Origin: Herpetosiphon giganteus
Lineage (GTDB): Bacteria > Chloroflexota > Chloroflexia > Chloroflexales > Herpetosiphonaceae
Direction of reading: 5' to 3'
Assembly: GCF_016907925.1 (NCBI RefSeq)
Contig: NZ_JAFBCZ010000018.1
Span: 1-64,000 of the forward strand
Length of the DNA stretch: 64,000 nt
The position numbers were made by a program, and so were the translations under genes. Positions 1 through 64,000 of this stretch are shown one piece after another; the stretch's first letter is position 1; each line of letters opens with the position of its first letter. The notes beneath the pieces were generated by a model. The model was not told the origin of the DNA, did no database searches, and saw nothing but the letters and a program-made list of their open reading frames with translations.

Positions 1-8929: not shown

Positions 8930-9780
8930 TATGTCGCCTCAATCTGCGCCAACGCATAATCAATATATTCATCAATTTGGGCTAAAGAAGCACAATGCTG
9001 GGCTTGCGGCACGCGATAATAGCTCGCCGTTGGGTAATACTGGCGTAATAATGCTTGATCACGCTGCCCAAACAAGCCATCGTGTTCAGCCACAATCATG
9101 GCCAGCTTGCCATGCCACCGCGCCGCGCCCAAATGCCAATCCAGCTCGCGCCACCAACCCAACAAACTCAGATAATCGTGGCGTTGCATTTTTTGTAGAT
9201 TTTGCTGCAACCGCTCAGCCCAAAATGGCCGCAGAATAGTAGCCATTGGCTGCAAAAATTGCTGCGTGCCGCGCCAAAACAGCCAACGCACCAAGCCCAA
9301 TGGCAAGATCGCGACCAGTGGATGCAGCAAACTGAGCCAAAGCCAACGCCCACGCCGCGGCACACCAGTATCCGACAGCAGCAAGCCTTGGGCCAATTGC
9401 GGGCGATAGTGCAACAGCGCTTGGGCAATCAAGCCGCTATACGAGCCAGCCACAATCCAACTCGCTTCAAATTGCAAATAATTGAATAAGGCTTGCAGAT
9501 TGGCCGCCAAATCCGCCAAAGTAGCAATTGTGTTGGGGTAGGCGAGGCTAAGCACCCGATAGCGCTGCTGGCAACGATCCAGCCAACGAAAAGCCAAATC
9601 GGCGCGCGCCAAGCCACCAGGCAAAATCAACAAGCCAGGCAAATTACCGCCAGTATCGCAAATTTCCCATTCGTGGCCGTTGATCCGCACCCGCTGCACT
9701 GGATAGCGCTCAAGGGTTGCCGCATAAGAAGCTTGGCAATCGGCAGCGCTCATTAACTGCTCGTACTCATGCTGAATCAT
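8929..9780 (-). CDS. alpha/beta hydrolase fold protein
   Basis: LILPGG, GSYSG nucleophile elbow, C-terminal His; stop overlaps the start of the GT2 gene. Confidence 0.65.
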   Translation of the reverse strand: MIQHEYEQLMSAADCQASYAATLERYPVQRVRINGHEWEICDTGGNLPGLLILPGGLARADLAFRWLDRCQQRYRVLSLAYPNTIATLADLAANLQALFNYLQFEASWIVAGSYSGLIAQALLHYRPQLAQGLLLSDTGVPRRGRWLWLSLLHPLVAILPLGLVRWLFWRGTQQFLQPMATILRPFWAERLQQNLQKMQRHDYLSLLGWWRELDWHLGAARWHGKLAMIVAEHDGLFGQRDQALLRQYYPTASYYRVPQAQHCASLAQIDEYIDYALAQIEAT

Positions 9781-9895
9781 TCAGGCTGCCTCTGAAATTG
9801 CGCTATTGCTGCGCCTAAATTGCTGCAAAGTTGCTCTAGCTGCTCGCTTGGGCTTGCTACACTCATTCTAAGCCTTTTATGCTAGGAGCTGTGCA

Positions 9896-10489
9896 ATGGA
9901 TAGCGTCGCAATAAACAACATTGATCACCCACAACCACGCTGGCAAAGCATCGTTTATGGCTGGTATTTGCCAGCATTATTGGCGCTTGTATGGCTCACC
10001 AGTCCTCTGTGGCTGAAGAGTGCAATCATGCTTCTATTTGATTTTCGAATCAGCGAGATTATTGCTGAAAGCATCATTCTAATGCGGACTGCATTCATCG
10101 CAAGCATCGTGCTGAATAGTTTGATTTTATGGTTGCTCAAACCAAAAAACTACCTTTGGATTTGCTCAATTTGGTTTGTTGGTTTGAGCATGGCCACGGC
10201 ACTGTATGAAACAATCAACCGATCGGTTATGGCTGGCAAGATCCCCGCCTTGTTCAACATCAGAGTTCCTGGGAATCATTATAGTTACAATGCAGCGGCG
10301 ATCTTAATTGGGTTCCTGCTGAGCGTTGGTTGCATGGTCGTTCAGCATTGGCTGAATCCCAAAACATACCCTACTAGGCGCACAATGCTTGTCGCAGGGC
10401 TTGCCTTAGCAATTATTGCAACATGTTCTGTGAGTATAAAAACTAAAACAATTGATAAGCCAAGAGCTATAAGCATTGATGCTTTCTAA
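9896..10489 (+). CDS. hypothetical integral membrane protein (paralog 1)
   Basis: AGGAG RBS 7 nt upstream; 4-5 predicted TM helices; N-terminus PRWQSIVYGWYLPALLALVW identical to paralog 2. Confidence 0.7.
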   Translation: MDSVAINNIDHPQPRWQSIVYGWYLPALLALVWLTSPLWLKSAIMLLFDFRISEIIAESIILMRTAFIASIVLNSLILWLLKPKNYLWICSIWFVGLSMATALYETINRSVMAGKIPALFNIRVPGNHYSYNAAAILIGFLLSVGCMVVQHWLNPKTYPTRRTMLVAGLALAIIATCSVSIKTKTIDKPRAISIDAF

Positions 10490-10531
10490 CCTCATAAGCA
10501 GTCAACTACATTTTGATACAGGAGTTTCGCA

Positions 10532-11107
10532 ATGTATAGCGTCTCAACAGCGGTTCAACCAATTCCACGCTGGCAAAGCATCGTTTATGGCTGGTATTTG
10601 CCAGCATTATTGGCGCTTGTTTGGTTCAGCATCGCTGTTTGGCAAGATGTTGCTTTCATCCAAGCAATTGATCATCAAACAATCGGTATATTTATTCAGT
10701 TTTTGCATTCGATATTTTTTGCGAGCGTATTTCTCAATGGCAGCATCTTGTTTGCGCTCAATCCGCAAAAACATATTTGGCTTGGCATAACTTGGTTTAT
10801 CGGCATTGCCTTGATCTTACGCTATTACCGTTCGCACTATGAATCGGCAGGCTTTGCTTTATCGATTCGCGCTTTTGAACTGACAAATGAAGCCTACTAT
10901 ATCTGCAATGCAGGAACATGGTTGCTGAGTGCAGGGTTAAGCGCATTCATTATGTTAATTCAATATTGGGCTAGCCCTCAAGCCTACAACAATATGTGCA
11001 GCAGGATTTTGGCATGGCTCGCGCTCACAATCGTCGCAGCCTGTTACCTCACTCTAGAATTTGAGGCGAATGGCATTTTAAAACCTGTCACTTATTCAAA
11101 GCATTAA
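10532..11107 (+). CDS. hypothetical integral membrane protein (paralog 2)
   Basis: AGGAG RBS; 56-nt block identical to 9940-9995; AT-richer than its surroundings. Confidence 0.7.
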   Translation: MYSVSTAVQPIPRWQSIVYGWYLPALLALVWFSIAVWQDVAFIQAIDHQTIGIFIQFLHSIFFASVFLNGSILFALNPQKHIWLGITWFIGIALILRYYRSHYESAGFALSIRAFELTNEAYYICNAGTWLLSAGLSAFIMLIQYWASPQAYNNMCSRILAWLALTIVAACYLTLEFEANGILKPVTYSKH

Positions 11108-12498
11108 ATTGGCAAGCTTAATTGAATATGTGCGCCTTGCTCGCTGGGAATAAGCACTGCATCGCCGCCGTGCGCCCGCAGAATCGCCCGCACAATCGCC
11201 AAGCCAAGGCCCGAGCCGCCCTCAGCGCCACGCACGCCACGCTCCCAAATTGCTTCACGCATAGCCGCCGGAATCCCCTCGCCAGTATCTTGAACATCGA
11301 TCACCACTTGATCGGCGGTTAAGCTGACCCGCATAATAATTTGGCCGCCTGGAGGGGTGGCTCGCAAGGCATTATCAAACAAATTCAACAAGGCTTGCTT
11401 CAAACGATCGCGATCAGCATCGATCAAAATTGGGCGCGGCGGAACTTGGGCCAGCAATTCAACCCCGCTGCGTTGCGCCCGCCCACTCAAATTCTGCACC
11501 AATTCATAAATCATTTCGCCAAGATCAAGGCTTTGCTTGGGGCCGAGGGTCAGGCTTGGTTGGGCATCAGTGCGCAAAAGTTCATCGGCCAAACGGGCAA
11601 GCCGCGCAATTTCGGCCTGCATTGCCTGAATCGATTGCGCTTGTTCGTCGGCGTTCTCTGCATCCTCGATATTTTCCAAGTAGCCACCCAAGGCCATCAT
11701 CGGCGTGCGCAACTCGTGCGAAACATCGCGGTAAAACCGCCGTTGCGCTTCCGATTGTTGCTCGATCCGTGATAAACGCTCGGCCAATTGATCGGTCATG
11801 GTATTGATCGAACGCGCAAGCTGAATAATTTCCGAGGGGCCACGCTCAAGCGCGCGTTCGGTGAGATCGCCATCGGCCACTTGTTCGGCAGTTGCGCGCA
11901 ATTGGCCAATCAGCCGCGCCAACCAACGGGCGACCAACGACGAGCCTAAAAAGGCTGCTGCAAAAGCCAGAGCAATCGAAATAAAGACAAAACGGCCCAG
12001 CACGCGCAACAAGCGATCCTCGTCGGCAACACTTTGCGAAACCTCAACGACCCCCACAACTTTTTGCTGCCAACGCACTTGTCCTGCCACATAACGTCGC
12101 CCACGCGCCTCGCCCACAAACACGGTTGGAATACTGGTTACAAATTGGCTAGCAGCAGCTCGACTTGGTAAAGCAGAGTTCGAGCCGTTGGCCCCAAAGA
12201 TTTGGCCAGCACTGCCAAAGACCCGAATTGCGCCATCGCCATTGCCAATTGGCCGACTCAGCAGAATAGTGGTTGCCGATTGTAAATCGCCATCGCTTGC
12301 TATCAGTTGCTCGGCAAAGGCAATATACAACTCAAGCTGATTATTTAATTCAACACTGCGACGATCAGCTTCACTAATCCGTACACCCATCAGAATAATG
12401 ATCGCGATTAATGCTAAAGGCACAACACTCACCGCCACCATCGTTATGGTTAGGCGTACAGCTAAGGTTACAATTTTGGGTCGATGTACTTTTTTCAT
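11104..12498 (-). CDS. sensor histidine kinase (TM-HAMP-HisKA-HATPase_c)
   Basis: H-box VSHELRTPM, N/G boxes DNALRAT..GGQ, DTGEGIP, GSGLGLAIV; no response regulator nearby. Confidence 0.85.
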   Translation of the reverse strand: MKKVHRPKIVTLAVRLTITMVAVSVVPLALIAIIILMGVRISEADRRSVELNNQLELYIAFAEQLIASDGDLQSATTILLSRPIGNGDGAIRVFGSAGQIFGANGSNSALPSRAAASQFVTSIPTVFVGEARGRRYVAGQVRWQQKVVGVVEVSQSVADEDRLLRVLGRFVFISIALAFAAAFLGSSLVARWLARLIGQLRATAEQVADGDLTERALERGPSEIIQLARSINTMTDQLAERLSRIEQQSEAQRRFYRDVSHELRTPMMALGGYLENIEDAENADEQAQSIQAMQAEIARLARLADELLRTDAQPSLTLGPKQSLDLGEMIYELVQNLSGRAQRSGVELLAQVPPRPILIDADRDRLKQALLNLFDNALRATPPGGQIIMRVSLTADQVVIDVQDTGEGIPAAMREAIWERGVRGAEGGSGLGLAIVRAILRAHGGDAVLIPSEQGAHIQLSLPI

Positions 12499-12600
12499 AC
12501 GAGCATTATCGCATAGCTAGCCACTTGCATGGCATGATATAATCGCCTTTGAGAAATTTTGTCCCCTTCAATAAAACTTGATGTAGAAAGTGTAGAGGCA

Positions 12601-14343
12601 ATGTCTACGTTAACCTATCCGCACCTGCCCGCGCCCTTCGAAATCATCGGTGCTTGTGGCAAGCAGTCGAGCCATCGGCGTTTTTTTATGGCCAAAAAAG
12701 CGGGCATTCCCTACCTCGTTTGGTGGGAAAGCCGCATTCCCGATGCCTTGCGCAAACAACAAATGGTTGTACAAATTGCCGAACAGGCTGGCAGTGAGGT
12801 CGCTATTTTAGATGTTCAGGCCCTATCGCTGCAACAACTCTTGGATACAGCTGGCAGCCTGCCTGCGCCAGTTGCCGCCCAATATGCCTTAGGCCTGATC
12901 GAAACCGCCGAATTTAACCATCGCCAGCGCACTGCACTCACCAGTAGCAATTTGTATGGCCCAAGTTTGCTCGACCTTGGTTCGCAAGGCACAATTGTGC
13001 CAAAAATCGATTCCAGTTTGGGCCAAAAAGCTGCACCAATTCCAGCGCAATTATTGCCAGTGAACGAACAGCCCAGCCCAGCAGGCGATAGCTATTATAT
13101 CGGAGCCTTAATTGCATGGATGATTAGCGGTCAAGTTGCACCCCAAGGGAATCCTTTAGCCATGTTGCCAGCAATTGATGGCCACTTGGCGAGCATTTTA
13201 CAACGTGCCACTGCCGCCAATCCAAAACAACGCCCAAGCGCCCAAGAGCTTGGCCAACAAATCCAAGATTGGTTATCGGGCAAAGTTACCCAAACTGCCA
13301 AAAAGAAGCCTTCAAAGCTGAAATGGTTGGTCGGTGTAATTAGCACGGCAATCATTACGTTCTTAGTCATCTATGGTTTATCGCAGCGGGATAAAGCATC
13401 GGATACTGAGTTTGGCCAGGCCAAAGCCAATGGGACTCCAAGCACCGATTTCAAGCCCGATCAACCGGGTACAGGCTTGTCTATGCTCGGCGATGTCAAT
13501 GAGGTTGAAATTAATCGGATTGATGATACGGGCTATCCCGATATTGATATGTATCTGAGTATTATGCGCCCGACCGGGGTCGTAACCGATGTCCCACGCC
13601 AAAATGTCAGCGTCTTTGAAAATAATAATAAAATTGAAAACTTCTCATGGGTCAATCTCTCAAAAATTCGCGATCCGCTCAATATTATGTTGGTGATGGA
13701 TACGAGCGGCAGTATGGGTCCCAGCAAAGAAGGCTTAACTGATGGCGGTTTAGATGCAGCCAAAATTGCTGCGCTTGATTTTATTGATCAACTGCCGTCA
13801 AACACCAATCTTGGCTTAATTCACTTTGGCACGATGGTAACGGTCGATCACTCATTAACCGACGATATTGGCGCAGTGCGCCAAAGCATTACCGAGCTTA
13901 AAGCCGAAGGCCAAACAGCAATTTATGATGCCTTGGCAATCAGCTACACCCAATTACGCCGCGCAGAAGGCCGCACCTTCATCGTGCTGATCTCTGATGG
14001 CGCTGATACCGCCAGCAAAGGCGATAATTACGATAGCATTGTGACCAAAGCAGCCAAAGCCAAAATTCCTACCTATATTATTGGCTTGACCAGCCCAGAA
14101 TTTGATGGCAAATTGCTGGAAGATTTGCAACGCGATACCAAAGCGATGATCTATCAAACCCCATCCAAAGAGCAATTGACCAGCTTCTATGGCGAGGTCG
14201 CCCAAGAGGTTGCTGGCCAATATCGGGCCAGTTTCAGCGTGCCTGATAGCTATCCAAGTGGCGCTGGAATTACGCTCAAGGTCGAGGTCAATGCTGGCGA
14301 TGGCCGCTTAGTCACCAAAGAACGCAACTATAACAAACCTTAA
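12601..14343 (+). CDS. membrane-anchored pseudokinase-TM-vWA domain protein
   Basis: degenerate kinase C-lobe (NHRQRTALTSSNLYG in place of HRD; YYIGALIAWMISG...NPKQRPSAQEL), TM LVGVISTAIITFLVIYGL, vWA MIDAS motif MLVMDTSGSMG; start 12601 or 12559. Confidence 0.75.
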   Translation: MSTLTYPHLPAPFEIIGACGKQSSHRRFFMAKKAGIPYLVWWESRIPDALRKQQMVVQIAEQAGSEVAILDVQALSLQQLLDTAGSLPAPVAAQYALGLIETAEFNHRQRTALTSSNLYGPSLLDLGSQGTIVPKIDSSLGQKAAPIPAQLLPVNEQPSPAGDSYYIGALIAWMISGQVAPQGNPLAMLPAIDGHLASILQRATAANPKQRPSAQELGQQIQDWLSGKVTQTAKKKPSKLKWLVGVISTAIITFLVIYGLSQRDKASDTEFGQAKANGTPSTDFKPDQPGTGLSMLGDVNEVEINRIDDTGYPDIDMYLSIMRPTGVVTDVPRQNVSVFENNNKIENFSWVNLSKIRDPLNIMLVMDTSGSMGPSKEGLTDGGLDAAKIAALDFIDQLPSNTNLGLIHFGTMVTVDHSLTDDIGAVRQSITELKAEGQTAIYDALAISYTQLRRAEGRTFIVLISDGADTASKGDNYDSIVTKAAKAKIPTYIIGLTSPEFDGKLLEDLQRDTKAMIYQTPSKEQLTSFYGEVAQEVAGQYRASFSVPDSYPSGAGITLKVEVNAGDGRLVTKERNYNKP

Positions 14344-14368
14344 ACTTCTTGCCTACAGCATGTTTTCA

Positions 14369-14405
14369 ATCGCAGCATCTTAACCAGTGCTGCGATTTTT
14401 ATTTT
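14369..14405 (+). terminator. rho-independent terminator (ATCGCAGCA..TGCTGCGAT stem followed by TTTTTATTTT)
   Basis: perfect 9-bp inverted repeat with a T-run, 26 bp after the vWA gene stop. Confidence 0.7.
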
Positions 14406-14458
14406 GGCTTAAAATTGTGCTACAGTGCAAACCACAATCGCACCTATGAGAACACTCT

Positions 14459-15361
14459 ATGCTGGATTTACAAAAACTGCGCATGTTTGTGGCCGCTGCC
14501 CAAAGCCGCAATTTTACTCGCGCTGCCGAGCAACTCGATCTCACGCAGCCAACGGTTAGCCAACAAATCCAAACCCTCGAACGCGAACTCGGCGTGAGTT
14601 TGTTCGAGCGCCTGAGCCGTGGCATCGAGCTAACTGCTGCTGGGCGGGCGCTGTTACCCCACGCCGAGCAAATGATTGCGCTCGAACGAATTGCCGAACA
14701 GGCAGTACGTGCCGCCGCAGGCCAAAGCGAGCGCACCTTGCTCTTGGGCGTTGGCAACACCTTGGCCACCTATGCGCTGCCCGATTTGCTGCAACGCTTC
14801 AACTGGGAACACCCAGAATTTGTCGTCCACATTGGCACTGGTAACACCGAGCAATTGCTGGCCCAAGTGATTTCTGGCGAATTTGAATTGGCGCTGGTTG
14901 GTTCGCCGATTAGCCATAATCAATTGATCGTGATGCCATTTCTCAGCACCGAATTGGTGGTCATCGTCAGCCCCGATGATCCGTGGGCACGCTTGAAACA
15001 GATTAATCTCGAAGCCTTGCATGGGCGGCGCATGCTCTTGCGCGAGGAAGGCTCGGCGTTGCAAGCAAGCGTCAGCGAATTGCTCACCAAGCAGCAAATT
15101 CGCCCCAAGCAGCCAATTGTGCTTGGCAATCTTGAGGCGATTAAGCGCTCGGTTGAAGTTGGATTGGGCATCGCCTTAGTGCCCGCCATGGCCGTGCGCC
15201 GCGAAGTAGCGGCTGGGCGCTTGCGTCAATTGCATTTGGCCAATATGCCAACGCGGCGGGTGTATAACGTAGTCCATCATCGCGACCGCCACATTACCAA
15301 TGCAGCCCAATTGTTCCTCGATCTTTTGCGCAAACCGTTGGGGCCAGATACTAACGAATAG
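14459..15361 (+). CDS. LysR family transcriptional regulator
   Basis: MLDLQKLRMFVAAAQSRNFTRAAEQLDLTQPTVSQQIQTLE HTH. Confidence 0.9.
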   Translation: MLDLQKLRMFVAAAQSRNFTRAAEQLDLTQPTVSQQIQTLERELGVSLFERLSRGIELTAAGRALLPHAEQMIALERIAEQAVRAAAGQSERTLLLGVGNTLATYALPDLLQRFNWEHPEFVVHIGTGNTEQLLAQVISGEFELALVGSPISHNQLIVMPFLSTELVVIVSPDDPWARLKQINLEALHGRRMLLREEGSALQASVSELLTKQQIRPKQPIVLGNLEAIKRSVEVGLGIALVPAMAVRREVAAGRLRQLHLANMPTRRVYNVVHHRDRHITNAAQLFLDLLRKPLGPDTNE

Positions 15362-15445
15362 GCCCTTGATATGCTATGATACGATCTATTGCTTCCGACC
15401 ACCTTTTGGAGCAGAACCCGTTATGGGCTTGGGGGAATGGCCTGC

Positions 15446-16033
15446 ATGACCGATGCAGAACGACAATGGGTGAGCGCCGCCAAAGCTGGCGACGTTGAAG
15501 CCTTCAATCAATTAGTGCGCATGTACGAAGGTCGGGTCTATGGCTTGGCATATCGCATGCTGGGTGATAGCGATAGCGCTGCCGATGTGGCCCAAGATAC
15601 CTTTATCTCGGCATTTAAGGCAATTAAACGCTTTCGCGAAGGCTCGTTTGCTGCTTGGTTGCTACGCATCGCCACCAATGCATGCTACGATGTGTTGCGC
15701 GCCCAAAAACGCCGCCGCACCACCTCGATGGATCAAATGCTTGCTGGCGACGATGATAGCCCAGGCGAGCAATTTGAAGATCAATCGCTGCCTCTCGATC
15801 AGCACATGATCAATCGCGAGTTGCAAGCGGCCATCCAAGCAGGCTTGGCAACCTTGCCCGAAGATCAACGCGCAGTGTTAATTATGTGCGATATTCAAGG
15901 CTTTGCCTACGAGGAAATCGCGGCAGCTACTGATACCCAACTGGGCACAGTCAAATCGCGGCTCAGCCGAGCACGAGCAAAGTTGCGCGATTATCTTAAA
16001 AGTCGGGAACTTTTGCCAACTGCCGAACGTTAA
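15446..16033 (+). CDS. RNA polymerase ECF-type sigma-70 factor
   Basis: sigma-70 region 2 (VAQDTFISAFKAIKRF) and region 4 (FAYEEIAAATDTQLGTVKSRLSRAR); start ATG 15446 with GGGGGA RBS, alternatives 15437 or 15389. Confidence 0.85.
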   Translation: MTDAERQWVSAAKAGDVEAFNQLVRMYEGRVYGLAYRMLGDSDSAADVAQDTFISAFKAIKRFREGSFAAWLLRIATNACYDVLRAQKRRRTTSMDQMLAGDDDSPGEQFEDQSLPLDQHMINRELQAAIQAGLATLPEDQRAVLIMCDIQGFAYEEIAAATDTQLGTVKSRLSRARAKLRDYLKSRELLPTAER

Positions 16034-16063
16034 GCTTGATATGACGACACAAGTGGGTATGCA

Positions 16064-16906
16064 ATGACACCAATATCTGAACAACACCAAGAACTTCTTT
16101 CGGCAGCCCTCGATGGTCAGCTTAGCGCCGCCGAGCAAGCTCAGTTGGATCAACAGCTTGAGCACGACCCTAGCTTAGCTGTCGAATTTGCCGAGTTGCG
16201 CTCGATGCAGGCGTTGTTGCAAGACCTCCCGCCTGTTCGACCACCACGCAGTTTTACGCTCGATCCTGCCTTGCATGCGCCCAAACGCAGCCTCTGGCTC
16301 AGCGGCTGGACACGTTGGGTCACCGTGGTTGGCGTATTTGCCTTAATGCTGACAGTAGGCTTACAGCTCACTAATCAGGCTGAGCAATCGATGACTATTG
16401 CACCTAAATCGCAGGCATTGAGCACTGAATCAGCAGCTGTTCAATCCCAGCAAAACGAAAATGAAAATCCTGTAGCGCCATCAATGAGCACGGCAAGAAG
16501 CGCAGCCATGCCAACTCCAGAGATGTCACTGCTGCAACAACCAACTGGTGGCGCTGCCGATGCAATGCTTGGTGCTTATCCACCGCCGGCCCTACCATAC
16601 GCTGCTGGCTCAGGTCCAATGAGCGATACAAGCGATATGGCCCGAAGCATCAGCCCTGAACAAGCAACCGCCATGGCTGGCAATAGCTTGAACCAACCGC
16701 TGATTGAGCCGAATGGCACATCATCGCCCGATACAATCAGCTTAGAGCCATCAGTGCTCAAGGATCAAGTGCTTGAGCAAGCAGCTCCTGCGCCAGCAGC
16801 TGAGTCCGAATCATCATTATTGCTCTGGTTCAGCATTGCGCTCGTGCTGGGAGTTGGCTTAGCCTTCGCCATGGGCTACTGGTTCAAACTGCATAAACAA
16901 GCCTAA
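16064..16906 (+). CDS. anti-sigma factor (single-pass membrane)
   Basis: sits directly after the sigma gene; N-terminal anti-sigma-like helix (LLSAALDGQLSAAEQAQLDQQLEHDP); C-terminal TM WFSIALVLGVGLAFAMGYWF. Confidence 0.7.
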   Translation: MTPISEQHQELLSAALDGQLSAAEQAQLDQQLEHDPSLAVEFAELRSMQALLQDLPPVRPPRSFTLDPALHAPKRSLWLSGWTRWVTVVGVFALMLTVGLQLTNQAEQSMTIAPKSQALSTESAAVQSQQNENENPVAPSMSTARSAAMPTPEMSLLQQPTGGAADAMLGAYPPPALPYAAGSGPMSDTSDMARSISPEQATAMAGNSLNQPLIEPNGTSSPDTISLEPSVLKDQVLEQAAPAPAAESESSLLLWFSIALVLGVGLAFAMGYWFKLHKQA

Positions 16907-16955
16907 ATTTACCACGGCTGCCCTTGCGCTTCTGCTTGGGCAGCCGTGGTAAATT
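16905..16955. terminator. 19-bp stem hairpin between convergent genes, embedded in the last 16 codons of the HD gene
   Basis: AAATTTACCACGGCTGCCC / GGGCAGCCGTGGTAAATT with a 14-nt loop; starts at the anti-sigma stop codon. Confidence 0.5.
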
Positions 16956-17511
16956 CAGCCAAAACAGCGATACGGGCTTGGGCTAATTGCTGCGAAATTG
17001 CCAAACAAAGCTGGCTGGGCAAGGTCTGGAGATTATGCTCCAAGGTCGCCAACGCATCACCAAAGGTTCGATAGCGCGTATCGCGGCCAACTTTACTCAC
17101 AATCCGCAAGATTCCTACCGCCCCTAGTTGCTCCAAAATATCAGCATCACGCAGTAAACTGGCTTCAAGGCTGGTTGGCGTTTGCTGCGGGCTATGTTGA
17201 GCAATCGCCGCTAAAACTGCCGCAATTTTGGCGCTAGGGAATTGCCATTGATGCAATAAATCTGGCACCATTTTCAAGGCATAGGCCACATTATCCCAAG
17301 CAGCCAATTCGGCTGGGTCAGCAGGCCGATGGCCAATAAAGACCCCAAGATCGTGCAACCATGCCGCCGCATACAACACATCGTCATCATAGACCAAACC
17401 TTCGCCAAGGGTGGTGGCTAGCTGATATAAACGTGGCTGATGGCTATATTTATCGATCGGCAGGGCTTGCGCCCGAATATAGGCCTGAATCTGAGTGCGA
17501 AAATCGAGCAT
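16909..17511 (-). CDS. HD domain phosphohydrolase
   Basis: AAWLHDLGV..H..D motif pattern; 200 aa. Confidence 0.7.
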   Translation of the reverse strand: MLDFRTQIQAYIRAQALPIDKYSHQPRLYQLATTLGEGLVYDDDVLYAAAWLHDLGVFIGHRPADPAELAAWDNVAYALKMVPDLLHQWQFPSAKIAAVLAAIAQHSPQQTPTSLEASLLRDADILEQLGAVGILRIVSKVGRDTRYRTFGDALATLEHNLQTLPSQLCLAISQQLAQARIAVLAEFTTAAQAEAQGQPW

Positions 17512-17596
17512 ACAACGACCTCATAGACTGCAAAACTGCGAAATTATCCGTCAAAACCAACCCATGTGTCACCCGTGTAGACCCTACTTTTGAGAA

Positions 17597-17631
17597 TTGA
17601 CATAAACGTCTTATCGCAGGTACACTACAGC
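17597..17631 (+). promoter_or_regulatory. candidate sigma-70-type promoter (TTGACA, 18-nt spacer, TACACT)
   Basis: read 105 bp upstream of the alpha/beta hydrolase start at 17737. Confidence 0.35.
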
Positions 17632-17736
17632 GACCACTCAACCACAACCCATTTTAGCAAGCAATGCTGCGTTGCCGAGCTTTAGGCGGTATGGTATAGT
17701 TTGGTTGACAGCAGTCTGCAACGTGAGAGCATCACC

Positions 17737-18558
17737 ATGAGCGTAATCGTCATTGATGACCAAGTTGTGCATTACGAGACCTTTGGGCGTGGTCGTCCAG
17801 TCCTATTTCTCCACGGCTGGCTCGGTTCGTGGCGATATTGGATGCCGACGATGGAATTCGTTTCCAAAGATTTCCGCACATATTCGTTCGATTTTTGGGG
17901 TTTTGGTGATTCAGATAAAACAAGTACTGCCAAGAGCATTAGCATTACCAATTTCTCTGATCAAGTGATTCGATTTTTAGATGCCATGGGCATCGATAAG
18001 GTTCCGCTAGTCGGCCACTCAATGGGCGGAATGGTCGCGCTCAAAACTGCAATCCGCCACCCCAATCGGATTAGCCGAGTTGCGGCTATTGGTGCTCCCA
18101 TCGTTGGTACATCGCTTTCAGGCTTGCTCAAGCTCACCGATAATCAGTATGTTTCGCGAGCAATGGCCCGTGTGCCAGTCGTCACCAAGTTTTTGTTTCG
18201 CTGGTTTTTGGGCAATGTCAACGATACCGCCTACGGCGAAATTCTCGACGATAGCGTTAAGCCAACCGAAGAAAGTTTACGCCGCGCCGTTGGCTCGATG
18301 ATGCGCACCGATCTGCGGCCTGAGCTCGAACAATTGACGATTCCGACCTTGGTTGTCCACGGCGCTCGTGACGATATTGTCAATCCCAATCAGGCCGATA
18401 TTTTCTTACAACGCGATATGGCCAACACGCAAGTTTTTGTGATGCCAGAAAGTCGCCATTTTCCCTTCCTTGACGAGCCAGCGCAATTTAACAAGGTGCT
18501 TCACGCCTTCTTAAAACGGCCAGTCAACGAAACCCGTGCTGCTGCTGAAGCAGCATAG
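17737..18558 (+). CDS. alpha/beta hydrolase
   Basis: LFLHGWLGSW, GHSMGG nucleophile elbow; start at MSVIVIDD. Confidence 0.85.
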   Translation: MSVIVIDDQVVHYETFGRGRPVLFLHGWLGSWRYWMPTMEFVSKDFRTYSFDFWGFGDSDKTSTAKSISITNFSDQVIRFLDAMGIDKVPLVGHSMGGMVALKTAIRHPNRISRVAAIGAPIVGTSLSGLLKLTDNQYVSRAMARVPVVTKFLFRWFLGNVNDTAYGEILDDSVKPTEESLRRAVGSMMRTDLRPELEQLTIPTLVVHGARDDIVNPNQADIFLQRDMANTQVFVMPESRHFPFLDEPAQFNKVLHAFLKRPVNETRAAAEAA

Positions 18559-18575
18559 GTAGTTAGGTCAAGTTC

Positions 18576-18863
18576 ATGATTGATGAACAAACTGAAGCCT
18601 TAGTTCGGCGACTCAAAAGTATCGAGGGCCATGTGCGTGGCGTGCAACGCATGCTTGAAGAGGATGCCTACTGTATCGATGTGCTGCGCCAAACCTTAGC
18701 CATTCGCCGCGCACTCGAAAAAGTCGATGCCCTCGTGCTCGAACGCCATCTCTCAACCTGCGTTACCAATGCAATTCGCTCGCCCAACGAGGGCGAACGC
18801 GAACAGGCGATTACCGAAATTCTCGAAATTTTTGCGGCAACCCGCAGCGTTAGCGAGAAATAA
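18576..18863 (+). CDS. CsoR/RcnR/FrmR family metal-sensing transcriptional repressor
   Basis: LKSIEGHVRGVQRMLEEDAYCIDVLRQTLAIRRAL with the family C-H-C pattern (YCID, H, STCV). Confidence 0.75.
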   Translation: MIDEQTEALVRRLKSIEGHVRGVQRMLEEDAYCIDVLRQTLAIRRALEKVDALVLERHLSTCVTNAIRSPNEGEREQAITEILEIFAATRSVSEK

Positions 18864-18871
18864 CCAACCCT

Positions 18872-19900
18872 ATGAATGAGTTGCTACCCTACCCATTGTT
18901 GGGCATTGTCGGCCAAAGCGAGCTGAAAACCGCGCTTACCTTGGCTTTGGTCAATCCCGCTGTGGGTGGGGTTTTGTTAAGTGGCCCCTATGGTGTAGGC
19001 AAAACCACCGCCGTGCGCGGCTTGCTCGATATTATGCCCTTAGTCAAACGCTCGCGCTGCGAGAATAATTGCCCACCCGACGACGAGAGCGACCTCTGCC
19101 CAACCTGCCTCGACTACCTCGAACGCGGCGAATCGCGGCTCAAAGATGATCTCATGCGCTTGATCGAGCTGCCACTCAACGCCCGCTTAGAGGATGTGGT
19201 CGGCGGCGTGAACGAGCGCGTCGCCATCGAACAGCAGCGCGTCCTGCTCGAAGAAGGGGTTTTGGCCCGCGCCAACAATAATTTGCTCTATGTCGATGAA
19301 ATTAATTTGCTTGATCACGCGGTGATCGATGCGATTCTCGATGCAGCAGCCCAAGGCCAAACCTTCGTGCGCCGCGGGGCAATGGTCAAACTCTATCAAA
19401 GTCGCTTGGTGCTCATTGGCTCGATGAATCCAGAGGAAGGTCGCTTGCGTCCGCAAATCTTGGATCGTTTGGGCCTGCGCGTGTGGGTCGGCCCGCAGCC
19501 AAACGCCCGCGAACGGCTCGAAATCTATCGCCGCGCCATTGCCTTTCGCCAAGACCGCACAGCCTTTCGCCTGGCGTATGCCCAAGCCACCACCCAACTG
19601 CGACTCGATGTGCTCAAAGCCCGCGAGTTGCTGCCCAAGGTTCATTTAACCAAAGCTGCTGAACGCTATGCCATGCAGATCATTACTCAGTTGGCAATTC
19701 CTTCGCATCGGGCTGAAATTGTCTTGCTCGAGGCCGCCCGCGCCCGTGCTGCTGCTGATGATCGGCTGCGCGCCACACCCAACGACATCAAAGCAGTTGC
19801 CCCGATGGCCTTGCGCTGGAGACAAAGCCCGCATCTTAACGATTTTCTGAAGCAGCACGAAACCGAGGAAGGCCTCATCGCCCAAGCCTTGCAGGCTTAA
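18872..19900 (+). CDS. ChlI/BchI-like AAA+ ATPase (Mg-chelatase subunit I family) with a Cys-rich insert
   Basis: LLGIVGQSELKTALTLALVNPAVGGVLLSGPYGVGKTTAVR aligns with BchI FSAIVGQE.MK.AL..GGV...G.RGTGKST; LLYVDEINLL Walker B; GSMNPEEGRLRPQILDRLGL; insert CENNCPPDDESDLCPTC. Confidence 0.8.
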   Translation: MNELLPYPLLGIVGQSELKTALTLALVNPAVGGVLLSGPYGVGKTTAVRGLLDIMPLVKRSRCENNCPPDDESDLCPTCLDYLERGESRLKDDLMRLIELPLNARLEDVVGGVNERVAIEQQRVLLEEGVLARANNNLLYVDEINLLDHAVIDAILDAAAQGQTFVRRGAMVKLYQSRLVLIGSMNPEEGRLRPQILDRLGLRVWVGPQPNARERLEIYRRAIAFRQDRTAFRLAYAQATTQLRLDVLKARELLPKVHLTKAAERYAMQIITQLAIPSHRAEIVLLEAARARAAADDRLRATPNDIKAVAPMALRWRQSPHLNDFLKQHETEEGLIAQALQA

Positions 19901-20292
19901 TAATAGACTTCGCGGCCAAAAAAGGCTTCGACATCGCGCGAATTCATATAGGCCAGCACAATCACATTCCACAACATGCCGCCCCAAGCCCAGCGCTCGC
20001 CCAACAAGCCATCTAAAATGTAGCCACCAATCGAAACATAGGCGCTTATAATCACCACCCACCACATCACGCGCCAGCCTTGAAACAGCGCCAATCCCAT
20101 CACAATCTGAAAACAGGCGGTCACAACCAACACAATTGGATCTTCCGATAAGATAAACGACTGCAAGAAGGATGGCACGCGCCCCAACAAGGCCACGCCA
20201 ATCTCAACCAGTGCGGTCAGCACATAGCCAATCGCAATCACCGTAATCAAAAATGGGCGGCCAAAAGCCAACGATTCATTGCGTTTGAGCAT
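19897..20292 (-). CDS. small membrane protein (DoxX-like, tentative)
   Basis: four hydrophobic helices; 4-bp convergent overlap with the ChlI-like gene. Confidence 0.5.
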   Translation of the reverse strand: MLKRNESLAFGRPFLITVIAIGYVLTALVEIGVALLGRVPSFLQSFILSEDPIVLVVTACFQIVMGLALFQGWRVMWWVVIISAYVSIGGYILDGLLGERWAWGGMLWNVIVLAYMNSRDVEAFFGREVYY

Positions 20293-20305
20293 GCTTGCTC
20301 CATTT

Positions 20306-21526
20306 CTATAAAATCGGCCACAGTGGCGAGAGCACCAACTCAGCAGCCTTGGTATACCACGGACGCTGAATCCATTCGGCCAAGGTCAATTCGCGGGCAT
20401 TGGTCATATCGCAGGCAAAAATTGCTTCCATGCGTTCAGCAAAAGCCGCATTGTAAATTTCAAGATTAATTTCGTGGTTGCCCGCCAAACTCAGCCGATC
20501 AAGATTGGCTGTGCCAACCGTCGACCAAATGCCATCAATCGTCGCCGTTTTAGCATGAATCATGGCGTTTTCATACAGAAAAATTTTAATTCCATGGCGC
20601 AAGCAAAATTCAAAATAATGGCGCGCCAGCCAATCAGCCAACACATGGTTCGATTCAGCTGGCACCAAAATTCGCACATCAACCCCACGTCGCGCTGTGA
20701 GCACCAAAGCCTCTAAAATCGCCCGATCGGGAATAAAATAGGCGTTGCTGATGTAGACAAAACGCTCAGCCCGTTCAATCGCATCGAGATACATCGAACG
20801 AATTGGAAACACCAAACGTCCAGCATCGTTTCGTTGCACCCGCACCGTCGATTGCCATTCCAAATCAAGGTCGATGTTGAGCCGAGGCAAGCGCCGCCGA
20901 TAGCGATTCCATTGCGAGGCAAACATCTCGGCCAAATTGCGCACAATCGGCCCGCGCACTTGTACGTGGGTGTCACGCCACTCGGTGCGATACAATTCAC
21001 CTAAATTGTAGCCCCCAATAAAGGCCACGTCGCTATCAACCACCAACAGTTTGCGATGGTCACGTGCATACGAGCCAATATCGAAAATTTGCGATAAGCG
21101 CGGAAATGCAGGATAGGTCAACAAGTGAATTTCAGCAGGAAACTTTTTAAATTTACGTGGCACCACCAAATTCGCAAACCCATCGACAATCACATACACG
21201 GCCACGCCGCTATGGGCTTTGCGCATCAAAGCATCACGAAATTTTTGGCCTAATTCATCGCCTTTGAAGATAAAGGTTTCGAGCAAAATCAAGCGTTGTG
21301 CCGATTCAATGGCTTGCAGCATCGCCGGAAACAGCTCTTCGCCAGACATATACAACTGAAATTCATGGCGATCGTCGCTGGTTGGCGGCAGGCTAATCCG
21401 CGGGTAGCGTTCGTAGCGTGTTGGTCGCCATTTGCGCACGCCAATCAACAAAAAAGCCAAGCTCACTTGGAGTACCACGATTACCACCAGCATCGTTATC
21501 AGATCTTGAAATGATTCAAATGGCAT
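20306..21526 (-). CDS. cls: cardiolipin synthase / phospholipase D family
   Basis: two HKD motifs (HRKLLVVDSDVAFIGGYNLG and HAKTATIDGIWSTVGTANLD) plus an N-terminal TM. Confidence 0.85.
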   Translation of the reverse strand: MPFESFQDLITMLVVIVVLQVSLAFLLIGVRKWRPTRYERYPRISLPPTSDDRHEFQLYMSGEELFPAMLQAIESAQRLILLETFIFKGDELGQKFRDALMRKAHSGVAVYVIVDGFANLVVPRKFKKFPAEIHLLTYPAFPRLSQIFDIGSYARDHRKLLVVDSDVAFIGGYNLGELYRTEWRDTHVQVRGPIVRNLAEMFASQWNRYRRRLPRLNIDLDLEWQSTVRVQRNDAGRLVFPIRSMYLDAIERAERFVYISNAYFIPDRAILEALVLTARRGVDVRILVPAESNHVLADWLARHYFEFCLRHGIKIFLYENAMIHAKTATIDGIWSTVGTANLDRLSLAGNHEINLEIYNAAFAERMEAIFACDMTNARELTLAEWIQRPWYTKAAELVLSPLWPIL

Positions 21527-21543
21527 CCGCCGTACTCCATCAA

Positions 21544-22779
21544 CTATTGCAGTTCGCCAAACAGCACAATTTCGGCGTATTCACCACGAATAATGCCACG
21601 ACTTGCCTCTGGCACAATCAACAAGCCATTTGCCCGCGCCATCGAGCTAACTAAGCCTGATCCTTGAGCGCCAGTTAATTCGGCGGTCAAGCCTTCAGCG
21701 CTGCTTTTAACAATCACCCGCAAATATTGGCGGCGTTCGTTGCTTTCCAAATCGGCATCGAGCAATTTGGCCCAAACGCTAGGCCGAAATAGCTGTTGAT
21801 AGCCGCCAATTTTGCGTAACGCAGGCCGCACAAATAGCTCAAAACAAACCATGGCCGAAACAGGATTACCAGGCAAGCCAAAAATTGGTTTGCCATTGAT
21901 TGAGCCAAAGGCCAAGGGTTTGCCTGGGCGCATGCGCACGCGCCAAAATTCCAGTTTGCCAACTTCGTTCAAAATTTGCTTGACTAAATCATAATCGCCA
22001 ACCGACACGCCGCCAGAAGTCAACAAGACATCTGCTTCGGCCACTGCTTGAGCTAAAGTTGCGCGCAAGGCCTCAGCATTATCGGGCACAATTGGCATTA
22101 AAATCGGAACCGCTCCCGCTTCGCGCACTTGGGCGGCATTGGCATAGCCATTCGAGTTGCGAATTTGGCCAGGATTTGGCTCAACGCCAACATCAACCAA
22201 CTCATCGCCAGTTGCAATAATTGCGACGCGTGGTTGGCGAAACACTGGCACTTGAGCCGCGCCAATCGTAGCCAAAACCCCGATGCTGCCAGCATTCAAA
22301 ACTTGCCCAGCGCCTAAAACCAAGGCTCCAGCCTGCATATCTTCGCCCGCTGGGCGAATATTATTGCCATGCTGGGTTGCTTGAAACATCCGCACAACTT
22401 CAGATTGGGCGTTGGGCTGGCCTTCATCGGTTTCCTCGAAGGGCACAACCGCTTCAGCATTAGCCGGAACTTGCGCACCAGTCATAATCCGAATTGCGCT
22501 GCCAGCCCGCAGTTCATGCTTTGGCACCGCTCCCGCCGCAACCCGCTCAATAATCTGCAACGCTACAGGCTGATCGGCACTGGCTTGAGCTAAATCTGCA
22601 ACCAACACCGCATAGCCATCCATGGCCGAGTTGGCAAACGGCGGTGCAGCGCGATCGGCATACATTGGCGTGGCCAAGACGCGACCTAAAGCCTCAGTTA
22701 ACGCAATTGATTCGCTGGCGAGGGTGGTCATGCGCTCAAGAATCGCCGCTTGAGCATCAGCAACAGCAAGTAAGCTCAT
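21544..22779 (-). CDS. moeA: molybdopterin molybdotransferase MoeA
   Basis: MoeA architecture with TSGGVSVGDYD and GLPGNPVSAMV motifs; start at MSLLAVADAQ. Confidence 0.85.
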   Translation of the reverse strand: MSLLAVADAQAAILERMTTLASESIALTEALGRVLATPMYADRAAPPFANSAMDGYAVLVADLAQASADQPVALQIIERVAAGAVPKHELRAGSAIRIMTGAQVPANAEAVVPFEETDEGQPNAQSEVVRMFQATQHGNNIRPAGEDMQAGALVLGAGQVLNAGSIGVLATIGAAQVPVFRQPRVAIIATGDELVDVGVEPNPGQIRNSNGYANAAQVREAGAVPILMPIVPDNAEALRATLAQAVAEADVLLTSGGVSVGDYDLVKQILNEVGKLEFWRVRMRPGKPLAFGSINGKPIFGLPGNPVSAMVCFELFVRPALRKIGGYQQLFRPSVWAKLLDADLESNERRQYLRVIVKSSAEGLTAELTGAQGSGLVSSMARANGLLIVPEASRGIIRGEYAEIVLFGELQ

Positions 22780-22836
22780 ATAAAAAAAGGCCATGGATGG
22801 GCCAAAACCCAATCCATGGCACACTCCTCACAACAA

Positions 22837-23214
22837 CTAACGACCACCAGCAGGCTGCAAGGCCTTGACCTCGGTAATCGCGTTTTGTTCGTCAACAAAG
22901 ACCACGGTTGGCTCCCATTCTTCGGGCTTGGCATCAACTTGGGCATAGGCCATGATGATCACCAAATCGCCAACATTGACTAAGTGCGCCGCAGCACCGT
23001 TGAGTTGAATTGTGCCCGAGCCACGTTCGCCTACAATTGCATAGGTTTCGAGCCGCGCACCGTTATTAACATCGACTACTTGAACCCGTTCAAATGGCCA
23101 AATTCCCGCTGCTTCCAAAAGATCCTCATCAATGGTTATCGAACCAACATAATTGAGGTCTGCCCCAGTGACGGTGGCGCGGTGAATTTTGGCATGCACG
23201 AGGGTACGAATCAT
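22837..23214 (-). CDS. panD: aspartate 1-decarboxylase
   Basis: [33 protein letters not shown] is the canonical PanD N-terminus with the Gly-Ser cleavage site. Confidence 0.9.
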
Positions 23215-23513
23215 CGTTGATTACTCCTTAGGTTGGTCGCCGCTGTTCATCCCATCGATCAACAGTCGCCGCCATAAACCATGATACGGCTGTCAGTGGT
23301 CTAACGCAAGTCATTTTTGCTAACCTAAACATTGCATTTGTAGAATTTTTAGCCATCGGCGGTCGATTGCTGTCCTCCAATTGCCCTTTAGGGGGTGCAG
23401 GGGGATGAAAACCCCCTGCGTTTCCCTCCGGCGGAGGGACGGAAGGGTGGCGAAACACATCTAGCCAATCAATGCAAGAACTCAGCAAAAATAGCCTATT
23501 AGCCAACATAGCG

Positions 23514-23735
23514 TTATTTTTGCGGATTAGGATAGCGTTCGAGCTTGCCATCAAGATCAGCAATCCGCTCGCGCAATTGCTCAACGCTCAAGGCAGTACC
23601 GTCGTCATCGGTTGGCAACACAATCCCTTCAGCCTCAAGATCCCAGTTTTGTTCGAGGCCTTCCAAGGCGCGGGCCAATTTGCGGCGTTCCGAAAGCCAT
23701 TCCTTGCGATACATCCGATTTTTATATTGTGGCAT
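23514..23735 (-). CDS. small charged hypothetical protein (73 aa)
   Basis: strong GGAGG RBS 5 nt upstream of ATG MPQYKNRMYRKEW. Confidence 0.5.
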   Translation of the reverse strand: MPQYKNRMYRKEWLSERRKLARALEGLEQNWDLEAEGIVLPTDDDGTALSVEQLRERIADLDGKLERYPNPQK

Positions 23736-23773
23736 ACAATCCTCCAATTCAAGTAATAGCTCTATTGTACCAT

Positions 23774-24448
23774 TCAGCGTTGCGCGCTTTGAGCCAACCA
23801 CGCGGGCAACTCACTGAGCTGATTTAAGATCGCTGCTGGCTGAGCAGCACTCAGCGTTGCCACATCATGCGTGCCTGTTGTAACCGCCACGCTGGCAACT
23901 TGGGCGTTATGGCCAAGCGTAATATCGTGGGTCGTGTCGCCAATCATCAGTGCTTGAGCTGAATTCAGGCCAAAAGAGGCCAAGGTTTTTTCCAGCATCT
24001 CGGCATGCGGCTTGGGCTGAGTTACCGAATCGTTGCCCATCAGCAAATCAAAATACTCAAATAAGCCAACTTGCTGCAATACGGCAGCGCTCACTGGCGT
24101 AATTTTCGAGCTAGCAATCGTCAAACGATAGCCAGCAGATTTTAATTCGCTGATAGTTTCGGCCACGCCTGCAAACAAACGGCTGCTCGGAATCGCAATC
24201 TCACGATAGATTGTACGATAGCGCTCGGTCAAAATGGCATAGTTTTCAGGCCCAAAATCGGTCAAGCGTTCCCAAAAAACCTGCAATGGCAAGCCAATCC
24301 ATGGCGCAATCTGGCGATATTCAGCCCCAGCGAAGCCATGTTCCACCAGCACTTGATTGACCGTATCTACAATCCCTTGTGCCGAATCAACCAACGTTCC
24401 ATCTAAATCGAAAGCCAATAATTGAATCTGCTGCGAATCAACCACCAC
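23774..24448 (-). CDS. HAD-IA family hydrolase (phosphoglycolate phosphatase-like)
   Basis: LLAFDLDGTLVDS motif I, K and DD motifs. Confidence 0.85.
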   Translation of the reverse strand: MVVDSQQIQLLAFDLDGTLVDSAQGIVDTVNQVLVEHGFAGAEYRQIAPWIGLPLQVFWERLTDFGPENYAILTERYRTIYREIAIPSSRLFAGVAETISELKSAGYRLTIASSKITPVSAAVLQQVGLFEYFDLLMGNDSVTQPKPHAEMLEKTLASFGLNSAQALMIGDTTHDITLGHNAQVASVAVTTGTHDVATLSAAQPAAILNQLSELPAWLAQSAQR

Positions 24449-24653
24449 CGACTCCTAACCTAAGCAACGAATCTAAACAGCTATTATGCAACGTTTGAGC
24501 AGTTTCGCAAATTGCTCAGCAACCCATGCCAAAAATCGTGATCAAGTGTATCTAACCAAGGTGAGTGAATAGATTTACCAGCTATGTTTTGCATAGCATC
24601 CATTCCACAAAGGCTGGCAATCTTCACCCAAACCAGCCTTTGTGGAGTTACCA

Positions 24654-25535
24654 ATGCGCTATCTTGGCCTGAGTGGCCGCATTTTGAAACGACCTGATTT
24701 ACAAGCACCCAACCAGCAAGGCCTAAGTCAATGGGTTTTGTATCTTTACGATGTGCTGCGCTATCTCGACCAACAACAGATTCATTGTTATCGCCTGCCA
24801 GCTTGGCCCTATGAATTGCTGAATAGCTGGCCCGAAGCCGCCGATCAACTCAGCTTAATTGGCAATTATGCCCAACAGGCCAAGATTCGCCTAACCTATC
24901 ATGCGCCAAGCAATGTACTGCTCAATAGCCATGATCAGCATATTCGCCACTATGCGCTGAATTATTTAACTAGTGCGGCAGGCTTTTTGACCCAGCTTGG
25001 CAGCCATGATCCAGTGATTGTGGTGCATATCGGGGCACAGTATGGCGATCGGGCTTGGGCCTTGGCGCAAACGGTCGCCAGTTTGCAGCAGCTTGATTCC
25101 GCAGTTCTCAATTGCTTAGCCCTAGAGGCCGATGGCCGAGTTTGGAGCTTGCTCGATGCGTTGCACATTCATGCCCAAACCACGATTCCAGTGATTTTCG
25201 ATTGGTTGCATCATCAGCTTTACAATCCAGCTCAATTAAATGCTGCCGCTGGCTTGGAATATGCGCTGGCGACATGGCCAAGCCAACGCAAGCCTAAAGT
25301 GCATTTTAGCTCACCGAGAACCGAAATTCGGCTTGGTCAACGCCAGCAATTGCTGTTGCCAACATGGCACGAACACAGCGATTTGGCCAATCCATTTGAA
25401 TTAATCAGCCTGCTACGGTTGCCATTCCAGCGCGATTACGATCTGATGCTTGAGGTTAAGGCAGGCGATTTGGCGCTTGAACGAGCGCGCAGCGATCTCC
25501 AACGCTTTGCGCCTGAACTTTTTGATGTGGAGTAG
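24654..25535 (+). CDS. uvdE: UV damage endonuclease UvdE
   Basis: HAPSNVLLNS, IVVHIGAQYGDR, LEADGRVWS, IFDWLHHQ and KVHFSSPRTE match B. subtilis UvsE blocks; start ATG 24654 (GGAG RBS). Confidence 0.8.
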   Translation: MRYLGLSGRILKRPDLQAPNQQGLSQWVLYLYDVLRYLDQQQIHCYRLPAWPYELLNSWPEAADQLSLIGNYAQQAKIRLTYHAPSNVLLNSHDQHIRHYALNYLTSAAGFLTQLGSHDPVIVVHIGAQYGDRAWALAQTVASLQQLDSAVLNCLALEADGRVWSLLDALHIHAQTTIPVIFDWLHHQLYNPAQLNAAAGLEYALATWPSQRKPKVHFSSPRTEIRLGQRQQLLLPTWHEHSDLANPFELISLLRLPFQRDYDLMLEVKAGDLALERARSDLQRFAPELFDVE

Positions 25536-25538
25536 CCT

Positions 25539-26177
25539 ATGCCAGAAGCCAATACGCCAGTTTTAGTCGCAGTTTTGAATAACCAAGCAGATTGGCAACG
25601 GATTCAGGAGCAGCATTGGTATCGGGTTCCGTTGGCGCATGCGCCACGGCGGATGGCTGCTGGCATTTTGGCATGGTATCAAACCAAGGCGTTTGGTGCT
25701 GAGGGCGGTCAAATTCGCTGGTATGCAGAAATTAATCATGTGAGCCAAGCCACTCGCAGCCAGCTAATCCCCGAGCAACCAGCGCATCCCCGTGCCCAAG
25801 AACGCTATTGGCGGCTCCAAATTGGTCCGTTGCAAAGCTTGCCCCAGCCAATTTTGGCCCAACGCTTTCGGCGAATTACCTTTATTAGCACCAATTGGCA
25901 GCAGTTTATTCACGCCAAACAGATCAACGATCTCTGGCTAGGTGATAGCTTAATCGAGCAACTAAGCCAACAATTAATCAGCGAGGGCATGAACGTAGCG
26001 CGGCGGCGCTTACACGATGGTAATCCGCCGCCGCAAGGCACATGTATTCTAATTCCGTTGCTCAATCAGCTTGAGCTCCAAATTGGTGGGCAGGTTTTAC
26101 GCTTCGAACATGAGGATTTAATTTGGGATTTTGCTGGTTGCTTAGCCCAAATTCGCGCGTTACAACGCCGCAATTGA
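25539..26177 (+). CDS. hypothetical protein, co-transcribed with uvdE
   Basis: 212-aa ORF starting 4 bp after the uvdE stop. Confidence 0.6.
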   Translation: MPEANTPVLVAVLNNQADWQRIQEQHWYRVPLAHAPRRMAAGILAWYQTKAFGAEGGQIRWYAEINHVSQATRSQLIPEQPAHPRAQERYWRLQIGPLQSLPQPILAQRFRRITFISTNWQQFIHAKQINDLWLGDSLIEQLSQQLISEGMNVARRRLHDGNPPPQGTCILIPLLNQLELQIGGQVLRFEHEDLIWDFAGCLAQIRALQRRN

Positions 26178-26189
26178 GCTAGGTTCAGC

Positions 26190-26735
26190 TTATTGCCCAG
26201 CGAGCAACAAACGGGCGAGGCGCTCGCCGCCAACCAAATCGGCCAAGTGGGCCAATTGGTTATCTTCATAGGCTTGATTAAACAGCGCGACATCGAGGGC
26301 TAGCACTTTGCGGAAGGCGGTAGTTGCATTCGCAGGATCGCTGCTGGTGGCGGCAATCTGCTCGCCACACGGCATAATAATATCTAACATCGCTAATGGA
26401 TAGCGCACAGGCAAGCCGATGCGCACATGAATTTCGCCAATTTTTAGGCGTTGTTGGGCATAGGCTTCATCATACGTTCCGCGAAACAAATCGCTAAACC
26501 AGGTTCCAAGCATGCCCGTCAAGCGTTCGACCGAAACGCCATCGAGGTATTCAGCGGTCGCGGCGTGGCCAAGCAAGCGCTTGTAAAACGCATCGGTAAA
26601 ATCCTTGGTTTGGGCTTTGGCTCGCTCGTGTAAGCCGCCGAGCAATTGCGCTTCAGCAGCAGAAACATCCATCATTTTGACCAACTCAGTGAGAATGGCC
26701 GTGCCCTTCACGCCCCAACTTTGACGATCTGCCAT
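26190..26735 (-). CDS. globin-coupled-sensor/protoglobin-like globin domain protein (no output domain)
   Basis: FTDAFYKRLL...WFSDLF...QQRLKIGEIHVRIGLPVRYPLAML resembles the sensor-globin core with proximal His in IHVRIG; GGAGG RBS. Confidence 0.5.
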   Translation of the reverse strand: MADRQSWGVKGTAILTELVKMMDVSAAEAQLLGGLHERAKAQTKDFTDAFYKRLLGHAATAEYLDGVSVERLTGMLGTWFSDLFRGTYDEAYAQQRLKIGEIHVRIGLPVRYPLAMLDIIMPCGEQIAATSSDPANATTAFRKVLALDVALFNQAYEDNQLAHLADLVGGERLARLLLAGQ

Positions 26736-26750
26736 GAGCTACCTCCTTGA

Positions 26751-27128
26751 TTAAGCACTCATCAGTTCGGCGATTGCCCGACCAGTTTCCCGCGCTTCAA
26801 TCCGAATCATGCCAAGATTGGCGTGTTGACGCAGAATGATCGCCAGAATCATTTGGGTAGCTACGGGCATGACCAAGAGATAGCCACTTTCGGCGTTAAC
26901 AATGGCCTCGTTGGCCTTACCAATTTTCAAATCATTAACCACGCGGGTCGTGACCCCCATCATGGTGGCTGCAATCGCTCCCATGCGGTCAGCATTGACA
27001 TCAGCCGACATGCGCGAGCTAATCAAAATCCCATCTGAACTAATTAATGCGGCCCCATTAATATCGTTACCATTATTGGTAACCAATTGGCCTAAAATAG
27101 TATTAATTTGTTCCGAACGACTAGCCAT
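26751..27128 (-). CDS. Roadblock/LC7 (MglB-like) domain protein
   Basis: 125 aa; GAALISSDGILISS...AESGYLLVMPV typical of roadblock; overlaps the GTPase gene by 8 bp. Confidence 0.8.
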   Translation of the reverse strand: MASRSEQINTILGQLVTNNGNDINGAALISSDGILISSRMSADVNADRMGAIAATMMGVTTRVVNDLKIGKANEAIVNAESGYLLVMPVATQMILAIILRQHANLGMIRIEARETGRAIAELMSA

Positions 27129-27702
27129 GAGAATGCTCCTTGTGAGTTACAGGCGAGGAGGATGAATCTTGGGCTAAAACGTCGATTCGATCTAATAAGG
27201 TTGAAATAACATCGCTCACCGCAGCATAATCAGTTGCAACGCAAGCGAGAATCGGAATATCGTTTGGTAGCCCTAAACGGCGGCGAATATACGTTGGCGG
27301 CAAGGCCCCAGGTAAATCTTGTTTGGTGGCGGCAACCACAAATGGCACAGGGGTCATGGCCGCGAAGCGTTCCAATACAACAATTGTCTCGTTAAAATGG
27401 GCTGGCCGACAGCTATCAACTAAAACAATATAACCCAAACATCCTTCAGCTAAAATTTCCCACATAAAATCAAAACGTTCTTGGCCTGGCGTGCCAAATA
27501 AGAGCAAGCGTTGTTCGGCATCAATCGTCAACGTGCCGAAATCCAAGCCCACCGTCGTATGATGTTTGAGCTCTTTTTCTTCGGTATGGGTCACGGGAAC
27601 ATCAGTATCAACGACATCGATTTCGCTGACTGTGCGAATAAATTGCGATTTACCCGCCGCGTATGCTCCCGTGATAACAATTTTATAATTGACCATTGTC
27701 AC
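27121..27702 (-). CDS. MglA-like Ras-superfamily small GTPase
   Basis: P-loop GAYAAGKS; G3 FGTPGQERF (TxPGQ variant lacking Asp, as in MglA); G4 ATKQD. Confidence 0.8.
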   Translation of the reverse strand: MTMVNYKIVITGAYAAGKSQFIRTVSEIDVVDTDVPVTHTEEKELKHHTTVGLDFGTLTIDAEQRLLLFGTPGQERFDFMWEILAEGCLGYIVLVDSCRPAHFNETIVVLERFAAMTPVPFVVAATKQDLPGALPPTYIRRRLGLPNDIPILACVATDYAAVSDVISTLLDRIDVLAQDSSSSPVTHKEHSHG

Positions 27703-27704
27703 TC

Positions 27705-28403
27705 CTACGCACTAGCGCTGGTACGACGCAGCCGCGCTTTGATAGCTTGAACCAACCCACGCACCCGAGTTTCAACCATATGCTCAGGGTTAGGAGCCAT
27801 CAAGACCGGGCTAAGCGAACGCTGAGAAACAACAATCTCGCAGGACACCTCCACCAAGTTCAAGGCGATCAAACGATGCAACACTTTGAGAGTTTGATCG
27901 TAATTCCAACCAGTGGCTTCAACCAGTTCGGCCACGCTTAATTCTTGGACCAATTGGCTCAAAATGCGCCAATCTTCGAGGGTCAGGGTGATGTCGCTGG
28001 CTTGGCTGAGCTTTGGTACCAAGCGCAAACGCGAGGTTGGCTGAAGTTTGGTCGTGCCAGCCAAGCGTTGTGGTTGGTCGCGGCGACGCAAGCCTTCAAT
28101 AATCAGCCAATCAATTGAGCGTTGAATTTGCACGCTGACCGTTTCTTGCGGGTTGGGTGGCAAAAAGACAAATTGGGCATCGTCCCAAGCCAGCATATCA
28201 AACACCGCTTGTTCACCACACGTTACCCGTTCATGGGACGTATTTTTGACCACCCCTGCATTGATGATCGCGCCATCAAAAAACCATAACATCGCCTTGA
28301 ATGGAGCATTCGCAATCAGTAGACGACCAGTTTTGCGCCCATGATGAAATACATGCATCAAATCAATTAATGGCATATCAGCAAAATTACCTTCGAGAGC
28401 CAT
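27705..28403 (-). CDS. DUF4388 (MglA-associated) domain protein
   Basis: N-terminus LEGNFADMPLIDLMHVFHHGRKTGRLLI is the DUF4388 signature; AAGGAGA RBS; 2-bp gap to the GTPase start. Confidence 0.7.
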   Translation of the reverse strand: MALEGNFADMPLIDLMHVFHHGRKTGRLLIANAPFKAMLWFFDGAIINAGVVKNTSHERVTCGEQAVFDMLAWDDAQFVFLPPNPQETVSVQIQRSIDWLIIEGLRRRDQPQRLAGTTKLQPTSRLRLVPKLSQASDITLTLEDWRILSQLVQELSVAELVEATGWNYDQTLKVLHRLIALNLVEVSCEIVVSQRSLSPVLMAPNPEHMVETRVRGLVQAIKARLRRTSASA

Positions 28404-28764
28404 AGCCGTCTCCTTTTTGCGCAGTACAACCAGTCGATGTTGTCTAGGTTTTGTCCATATTCTGTACAAAAATAATACATAACTGGAACAAATATATTTT
28501 CTAGCAGGCTTAATTGCAGGCATCGACGTAAGAAAAATAACAACTGTATTATGGCCGCAACTGGATGTATCCGTCTATGATATGTCAATACTCTTTATGG
28601 CTATGCAGGGGTAAGGTAACGATTGGGATGGAAGTACTAGAAGACGTTTCCATGGAGAGGAGCGAAGGTATAACGTGCTAGGTTGATTGAACCATGCCTA
28701 AGAGGGGTTTGTCAAGATGGGATACAATAGCCACGATCTGCGGTTTTTTAGTATTGAGGTTGTT

Positions 28765-29385
28765 ATGGGCTTACATGTATCATCGCATCCATTGGTTTTA
28801 CATAAATTGGCGTTACTGCGGCGCGTCGAGAGCGAACCAAAGAAATTCCGTGAATTGGTACGCGAAATTTCGCAATTTTTGGTCTATGAAGCAACTGCTG
28901 ATATGCCGCTCGCGCCCTATACAATTCAGACCCCTTTAGGCTCGATGGAAGGCCACGCTATCGGCGCACGCATTGGCTTGATTCCAATTTTGCGGGCTGG
29001 CTTGGGCATGGTCGAGCCAGTGATCGACCTCTTGCCAACCGCTCACGTCTGGCATTTAGGCCTGTATCGCGACCATAACTCGCTTGAGCCAGTTACCTAC
29101 TATAACAAATTGCCAGCCCAACCTGATATTGATGTGTGTTTGATTCTCGACCCAATGTTGGCAACTGGTGGCTCGGCAGTTGCTGCGGTTGATATTTTGA
29201 AGGCTTGGGGCGCTGCCAAGATTAAATTCTTGGGGTTAATCGCCGCACCTGAAGGGGTAGAACGTTTGCAAACCGCTCACCCCGACGTGGAAATTCATTT
29301 GGCGGCGCTTGACGAACGCTTGAACGAGCAAGGCTATATCGTGCCAGGCTTGGGCGATGCAGGTGACCGCCAATTTGGGACGTAG
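28765..29385 (+). CDS. upp: uracil phosphoribosyltransferase
   Basis: [12 protein letters not shown]...[11 protein letters not shown]...[14 protein letters not shown]-binding motif. Confidence 0.9.
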
Positions 29386-29391
29386 GCAAGA

Positions 29392-30372
29392 ATGCGCATT
29401 TTAGTAACTGGGGCAACTGGTTTTTTGGGTTCGCACACCGCTTTGGCCCTGCACAAAGCTGGGCATACGGTGCTGGGCTTGGGTCGCCGCTGGCAGCAGG
29501 TTCCGCAGCTTGTGAACGCTGGGATTCAGCCGATTATCGCAGATTTGCGCGAGCGCGAGGCGGTAATTGCAGCCTGCGCTGGCTGCGATCTGGTGGTGCA
29601 TAGCGGGGCACTTTCGGCACCGTGGGGCAGTCGCCGTGATTTCCAGGCAATTAATGTTGATGGAACCGCGCATGTGCTGGCTGGTTGTGCTGCGCACAAT
29701 GTTGGACGCTTGGTGTTTATTTCATCACCAAGCGTTCTTTCGAATGGCCACGATCAGCTGGATTTAGTCGACACTGCGCCCTATCCGGCGCGGCCAATCT
29801 CGCTCTATTCAGCCAGCAAACAGCAGGCCGAGCAATTGGTGCTGGCGCATGCAATGCCAAGCGTGATTTTGCGGCCCAAGGCGATTTTTGGTGAAGGCGA
29901 CCAAGCGTTGTTGCCACGGATTATTGCGGCAGCGCGGGCTGGGCGCTTACGCCAATTTGGCGCTGGCCAAAATTTGGTTGATTTAACCTATGTGGAAAAC
30001 GTGGTGCATGCAATTGAGCTGGCGTTAACCGCACCAGCGGCACTTGGCAAGGCCTACACAATCACCAACGCCGAACATCCGCAACTGTGGGCGGTCATTC
30101 GGCGCGTACTAGCGGAGTTGGGCGTGCAGAGCGATTTGCGGCCAATGCCCTTGCCGGTGGCCCTGTTGATGGCACGCATAATGGAAAGTATTAGTCTGGT
30201 AACTCGCCGCGAGCCATTGTTGACGCGCTATAGCGTGCTGGCCTTGGCGCGCAGCCAAACCCATTCGATTGTTGCTGCTCAACACGATTTGGGCTATCAA
30301 CCACAAATTAGCCTTGAGCTTGGCATTCAACGCACAATCGCCGCCCTCAAACAGCCAACAAAGGTGGATTAA
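29392..30372 (+). CDS. NAD-dependent epimerase/dehydratase (3beta-HSD-like) family protein
   Basis: MRILVTGATGFLGSH Rossmann; YSASK catalytic YxxxK. Confidence 0.85.
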   Translation: MRILVTGATGFLGSHTALALHKAGHTVLGLGRRWQQVPQLVNAGIQPIIADLREREAVIAACAGCDLVVHSGALSAPWGSRRDFQAINVDGTAHVLAGCAAHNVGRLVFISSPSVLSNGHDQLDLVDTAPYPARPISLYSASKQQAEQLVLAHAMPSVILRPKAIFGEGDQALLPRIIAAARAGRLRQFGAGQNLVDLTYVENVVHAIELALTAPAALGKAYTITNAEHPQLWAVIRRVLAELGVQSDLRPMPLPVALLMARIMESISLVTRREPLLTRYSVLALARSQTHSIVAAQHDLGYQPQISLELGIQRTIAALKQPTKVD

Positions 30373-31188
30373 ATGCAGGTTTTCTTGCTGGATACGGGAA
30401 TTTGCCGCGTGCCCGAATATCATATGGTGCGCGATGGCAGCAGCCAAATTATCGATTGCCATGCAGTTGTGGCTTTGATTGAGCATCCCCAGCGAGGTTG
30501 GGGCTTGTTTGATGTTGGTTATAGCCAAGCGATGCTCAGCGCAACCGAGCATTTGCCGTGGTCGCTCTATCGGCGGGCTACGCCACTGCGCTTATCGCCA
30601 GCGCTAGAAGTGATCAATCAACTGCCAAACTATGGCTTGAGCGCCGCCGATATTGGCTGGATTGTGCTTTCGCACGCACATGCCGACCACGTAGCCGCGT
30701 TGGCCGATTTTCCGCAGGCCGAGTTGTATCTGTCGGCAACGGCGTTTGAGTTGGTCAGCCAAGTTCAGGGGATTAATGCTTTGCGGCGGGGCATTATCCC
30801 AAGCTTATTTCCCCAAGCTTGGCACCAACGTCTGCATTTAATTCATGCATTTAACGATCAGCCGTTGTTTGCTTTGGGCAATAGTCACGATTTGTTTGGC
30901 GATGGACTGTTGCGCTTGGTCGAATTGCCCGGCCATGCGCGCGGCCAAATTGGCATGTATGTTGCCAATCAACGCCCGATGTTGCTGGCGGCAGATGGTG
31001 CATGGCACTCGCGGGCGATTCGCGAACAAGTGCTGCCGCACCCAATTACCTATTTGATGATCGACGATGCCAAAGCCATGGCAACGACCTTGGCGCGCTT
31101 GAGCGCCTTTGCCCAAGCCTACCCTGAGGTGTTGATTGTGCCCTGCCACTGCCCAGAAATTTATGCCAGCGAGGTAGCCAAGGCATGA
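30373..31188 (+). CDS. MBL-fold metallo-hydrolase
   Basis: LSHAHADH motif; start abuts the upstream stop. Confidence 0.8.
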   Translation: MQVFLLDTGICRVPEYHMVRDGSSQIIDCHAVVALIEHPQRGWGLFDVGYSQAMLSATEHLPWSLYRRATPLRLSPALEVINQLPNYGLSAADIGWIVLSHAHADHVAALADFPQAELYLSATAFELVSQVQGINALRRGIIPSLFPQAWHQRLHLIHAFNDQPLFALGNSHDLFGDGLLRLVELPGHARGQIGMYVANQRPMLLAADGAWHSRAIREQVLPHPITYLMIDDAKAMATTLARLSAFAQAYPEVLIVPCHCPEIYASEVAKA

Positions 31189-32483
31189 GCATCAGCGATA
31201 TGTTGATTACAAGCGCGTATTTTGGGCGGGCACGTTGGCGTTGGCGGCTGAATCGGCAGCGCTTGCGAGATTTTCAAAATACCAAAGCGCAGCAATTAAT
31301 TCCGTGGGTGGCTCAGCATTCGGCCTTCTATCGCCAGCATTGGCAAGGCCACGATCTGCGCGATTGGCGCAATTTGCCAACCGTCGATAAACGCTTGATG
31401 ATGGCCAATTTTCGTGAATTCAATACCTTACAAGTGCCAGCCGCTGCCGCTTTCGATCTGGCGCAACAAGCAGAGCAAGAGCGTGATTTTGTGCCGCGCT
31501 TGGGCGATCTGACGGTTGGGCTTTCGTCGGGCACGTCGGGTCATCGCGGCTTGTTTTTGCTTAGCCCCGCCGAGCAATTGCTGTGGGTTGGCACGATTTT
31601 GGCCCGCACATTACACCACATCAAGCCAACCAAAATTGCCTTTTTCCTGCGTGCCAACAGCAATCTTTACCAACAATTGGGCGGGCGTTTGATTCAATTT
31701 CGCTATTTTGATTTGACCCAAGCGCTTGAGCCGCAGCTTGAAATGCTGAATACCTACCAGCCAACAATTATCGTTGCACCGCCAGCATTGCTGTTGCAAT
31801 TGCTCGCAGCAGCCCAAAATGGCGCATTGACGCATCGACCTGAGCGCATGATTAGCGTGGCCGATGCGTTGGCTTCAGATGAACAAGCGCAACTCAGCAG
31901 GTTTTTTGGCATTCCAATCGAGCAAATCTATCAAGCAACCGAAGGTTTGCTCGCCATTTCGTGTGCTCACGGCAGTTTGCACATTCAAGAAGATTTGGTG
32001 GCGCTGGATTTTGAGGATTTGGGCCAAGGCCGAGTTACGCCGTATGTGACCGATTTATGGCGGCGCACCCAGCCGATTATTCGCTATCGCTTGAACGATG
32101 TGTTGCGCTTGAGTTCGCAAGCGTGCAGCTGTGGCAGCAGCTTCACGGTGATTGAACAGATCGAAGGGCGGCGCGATGATATTTGCTATTTCACCGCTTA
32201 TGGCCAGCGCCAAGCAATGTTCCCTGATAGCTTGCGTCGCGCCATTCTCCTGGCGCATCCAGCAATTCTAGAATATCAAATCATCCAGCCAGCAGATGAC
32301 CAGTTGCAAATCACCTTAACCGTGGCGAATGCAACAGATCCTACATTGATTAGTACAGCGGTTGAGCAGCAGATTCAGCGTCAACTAGCCGAATATGGTT
32401 GTAGCGCGTATCATTTGAGCATCAATTTTGCCGCAATCGATTATGGGACGCTGAATAAACGGCGGCGGGTAATTCGGCAATGA
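31185..32483 (+). CDS. F390-synthetase-related / PaaK-like adenylate-forming enzyme
   Basis: GLSSGTSGHRG phosphate-binding loop; YQATEG; 4-bp overlaps at both ends. Confidence 0.7.
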   Translation: MSISDMLITSAYFGRARWRWRLNRQRLRDFQNTKAQQLIPWVAQHSAFYRQHWQGHDLRDWRNLPTVDKRLMMANFREFNTLQVPAAAAFDLAQQAEQERDFVPRLGDLTVGLSSGTSGHRGLFLLSPAEQLLWVGTILARTLHHIKPTKIAFFLRANSNLYQQLGGRLIQFRYFDLTQALEPQLEMLNTYQPTIIVAPPALLLQLLAAAQNGALTHRPERMISVADALASDEQAQLSRFFGIPIEQIYQATEGLLAISCAHGSLHIQEDLVALDFEDLGQGRVTPYVTDLWRRTQPIIRYRLNDVLRLSSQACSCGSSFTVIEQIEGRRDDICYFTAYGQRQAMFPDSLRRAILLAHPAILEYQIIQPADDQLQITLTVANATDPTLISTAVEQQIQRQLAEYGCSAYHLSINFAAIDYGTLNKRRRVIRQ

Positions 32484-33733
32484 ACTATTGCATCTTGGCG
32501 CTTGGCTCGCGGGGCGATGTGCAGCCGTTTATCGCTTTGGCGCTTGGTTTGCAGGCCCAAGGCCATCAAGTTATCATCGCCGCCGCCCACGATTATCGGG
32601 CGCTGGTCGAAAGCTATGACTGCCGCTTTGCCCCCTTGATTGGCTCGATTCAAGCTTTGCTTGACCCTGAGCAAATGGCGGCGGGTTTGGCAGCAGGTCG
32701 CGGCGCAATTATCAAACAATTTCTCCAACAAACCCCGCCAATTATTCAGCAATTAATCGCCGATGCGTTGGCGGCATGTCGTGATGCAGATTGTTTGATT
32801 GTAGCAAGTTTGGGCATCTGGCCTGCACTACATTTGGCTGAGCATTTACAGATTCCAGTGGTGGTGGCGCATATGCATCCGTATGGCGCTAGCAGCCAAA
32901 CGGCGCATCATTTTACGCCGCAATTGGCGTGGCCTGCCTATCGCCGCATGAGCTATGCGCTGGCCGAACAAGTGCAATGGCAAGTGCTGCGCATGGCCTT
33001 CAATCAAGCGCGCCAGCAGCTTTTGCAACGACCAGGCTTGAGTGTCGGTCAACTGTGGCAACGCAGCCGCCAGTTTCAGCCGCCAAATTTGTATGCCTAT
33101 AGCGCGTTGGTTGCGCCGCCGCCTGCACATTGGCAGAACGCTGGCTCGATTACTGGCTATTGGATGCTCGAACCAGCGCCAAACTGGCAAGCTCCGGCGG
33201 CAGTGCGTGATTTTCTGGCAGCAGGCCCAGCGCCAATCGCCGTGAGTTTTGGCAGTATGATCCATGGCCAACAGCGCGGCGCGGAATTAAGCCAATTGCT
33301 AATTGCAGCCAGCCAAAAAGCCAACCTGCGCCTGATTATCAACCAAGGTTGGGGTGATTTGGCTCAGGGCCACTTGCCAAGCAATTGCTTCGCAGCTAAT
33401 GGCTTGGATTATGCTTGGCTGTTTGGGCAGGTTGCGGCGGTGGTGCATCATGGCGGGGCTGGCGTAACGGCAACCGCATTGCATGCCGCCAAGCCAGCGT
33501 TGGTCACGCCATTTTTGGGCGACCAATATTTTTGGGGCCAACGGGTGTATGCTTTAAAAACTGGGCCTGCGCCTGTGCCAGCCAATCGATTGCAGATTGA
33601 TCGCTTGGCGCAGCTGTTGCGCAGCTTGAGCGAACGTACCGATTATCAACTCGCAGCCCAACAGCTTGCCAGCAAATTAGCCGCTGAACATGGCGTACAG
33701 CAAGCCATCGCATGGCTAGAGCAACGGTTTTGA
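32480..33733 (+). CDS. GT1 (MGT/UGT-type) glycosyltransferase
   Basis: ILALGSRGDVQPFIALALGL N-terminus; C-terminal HHGGAGVTATAL PSPG-like box. Confidence 0.8.
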   Translation: MNYCILALGSRGDVQPFIALALGLQAQGHQVIIAAAHDYRALVESYDCRFAPLIGSIQALLDPEQMAAGLAAGRGAIIKQFLQQTPPIIQQLIADALAACRDADCLIVASLGIWPALHLAEHLQIPVVVAHMHPYGASSQTAHHFTPQLAWPAYRRMSYALAEQVQWQVLRMAFNQARQQLLQRPGLSVGQLWQRSRQFQPPNLYAYSALVAPPPAHWQNAGSITGYWMLEPAPNWQAPAAVRDFLAAGPAPIAVSFGSMIHGQQRGAELSQLLIAASQKANLRLIINQGWGDLAQGHLPSNCFAANGLDYAWLFGQVAAVVHHGGAGVTATALHAAKPALVTPFLGDQYFWGQRVYALKTGPAPVPANRLQIDRLAQLLRSLSERTDYQLAAQQLASKLAAEHGVQQAIAWLEQRF

Positions 33734-33757
33734 ACTTTTTAATGACGAGGTAGTAGT

Positions 33758-34744
33758 ATGCAGTTTCCTCTGCGCATCGCCGGCATCGGCGCTTACGTTC
33801 CAGCAACCATCGTTACCACCAGCGACTTGGCCGAGCGCTTTGGGGTTGATTCCAGCATCATTGAGCGCACCACGGGCATTACCGAGCGCCGTTATGCGGT
33901 GGAAGAAACTGCCTTGACGATGGCGGTTCAAGCCTCACAACAAGCGCTAGCCGATGCCAAGTACGAGCTTGATAGTATCGATTTGATTGTGGTGGCAGCA
34001 GCAGGCATGCATCAATATATTCCATGTACCGCCGCTTTATTGCAAAAGGCTTTACAAGCACCAGCAGGCCGCAGCGCCTGTTTCGATTTAAACGCTACCT
34101 GTTTAAGTTTTCTGTTTGGCTTGCAAGTGTTAGCGCCCTTAATTGCCAGCGGAGTTTATAAACGAGTACTTTTGGTCAGCACCGAACGCGCTTCGGTTGC
34201 GCTCGACCCCAACGAATGGCAATCGACAGCTTTATTTGGCGATGCAGCGGCGGCAGTTATTTTGGAGCGTGGCGATGGTAGCAGCAGCCTCGAACGAAGC
34301 CAATTTACAACATGGAGCAATGGTAGCGATTTGATTCAAATTCGTGGTGGCGGCTCAAACCAGCATCCCAATGCAGCCACCACCACGCCCGACATGAATT
34401 GGTTTTCGATGCAAGGGCCGTTGGCGTTTCGCTTTGTGTTCCGCGAGCTTCAGCAATTTGTAAAGCAATTTTTGGTCGATCTTGGCTGGCAAAATCACGA
34501 AGTCGATGCTTTGATTCCGCATCAAGCTAACCGCCATGCCATTGAGCAAGTGCAAGTGCGCTTAGGCTTTACCGCTGATCAAGTGATTAGCAATTTTGCC
34601 AAACGTGGTAATTGTGTTGCTGCCTCAATTCCCTTAGCGTTGGCCGAAGCTGTGGCCGAGGGCCGCATTCAACGCGGCAATCGGTTGGTGTTGCTTGGCT
34701 CGGGCGCTGGCATTACCTTGGGCGTGGTGGCCTTGATTTACTAG
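33758..34744 (+). CDS. 3-oxoacyl-ACP synthase III (FabH-like) family condensing enzyme
   Basis: catalytic Cys in FDLNATCLSF; H in IPHQANRHA; N in GNCVAASIP. Confidence 0.8.
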   Translation: MQFPLRIAGIGAYVPATIVTTSDLAERFGVDSSIIERTTGITERRYAVEETALTMAVQASQQALADAKYELDSIDLIVVAAAGMHQYIPCTAALLQKALQAPAGRSACFDLNATCLSFLFGLQVLAPLIASGVYKRVLLVSTERASVALDPNEWQSTALFGDAAAAVILERGDGSSSLERSQFTTWSNGSDLIQIRGGGSNQHPNAATTTPDMNWFSMQGPLAFRFVFRELQQFVKQFLVDLGWQNHEVDALIPHQANRHAIEQVQVRLGFTADQVISNFAKRGNCVAASIPLALAEAVAEGRIQRGNRLVLLGSGAGITLGVVALIY

Positions 34745-34753
34745 GAATTGGCG

Positions 34754-35500
34754 ATGGTTGTGTTGATTACTGGGGCTGGCACTGGCCTTGGTCAGGCCAT
34801 GGCGCTGGCCTTGGGCAAACGGGGCGCAACAATTATTCTGGTTGGCCGTCGCCGCGAAAAGCTAGCCCATAGTGCTGGCTTAATTACCCAGGCAGGCGGC
34901 CAAGCGTGGCCAATCGTTTGCGATTTAAGCGATCAGCAGGCGGTGCAAACACTCGCCAAGCAGATTAAACACCGCTATCTTCAGCTCGATTTAATCATTC
35001 ATAATGCTGCAATCCTCGCTGGCGGAGCTTTTGAACAACTACCTGAACAGCACATTTTAGCTGCAATTACTGCCAATCTGGTATCCCCAATTTGGCTTAC
35101 CCGCCACCTCTTGCCCAAAGCAATCTTGATTGTTGGCAGCACGGTCAGCAGGGTTGCCATGCCCGGCGCAAGCCTGTATAGCTTGAGCAAAGCGGCGCTT
35201 GAGGCGTGGGCCTTGGCGCTCGCCGCTGAAACCACAATCAGGGTTGTGCGGGCCTATCCGCCTGCCAGCAAAACCGCAATGACCGCCGCCATGGCCCAAC
35301 AAAGCGGCCACCGTTTTCCCCTAGCCGAGCCAAACCAGGTAGGCGAGCACATTATTCAGCACTATTTGGCTGGCGAAAGCGAAATTATACTGAGTATCAA
35401 TGATCGACTGCTTTTTTGGCTGCAACGCTACAGCCCAAAACTGCTCCAAGCATTGCTCAAACGCTATCATCGCCAGCTGATCAAGCTGTGGAGCGCCTAG
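34754..35500 (+). CDS. SDR family oxidoreductase
   Basis: VLITGAGTGLGQA Rossmann; YSLSK catalytic motif; start ATG 34754 with AGGAA RBS. Confidence 0.8.
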   Translation: MVVLITGAGTGLGQAMALALGKRGATIILVGRRREKLAHSAGLITQAGGQAWPIVCDLSDQQAVQTLAKQIKHRYLQLDLIIHNAAILAGGAFEQLPEQHILAAITANLVSPIWLTRHLLPKAILIVGSTVSRVAMPGASLYSLSKAALEAWALALAAETTIRVVRAYPPASKTAMTAAMAQQSGHRFPLAEPNQVGEHIIQHYLAGESEIILSINDRLLFWLQRYSPKLLQALLKRYHRQLIKLWSA

Positions 35501-35574
35501 CGCAAGCATTTGACAAACCAAACCCAGCCGACTACAATTGCCGCCTTGTTGATACTTAATATCAATAATTACTA

Positions 35575-37143
35575 ATGAAAGGTTTGGCAATGCGGCGTTT
35601 TGGTGCTCAGCTTTTAGGGCTGATTCTGCTTATCCAGTTGTTAATCGCCTGTGGCACAGCCAGCGAAACAGCTCAAACAATAACTTCGACGAATGCAACG
35701 AGCGAGCAAACGGCCAATCCCAACGGCGTGTTGCGGATTGGTACCGGTATCAATTTGCCAGTTGGCTTGGATGTAGCGCAAGGTTCGACTGGCTACAACA
35801 TGGTGACCTATGGCGCAGGCGAAACCCTGATGCGCTTTACTGTTGATAATAAGCTTGAGCCGTGGTTGGCCGAAAGCGTCAGCGCGCTCGATGCTACGAC
35901 GTGGCAAATTAAATTGCGCCAAGGCGTGCGCTTTCACGATGGCAGCGAACTCAAGGCTAGCGATGTAGTTACCTCATTCAATAGCAGCTGGCAAAACTTG
36001 AGTGCCGCCAAAAACTTCATTCCTGCCGATAGCAAAACCACGGTGATTGATGATTACACCCTGAATTTGAGCACCAGCCAAGCCGAAGGCAGCATTCCCT
36101 ATAGCCTTGCCAACTGGAATTTCGTCATTCACAAGCCTGCGGTCAATGGCGTTTCGGTGTTGACTGGCATGTATCAGCCGATTAGCCTCGAAAAAGACCA
36201 AGAATTGGTGCTCGAACGCTTTGCCAATTATTGGGATGGTCAGGCAGGCTTGCAAAAAATCAGCGTCAAGAAAATTCCCGATGCCAATGCCCGTGCGTTG
36301 GCGTTGCAAAGCGGCGATTTGGATATGTTGACCAATGTCGCGCCTGATTTGGCCAGCGGCATACCAGTAGATATTGAGCTTCAGAGCGTTGCTGGCACGC
36401 GCATGCATTATGTTATGTTAGATAGTGCAAATCCACCATTTGATGATCGTTTGGTGCGCCAAGCCATAACCTTGGCAATCGATCGCCAAGCCTTGTTGCA
36501 AGCGACGCTTGATGGCCAAGGTGCAGTCGCAACCAATCTCTATCCAGCAAGCGTTGGGATTGAACTTGTCGAAGCCCAAATTTTTGATCCCGCCCAAGCT
36601 GCCACATTGCTTGACCAAGCAGGCTGGATTGTCGGCAGCGATGGCATGCGCAGCAAAAATGGCCAAGCACTGGCATTTACCTTGCACAGCTACCCAGGCC
36701 GCGCCGAAATCACCTTGATGGCAATCGCGATTCAAGCCCAATTGAAAGAGCTTGGAATTGCGGTTGAGGTCAAGGAAGTGACCGATATTGGCGAAATCGT
36801 CGAAAAAGGCAACTTCAACGCCAGTATGTATTCAATCGGCACCTCGCCAGATCCTCAATACACGGTTGGCACGACGCTGATTAAGGGTGCGGCCTACAAC
36901 TACGCTGGCTATAGCAACCCAGCAATTGAAAGCGCCTTTGCAGAACTGCGCGCCGAGCAAGACCATGCCAAACGGATCGCAATTGCCAAGCGGATTCAAA
37001 CCGAAGTCAAAAATGATCCAGTGAATATCTATCTTGCCAGCCCACCCCTGATTACGGCCTATCGCAAGGGCAGCCTCAGTGGCTATGTGCCAAATCCCAA
37101 TGATGTGTATTTGATTACCAAGGAATTGAAACTCAATCAATGA
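35575..37143 (+). CDS. ABC transporter substrate-binding lipoprotein (family 5, peptide/nickel type)
   Basis: signal peptide with lipobox LLIACGTAS; SBP-5 length and composition. Confidence 0.8.
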   Translation: MKGLAMRRFGAQLLGLILLIQLLIACGTASETAQTITSTNATSEQTANPNGVLRIGTGINLPVGLDVAQGSTGYNMVTYGAGETLMRFTVDNKLEPWLAESVSALDATTWQIKLRQGVRFHDGSELKASDVVTSFNSSWQNLSAAKNFIPADSKTTVIDDYTLNLSTSQAEGSIPYSLANWNFVIHKPAVNGVSVLTGMYQPISLEKDQELVLERFANYWDGQAGLQKISVKKIPDANARALALQSGDLDMLTNVAPDLASGIPVDIELQSVAGTRMHYVMLDSANPPFDDRLVRQAITLAIDRQALLQATLDGQGAVATNLYPASVGIELVEAQIFDPAQAATLLDQAGWIVGSDGMRSKNGQALAFTLHSYPGRAEITLMAIAIQAQLKELGIAVEVKEVTDIGEIVEKGNFNASMYSIGTSPDPQYTVGTTLIKGAAYNYAGYSNPAIESAFAELRAEQDHAKRIAIAKRIQTEVKNDPVNIYLASPPLITAYRKGSLSGYVPNPNDVYLITKELKLNQ

Positions 37144-38099
37144 GTAGCTTGCTCCGCCAAATTGCTGGGCGCTTGCTAAGCGGGCTGATCGTCTTATGGA
37201 TGGTCAGCGTGCTGGCCTTTCTGATTATTCATGCTGCCCCAGGCGACCCAGCCCGCATGCTGTTGAATGCCAACGGTCTTGATGCGCCGCCAGTCGAAGC
37301 GGTCGAGGCCAAACGGCGCGAGCTTGGCCTCGACCAACCGTTGCTCAAGCAATATAGCAATTGGATTGGCGGCATTGTGCAGGGCAATTTTGGCAGCAGC
37401 TACCATTCGGGCAAGCCTGTTTGGCTGATGTATCGTGAGCGTTTGCCAGCAACCTTGCTGATGGCTGGCTTGGCCTTGATGCTCTCGCTGAGCATTGCAA
37501 TTCCCTTGGGCTTGCTCAGCGCAATCAAACGCCACAGTTTATTAGACCATGCGGCGCAACTGTTGGCGGTCATCGGGGCGGCAATTCCTGGCTTTTGGAT
37601 TGGCTTGGTGCTCATTTTGGTTTTTGCTGCCAAACTGCGTTGGTTGCCAGCTTTGGGCAGCGCCACATTTAAAGGTATGTTGCTGCCAGCAATTATTTTG
37701 GCCTTGCCCAATATTGCCCTGACCTCGCGGCTCGTGCGTGCTACGACGCTCGATGTGCTGAATCAACAATACATCGTGACTGCGCGGGCTAAAGGTCGCT
37801 CGGAACATGGCTTGTTATTTGCCCATGCCCTGCCCAATGTTGCTGCCAGTTTGATCACCCCAATTAGCCTAGAAATAGCATTTTTGCTGACTGGAACGGT
37901 GATTATCGAGCATGTTTTTGCCTATCCCGGGATTGGGCGCATGGCGGTTGAGGCGGCGTTAATTGGCGATATGCCAGTTTTGGGCTTGGCGGTGTTGATT
38001 GCAGGAGGAATCTATGTTATCGCTAACTGGTGCGCTGACCTCGGTATGGCAGCGCTTGACCCACGGCTCCGCCAACATCGCCAAAGCTCAACAGGCTGA
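37140..38099 (+). CDS. ABC transporter permease (DppB/OppB-like)
   Basis: N-terminal LLSGLIVLWMVSVLAFLIIHAAPGDPA; EAA-like loop; ends near DPRLR. Confidence 0.85.
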   Translation: MSSLLRQIAGRLLSGLIVLWMVSVLAFLIIHAAPGDPARMLLNANGLDAPPVEAVEAKRRELGLDQPLLKQYSNWIGGIVQGNFGSSYHSGKPVWLMYRERLPATLLMAGLALMLSLSIAIPLGLLSAIKRHSLLDHAAQLLAVIGAAIPGFWIGLVLILVFAAKLRWLPALGSATFKGMLLPAIILALPNIALTSRLVRATTLDVLNQQYIVTARAKGRSEHGLLFAHALPNVAASLITPISLEIAFLLTGTVIIEHVFAYPGIGRMAVEAALIGDMPVLGLAVLIAGGIYVIANWCADLGMAALDPRLRQHRQSSTG

Positions 38100-38922
38100 T
38101 GAGCAACGTACCAAACCGCAATTGAGCAGCCTTGGTCGCTTGGCAGCGGCAATGTTGCTGCTCATGGTTGTAGCCGTCAGTATCGGCCCATTGTTTTGGC
38201 AGGTCGATCCGCTGGCGCAGAATGTTGCTGAGCGTTTGGCCCCGCCATCGTTGAGCAATCCACTAGGCACCGATCAATTTGGGCGCGATGTTCTAGCCCG
38301 AATCTTAATTGGCGGGCGTTGGTCGTTATTGGGTGCGGCCTTGGTCTGCGTTGGCACAAGCTGTTTGGGCTTGTTCATTGGGGCATGCTGTGCCTTGGGA
38401 CCGCGCTGGCTTGATTATCTACTGAGCCGCATCACTGAAACCTTGCAAGCAATTCCAGCAGTGTTGTTGGCCTTGGCGCTAAGTGCGATTCTCTCGCGCT
38501 CGTTTGGCAATTTGCTGCTGGCCTTGGTGCTGACCAATTGGACGTGGTATGCCCGCATGTATCGGGCCTTGATCATGAAAGAATTGGCAATGCCCTATAT
38601 CGAAGGTGCGCAGGTCATTGGGGTCAAACCGCTGGCGATTCTAACCAGGCATGTGCTGCCCAACCTCTTTGGCGCGATTGTTGTGGTTGCCACGACCAAC
38701 TTTGGCAGCGTGATTTTGAATCTCTCGGCTTTGTCGTTTATTGGCTTTGGCCTCAACCCACCAACTCCAGAGTGGGGCAATTTGATTAACGAATCGCGGA
38801 CATTTTTTCAACGTGAGCCACGCCTAATGATCATTCCAGGCCTGTGCATCGCCACAACCGTGCTTTGGATCAATCTCTTGGGCAATGCCCTGCGTGATCG
38901 CTTGGATATTGATAGAATGTAG
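38014..38922 (+). CDS. ABC transporter permease (DppC/OppC-like)
   Basis: 6 TM segments and EAA loop region; start uncertain (38014 or 38152) and overlaps the upstream permease. Confidence 0.75.
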   Translation: MLSLTGALTSVWQRLTHGSANIAKAQQADEQRTKPQLSSLGRLAAAMLLLMVVAVSIGPLFWQVDPLAQNVAERLAPPSLSNPLGTDQFGRDVLARILIGGRWSLLGAALVCVGTSCLGLFIGACCALGPRWLDYLLSRITETLQAIPAVLLALALSAILSRSFGNLLLALVLTNWTWYARMYRALIMKELAMPYIEGAQVIGVKPLAILTRHVLPNLFGAIVVVATTNFGSVILNLSALSFIGFGLNPPTPEWGNLINESRTFFQREPRLMIIPGLCIATTVLWINLLGNALRDRLDIDRM

Positions 38923-39480
38923 AGAGTGGGGATCGGGGGTTGGGGATCGGGAGACCAATTTAACGCAGAGGCGCAGCGGCGCAGAAGGATGAAGGATGAG
39001 GGATGAAATGCCGAATCAAAAGTCAGAAGGCAAAAATCAAAAGGCTCTAGGCTATAGGAACAGGAATCAAACAAATCTGGGCAATCTGTGGCTAAAAATA
39101 ATTCTTCGTGCAATTCGTGGCTAAAAGTTTGGGTTTAACGCAGAGGCGCAGAGAACGTATGGCTATAGGCTATGGGCTATTGGCTATTGGTGTTGGTCTG
39201 GCACGAACATAATCCCACAAATCTGTGTCAATCTGTGGCAAAAAATACGTATTCGGGCAATTCGGGCAATTCGTGGCGAAAAAAATAAAAGAACATAGAG
39301 CATAGAACATAGAGCAAAGAACATAATCCAAACAATCTGGGCAATCTGTGGCTAAAAAACTTAACCTTCGTGATCTTCGCGTCCTTCGCGGTTTCCGGCC
39401 TTCGTGTCCCTTGGTGTCCTTCGTGGATCAAAAACAAACCCCCGCCACCAGAACGGTAGCGAGGGTTCGTAAGCCATAGT
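38923..39480. repeat. mosaic repeat island C, the largest at about 560 bp
   Basis: GGGGATCGGGGGTTGGGGATCGGGAG, TTAACGCAGAGGCGCAG twice, GAAGGATGAAGGATGAGGGATGA, CAATCTGTGGCTAAAAA three times, CATAGAGCATAGAACATAGAGC, inverted CTTCGTG runs. Confidence 0.85.
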
Positions 39481-39489
39481 AAAAACCGC

Positions 39490-40548
39490 TTAGTCAAGAT
39501 ATGCTCGGAGGTGTTGGCCAACATTGGGTTGGCGCAAGTGGCGCATTGCTTCGGCCTCGATTTGGCGGGTACGTTCGCGGGTAATCCCGAATTCAGCCCC
39601 GACTTCTTCGAGAGTGCGGCGTTTGCCATCGGCCAAGCCATAGCGCAACTGCAAGATTTGGCGTTCGCGGTCGGGCAATTGCGAAAGTGCATCGGCCAAC
39701 TCATCGTGCAACATCATGCGCGTTGCTTGCTCGAGTGGCGCTTCATCGGTATCGTCGGCCAAAAACTCGCCAACCCGACCTTGGCCTTCTTTGCCAATTG
39801 GTTGTTCAAGCGAAACTGGCTGCACCGAGGCATTCAGCATGCGCTTGACCTTGCGCAAACTTACGCCCAAGGCATCGGCCAACTCATCGGGAGTGGCCTC
39901 GCGTTGCAGGGCTTGTTCAAGCTGGTAGGCAACGCGGCGCATTTGCGCAATTGATTCGCTCAAGTGAACTGGTAAGCGAATCGTGCGGCTTTGTTCGGCA
40001 ATCGCCCGCGTGACTGCTTGGCGAATCCACCAGGTAGCATAGGTTGAAAAACGGTTGCCTTTGCGATAGTCGAACTTTTCGACGGCACGCATCAAGCCAA
40101 TATTGCCTTCTTGGATCAAATCCATGAACGACATATGATTGCCGATATATTTTTTGGCGACGCTGACCACCAAGCGTAAATTGGCTTGAGTTAGCTTGCG
40201 CCGGCCTTCGTTGCCATAATCGACGCGGCGTTCGAGCGCTTTGCGCTCGTCCCAGGTTGCGTATTGCTCGGTTTGCAACTGGAGCTCCGCCTTGCGCCCA
40301 GTTTCAATTTGTTTGGCGAGAGTAATTTCTTCCTCGGCGGTAAGCAATTCGACCTCGCCGATTTCACGCAAATACATCTGGACTGAATCTTCGACAGCCT
40401 CGGAATAGAGCGTTTTCTTGCGGCGTAGGTTTACTATGGCTAATTCTGCGTCTTCATCATTAAAACCCGGCTCAAGCTCCCAGCCCTCAGGGGCATCTTC
40501 AAGCTCCGGTTGGTTTTTTGCTACATTCATCGTTTCATACTTTGTCAT
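39490..40548 (-). CDS. rpoD: RNA polymerase primary sigma factor
   Basis: regions 1.2 to 4 (LRLVVSVAKKYIGNHMSFMDLIQEGNIGLMRAVEKFDYRKGNRFSTYATWWIRQA; TLEEVGAEFGITRERTRQIE); start 40548 or 40530. Confidence 0.9.
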   Translation of the reverse strand: MTKYETMNVAKNQPELEDAPEGWELEPGFNDEDAELAIVNLRRKKTLYSEAVEDSVQMYLREIGEVELLTAEEEITLAKQIETGRKAELQLQTEQYATWDERKALERRVDYGNEGRRKLTQANLRLVVSVAKKYIGNHMSFMDLIQEGNIGLMRAVEKFDYRKGNRFSTYATWWIRQAVTRAIAEQSRTIRLPVHLSESIAQMRRVAYQLEQALQREATPDELADALGVSLRKVKRMLNASVQPVSLEQPIGKEGQGRVGEFLADDTDEAPLEQATRMMLHDELADALSQLPDRERQILQLRYGLADGKRRTLEEVGAEFGITRERTRQIEAEAMRHLRQPNVGQHLRAYLD

Positions 40549-41046
40549 CGTCCACGCTCGCTGGGCTACGCCCACTATGGCTTTCGCTAGCTGGCGGCGC
40601 ACGAAAGCTATCTATTGAACCCGCAGGATTCTTTATACAATGTACTACGTTACGTCTGGTTAGCTTGGATGTTTGCTGGATTGTGACGGGCTGCTTACAA
40701 CATCCTGGATGATGTCTGAAGCAAAAACCACGCCACGAACTGTAATTCTTACAGTTACAGTATAACAAGTATAGTATAGCAAGAGATTCGTCAAGATCAA
40801 TAAGCCAAAAGGGGTAGTTTATAGATGTTCAAAGTTTCTTCATAGGTTAGGAGTAAAGTGCTAGTGTACAATGGGACTATTGTATGCATTGGGGGATTTA
40901 TCGAATTGTTAGGTATCAAAAAGTGGCTTGAAATGAGGTCAAATAATAGTTAAAAACTATTGCAAAGGGTATAGCTATCCGCTATAATGCGTTGCGGTCA
41001 AAACCGAGGTTCCTTGCCGCAACGCACCTCTGCGGTGATAAAACCA

Positions 41047-41229
41047 TTAGCGATCTTTGTACATGGTGCGAATATAGCGGGTGCTAACTTTCATTCGCTT
41101 CATTTGACCATTAACTTCAACCATAGCCCATTGGATATTTGGTTTCCATGAGCGATTGGTACGGTTTTTAGCGTGGCTCACATTGTGGCCGAAGGAGCGC
41201 TTTTTCCCCGTCATTTGGCAGACTGCCAT
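41047..41229 (-). CDS. rpmB: 50S ribosomal protein L28
   Basis: MAVCQMTGKKRSFGHNVSHAKNRTNRSWKPN matches L28 (MSRVCQVTGKRP..GNNRSHALNATKR); GGAGG RBS. Confidence 0.85.
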   Translation of the reverse strand: MAVCQMTGKKRSFGHNVSHAKNRTNRSWKPNIQWAMVEVNGQMKRMKVSTRYIRTMYKDR

Positions 41230-41523
41230 GGGCGGACCTCCGTAGTTGAGACTTAAAAAGAGCCACCCTTGGTGGCTGTACCCGCTGACTATACCATAGG
41301 ACGCGCTCTGATGCAACTTTTTAAATTATGCACGTTTGCTGGCTGAATGCAGCGCAATCAAGGCCAATTGGGCTTCAGATTGAAGCCAATTATGGCATAT
41401 GCTAGCTCTTGCATAATCGAGTATCATACAGCAGTAGCGCGGTTAGTTCCGCGCTATTCTCATCAAAAAACCGACGCTCGTGAGCGCCGACCATCGAACC
41501 ATCTAGTTGCGAGGACTGTTCGA

Positions 41524-42003
41524 GTGAACGAGAAAACAAGTCTCGCGAATGTGCGCCAAAACGACGCTGGACGCATCGAGGTACATTCTCGCGCCATTGC
41601 TACTGTGGTAGCCGGAGCGGTAGTGCGGTGCTACGGCGTTGTGGGCATGGCCCCGCGCAACTTACGCGATAGTGTCGCCCATGTGTTGCGACCGGAAGAT
41701 CAATATAAAGGTATTGACGTGCAAGTCAGTGCCGAGGCAATTAACATCGATCTGTTTGTGATCATCGAGTATGGCACACGGATCGCCACGGTTGCCCGCA
41801 ATATTATGGAAACTGTTCAGTACGCGGTTGTGCATGCACTTGGCGAGGCCAATATTACGGTCAATGTGCATGTTCAGGGCCTGCGGATTGAGCAAGCAGA
41901 CAAAGAACCAACAAAAGATGCAACCGAAGGCCAGCCCAGCCGCTGGCGACGTTTTGGCGTAATGGGAGGTCTGCGTGGACAGCGCACCGAAGAATCAAAT
42001 TGA
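41524..42003 (+). CDS. Asp23/Gls24 (YloU-like) family protein
   Basis: Asp23-like repeats IATVARNI...ITVNVHVQGL; GTG start 41524 with GAGGA RBS. Confidence 0.7.
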   Translation: MNEKTSLANVRQNDAGRIEVHSRAIATVVAGAVVRCYGVVGMAPRNLRDSVAHVLRPEDQYKGIDVQVSAEAINIDLFVIIEYGTRIATVARNIMETVQYAVVHALGEANITVNVHVQGLRIEQADKEPTKDATEGQPSRWRRFGVMGGLRGQRTEESN

Positions 42004-43612
42004 TGGCAGCCGGCTGTTGGCAGTTTTTCGCGCAGCCGCAGCGTGGTTTAGCCAGAATGTGGCAACTGTCAACGCCCTAAATGTGTTTCCTGTACCCGAT
42101 GGCGATACAGGAACCAACATGAACCTTACGCTGACAGCGGCGCTCAAGGATGTGCAGGATGATGCCTCGGTCGCTGTCGTGGCCGAACGAGTTTATCGCG
42201 GAGCTTTGATGGGCGCTCGCGGCAACTCTGGGGTGATTCTTTCGCAAATTCTGCGCGGGCTTTCACAGGGCATGGCCGGCCAGCAGGTTTGTACGCCCGA
42301 AATCTTGGTTGCAGCCTTAGAACAAGCCTCAACCACTGCCTATAAAGCGGTGATCAAGCCAGTCGAAGGCACGATGCTCACGGTTATTCGCGAAACCAGC
42401 GAAGCAGCCCGAGCAGGCTTTAAACCAGAAATGAACTGGCACGACGTGCTTGATTTAATTGTTAAAGGTGCACGGGTTTCGGTCGATAATACGCCCAACC
42501 TGATGAAAATGTTACGCGACGCTGGCGTGGTCGATGCTGGCGGCGAAGGTTTGTATGTGCTCTTCGAGGGTGCACAGGCATTTGCCCGTGGCGAAAAACT
42601 TGAGCAACGAGTTGCGCCGGTCGATCAATTGGCTATGGCTTTTGACGATATTCATAGCGACGATGATTTTGGCTATTGCACCAACTTTATGATCCAAGGC
42701 GAAGACATCCCGTACGAAGATGTTCGGCGCACGATTGCCGAGATGGGCACGTCGGTGGTGGCGGTTGGCGATGAGCGCTTGATCAAGGTGCATTTGCACA
42801 CCTTGCGGCCTGGCGATGCATTAAATTATGCAGTGCAATGGGGCAGCCTTGGGGCAATTGAAATTACCAATATGGATAAACAGCGCAGCGATCTGCATGA
42901 GGCCAAAGCTCAACAAACCAGCCAACCAGCGCGGGTCAAGCCCGATGAGCCGGTCAGCGATGTTGGCGTGGTCGCGGTCGCGCCTGGCCAAGGTTTCCGT
43001 GAGCTATTTGAATCGTTAAATGTTGGCGAAGTGGTTACTGGCGGCCAAACCATGAATCCCTCGATTCAAGATTTGGTGACGGCAATCGAGAAATTGCCCC
43101 AGCCAGCAGTTGTGGTGTTGCCAAATAATAGCAATGTGATTTTGGCAGCGCAACAAGCGCAACAATTAACCAATAAAGTTGTGCATGTGATTCCAACCAA
43201 AACCGTGCCCCAAGGCATGGCCGCAATGTTTGCCTTTAATTATGCGGTTGGCGCTGAGGAAAATGTGCAGGCTATGAGCCGCGCAATTAAAGCGATTACC
43301 ACGGCGGAAATTACGACTGCTGTGCGCGATGCTACCGTGAATGAGGTTGAAGTGCGCGATGGCCAAACAATTGGCTTGCTCAACGGCGCACTGGTTGAAT
43401 CTGGCGATCAGCCCGACGACGTGATTGATCGCATCTTAGCCAGGATGGATTTGGACGACCATGAGATCGTTACCATCTATTATGGCGAACAATGTTCGGC
43501 GGAACAGGCTGAAACACTAGCCCACAAAATCAACGCAACCTACCCTGCGCTTGATGTTGAGGTGCAAAACGGCGGACAACCATTTTATGATTACATTCTC
43601 TCTGCGGAGTGA
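41975..43612 (+). CDS. DAK2-domain protein (YloV/FakA-like fatty acid kinase)
   Basis: ALNVFPVPDGDTGTNMNLT matches the YloV N-terminus; GTG start with GGGAGG RBS; 29-nt overlap with the asp23-like gene. Confidence 0.8.
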   Translation: MDSAPKNQIDGSRLLAVFRAAAAWFSQNVATVNALNVFPVPDGDTGTNMNLTLTAALKDVQDDASVAVVAERVYRGALMGARGNSGVILSQILRGLSQGMAGQQVCTPEILVAALEQASTTAYKAVIKPVEGTMLTVIRETSEAARAGFKPEMNWHDVLDLIVKGARVSVDNTPNLMKMLRDAGVVDAGGEGLYVLFEGAQAFARGEKLEQRVAPVDQLAMAFDDIHSDDDFGYCTNFMIQGEDIPYEDVRRTIAEMGTSVVAVGDERLIKVHLHTLRPGDALNYAVQWGSLGAIEITNMDKQRSDLHEAKAQQTSQPARVKPDEPVSDVGVVAVAPGQGFRELFESLNVGEVVTGGQTMNPSIQDLVTAIEKLPQPAVVVLPNNSNVILAAQQAQQLTNKVVHVIPTKTVPQGMAAMFAFNYAVGAEENVQAMSRAIKAITTAEITTAVRDATVNEVEVRDGQTIGLLNGALVESGDQPDDVIDRILARMDLDDHEIVTIYYGEQCSAEQAETLAHKINATYPALDVEVQNGGQPFYDYILSAE

Positions 43613-43656
43613 TACACAGCCCCGTTTCTGACGGCGCGATGGAGATATGTTGGGTT

Positions 43657-44505
43657 ATGGCGCGAGTAAAGATTATTACCGATAGCACTGCTGATATTCC
43701 ACCAGCCTTGGCACAAGAGCTGAACATCACCGTGATTCCAATCTATGTGCATTTTGGTGATCAGACGTTGCGAGCTGGGATCGACATTAGCAACGAGCAG
43801 TTTTATCGGCGGATGGCCGAGGGTGGGCCGTATCCTTATACGACTGCACCAGCACCAGGAGTGTTTGAACAGTATTATCGTCAATTTTCCCGTGAATATG
43901 ACGGGGTCTTTTCAATTCACTTGTCGAATCGCTTTGGCGGCGTGGTTAAATCGGCAACGATTGCCCGCGATAAATTGCCAGCCTCGCTGACCCGCGTTGA
44001 GGTGATTGATAGCACCTCGACCTCGTTGGGCTTGGGCATGGTGGCGATCGCCGCCGCCAAGGCAGCACTTGATGGCGCATCACTTGATGAAGTGCATCGA
44101 ACGGTCATGCAAACTATTCAATTGACCCATGTGGTGTTTTTTGTTGATTCAATTGATTATCTTGAACGCAGCGGGCGTTTATCGCAAGCCTCGGCAATGC
44201 TTGGCTCGATGCAACGGATCAAGCCTTTGCTGATTCTTGATGATGGTGAAATTGTGCCTTACGATCGCACCCGCACGCGGGCCAAAGCAATTGAAGGCTT
44301 GTTTACCTTTATTGAGGACTTTCCCAAAGTCGAGCAGGTGGCGATTATGCACAGCACCACGCCCGATGATGTGGAGAAATTGCTTGAGAAGATCGACCCA
44401 ATCTACCCTCGCGATCAGGTCATGATTGTGGAATATGGGCCAGCGCTGGGCGCACATCTTGGGCCAAATGCAATGGGTGTCGTGGTTTACGAAGGGATCG
44501 AGTAA
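43657..44505 (+). CDS. DegV family fatty-acid-binding protein (FakB-like) 1
   Basis: MARVKIITDSTADIP DegV N-terminus. Confidence 0.8.
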   Translation: MARVKIITDSTADIPPALAQELNITVIPIYVHFGDQTLRAGIDISNEQFYRRMAEGGPYPYTTAPAPGVFEQYYRQFSREYDGVFSIHLSNRFGGVVKSATIARDKLPASLTRVEVIDSTSTSLGLGMVAIAAAKAALDGASLDEVHRTVMQTIQLTHVVFFVDSIDYLERSGRLSQASAMLGSMQRIKPLLILDDGEIVPYDRTRTRAKAIEGLFTFIEDFPKVEQVAIMHSTTPDDVEKLLEKIDPIYPRDQVMIVEYGPALGAHLGPNAMGVVVYEGIE

Positions 44506-44693
44506 ACCAACGCCGCAACGCAACTGCGCAGCAACCAAGCATGCAATAAACCAAAGCAATACCCCACGCAGCGCCATTTTAGGCTATTATACGGCTGCGT
44601 GGGGTAGCTATTCCCTTAGCGAGCAGTGTGCTGGCAGTGTAGCCAAAGGCCGCTCGCTACGATTTGGCGAAAATAAAGCCAGAAGGAGGCCAA

Positions 44694-45527
44694 GTGGCGA
44701 TTATTGTAACCGACAGTACTGCTGATATTCCGCCAGGGTTGGCAGCAGAACACGACATTCATGTGATTCCATTAACGGTTAATTTCGATGCAGAATCGTT
44801 CTCCGATGGCGTTGAAATTACCCACGATCAATTTTATGCGCGCCTCGTTGCCAGCAACAATTTGCCAACCACGTCGCAGCCCTCAGTTGGGGCCTTCGAG
44901 CAATTGTATCGCGCAATTGGCAACGACGAGCCAATTATCTCGATTCATATTGCTGGCAAATTAAGCGGCACGATTCGCTCAGCCCAACAAGCAGCCGAAT
45001 TATTGCCCGATTTCGATATTCGGGTGATCGATGTTCAAAGCACCACCATGTCGCAAGGCTGGGCAGCGCTTTTGGCAGCCCGCGCCGCCAAAGAAGGCAA
45101 ATCGGCTGATGAAATTGAAGCCTTGGTGCATAGCATCGTCGAGCGCACTCGCTTGCTGGCCGCTTTGGATACCTTGCGCTACCTCGAAAAAGGTGGCCGG
45201 ATTGGCAAAACCCGTGCGTTGCTGGGAACCTTACTCAACGTCAAGCCGATTATCGACGTGCGTGATGGCGAAGTTAAGCCCTTCGAGCAAGTGCGCAGCA
45301 AGAAAAAAGCAGTCGCCCGCTTGATCGAAGAAGCGCGCAATATGGCTCCCTTCGAAGAGTTGGCGGTGCTCTATTCGCGCAACGAGGAAGAAGCCCAAGA
45401 GTTTGCCCAAAGCCTCAACGAAATTTTCCCCGCCGAACGAATTGTGCTGGCCGAAATTGGGGCAGTTGTAGGAACCCACATCGGGCCTGGCGCATTAGGC
45501 TTCACTGGCGTGCGTAAGAATAAATAA
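44694..45527 (+). CDS. DegV family fatty-acid-binding protein (FakB-like) 2
   Basis: VAIIVTDSTADIP; GTG start after AGGAGG (alternative TTG 44664). Confidence 0.8.
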   Translation: MAIIVTDSTADIPPGLAAEHDIHVIPLTVNFDAESFSDGVEITHDQFYARLVASNNLPTTSQPSVGAFEQLYRAIGNDEPIISIHIAGKLSGTIRSAQQAAELLPDFDIRVIDVQSTTMSQGWAALLAARAAKEGKSADEIEALVHSIVERTRLLAALDTLRYLEKGGRIGKTRALLGTLLNVKPIIDVRDGEVKPFEQVRSKKKAVARLIEEARNMAPFEELAVLYSRNEEEAQEFAQSLNEIFPAERIVLAEIGAVVGTHIGPGALGFTGVRKNK

Positions 45528-45960
45528 ACGATCAGGAATAAGGGGGTCAGGGATCAGGCTTAAAAAACACGAACTCTGGTCCCTCGCCCCTGAATTCCCT
45601 AGCTCTGCACTAATAATCCACGAAGAGCACGAAGGCTTGAAACCGCGAAGAGCGCGAAGCGCACGAAGGTTAAATTTTTCGCCACAGATTGGCACAGATT
45701 CGTATGATTATGTTCCCAAGAGCCGATAGCCCAACGCCAATAGCCAACAGCCAATAACCCTGACCCCTCGGTTTTGGCTTGTGATTTTTGCTTTCATCCT
45801 TCATTCTTCTCTTTTGATTTTTGATTTCTGCCTTTTACTTTCACTGCTTCTATGTTCTATGTTCTTTGCTCTCTGTTCTCCTTACGCCTTCATCCCTCAT
45901 CCTTCATCCCTCATCCTTAACAACAGCGACTTAAGTCATAGCTAGTCGTGCTATAATCGT
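45528..45960. repeat. mosaic repeat island D
   Basis: GGGGGTCAGGGATCAGG, CCACGAAGAGCACGAAGG..CGCGAAGAGCGCGAAGCGCACGAAGG, TTTCGCCACAGATTGGCACAGATTCG, TTTTGATTTTTGATTTCTGCCTTTTAC, CATCCCTCATCCTTCATCCCTCATCC. Confidence 0.85.
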
Positions 45961-46031
45961 TCTAAATAGCATAACAAGATTGCTCAATGGTGCGCGACAC
46001 TCGCATCATTGTTATAGGAGCGCATAGCACC

Positions 46032-47111
46032 ATGGGCTTGTTTGGGAAACGGGCGGATGCGCCAACACAAGAGGCAGTCTTGGCTGCCCTTGCAACGGTG
46101 CAAGAGCCAGAACTCGGCGGCAATTTAGTTGCTCGCAAAATGATCAAAGAACTGACCATCGATGGCGGACGCGTCGTCGTCCTCGTCGATCTGACCACGC
46201 CAGCCTGTCCGTTCAAGGACCAGTTGGCCAACGATGTACGCGCAGCCTTGGCCCAAGTGCCTGGTGTAAGCGAAATCGAGGTCGATTTTACCGCCACCGT
46301 GCGGTCATACAATGGGATTCCTGATAAAGCCCGTGTGCCTGGCGTGAGCCATATTTTGGCGGTAGCTTCAGGCAAGGGCGGCGTAGGCAAATCAACTGTC
46401 GCGGTCAATCTTGCGGTCGCGTTGGCCCAAGAAGGCGCGCGGGTTGGCTTGCTCGATGCCGATATTTATGGGCCAAGCGCCCCGTTGATGACTGGCGCAC
46501 GCGGCAAACCAGGCATTACCGAAAATCAAAAAATTGCCCCGCTCGAAGCGCATGGTATTAAAATCATTTCGGTGGGCTATTTTGTTGATGATAGCCAGCC
46601 TTTGGTTTGGCGTGGGCCGATGATTTCATCGATGTTGCGTCAATTTTTATTCGAGGTCGATTGGGGCCAGCTCGATTATTTGGTCGTCGATTTGCCCCCG
46701 GGCACTGGCGATATTCAATTAACCTTGGCCCAAGCGATTCCGCTTTCAGGCTCGGTTGTGGTAACCACCCCGCAAGATGTAGCCCTTGCTGATGCGATTA
46801 AAGGCGTTGAGATGTTCCGCAAGTTGAATGTACCCATCTTGGGGATCGTCGAGAACATGAGCTACTTTATCGCACCTGACACTGGCAAGCGCTACGACAT
46901 CTTTGGCCATGGCGGCGCACAAACCGCCAGCACCAAATTGGGTGTACCATTCTTAGGCGAAATTCCGTTGGGTATGTCTATTCGCGAAGGTGGCGACACT
47001 GGCCAGCCAGCGGTTACCCAAAGCGCCAAAGATGCCTATGCAGATGCCTTCCGCGATGTTGCACGCACGCTCGCAGGCCGCATCAGTATTGAAACCATGG
47101 TGGCGGCCTAG
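46032..47111 (+). CDS. Mrp/NBP35 (ApbC-like) iron-sulfur cluster carrier ATPase with N-terminal DUF59
   Basis: deviant Walker A VASGKGGVGKSTVAVNLAVAL and a CxxC-type region; start 46032 or 45987. Confidence 0.85.
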   Translation: MGLFGKRADAPTQEAVLAALATVQEPELGGNLVARKMIKELTIDGGRVVVLVDLTTPACPFKDQLANDVRAALAQVPGVSEIEVDFTATVRSYNGIPDKARVPGVSHILAVASGKGGVGKSTVAVNLAVALAQEGARVGLLDADIYGPSAPLMTGARGKPGITENQKIAPLEAHGIKIISVGYFVDDSQPLVWRGPMISSMLRQFLFEVDWGQLDYLVVDLPPGTGDIQLTLAQAIPLSGSVVVTTPQDVALADAIKGVEMFRKLNVPILGIVENMSYFIAPDTGKRYDIFGHGGAQTASTKLGVPFLGEIPLGMSIREGGDTGQPAVTQSAKDAYADAFRDVARTLAGRISIETMVAA

Positions 47112-47185
47112 CGCCTTGCCACTGGCAACGCTTCAATGACGCATGGCTGCTGCTATGCGTCATTGTTGTCTGAAAGAGCAAGCCG

Positions 47186-48220
47186 ATGATGCCGATTGAA
47201 CTACTGGAAAGCCCTCAAACCAGCCAAATCCACGCCAGCGCCCCTGCCCACGATGCCCATGGGCGGCGGATTAATTACCTGCGGATTTCACTCACCGACC
47301 GTTGTAATTTTCGCTGTTTCTACTGTATGCCCGAATGGGGCATGCAATTTGCACCCAAACCAGAATTGCTCACCAATGACGAATTGATTCGTTTGGTGCG
47401 AATTATGGCCCAAACTGGCTTTGAAAAGATTCGCTTGACTGGCGGCGAGCCAACTTTGCGCCGCGATTTGGTCGGGCTGGTCGAGGCAATTGCCAATACT
47501 CCAGGCATTAACGAAGTTTCGATGACCACCAATGCCTTATTATTAGCTCCGATTGCTCAGCAATTGGCCAACGCAGGCCTCAAACGGGTCAATATCAGCA
47601 TCGATTCGCTTAACCCCGAAAACTTCCGCAAAATCACGCGCGGCGGCGATTTGGCGCGGGTTTGGGCTGGCATCGAAGCCGCCGAACAAGCTGGTTTAAC
47701 GCCACTCAAGCTTAATTGTGTGATTGTACGCGGCGTGAACGACCACGAAGTGCTGGATTTGGCTCGACTGACGATCGATAAACCATGGCAAATGCGTTTT
47801 ATCGAGGTGATGCCCTTGGTTGGCGTGGCCGATGTCGCCGATAACGGCGTGGTGCCGAGCAACGAATTAATTGGCCAAATTGAAGCCAACTTGGGCCTCG
47901 ATTTCCTTGGTTGGTATGGAGCCGACCCAGCCCGCACCTATCAGATTCCTGGGGCGCAAGGCAAAATTGGCTTTATTAGCTCAATTAGCGACCCGTTTTG
48001 TGCCACCTGCAATCGCATGCGGCTGACAGCCGATGGCAAATTACACCTGTGTTTGCTGCGCGATAATGAGCTTGATCTGCGGGCAGCGCTGCGGGGCAAC
48101 GGCAGCGACGAAGAGCTAGAAGCCTTGATCAGACATGCGGTTTGGATTAAACCTTGGGGCCATGGCTTGCCCGATGGGGTTAAACCTACAGTTCGAGGAA
48201 TGTCAGAATTAGGCGGGTAA
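47186..48220 (+). CDS. moaA: GTP 3',8-cyclase (radical SAM)
   Basis: CNFRCFYCMP radical-SAM Cys triad; C-terminal CATCNRMRLTADGKLHLCL. Confidence 0.9.
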   Translation: MMPIELLESPQTSQIHASAPAHDAHGRRINYLRISLTDRCNFRCFYCMPEWGMQFAPKPELLTNDELIRLVRIMAQTGFEKIRLTGGEPTLRRDLVGLVEAIANTPGINEVSMTTNALLLAPIAQQLANAGLKRVNISIDSLNPENFRKITRGGDLARVWAGIEAAEQAGLTPLKLNCVIVRGVNDHEVLDLARLTIDKPWQMRFIEVMPLVGVADVADNGVVPSNELIGQIEANLGLDFLGWYGADPARTYQIPGAQGKIGFISSISDPFCATCNRMRLTADGKLHLCLLRDNELDLRAALRGNGSDEELEALIRHAVWIKPWGHGLPDGVKPTVRGMSELGG

Positions 48221-48239
48221 TAGTGGAGAAGAACGAACC

Positions 48240-48698
48240 ATGCCAAAACTATTATGCATTAGCGCCAACGAATTGCTAAGCAGCGATCAAGCGACGACCT
48301 TTGCCTATGTTTGTCGGTTTGAAAATAACCGCGAGTGGTGGCTGCCGGTCACCCATACCCAACACATCAGCGGCGCAGGCGTTGGCGCAATCTACGAGGA
48401 ACACGCCAAAGTGGCGGGAATTCCGATGAAAATGCAGTTGAAAGTTTATCATTACGAGCCGCCAAAACAGATCAAATTCACTATTAGCTCGCCGTTAATG
48501 CAATCGGATATGGATTATCAGTTTGTGGTTGAGCCAGCAGGCACGCGATTAATCATTAGCACGGCGATTGATTTCAAGTGGTTTTTACGCCCATTTGCTC
48601 CGCTGATGCGTTCTGCATTAATTAAAGAAGCGAGCCAACATTTGAGCGTACTCAAGCGGGTTTTGGCCCAAAAAACTGCCCAAGCAAGCGGCCAATAA
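48240..48698 (+). CDS. SRPBCC (Bet v1-like/polyketide cyclase-like) family protein
   Basis: 152 aa; weak SRPBCC-like pattern. Confidence 0.5.
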   Translation: MPKLLCISANELLSSDQATTFAYVCRFENNREWWLPVTHTQHISGAGVGAIYEEHAKVAGIPMKMQLKVYHYEPPKQIKFTISSPLMQSDMDYQFVVEPAGTRLIISTAIDFKWFLRPFAPLMRSALIKEASQHLSVLKRVLAQKTAQASGQ

Positions 48699-48809
48699 GC
48701 TATTTTTTTGCTCGAAGCAGCCAAAGTTTATGGTATGCTATACAAAACTTAGACGCTGAGGTCAACGTTGTTGCTCGGCGTTTTTTGTTGTTGAAAGGAT
48801 AGTGGCGCA

Positions 48810-49250
48810 ATGGCGCGTACTGATCAAACCAATGAATCGGAAGTTTTAGCAGGTAGTAGTCGGGTTTTACGCTTTGCCTATTGTGTGCTGGCAATTTCGG
48901 CTGGCGTGCGAGCCTTGTTTCAAGTTGCCACCAAATTCAATCAAGCTCCACTGGCCTATAGCCTAACCACCATCGCCGCGTTGATTTATGGAATCGCTTT
49001 CTTGGGCTTTGGGCGACGCACCCCACAAGCATGGCGCGTGACCATAGCGGTATGTGCGGTTGAGCTTTTGGGCGTGATTACGGTCGGCATTTTGACCTTA
49101 ATCGAGCGCGATTGGTTTCCCAAGGATACGGTGTGGAGCGATTTTGGCATTGGCTATGGCTTTACACCATTACTCTTGCCCATCGCTGGGCTATGGTTAT
49201 TGCTGCGCCAAGAAACCCGCGAAGCCTATGGAGTCGCCAATAAATCCTGA
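48810..49250 (+). CDS. hypothetical membrane protein
   Basis: four hydrophobic segments. Confidence 0.5.
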   Translation: MARTDQTNESEVLAGSSRVLRFAYCVLAISAGVRALFQVATKFNQAPLAYSLTTIAALIYGIAFLGFGRRTPQAWRVTIAVCAVELLGVITVGILTLIERDWFPKDTVWSDFGIGYGFTPLLLPIAGLWLLLRQETREAYGVANKS

Positions 49251-50035
49251 ACCGCAGCCATAACCGCAGGCCATTCGCGGCTTGACGGATCGATTAATTC
49301 AAAATGATGGGCGTTTGGCAACGCTACCAAACGCGCCTCATCGCCAGCAGCCAGCGCTTGCTCAACATAGCTTTGGCTAATACCAAACGGGACTGGCCCG
49401 TCATCTGTGCCATGCAGCACAATTTGGGGCACGCCTAAGGGCAATAAGGCCGCTGGCGAAGCATCATGGTAGCGCTCAGGATAATCATCTGGCGAGCCGC
49501 CCAATAATTCTTGCACCGCTTGCTGGCTCAAACGCCGTTGATCAGCCAAGGCCAAATCGGCGACTCCCGCCAAACTAACTACGCCTTGTAAGCGCAATGG
49601 TTGGGCTTGCCAAAGTGGGCTGGTTGGGGCAAGTTTCGAGCGGGCAGCCAGCCATAAAGCCAAATGGCCACCAGCAGAATGGCCCAAGCTCAGCACACGT
49701 TGGGCATCAATCGGATAGGTTTGGGCCAACTGAGGCACAAAATCGGCAGCTTGGGCGACATCGAAAAAGGTATTGGGCCAACCACCGCCATTGCCAACCC
49801 GCCGATATTCGATATTCCACGTCGCATAGCCAAGCACAGTCAGTGCAGCACAAACGTGGCCAATATGCTCAAGGTCATAGCGAGCGCGCCAAAAACCTCC
49901 ATGGACAACGATGACCACAGGAAATGGCCCATTGCCAGCTGGCAAGCGCAAATCGCCAAATTGCAATGGATCGGCAGCATACCAAATTCGCTGATCAGCA
50001 GGCGGCGCAGCCTGAGCCAAAATCGAATCACTCAT
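49226..50035 (-). CDS. alpha/beta hydrolase (esterase/lipase type)
   Basis: VHGGFW oxyanion motif; GHSAGGHLA nucleophile elbow. Confidence 0.8.
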   Translation of the reverse strand: MSDSILAQAAPPADQRIWYAADPLQFGDLRLPAGNGPFPVVIVVHGGFWRARYDLEHIGHVCAALTVLGYATWNIEYRRVGNGGGWPNTFFDVAQAADFVPQLAQTYPIDAQRVLSLGHSAGGHLALWLAARSKLAPTSPLWQAQPLRLQGVVSLAGVADLALADQRRLSQQAVQELLGGSPDDYPERYHDASPAALLPLGVPQIVLHGTDDGPVPFGISQSYVEQALAAGDEARLVALPNAHHFELIDPSSREWPAVMAAVQDLLATP

Positions 50036-50192
50036 CGGCTATTCCTAAATGCTTAAGAAATACATACTTGTTAATAAAGTTTTAAAGGCGAATAGGACTG
50101 TTGGCCTATAGTCAATTAGCGCTTAGCATAGCACGATCTACCCATTATTTCCATTTAACTGCCATGTTTGCAGTCACGGAGGAGTGTCTGGT

Positions 50193-51932
50193 ATGTTCAT
50201 TCGAAGGATGATGTTTGTTCTGCTCGTTATTTTTAGCCTGAGCACAGTTTCGGCAAAGCCGCTCGAAACCAACGACCCTGAAGCCCCTGTCGTCGCAAGC
50301 CCAGCCGCAACCAATGCCTACAACATGCGCGCTGGCTTCCCAGCAACCAAGCCCAATGGCTCCTATTTTTCGTCGCCAACCGTGGTCGATTTGTTTAACG
50401 ATGGCTCGCCGGAAATTCTCTCCGCCGATGCAACTGGCTGTATTTGGGGCCATAACATCTATGGCCAAGTGCTGCCTGGCTTCCCATGGATGACTGGCGG
50501 CGCATGTGCCAACACGCCACGGGTCAATGGCTCGTTGGTGGTCGCCGATATTAACCAAGATGGCTTGCTGGAAATTGTGGTTGGCACGCGCGGCAAAGGC
50601 ACTGCTGTCGGTCAACGTGGCAAGGTAATTGTCTATCAACGCAACGGTGCAATCCTAAGCGGCTGGCCCAAAGAGATGGATTGGGCCTACATCACCAATG
50701 GCAATTTCCCCGAAGTTGTGCACGTGGCAGTTGCCGATATTATTGGCGATGGCAAACTTGAGGTGATTGCAACCACAACCAACGAAGCTGGTAGCAACAC
50801 CAATTTTGCGCCAAATGTCTATGCCTGGTATTCCAACGGTACTGCGGTTACAGGCTATCCCCAAAGTGCCGAAAAAGGCTCGGGCATTTGGGGCCACCCA
50901 GCTTTGGCCGACATCGATAACAATGGCTATTCGGAAATTTTGGTTGGCCGCGATGAAATCTATTTCTATCGCTACAACAGTAATGGGGCACAATATCCAG
51001 GCTGGCCAATTCGTACCTATACCAACGTCAATCAAACTACTTGGAATGTCCACGATTATCTGGAATTTACCCGCTCTGGGCCAGCAGTCGCCGACTTAGA
51101 TGGCGATGGCAGTTACGAGGTTATTGCAGCAGGCAAAGTGCGGACTCCCGACGGCTTGCCCAATAATAACTATGACCCCCAAATTGCCAGCGCGGTAATT
51201 GTGACCGAGCCAAACGGCACCCGTCGCGCAGGCTGGACTGATGCCAAACGGGCTGGCGCGCCCTTGGATGTGAACTTCACTCCAAATAATCCGATTGTCG
51301 TTGCCGATTTGGATGGCGATGGCATCAAAGAATTTGTCGTGACCTTCGACGATGGCACGATTCGCGCCTATCGCGAAAATGGGGTTCAAATGTGGTCGTT
51401 CTTCTATGCCCAAGAGCCTGTTGCTGGCGCGCCAACCCGCAAAGTCTTTGGCAGCGAAGTCACGATTGCCGATGTAACTGGCGATCGCAAAATCGACATT
51501 GTGTTTGGAACCTATTCATTTGATCGCGTTTATGCGGGAATTGTGGGGCTGTACGCGCTCGATGCGCGGACTGGAACCTTACACAGCGGCTTTCCGTTAT
51601 CGTTGCCTAATGAAGGCCCATCGAACGATAATACTGCTGGCTCGCAAAAAGGCATTCAAGCTGCACCAACCATCGCCGATATTGACAACAATTGTTATGT
51701 TGAGATTTTGGCCCATAGCCGAGCTGGCAATATTTATGTTTGGGAAACCCCAGGCCGTAATTTGCCCGAATTAATGCCTTGGCCAATGAGCCGCAAAGAC
51801 TTGCAGCGTACCGCATGGGTCAAAAACCCTGCGCCAGAAGCACCACGCCAACAGGTATATGCTCCAGAGCAACTGCAAGGTGGCGATTTCAAGGCCTATT
51901 TGCCCATTACGCGCACAGGCTGCGATTTCTAA
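50193..51932 (+). CDS. secreted FG-GAP/VCBS-repeat beta-propeller protein
   Basis: signal peptide; repeated ADINQDGLLEIVVG, ADLDGDGSYEVIAAG, ADLDGDGIKEFVV, ADVTGDRKIDIVFG Ca-binding FG-GAP blades; ATG 50193 after GGAGGAG. Confidence 0.8.
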   Translation: MFIRRMMFVLLVIFSLSTVSAKPLETNDPEAPVVASPAATNAYNMRAGFPATKPNGSYFSSPTVVDLFNDGSPEILSADATGCIWGHNIYGQVLPGFPWMTGGACANTPRVNGSLVVADINQDGLLEIVVGTRGKGTAVGQRGKVIVYQRNGAILSGWPKEMDWAYITNGNFPEVVHVAVADIIGDGKLEVIATTTNEAGSNTNFAPNVYAWYSNGTAVTGYPQSAEKGSGIWGHPALADIDNNGYSEILVGRDEIYFYRYNSNGAQYPGWPIRTYTNVNQTTWNVHDYLEFTRSGPAVADLDGDGSYEVIAAGKVRTPDGLPNNNYDPQIASAVIVTEPNGTRRAGWTDAKRAGAPLDVNFTPNNPIVVADLDGDGIKEFVVTFDDGTIRAYRENGVQMWSFFYAQEPVAGAPTRKVFGSEVTIADVTGDRKIDIVFGTYSFDRVYAGIVGLYALDARTGTLHSGFPLSLPNEGPSNDNTAGSQKGIQAAPTIADIDNNCYVEILAHSRAGNIYVWETPGRNLPELMPWPMSRKDLQRTAWVKNPAPEAPRQQVYAPEQLQGGDFKAYLPITRTGCDF

Positions 51933-51942
51933 ATTCAGCGCC

Positions 51943-51980
51943 AGCGCAGGGATGGTTGAGCCATCCCTGCGCTTTTTTTA
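51943..51980. terminator. rho-independent terminator (CAGCGCAGGGATGG..CCATCCCTGCGC followed by T7), shared by convergent genes
   Basis: read directly after the FG-GAP gene stop; the T-run overlaps the minus-strand stop codon. Confidence 0.75.
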
Positions 51981-52691
51981 TTGCAATGGAATACTGGGAT
52001 CGATTTTGTAGCTTTGGACAATCCGTTGCAGGTCGGGCTGCAAGCTCTCGAATTGCTCAAGCGGCACCAAAATCTGAATCATGCTAAGATAATTGCCATC
52101 GCGGCGCACATAACCATCGCCACTCACCGCCAGCAAGCTTTGACTATCAATAAAGCTATATGAAACATAGGTTGTGCCATCTGCTTGCTTAACTGGCTGA
52201 TCAAGATTAAACTCCGCCGAATCACTCACGATTTGGCTAATAGTATCGTTTAAAAACTCTTCCTCATTCGTAATCAAGTTTTGGCTATCATCAACCACCA
52301 GCAATTGAATAAACGCTTGTTCGAAGGGTTCACCCCAAATCAGCACATCATTGCCAGCATTAACACCCTTGCGCATTTGCCAATCGCTTGGTACATCAAT
52401 TGAAAAGGCCTTGGTTGGATTCGTGTAGGTTTGCAGCTCGTCAATCACGATAAAGGCTGTACTATCGCCTGGCACATTTGCCAAATCGTCAGTGGTTGGG
52501 GTCACTTGTGGACGTGGAGCAACTGTCGCTGGAATGGTTGGGGTGGCCGATGGCACGAGCAACACTGGCTCAGCAGTAGCCGTCGCTGTGGCTGCTTGGG
52601 CAACTTGCGCAGTTGGTGGCACAGTTGTGGCCGTCGCGCCCCCACAAGCGACCAAACTAAAGATCACGAGAAAATAGCCAATAAACCGCAT
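51978..52691 (-). CDS. hypothetical lipoprotein with Thr/Ala/Pro-rich linker
   Basis: MRFIGYFLVIFSLVACGG lipobox; GGAGT RBS. Confidence 0.65.
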   Translation of the reverse strand: MRFIGYFLVIFSLVACGGATATTVPPTAQVAQAATATATAEPVLLVPSATPTIPATVAPRPQVTPTTDDLANVPGDSTAFIVIDELQTYTNPTKAFSIDVPSDWQMRKGVNAGNDVLIWGEPFEQAFIQLLVVDDSQNLITNEEEFLNDTISQIVSDSAEFNLDQPVKQADGTTYVSYSFIDSQSLLAVSGDGYVRRDGNYLSMIQILVPLEQFESLQPDLQRIVQSYKIDPSIPLQ

Positions 52692-52753
52692 AGATACTCC
52701 TTCCGACCAACGTGGTCGGCTCAATGACGGTTTAGAGTGTACTCGATTTTGGC

Positions 52754-53593
52754 TTAGGCTAATTCGCCGCGTTGCCACAGTGCCAATTGCTGCAATTCTT
52801 CGTAATAATCAGCCACGCAGGCAATTCCTGCCTGAATGCCATCATCAAGGTGCAATAAATCGGCCATACTCATGCGATTCACATCGGGGCTAAATAGCAG
52901 ATCGGGCGGGGTTTCACGCAAGCGTTGCAAGGTAATTTGATGCACCATAATGCCAATCGCCCGTTCAGCCAAGGCCAATTGGGTGAGTGGAACCCAACGC
53001 CGCCACGAAAAAAGGCTACTTTGGGCAGCACTACTGACCTCGAATTGATCAAATTCGCCAATGAGATTGACCGCAATCACTCGTTCGGCCCCAAGTTGGC
53101 GAGTTATGTCAATTGGCAAATTGTTGCGAATGCCGCCATCGGCCAAAATATATTTATCGATGCGGCGCGGCGGAAACACGCCAGGCACGGCAGCACTCGC
53201 CAGCGCTGCTTCAACCAACGAGCCACGTTGCAACACAATCTCATGGCCGGTTACCAAATCAACCGCCACCGCTGCATAGGGAATTGGCAAATCCTCAATT
53301 AACTGGTCGCCCAATAATTCACTGAGCACGCCAGCCAATTTTTCCGAGCCAATCAAGCCCCAGCTAGCCGGATCGAGGCTGAGAATGCGGCGCAACGGAG
53401 TTGAGCGAAAAGCTTGCTCGATGGTTCTCGCATTGTAGCCCGCCGCCACAACTGCGCCAATAATTGCACCAATGCTGGTTCCGGTCACCATATCTGGTTG
53501 AATGCCAACTCGTTCTAGCTCGTGCAGCACGCCGATATGTGCGCTGCCTTTGCCGCCGCCGCCGCCAAGGCACAAGCCGATTGTCCGTTGCAT
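52754..53593 (-). CDS. patatin-like phospholipase
   Basis: GGGGKG oxyanion loop, GTSIG nucleophile elbow, DGG catalytic Asp motif. Confidence 0.85.
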   Translation of the reverse strand: MQRTIGLCLGGGGGKGSAHIGVLHELERVGIQPDMVTGTSIGAIIGAVVAAGYNARTIEQAFRSTPLRRILSLDPASWGLIGSEKLAGVLSELLGDQLIEDLPIPYAAVAVDLVTGHEIVLQRGSLVEAALASAAVPGVFPPRRIDKYILADGGIRNNLPIDITRQLGAERVIAVNLIGEFDQFEVSSAAQSSLFSWRRWVPLTQLALAERAIGIMVHQITLQRLRETPPDLLFSPDVNRMSMADLLHLDDGIQAGIACVADYYEELQQLALWQRGELA

Positions 53594-53885
53594 GGCGCTA
53601 CTCCTGAATGTAAATGACGCACTGCGTTATAGTATATCACGTTAATTTAGCGGTCAGGGATCAGAACAGTTACAGAAACCGCGAAGGACACGAAGATCGC
53701 GAAGATTAAGTTTTTCGCCACAGATTCTTGTTCCCATAGCCTATAGCCTGATTCCCTCACCCCCAGCCCCTCTCCCACTGGACGCGGGCGAGGGGTGTTC
53801 GTTTCTTGGTTCTCGTCTCAATCGTGGCGAAATTGCCTTCATCCTTCATCCTTCATCCCTCATCCCTCATCCCTCGCTACCCCTC
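53594..53885. repeat. mosaic repeat island E in a divergent promoter region
   Basis: CGCGAAGGACACGAAGATCGCGAAG, TTTTTCGCCACAGATTC, motif P CTCACCCCCAGCCCCTCTCCCACTGGACGCGGGCGAGGGG, CATCCTTCATCCTTCATCCCTCATCCCTCATCCCTC. Confidence 0.85.
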
Positions 53886-53966
53886 ATGGTTACCCTATCG
53901 TGGCAATTGTGCAATCTTAATAACTCTGTTACTGTTTTGAGTAACGCTATTATGTGGAGAGTCTGG

Positions 53967-54908
53967 CATATGTCTTCAGCATCAGGATCGCAGCTTGACA
54001 ATGCTGACCGAACCGAGACACTGCAAGAGCTAGGGCTACTTGATGTTTCTTTCGACCCAGCCTTTGATCGATTGACCCGCTTAGCAAGCAAGGTGCTGCA
54101 AGCACCAGTTTCATTACTTTCGTTAGTTGAACATCATCGCCAATATTTCAAAAGCCATGTTGGCTTGGGCGAGCCTTGGGCCGAGCGCCGCGAAACACCC
54201 TTGAGCCATTCATTTTGTCAACATGTCGTCAGCAATGGCAGTGAGTTGATCGTTACCGATGCCCGCGAACATCCTTTAGTTCACGATAACCTTGCCATCC
54301 CCGATTTGGGTGTAATTAGCTATGCTGGCATGCCGATTCGCAGCGATGGTCATGTGCTTGGCGCGTTCTGTGTGATCGATAGCAAACCACGAGTTTGGAC
54401 AGCTGACGAACTTGATATTTTGCACGAATTTGCTGAATTGTTGATGACCGAGCTTAAGTTGCGCCAAGAAATTCGCACCCATCAACACGATATTCGCGAG
54501 CGCGAGCGGCTGCAAACCGAGATTATCAGCCTGCAACAAAACTTGCTCGATGAGCTTTCAACGCCGTTGATTCCGCTCAATGATCAAGTGTTGGTTGCAC
54601 CCTTGATTGGCGCACTCGATCAGCAACGGGCGCAACGGATGACCGAGGCGGTCTTATCGGGGGTTGGCAAATATCGCGCCGATTTTGTGATTCTCGATAT
54701 TACGGGCGTGCCAGTCTTGGATACTTATGTGGCTTCGTTGTTGGTACAAACCTCGCAAGCAATTCAGCTGCTTGGGGCGCGCATGGTGCTGACTGGCTTG
54801 CGGCCTGAAATTGCCCAAACCATCGTCAGCGTGGGCCTTGATTTGCGCAGTGTTGTGACCTATAGCACGCTGCAACAAGGCATCGAATATACCTTTCGGC
54901 GTAAATAA
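53967..54908 (+). CDS. GAF domain - STAS domain fusion protein (anti-sigma-antagonist-like output)
   Basis: N-terminal GAF (FDRLTRLASKVLQAPVSLLSLVE...GAFCVID); C-terminal STAS (LIPLNDQVLVAPLIGALD...ILDITGVPVLD); ATG 53967 after GGAGAG. Confidence 0.75.
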   Translation, partial: HMSSASGSQLDNADRTETLQELGLLDVSFDPAFDRLTRLASKVLQAPVSLLSLVEHHRQYFKSHVGLGEPWAERRETPLSHSFCQHVVSNGSELIVTDAREHPLVHDNLAIPDLGVISYAGMPIRSDGHVLGAFCVIDSKPRVWTADELDILHEFAELLMTELKLRQEIRTHQHDIRERERLQTEIISLQQNLLDELSTPLIPLNDQVLVAPLIGALDQQRAQRMTEAVLSGVGKYRADFVILDITGVPVLDTYVASLLVQTSQAIQLLGARMVLTGLRPEIAQTIVSVGLDLRSVVTYSTLQQGIEYTFRRK

Positions 54909-54918
54909 TGAGTTTCTT

Positions 54919-54957
54919 CAAAAAACGGCGGAGCACAAACTCCGCCGTTTTTCGTTT
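54919..54957. terminator. bidirectional rho-independent terminator (A-run, AACGGCGGAG..CTCCGCCGTT, T-run)
   Basis: sits between the convergent GAF-STAS and murJ genes. Confidence 0.8.
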
Positions 54958-56536
54958 ACGCAGCTTTGCGTTTGAATTTACGTTGCAGGGCTTCGCTGAA
55001 AAATTGCAGCGCATCGAGTTTGAGCCACCACAATAAGCCCAAATAGATTAAGCCACTGCCGCCGCCCGCCACAATCAGCACCAACAGCGCATTCAATTTG
55101 CTCGGTGTGGTTGGCAACAATTGCAGTAAACCCCAACATGCTGCGGCCATGACCAAGGCCGCCATGGCTATTTTGGCGACAGCGAGCAGCATGGCTTGGC
55201 CATCAAAAACCCGTAAGCGCCGATGGGCCACGACCGCCATCACCAAGGCGTGAATCGTTAATTGAGCCACATTGCCAGCAATCAGGCCATACATGCCCCA
55301 ATGGCGATAGCTCAAACCAGCCACCAAAAAGTAGCTGGCAATCGCCGGAGCTTGCACCAAATTGGGCAACAAGGTGTTTTTGCGAGCATAAAAAGCGAAA
55401 ATTAATGGCTGATCGATTGCCGCCGCCAGCATACTTGGCAAATATGCCAGCAACACCAGCGCTGTAACCCGAGTATTTTCTGGGCTAAACTTGCCACCTT
55501 CAAACAAAATCCGCAGCACAGACTCGCCCAGCAAGCCAAAAATCACCAACATCGGCACAATCAGCAGCAACACCACTTTTAGCCCAATGCCTAAGATGCG
55601 GCGAAACCCTGCTTCATCGCCGTCGCTGTTGAGCCGCGCGAGGGTTGGCAAAATCGCAATTGAGATGGCCGCTGAAACTAAGCCCAAGGCAAATTGAATA
55701 AAGGTTGTGGCATTACGCATATACGAGGCCGATAGATCATCAATGCTGCCTGCCAGTTGGCGATCAATCAAGGTGCCAACAAACGAGAAGCTAATGCCTA
55801 ACGCAACTGGCGCATACAGTAAGCCAATGCGGCGCACGCCTGGGTGGCGCAAACGCAACATCGGGCGCAAGCGGGCAGCGCGCAAGGCTGGCAATTGTAA
55901 GCCAACTTGGGCCAAGGCTCCAGCCACCATCGCCCAACCCAACACCCGCGCATCCTGCGGCCAAAACCAAATCAGCACAATCAAGGCCAAATTAAACACG
56001 GTCGAGGTAAAGGCAGGCAACGAAAAACGCCGTTGAGCTTGCAATAAGCCAGTTAGCACGCCCGACAAGCACATAAAAACCACGGCGATGACCATGGAAT
56101 GCAACATCGATACGCCAAGGCTGAGCATGGTTGGGTTAGCAACAATTTTAGAAGCCAGTACCTGATTAATCGGCTCAGCAAAGAGCCAAACCAACCCACC
56201 CAAAACCCCCAAAACAAGGCTGAGCATAGTCAAAATCGTGTTGATAATTTGCCACAAATCGCCATCGTCCTGCTGATCGATGTAATCGCTGAGCACCGGA
56301 ACGAGGGCTGCGCTGACCAAGCCACCAACCAAAAAATCGTAGAGCTGGGTGGGCACGGCGCTGAGCAACGAATAGAGGCTGGTTTCTGCGCCAACCCCAA
56401 AATTATGATTGATAACTTTATCGCGGACGAGGCCAAGGATGCGGCTGGCAAAATTGCCAACCATTAATAACAAAGCGGCTAGCGCAATACTGCGGCCAGC
56501 CGTTGCTTGGGCTTTGGTTTCGAGTTTGGTGTTCAT
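54956..56536 (-). CDS. murJ: lipid II flippase MurJ/MviN
   Basis: N-terminus GNFASRILGLVRDKVINHNFG; 14-TM profile; 526 aa. Confidence 0.85.
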   Translation of the reverse strand: MNTKLETKAQATAGRSIALAALLLMVGNFASRILGLVRDKVINHNFGVGAETSLYSLLSAVPTQLYDFLVGGLVSAALVPVLSDYIDQQDDGDLWQIINTILTMLSLVLGVLGGLVWLFAEPINQVLASKIVANPTMLSLGVSMLHSMVIAVVFMCLSGVLTGLLQAQRRFSLPAFTSTVFNLALIVLIWFWPQDARVLGWAMVAGALAQVGLQLPALRAARLRPMLRLRHPGVRRIGLLYAPVALGISFSFVGTLIDRQLAGSIDDLSASYMRNATTFIQFALGLVSAAISIAILPTLARLNSDGDEAGFRRILGIGLKVVLLLIVPMLVIFGLLGESVLRILFEGGKFSPENTRVTALVLLAYLPSMLAAAIDQPLIFAFYARKNTLLPNLVQAPAIASYFLVAGLSYRHWGMYGLIAGNVAQLTIHALVMAVVAHRRLRVFDGQAMLLAVAKIAMAALVMAAACWGLLQLLPTTPSKLNALLVLIVAGGGSGLIYLGLLWWLKLDALQFFSEALQRKFKRKAA

Positions 56537-57249
56537 GCAAAAAGTGTCGTTTCTGGCTGATCGTTCAATCCGAACGAAGGATAGACGCGATGTAAATAGG
56601 CAGTATTAAACCAATCATAATTGTCGAGAAATTGTTGCCAATCGTGGCGCTGGGTGGCATGGGCATCTAAAGCTGCGCGCTTGGTTTCGGCAAACTCACT
56701 CACATCAATAATCGTGGTTGCAGGCAAAGGGTCGGGAAAATCACCGCTACTCGCAGCGTTGATCACGCGATCGCTGCCTGGCGCGACACTTTGATAATAT
56801 AAGCGCGGCTGTTCGCTACTTGGATTCAAGGCCATATATTGCGCAAAAGCTTGGGTTGTGGCCATGCTAATTGCAATATGGTCGGGGTGGCCATAAATTC
56901 CATCGGGGCCAAAGGTCAAGACAATTTCTGGCTGCTCTGCATTCAGCACTTCGACAATCTTATCGCGCAATTCGGTGGCATTTGCCAAAGCCAAGCCACC
57001 ATCGGGATAATCCCAAACGATGCTGCGATCGACCCCAATTGCTTGACATGCTTGATGCAGCTCCTCTAGGCGCACCGATCCCAAGTGTTCAGGATCGATT
57101 TCCAGCTCAGGGCTTATATCGCCGCGTTCGCCATGAGTTGCAGTGATAATCACAACCCGATAGCCAGCAGCACGGGCTTGGGCGAGCACACCAACAGGGC
57201 CAAAAGCTTCATCATCGGGGTGCGCCCAAACAGAAAGAATGGTTGGCAT
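56533..57249 (-). CDS. PIG-L/LmbE family N-acetylglucosaminyl deacetylase (BshB/MshB-like)
   Basis: AHPDDE motif at the N-terminus; HxDH-type motif (HPDH). Confidence 0.8.
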   Translation of the reverse strand: MPTILSVWAHPDDEAFGPVGVLAQARAAGYRVVIITATHGERGDISPELEIDPEHLGSVRLEELHQACQAIGVDRSIVWDYPDGGLALANATELRDKIVEVLNAEQPEIVLTFGPDGIYGHPDHIAISMATTQAFAQYMALNPSSEQPRLYYQSVAPGSDRVINAASSGDFPDPLPATTIIDVSEFAETKRAALDAHATQRHDWQQFLDNYDWFNTAYLHRVYPSFGLNDQPETTLFA

Positions 57250-57267
57250 AGTTTCGATAGTCCTCGA

Positions 57268-57942
57268 CTAAGCAGGCTCGATTAAATTCAAATCAAAAAT
57301 ACGCGCAAAAATCTCAATAATTCGTTGTTGCACATCGCTCAACGCTGGCGCGACCGGCAACAGCTCGGCCAACGACGTTACGCCATAATCGTGAATGCCG
57401 CAAGGCACAATCGCTGCAAAATCATCCAAATTGGTCGTAACATTCAGGGCAAAGCCATGCGAGGTAACGCCACGGGTGTTGGAGCGCACGCCAATCGCGG
57501 CAATTTTGCGATCGCCAACCCAAACCCCAGTATAGCCAGGAAAGCGCCGCGCACTCAAGCCATATTCAGCCAGCAGCTCAATAATCACTTCTTCAAGCAT
57601 GCGCAGATATTGGTGTAAATCGCGGCCATGATCGCGAATTTGCAAAATTGGGTAGCCCACCAACTGGCCTGGGCCATGATAGGTAATATCGCCGCCGCGA
57701 TCAACCTCGATCAGGGCTGCGCCGCGTTGTTGCAAACTTTCGGGGCTGACCAACAAGTGTTCGTGGCCGCCAGAACGCCCAATCGTGTAGGTTGCTGGAT
57801 GTTCCAACAACACCAAGGTATCAGGAATGGTTTCGGCACTGCGTTGGCTCACTAAATGGCGTTGTAATTCCCAAGCAGCTTGATAATCGAGCATGCCGAG
57901 AATTTGCACATCCAATTGGCGTTGAGCTTGTTGAATCGTCAT
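57268..57942 (-). CDS. lipB: lipoyl(octanoyl) transferase
   Basis: LGMLDYQAAWELQ...LLEHPATYTIG...GGDITYHGPGQLVGY...K.AA.G conserved LipB blocks. Confidence 0.85.
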   Translation of the reverse strand: MTIQQAQRQLDVQILGMLDYQAAWELQRHLVSQRSAETIPDTLVLLEHPATYTIGRSGGHEHLLVSPESLQQRGAALIEVDRGGDITYHGPGQLVGYPILQIRDHGRDLHQYLRMLEEVIIELLAEYGLSARRFPGYTGVWVGDRKIAAIGVRSNTRGVTSHGFALNVTTNLDDFAAIVPCGIHDYGVTSLAELLPVAPALSDVQQRIIEIFARIFDLNLIEPA

Positions 57943-58373
57943 AAAGGCATCAAACTAATCATATCGCCGCCGAATGGTGATGGTTGGCTAAGCCGACTAC
58001 CATAGGTCGCAGGCTCGCTCGCCGCCCAATCTGCATAATCAGCGCTATATTGACCATTAAAGTAGACATGCACCACTTGGTTGTGGGTTACACGGCTCAT
58101 CGCATCCCACACTTCATTATCATCATCGGAATAGGCCACCAACATCGCGCGCTCAGGTGCAAATTCATCTTCCTCTGGCGGAATCACCAAGCCAAGCCAT
58201 TGATTCGGATAGCGGGCTTCGATGGTTTCGATGGCTTCGGTATGGCCGCGAGTTTCCATCGCGGTATATGGGCAACCACAATTGCAACTCACGCCACATT
58301 CGGCGGTGCCACATTTGCCGGTTGAAACGCGTCCGCCGTGGTCGGCAGTGGTTAATTGGATTAAAACAGGCAT
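57939..58373 (-). CDS. hypothetical Cys-rich small protein, translationally coupled to lipB
   Basis: CGTAECGVSCNCGCP cluster; ATGA overlap with the lipB start. Confidence 0.55.
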   Translation of the reverse strand: MPVLIQLTTADHGGRVSTGKCGTAECGVSCNCGCPYTAMETRGHTEAIETIEARYPNQWLGLVIPPEEDEFAPERAMLVAYSDDDNEVWDAMSRVTHNQVVHVYFNGQYSADYADWAASEPATYGSRLSQPSPFGGDMISLMPL

Positions 58374-58562
58374 AGGTTAAACTCACAAGTTGAGAACAAA
58401 CGCTCTGCGAGCATGATAGCACAATCAAGTTATTTGCACCCAAATCGCTAGCAATTGAGGAATTTCTGCTATACTAGCACGCTAGTTAGCCGCACATTTC
58501 GCGCAAACCTAGTTGCTTATGCTCCGTCAATGCCAAGCAATTCAGCGGAGGTACGATAAACA

Positions 58563-59138
58563 ATGAAGAGTGTTGATCCAACTCAAGCAGCGTTAGCGCC
58601 GGAAGCTGCCGAAGCTCTGTTGCATAGCTTGAAAGCTCGCTTTGAGCAATGTATGCAGCGCCATCCATCGCTGGAATGGGCCAAAATTGAAGCAAAACTA
58701 ACGGCCCAACCGGCCAAACTGTGGTCGCTCAACGAAATGGAGCGCACTGGTGGCGAGCCGGATGTAGTTGGCTACGATCCAGCAAGCGATCAATATCTGT
58801 TTTATGATTGTTCGATTGAAACTCCCAAAGGCCGCCGCAGCATCTGTTACGATCGCGCTGCGCTGAATGCGCGCAAAGAACATAAACCAGCAACCAGTGC
58901 CCAAGATATGGCAGCAGAAATGGGGATTGAATTGCTGAGCGAAGCAGATTATTGGGCTTTGCAACAGCTTGGAGCATTCGATACCAAAACATCAAGCTGG
59001 ATTCAAACTCCGCCCGCGATTCGCGATCATGGCGGCGCGCTCTTCGGCGATTATCGCTATAACCATGTTTTTATCTATCATAGTGGTGCCGATTCGTATT
59101 ATGCTGTACGCGGCTTTCGGGGCTTGATCCGCGTCTAA
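58563..59138 (+). CDS. hypothetical protein (possibly DUF4256 family)
   Basis: 191-aa ORF; family assignment from memory only. Confidence 0.5.
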   Translation: MKSVDPTQAALAPEAAEALLHSLKARFEQCMQRHPSLEWAKIEAKLTAQPAKLWSLNEMERTGGEPDVVGYDPASDQYLFYDCSIETPKGRRSICYDRAALNARKEHKPATSAQDMAAEMGIELLSEADYWALQQLGAFDTKTSSWIQTPPAIRDHGGALFGDYRYNHVFIYHSGADSYYAVRGFRGLIRV

Positions 59139-59196
59139 AGTGGATTTAGCGCTCGCGTCGCGGCACTCTATGCTACGCCAATAGAAAGGTCGATCA

Positions 59197-60312
59197 ATGG
59201 TTGGACGTGAACTTTATCGGTTGTTGCAATGCCCTACCTGTAACTCACGGGATTTGGCGGTGTATGCTGAGCATGTGCTCTGCGCTGGCTGCCGCAACGA
59301 ATATCCCATTCACAAGGGCTACATTGATTTAATGCCGCGCCAAACTGAATTTGATTATATTTCGAAATATGTTTCCGAAGAAGAAAGTATGGGCGAGGAG
59401 CTTGATTATCGTGAGATGGCTCCCCCGTTGCTGGCAGCAGGCGTGCGCCATCGCCAAATTCGGCGCATGTTGGCGCTCAAGCCGACCGATATTGTGTTTG
59501 ATAATGCCTGTGGCAATGGACGCTTTGGCTTGTGGAACGCCGATGCAGTTGGCTTGATTGTTGGCAGCGACCCAGCGGTGCTCTTCGCCGACCAAGCCCT
59601 TGCCGAGATGGAATTGGCTCAAGCTGATTCGCGGCGCTTGCCATTTGTCGATGGTGCATTCGATAAATCGCTCTCGGTCGATGTGCTCGAACACTTCCCA
59701 CGCGATGTAATTCACGATTATTTGGTCGAAACTGCGCGCGTGTTGCGGGTTGGCGGGCGGGTGGCAATCTTCTCGAATACCCGCGAAATGTCGCCAATTC
59801 AGCCAATTATCAATATTTCCAAGCGCTTGGGCAAATTCTTCGTCAAGCAAGGCGTTTACGATTTCGAGCGCGAAGCACGGCGTAAATCCGACCACATCAA
59901 AGACCTCAAAACTTGGGATGATGTGGAAGCGGCCTTGGTTGAAGCAGGCTTGAAGCCGGTTAAAGTTGTATTTTGGAATAGCGTTTTCACCTCGTTCGTT
60001 GAGCATGTGCTAATGAAACTGGGCGAATCGTTGATTGCCAAACGCAAAACTGCCAAAGCTGCCAGCGCTCCCGTGCTGACCGACGAGGCCGTTAATGCCT
60101 CGGCAGGCGCACAACGCGAAATCGTGGCCCGGCGCGCAATGCGTCGCCACCTGACCAAAAACTCGCCAATTTACTGGGCGCTGTATCTGGTCACGCTGCT
60201 GATGGAGCTTGATTTGTGGTTGTTTGGCTGGATGCGCACCGGCCCGTATTTCGTATTGGCCGAAAAGGTCGAAGGCCGCTATGTGCCAGCGCCCTTGCCC
60301 GCCGAAGAATAA
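59197..60312 (+). CDS. class I SAM-dependent methyltransferase with N-terminal zinc ribbon
   Basis: CPTCNSRDL..CAGCRNEY ribbon; motif I DNACGNGRFG; C-terminal membrane-associated helix. Confidence 0.8.
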   Translation: MVGRELYRLLQCPTCNSRDLAVYAEHVLCAGCRNEYPIHKGYIDLMPRQTEFDYISKYVSEEESMGEELDYREMAPPLLAAGVRHRQIRRMLALKPTDIVFDNACGNGRFGLWNADAVGLIVGSDPAVLFADQALAEMELAQADSRRLPFVDGAFDKSLSVDVLEHFPRDVIHDYLVETARVLRVGGRVAIFSNTREMSPIQPIINISKRLGKFFVKQGVYDFEREARRKSDHIKDLKTWDDVEAALVEAGLKPVKVVFWNSVFTSFVEHVLMKLGESLIAKRKTAKAASAPVLTDEAVNASAGAQREIVARRAMRRHLTKNSPIYWALYLVTLLMELDLWLFGWMRTGPYFVLAEKVEGRYVPAPLPAEE

Positions 60313-60318
60313 AAAATC

Positions 60319-60353
60319 AGCCCTGTTGCTCAGTCGAGCAGCAGGGCTTTTTT
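60319..60353 (+). terminator. rho-independent terminator (AGCCCTGTTGCTC agtc GAGCAGCAGGGCT followed by T6)
   Basis: read 7 bp after the methyltransferase stop. Confidence 0.85.
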
Positions 60354-60500
60354 GATTAATGACAGTCCCTCACCCCAACCCCTCTCCCGTGGCGCGGGCG
60401 AGGGGCTTTAAGTCCTTGGTTCTTGCCCAATTCGTCCATGAACACTGGCGGCTCCCCCTCGCCCGCGTCTAGTGGGAGAGGGGGTTGGGGGGTGAGGGAA
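60354..60500. repeat. repeat island F: imperfect 40-44 bp inverted duplication of motif P flanking a roughly 50 bp spacer
   Basis: 60367-60405 CCCTCACCCCAACCCCTCTCCCGTGGCGCGGGCGAGGGG versus 60455-60498 CCCCTCGCCCGCGTCTAGTGGGAGAGGGGGTTGGGGGGTGAGGG. Confidence 0.85.
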
Positions 60501-60507
60501 TTTCTCC

Positions 60508-61539
60508 TTAACATTCATCAGCGCAACATTCATCGTTTTCGTGGCGCACGATCATGCTAATTGGCAGGATTGTGTTTTCGCTGCTTGGGGTTTTGCCTTC
60601 GATCATTTCGATCAACACATTGGCGGCGGTCGTGCCTAAATCGTACATTGGCTGGTGCAACGAGGTCATGCTGGGGTTGAGGCTGGCAGCAGTTGGCACA
60701 TCATCAAAACACACCACGGTTATATCATCGGGAATGCGCAGCCCAGCTTCGTGCAAGGTGCGCAGCACGCCAGTTGCCATCACCGCGCTGCTCACAAATA
60801 GCGCAGTTGGCCGTGGTTGCAAAGCCAACAGTTGCTGAATTGCGCTTTGGCCGCCTTGTTCGCTCTCTGCTCCCGTCACAATCAAGGCTGGATGAATTGG
60901 CAAACCAGCTTCTTGATAGGCTTGTTGATAGCCCTCAATTTGATCATGGCTGGCTGGAGTGTGTAATGAGCCAATAATCATGCCAACTGATTCATGACCA
61001 AGCGCCAGCAGATGTCGAACCGCTTGATAGCTACCAGCAAAATGGTCAATATCGACCGTCACAATATGGTGTAAAAGCGGGTGTTTGCCGACCAACACCA
61101 TCGGCACGCGATCAGCAATCAGTTGCGGTAGCAAGGGATCATTGATCGTATTCGGAATCACGATGCGGCCATCGACGCTGCGACCATGCAACAATTTGGT
61201 CGCCGGATCATCAGCCCGATTGGCGCTATCGAGCGAAACCATCAAAACGTAGCCCTTAGCGTTACAGGCTTCAGTCATGCCTTGCAGCAAATTCGAGAAG
61301 GTCGGATTGCGAAAGATCGTCGCGGTGGTTTCGGAGATAAACACCGCAATAACTTTGGGTCGTTGCCCTGCCAAGGTGCGGGCCGCTGCCTGCGGCGTAT
61401 AATGATGCTCTTCCATCACTGCCAACACCCGTTCGCGCACTTCCGCTCGCACATGTGGCTGGTTGTTCAGCACCCGCGAAACAGTCGCAATCGAAACTTG
61501 GGCAATTTCGGCAATTTGTTCAATCGTAATCGATGGCAT
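60508..61539 (-). CDS. LacI family transcriptional regulator
   Basis: MPSITIEQIAEIAQVSIATVSRVLNN HTH plus a periplasmic-binding-protein-like core. Confidence 0.9.
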   Translation of the reverse strand: MPSITIEQIAEIAQVSIATVSRVLNNQPHVRAEVRERVLAVMEEHHYTPQAAARTLAGQRPKVIAVFISETTATIFRNPTFSNLLQGMTEACNAKGYVLMVSLDSANRADDPATKLLHGRSVDGRIVIPNTINDPLLPQLIADRVPMVLVGKHPLLHHIVTVDIDHFAGSYQAVRHLLALGHESVGMIIGSLHTPASHDQIEGYQQAYQEAGLPIHPALIVTGAESEQGGQSAIQQLLALQPRPTALFVSSAVMATGVLRTLHEAGLRIPDDITVVCFDDVPTAASLNPSMTSLHQPMYDLGTTAANVLIEMIEGKTPSSENTILPISMIVRHENDECCADEC

Positions 61540-62134
61540 AATCCGACCTTCTAAACAACTTGTATCGCAAGGCTGACAAGCGCGCCAAACTTACTGGCGC
61601 AATCCTTGCTGCGCTGCCCAACGAACAAACAGCGCTAGGCTTGCTAAAATGGCGAACCACGGCTAAGCAATGGGAGCGGTTCCGCGATTTGCGCCGCTTG
61701 CACCTACATAGGGTTTGGCAGCATTGTTTTTGCAGCAAGCGTAAAGCCTATTTTGGCATAATCAGCCATAAAATTGATCAGACTTTCGCCTGAAAAGGGC
61801 AAAATTGGGCTTCAGGCAAGTCAGCGACGCTTAAATAAAACACTCCCAGCGCAGCAGCCCTCATCGGGAGAATCAAGGCTAATCCGCTGGGAGTGCAAGG
61901 AGAGTATGCTTCGAACACGCGCGGCTCGCGAATCTCGGTTTTTGGAATGTGTTTGCCGCACATGCTCCAAAGACCATTATCAGACGAAACGCTGAAGCAA
62001 CGCTTGTGTTTCTGAAACGTTACAGAAGTATAGCACAGCAATGCTGCACATGCAATAGACTTATTACAATGATTTGAATAACGCGGCACAACTGCTGCTA
62101 TAGCCAAATCGGTTAAAAAATAGCTGGGGATTGT

Positions 62135-63139
62135 ATGAAGTATCGTGAATATCGCATTAGTGCGCCAAACGTGCGCTCGTTATGCTGGAACAATAATAGT
62201 TTGATCGATTGGGTTGCTGGCGGAACGCGCTACCAGCTTGATGGCAAGATTAAGCGTTCGGCCACGGTCTATCCGTATCCTTTTGATGCGGCGGTGCAAT
62301 CGGCCTCAGGCGAGGTAGTGGTCATCTATCAACGCTTGGGAACGAAGGGGTTGGTGCTTAAAAGTGGCAAGATTGTGCGCGAAATTAACCGCAGTTATTA
62401 CTACGCCGATAGTTATGAATACCCGATAGCCGTGTTGCAACATGCCGATTTGAATGATGTGCTGCTCCACTGTCCCGATAAGCACAATCAACTTGATCTG
62501 GAAGATGTAGCAACTGGACGGCGTTTGACTGAAGGCTGGAAGCGCAAGCCAGTTGATATTTTTCATTCGCGCTTGAGCGTCAGCCCCAAAGGCACCTGGG
62601 CGGTAAGCGCCGGTTGGCAATGGCAACCAGCCCATACCGTGGCAATCTACAAAGTCGATGAGCTATGGTCAGAGCCGCAAATTCTCGATACCGAAGGCTT
62701 TTGCCCGCCAATCAAAGTTGATATTAGCTCGGTCAGCTTTTTAGATGAACAAACCCTGCTGATCATCACCGATGAGTTTGCCAACCTCAATGCAAATTTG
62801 GTTGATACGCTGGTGCAACGACGCGGCGCACATAGCATTGGCTACTACGATTTGGAAAATCGCCAATTTCGGGCAACTGTACAGGCAGCAGAAATCGTGG
62901 GCACGGCCATGGCCCTAAGCGAGCGCTATGTGGTCGGCTTCTTTGATCATCCCAAAGTATTCGATTGCACAACCGGCAAAGTGGTGCAGCGTTGGCCCGA
63001 GTTAGCCACTGGCCGCCAAACCCACAGCATGATTGGCAGGCTTGACCAAGCGCTCCCGCCAACCGCCTTCGACCAAGCAAACAAGCGCTTTGCCGTTGCC
63101 GACGAAAAAGGCATTACCGTGATCGAATTGGATTTGTAG
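62135..63139 (+). CDS. hypothetical protein
   Basis: 334-aa ORF with no family recognized; the downstream gene starts 12 bp after its stop. Confidence 0.6.
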   Translation: MKYREYRISAPNVRSLCWNNNSLIDWVAGGTRYQLDGKIKRSATVYPYPFDAAVQSASGEVVVIYQRLGTKGLVLKSGKIVREINRSYYYADSYEYPIAVLQHADLNDVLLHCPDKHNQLDLEDVATGRRLTEGWKRKPVDIFHSRLSVSPKGTWAVSAGWQWQPAHTVAIYKVDELWSEPQILDTEGFCPPIKVDISSVSFLDEQTLLIITDEFANLNANLVDTLVQRRGAHSIGYYDLENRQFRATVQAAEIVGTAMALSERYVVGFFDHPKVFDCTTGKVVQRWPELATGRQTHSMIGRLDQALPPTAFDQANKRFAVADEKGITVIELDL

Positions 63140-63150
63140 GATATTAATTA

Positions 63151-63936
63151 ATGCATGATTTGCTTGAATATCAAACCCAGCGCGATGGTTTAATTGCCCA
63201 GTTACGCACAACGCTCGCAGCCGATCAGCGCTTTGTGGCTGGTTGGCTGGTTGGCAGTTTTGGCCGCAATGCTGCTGATGCAGTCAGCGATCTTGATCTG
63301 ATGGTGATAGTGGCCGAGGCGGCAAGCGCCCAATTATGCGCCAAACCAGCGATTAATCGCGCCACCACAACTCCTGAACGAGCTGCCTTGTTTACAACAT
63401 TTGGCCCAATTGCCGCCTTGTACGAGGCCCATCACAATGCACCAGCAGGCGGAACCCAAAGCTTTGTCTGCTATCAAGGCACTGGCTTGATTGTGGATTG
63501 GACGTTAGTTCCAGCTGACAAGGCGCTGCGCCCAGTCGATGCGCTGATCTTGTTTGAGCATGAGCCAATTGCCGTGGCTGCTGCCCCTCAGGCTGAGCCA
63601 AATCCAGCTGAATTAATCAAAGAACGGGTAGCGTTTTTTTGGATGATGAGCGCAGTCACGATTAAATATCTGATTCGCAAGGATCATGGGTTTGTAACGA
63701 CATGGCTGGAGGAATTGCAACGGATTGTGCTTGAAGTCGAACGCTTAATCGAACAGCGACCATGGAGCTACCAGCATGGCTCGCGCAGCCAGTTTGCGGC
63801 CACAACCCTCGCCCAAAAACAGGCAATTCAAGGCCTGATTGCAGCAATGCAGCACTTAACCTCGCCGCTTGCTGAGCTTAGGCACGCGCCTTTACCAGAG
63901 CTTGAGCGTTTGTTGGCATTGGTTGAGGATAATTAA
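63151..63936 (+). CDS. nucleotidyltransferase-domain protein (ANT/LinB-like minimal NTase)
   Basis: GSFGRNAADAVSDLDLMVIV is the GS...DxD pol-beta NTase signature; length and layout resemble ANT(3'')/lincosamide NTases. Confidence 0.7.
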   Translation: MHDLLEYQTQRDGLIAQLRTTLAADQRFVAGWLVGSFGRNAADAVSDLDLMVIVAEAASAQLCAKPAINRATTTPERAALFTTFGPIAALYEAHHNAPAGGTQSFVCYQGTGLIVDWTLVPADKALRPVDALILFEHEPIAVAAAPQAEPNPAELIKERVAFFWMMSAVTIKYLIRKDHGFVTTWLEELQRIVLEVERLIEQRPWSYQHGSRSQFAATTLAQKQAIQGLIAAMQHLTSPLAELRHAPLPELERLLALVEDN

Positions 63937-64000
63937 TTCAAAAAGCTCAGCCATTCGCGCTGTGCTCCATCCACAAAACAATCACAGTCCACTAGATACA

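Follow-up and report, generated by a model that had tools for sequence, protein, structure and literature searches.

Background

Chelatase-type genes that stand apart from a chelatase operon are not new in the phylum Chloroflexota. Chloroflexus aurantiacus has an unlinked BchI-2/BchD-2 (PMC9316378, PMC3150298). In phototrophic Chloroflexus, BchI-1/BchD-1 are encoded separately in an operon, and BchI-2 is expressed outside the phototrophic phase (PMC9316378). Anaerolineaceae that contain a separate chlI together with a frameshifted chlD reportedly have neither the large subunit nor a pathway to B12 or chlorophyll (PMC9227772). The function of such chlI and chlD genes in Chloroflexi without a large subunit has been published as unknown (PMC9227772); chlI and chlD together can replace cobS and cobT (PMC9227772, citing Rodionov et al.). 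The role of ChlI/ChlD pairs in those Chloroflexota that have no large chelatase subunit is a question already raised in the literature.

Among the curated protein families, TIGR02442 comprises proteins of about 640 residues, in which an N-terminal ChlI-like AAA+ module is joined to a C-terminal vWA domain. For the copper sensor CsoR, the cso operon of M. tuberculosis provides the typical layout of a target: the gene that follows csoR belongs to the same operon. We here discuss a csoR gene and a chlI-like gene that lie side by side in a 64-kb stretch of Herpetosiphon giganteus DNA, called the window below.

The gene pair and its surroundings

The features of the locus are compiled in Table 1. 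Both open reading frames and the short spacer between them were found just as a preliminary description, made from the letters alone, had placed them. A terminator scan of the spacer detected no terminator-like site on the + strand.

Table 1. Positions of the genes, motifs and putative sites of the csoR-chlI locus, counted from the first letter of the window
Feature	Position	Strand	Description	Basis
Promoter-like site	17597..17626	+	TTGACA, 18 nt, TACACT; 5' of hydrolase gene	consensus scan
alpha/beta-Hydrolase gene	17701..18558	+	ends 17 bp 5' of csoR	PF00561, E = 4e-32
csoR	18576..18863	+	CsoR/RcnR-family repressor, 95 aa	PF02583, alignments to 2HH7, 4M1P, 4ADZ, 3AAI
csoR ligand codons	C33 18672-18674; H58 18747-18749; C62 18759-18761	+
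csoR/chlI-like spacer	18864..18871	+	8 bp, csoR stop codon to chlI-like start codon
ChlI/BchI-type AAA+ ATPase gene	18872..19900	+	intact, 342 aa; Chloroflexota orphan ChlI group
ATPase motif codons	Walker A GPYGVGKTT 18983-19009; Walker B LLYVDE 19283-19300	+
ATPase motif codons	sensor 1 N186 19427-19429; Arg R193 19448-19450; sensor 2 R280 19709-19711	+
Putative zinc knuckle	19058..19111	+	codons of C63-x3-C67-x9-C77-x2-C80; linker from the helix after Walker A to the next strand

The hydrolase gene, whose start is called at position 17737 in relatives, precedes csoR also in the loci L001 and L082; in the sister lineage (L088) it is absent from this place. The -35 and -10 hexamers of the promoter-like site and the leader are kept in L082 (95% identical), and the two sequences diverge farther upstream. 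The site is likely the start of a hydrolase-csoR-chlI transcript, and the three genes are probably co-transcribed in the window genome. A riboswitch or other RNA was sought in the conserved leader and rejected, the window having no Rfam match at gathering score. A single sub-threshold Rfam match between 17300 and 19000 was judged a chance hit.

Gene searches of the 64 kb revealed no ChlD, ChlH/CobN, bch, cob or cop gene and no open reading frame of more than 600 aa, which agrees with the earlier statement that chelatase partners and bch genes are missing here. Genes for DUF503, LonN, ArgJ and MTase are likewise absent from the window. A 594-aa vWA protein (12559-14343) was considered as a ChlD partner and dismissed: ChlD and ChlID queries match only chlI in the window, and this protein neighbours chlI in near-identical relatives only. 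Membership in a defence system was rejected, as PADLOC gave no meaningful match, and so was horizontal transfer, the GC content staying at 0.49-0.58 over 14-24 kb, without a step at csoR and chlI.

The ATPase and its family

The ATPase belongs to the class I chelatase AAA+ family, in which it represents an intact small ("I") subunit. Its residues 6-318 align with ChlI (8OSF, 6L8D) and BchI (1G8P) with E values of 2.8e-51 to 2e-49 (phmmer against the PDB), and the AlphaFold2 model (mean pLDDT 90.3) superimposes on 1G8P and 8OSG with TM scores of 0.76-0.83 (Foldseek). The end-to-end similarity to Mg-chelatase subunit I that had been noted before is thus confirmed in sequence and fold. K44/T45, D142/E143, N186, R193/R199 and R280 are invariant in an alignment of 115 sequences (A3) and in a cross-phylum alignment (A4); the catalytic motifs contain no unusual substitutions.

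The BchI model of NCBIfam, TIGR02030, yields 235.7 bits, i.e., half of its equivalog cut-off of 466.95. TIGR02442 is the best-scoring curated model (305.9 bits; cut-off 779.45), yet the match covers only model positions 1-311 of 641, which is the N-terminal half. The vWA domain is absent from the window ATPase, which stops at 342 aa.

At E <= 1e-10 we retrieved 7,655 homologues, the best ones from Herpetosiphonaceae, Kallotenue, Roseiflexus and Kouleothrix. The window ATPase is 50-95% identical to the members of its group over 92-100% of the length, and a neighbour-joining tree places it within the Herpetosiphon-like members; the JGI metagenomes contained no relative above 64% identity. From genomes and metagenomes of Chloroflexota we assembled 173 related loci. 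Among them are members of this orthologous group from Chloroflexus, Roseiflexus, Oscillochloris and a large number of Anaerolineaceae, and the hosts of the family comprise organisms without phototrophy, e.g., Herpetosiphonaceae, Kallotenue and Anaerolineae. A cobN or chlH gene was seen at none of these loci. A chlD-like gene lies within about 6 kb of chlI at two of them, L027 and L112; NCBI calls the Chloroflexales orthologues of the L027 protein "putative cobaltochelatase". Some sources label the homologues of the window ATPase "magnesium chelatase subunit I". The orthologous group spans phototrophic and non-phototrophic Chloroflexota and is almost never encoded beside its partners. We infer that Caur_1255 is the Chloroflexus orthologue of the window chlI. 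Since the Anaerolineaceae with a separate chlI and a frameshifted chlD reportedly possess neither a large subunit nor a pathway to B12 or chlorophyll (PMC9227772), the family as a whole cannot be assigned a role as chelatase.

The four cysteines

A cluster of four cysteines, inserted after Walker A, had been noted in the preliminary description. The cysteines (C63, C67, C77 and C80) are indeed present, but they do not sit in an insertion: at this position, the linker of ChlI and BchI is as long as that of the window ATPase or longer. Nor are they an extra of this particular protein. The 121 closest homologues are of an all-or-none type: 54 have four or five cysteines (C-x3-C-x8-14-C-x2-C), and the other 67 are free of cysteines due to a linker deletion of 19 residues. 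In a set of 152 related loci, the full motif was found in 88, two cysteines in 26 and none in 36. From the Chloroflexales orthologues the motif has been cleanly deleted. It recurs at the same position in a BchI of Thiodictyon, encoded beside bchD and bchO, and in a haloarchaeal ChlID of Natronococcus, encoded beside cobN; the archaeal ChlI-like genes of Halolamina and Haloterrigena, which neighbour vWA genes, have it as well.

The distribution among the sequences indicates that the motif is ancestral in the Chloroflexota family and that some clades lost or reduced it. More generally, it is an ancestral trait of the I subunits of class I chelatases, one that was lost, as it happens, from the crystallised model proteins. 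The four cysteines probably form a zinc-binding structural knuckle and not a new metal-handling module; the model confidence in this stretch is a pLDDT of 76-81. Because the motif is shared with the Thiodictyon BchI and a CobN-adjacent ChlID and is deleted in Chloroflexales, it says nothing about a non-tetrapyrrole function, and its earlier reading as a pointer to such a role has to be abandoned.

The CsoR protein

The 95-aa protein matches PF02583 with E = 9e-27 and 93.7 bits (gathering score 22.8). In alignments to the CsoR proteins of M. tuberculosis (2HH7) and Geobacillus (4M1P), C33, H58 and C62 correspond to C36, H61 and C65, so that the proposal of a CsoR/RcnR repressor with an intact C-H-C ligand set stands. 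The second-shell residues Y32, which precedes C33, and E81, which lies opposite a glutamate of the 2HH7 chain, are kept. Judged by its residues, the csoR product is a CsoR of the ordinary Cu(I) type, with the x-C-H-C fingerprint.

A convincing operator did not emerge. The pattern ACCC-N(2-12)-GGGT, which is not established for CsoR of Chloroflexota, is absent near the operon and has a single match in the window (89-102), fewer than expected by chance. An inverted-repeat scan of 17480-18900 detected no convincing palindrome. The sole palindrome before csoR (12 nt, 18532-18560) was rejected as a CsoR operator; it is coding sequence, namely terminal alanine codons of the hydrolase gene, and has not been retained in L082.

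How csoR and chlI may have become neighbours

The pairing of csoR with chlI is rare, an outcome that the preliminary description had itself named as speaking against its reading. As the upstream neighbour of chlI, csoR is found at four of the 173 loci only, and these represent two sister lineages, that of the window and that of L088. The upstream gene is a hotdog thioesterase-like gene at 72 of the loci and DUF503 at 38. In L088 the distance between csoR and chlI is 351 bp and includes a 66-aa open reading frame and two hairpins; these two are the sole genes that its neighbourhood has in common with that of the window.

Every relative of 67-76% identity that could be examined has chlI in a cluster MTase-ArgJ-LonN-DUF503-chlI. 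The order LonN-DUF503-chlI is kept in 38 loci, and at several loci the stop codon of DUF503 overlaps the start of chlI. A search with the LonN protein of this ancestral cluster led to P0136, a protein from another genome, where LonN-DUF503-chlI is met again. DUF503 directly upstream is the arrangement typical of the class Chloroflexia; in the window, csoR takes this place. In the neighbour-joining tree, the csoR-linked chlI genes form one small clade with normal branch lengths, nested inside the DUF503-linked ones.

The adjacency is best explained, with fair probability, by a single recent event that moved (or copied) chlI from its ancestral position behind DUF503 and that we would place, with the same degree of conviction, in the common ancestor of the two Herpetosiphon-like lineages. 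The adjacency has been retained in both of them though both flanks changed; selection for linkage could be the reason.

What the motor may do

We consider it probable that the window ATPase is an I-subunit motor with a ChlD-like partner encoded elsewhere, that its knuckle is structural and that its linkage to csoR is incidental. By homology, the protein would form an ATP-driven hexameric ring and cooperate with a ChlD-type protein (AAA+ plus vWA), the partner being predicted from other Chloroflexota. Where a genome has cobN, the I-D pair would most likely be the motor of a CobN-type cobaltochelatase; where cobN is missing, the pair would have some other client. Through co-transcription with the hydrolase gene and csoR, chlI may have turned copper-responsive; this would then be a side effect of the rearrangement and give no clue to the function of the family.

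Of course, the gene order invites another interpretation, namely a ChlI-type motor in a CsoR-controlled response to copper or other metals, with a knuckle that binds, inserts or chaperones the metal outside of tetrapyrrole synthesis. The tight spacing without a terminator, the intact Cu(I) ligands of CsoR, the cso-like position of chlI and the fact that nothing except these two genes is common to the window and L088 speak for it. The pairing, however, is limited to two lineages and is loose in L088, where an open reading frame and hairpins intervene; the knuckle is common to genuine BchI and ChlID and dispensed with in Chloroflexales orthologues; a CsoR-type operator is not seen near the operon, the only palindrome before csoR being coding and not conserved; cop genes are absent from the window, and the catalytic motifs are unremarkable. 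We therefore regard this proposal, which was that of the preliminary description, as improbable. Its narrower form, that the Herpetosiphon-like lineage placed a ChlI-type motor without large subunit under a Cu(I)-sensing CsoR, is more doubtful still. If true, the "ChlI/ChlD without ChlH/CobN" of Chloroflexota would serve metal homeostasis instead of tetrapyrrole synthesis, e.g., in ATP-driven loading of a metal onto a protein client or its removal from there.

A housekeeping ChlI plus ChlD motor without large subunit, which acts on a non-tetrapyrrole client and for which the csoR neighbour is irrelevant, appears unlikely to us, but deserves more credit. The family occurs in nearly all Chloroflexota, also in strict anaerobes reportedly devoid of B12 and chlorophyll pathways and of the large subunit (PMC9227772), and cobN or chlH is never adjacent. 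The conserved LonN-DUF503-chlI order, with DUF503 translationally coupled and LonN standing alone, might suggest protein or ribosome quality control as an example of a client process. The neighbours, however, vary by class, so that there is no phylum-wide partner; the window lineage gave up the linkage to DUF503, and its protein shows no visible change; and the top curated model is a cobaltochelatase family. A true Mg-chelatase BchI for bacteriochlorophyll synthesis, in turn, would account for the end-to-end similarity and for the database labels. It is effectively refuted by the halved TIGR02030 score, the non-phototrophic hosts, the BchI-1/BchD-1 operon that Chloroflexus has in addition to a BchI-2 used outside the phototrophic phase (PMC9316378), and the lack of bch genes in the window.

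With the reading of an I-subunit motor incidentally linked to csoR, two seeming oddities of the locus disappear: the "Cys insertion" and the "metal-sensor coupling". For the role of ChlI/ChlD pairs without large subunit, the gene order provides modest leads: in Chloroflexia, the linkage of chlI to DUF503 and to a protein that consists of a Lon N-terminal domain standing alone, in Anaerolineae that to a thioesterase-like gene, and the chlD-like gene that is occasionally near.

Comparison with known systems

With the established CsoR proteins (2HH7, 4M1P and 4ADZ of Streptomyces), the window CsoR shares the PF02583 domain, the C-H-C ligands, the second-shell tyrosine and glutamate, and a similar size. 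Unlike the known loci, the window has no copA, copZ or ctpV-type gene after csoR and no detectable GC-rich CsoR-type operator, and its csoR sits mid-operon, behind the hydrolase gene.

The chlI gene resembles BchI-2/BchD-2 of Chloroflexus and chlI of Anaerolineaceae in being a ChlI-type gene of the same phylum that is located away from a chelatase operon. It differs in following csoR instead of DUF503 (Chloroflexia) or a thioesterase-like gene (Anaerolineae).

Compared with BchI and ChlI (1G8P, 6L8D, 8OSF-8OSH), the protein is 33-37% identical over the full length, has the same fold (TM about 0.8), identical Walker A, Walker B, sensor 1, arginine and sensor 2 residues, and a similarly long linker after the Walker A helix. 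In contrast to BchI, it scores far under the BchI equivalog cut-off, is not accompanied by bchD or bchH and belongs to a family that occurs in non-phototrophs; the crystallised ChlI/BchI, in turn, retain few or none of the four cysteines.

The "putative cobaltochelatase" family TIGR02442, i.e., the CobN-associated ChlI-ChlD fusions, differs from the window ATPase by its C-terminal linker and vWA half and by the cobN gene nearby; the score of the window ATPase stays far below the cut-off of 779 bits. It is nevertheless the curated model that fits best, and in its CobN-linked members from Natronococcus and Spirosoma this knuckle is found as well, either in full or with three of the four cysteines.

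The ChlI-like ATPase

The protein encoded by the chlI-like gene is a ChlI/BchI-type AAA+ ATPase. Residues 6-318 match the solved ChlI and BchI sequences (E about 1e-50), and its AlphaFold2 model, with a mean pLDDT of 90.3, overlays 1G8P and 8OSG with TM values of 0.76-0.83. The catalytic motifs (Walker A, Walker B, sensor 1, arginines, sensor 2) are complete and do not vary across the homologues. Where positions are otherwise conserved, the protein departs in only a few places, by conservative changes and outside the catalytic residues. The best curated model is TIGR02442, 'putative cobaltochelatase' (N-terminal half, 306 bits), followed by the BchI model TIGR02030 (236 bits). Because both scores are far under the cut-offs, the protein is a distinct branch of the family. 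It belongs, as an ordinary member, to a Chloroflexota-wide group of orphan ChlI proteins that had been noticed before. In an earlier phylogeny the additional BchI isoforms of green bacteria had already grouped with non-phototroph sequences (PMC3595025).

The cysteine motif

The four cysteines (C63-x3-C67-x9-C77-x2-C80) reside in the linker that joins the helix following Walker A to the next strand. The preliminary description took them for an insertion, yet the linker of ChlI/BchI proteins is equally long or longer there. The 121 closest proteins show exactly two states: 54 carry C-x3-C-x8-11-C-x2-C, and in the other 67, which are Roseiflexus, Kouleothrix and further Chloroflexales types, a stretch of ~19 residues is cleanly deleted and no cysteine remains. 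Among 152 related loci with a recognisable linker, the full motif is found in 88, no cysteine in 36, two retained cysteines in 26 (an Anaerolineae subgroup) and four cysteines of different spacing in 2. That they are kept or lost together argues that the four act as one unit, most simply a putative zinc knuckle.

The identical motif is seen at the same aligned position in the BchI of Thiodictyon syntrophicum, whose gene adjoins bchD and bchO, in a Natronococcus ChlI-ChlD fusion adjoining cobN, and in ChlI-like genes of Halolamina and Haloterrigena adjoining vWA genes; a CobN-linked fusion protein of Spirosoma has three of the four cysteines. The motif is thus, on its distribution, of long standing in genuine chelatase subunits and was lost in the crystallised model proteins. 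The knuckle is ancestral to the chelatase family and gives no hint of the non-tetrapyrrole role once read into it.

The csoR gene and its surroundings

The CsoR protein scores 93.7 bits against PF02583. Its C33, H58 and C62 align with the Cu(I) ligands C36, H61 and C65 of the M. tuberculosis (2HH7) and Geobacillus (4M1P) proteins, and its C-H-C set had correctly been called intact; Y32 and E81 are likewise retained. A CsoR-type operator was not found in the window, where ACCC-N(2-12)-GGGT has a single match. The sole palindrome just 5' of csoR is made of the alanine codons that close the preceding hydrolase gene; not being conserved in the 95%-identical relative L082, it was rejected as an operator. 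The window contains neither copA nor copZ.

Only 8 bp separate csoR from chlI, and a scan for terminators found none on the + strand between them; the alpha/beta-hydrolase gene ends 17 bp before csoR. With a promoter-like site ahead of the hydrolase gene, such short gaps and no terminator, we infer a plausible hydrolase-csoR-chlI operon. Promoter-like site and leader are kept in L082; the leader (~100 nt, no Rfam match) is almost identical there, and 5' of the -35 hexamer the two sequences have diverged. Convergent genes for a 131-aa membrane protein, a PLD-type enzyme, MoeA and PanD follow 3' of the pair. No riboswitch, defence-system or compositional signal adds to this picture.

Two loci, L008 from Roseiflexus and L005 from an unclassified member of the Chloroflexota, encode a 62%-identical orthologue of the hydrolase ~3 kb downstream of their orphan chlI and on the other strand. 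The arrangement may go back to an older shared neighbourhood, or be coincidental.

Features of the window and of related orphan-chlI loci
Feature	Sequence	Position	Strand	Remarks
ACCC-N(2-12)-GGGT match	window	89-102		
vWA protein	window	12559-14343	+	594 aa
Promoter-like site	window	17597-17626	+	TTGACA, 18 nt, TACACT; ahead of hydrolase gene
Leader	window	17640-17736		before hydrolase gene
csoR	window	18576-18863	+	95-aa ORF
chlI-like gene	window	18872-19900	+	342-aa ORF
Protoglobin, Roadblock/LC7, MglA-like small GTPase, DUF4388/PatA_N protein	window	26190-28523	-	cluster
Hydrolase orthologue	L005	13419-14246	-	
Hydrolase orthologue	L008	4577-5341	-	
RlmI-like methyltransferase-ArgJ-LON_substr_bdg-DUF503-chlI	L083	5100-9071		ArgJ 6294-7037
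Same cluster	L084	4638-9059		ArgJ 5816-7033
Same cluster	L086	5068-9092		ArgJ 6259-7020
Same cluster	L170	2885-7059		ArgJ 4145-4933
Same cluster	L174	3537-8003		ArgJ 4815-6011
ArgJ	L085	6094-6882		
Anaerolineae-type chlI neighbourhood	L055	8940-11721		
Foreign-looking ORF next to csoR, AbrB/MazE-like ORF, two hairpins	L088	1-830		
ChlD-like gene, split	L112	4107-6148	-	

Neighbourhoods of orphan chlI genes

Species-representative genomes, metagenomes and exact-protein look-ups yielded 173 loci encoding relatives of 50-100% identity. Immediately upstream of chlI, 72 loci (Anaerolineae and allies) have a hotdog thioesterase-like gene, 38 (Chloroflexia) have DUF503 and 4 have csoR. The latter represent two lineages, the window's own (L001, identical; L082, 95%) and a sister lineage (L088/L089; ChlI 76% identical, CsoR 73%). 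In L088, csoR and chlI are separated by 351 bp that contain a 66-aa AbrB/MazE-like ORF and two GC-rich hairpins; an AT-rich ORF of foreign appearance adjoins csoR, and both flanks are unlike the window's. All other relatives of 67-76% identity open to examination (P0002, P0004-P0007 and P0010-P0012) have the order RlmI-like methyltransferase, ArgJ, Lon N-terminal domain protein, DUF503, chlI, and a more distant genome has it too. A neighbour-joining tree groups the csoR-linked proteins in a single small clade, with ordinary branch lengths, nested within the DUF503-linked ones. On the simplest reading of these sequences, chlI would have moved once, recently, behind csoR, or been duplicated there. 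The adjacency to csoR reflects a recent rearrangement of narrow distribution.

In several loci the stop codon of DUF503 and the start of chlI overlap, which suggests translational coupling. The Lon N-terminal protein of this cluster is a stand-alone one. ArgJ measures 398-405 aa in L084 and L174 and only 247-262 aa in several Herpetosiphon-like loci (L083, L085, L086, L170), where it may be truncated or split. In L055 and ~70 other Anaerolineae-type loci, chlI is preceded by a 148-aa ORF and a 159-aa hotdog thioesterase-like gene and followed by a 225-aa membrane protein. Anaerolineales-type chlI genes also occur in loci assigned to a Gammaproteobacteria MAG (L066) and a Methanosarcinales MAG (L067, linker peptide identical to L065 and L146); these contigs are probably wrongly binned.

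Partner subunits and probable function

The reported lack of a ChlD or ChlH partner and of bch genes in the window holds. All window ORFs are 600 aa or shorter, too short to encode ChlH or CobN; Pfam annotation of all window ORFs of at least 180 aa revealed no bch, cob, chlD or cop genes, and queries with ChlD, ChlID and CobN matched solely chlI itself. The 594-aa protein, which combines a kinase-like N-terminal region and a transmembrane segment with a vWA domain at its C-terminus, does not resemble ChlD; its conservation is limited to near-identical relatives. ChlD-like genes do exist in orphan-chlI organisms. L027 encodes a 741-aa AAA+-vWA fusion 5.5 kb from its chlI, the Chloroflexales orthologues of which NCBI names 'putative cobaltochelatase'; in L112 the distance from chlI to a ChlD-like gene is 1.1 kb, and this gene is split into a 383-aa AAA+ ORF and a 291-aa vWA ORF 14 nt apart.

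We favour, with some reservation, the following reading: ChlI would form an ATP-driven ring, work with a ChlD-like protein encoded elsewhere in the genome and serve CobN, if the genome has one. Its probable co-transcription with csoR in this lineage would be a by-product of the rearrangement. For the csoR-linked chlI, a true link to copper could be invoked, since the adjacency survived in two lineages although both flanks changed; with csoR at 4 of 173 loci and the other relatives at 67-76% identity linked to DUF503, we consider it improbable. The preliminary description was, then, largely right as observation, while its two striking elements, the cysteine insertion and the coupling to csoR, dissolve.

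Published work fits a partner encoded elsewhere. Chloroflexus aurantiacus has BchI-1/BchD-1 in a photosynthesis operon, and cobN is also present in its genome (PMC3150298). In aerobic cobaltochelatase, cobS and cobT can be replaced by the products of chlI and chlD (PMC9227772, citing Rodionov et al.). Several Anaerolineaceae are reported to possess a frameshifted chlD and a separate chlI without a large subunit or a B12 or chlorophyll pathway, a pair whose function was called unexplored (PMC9227772). It is this frameshifted chlD that the split gene of L112 resembles.
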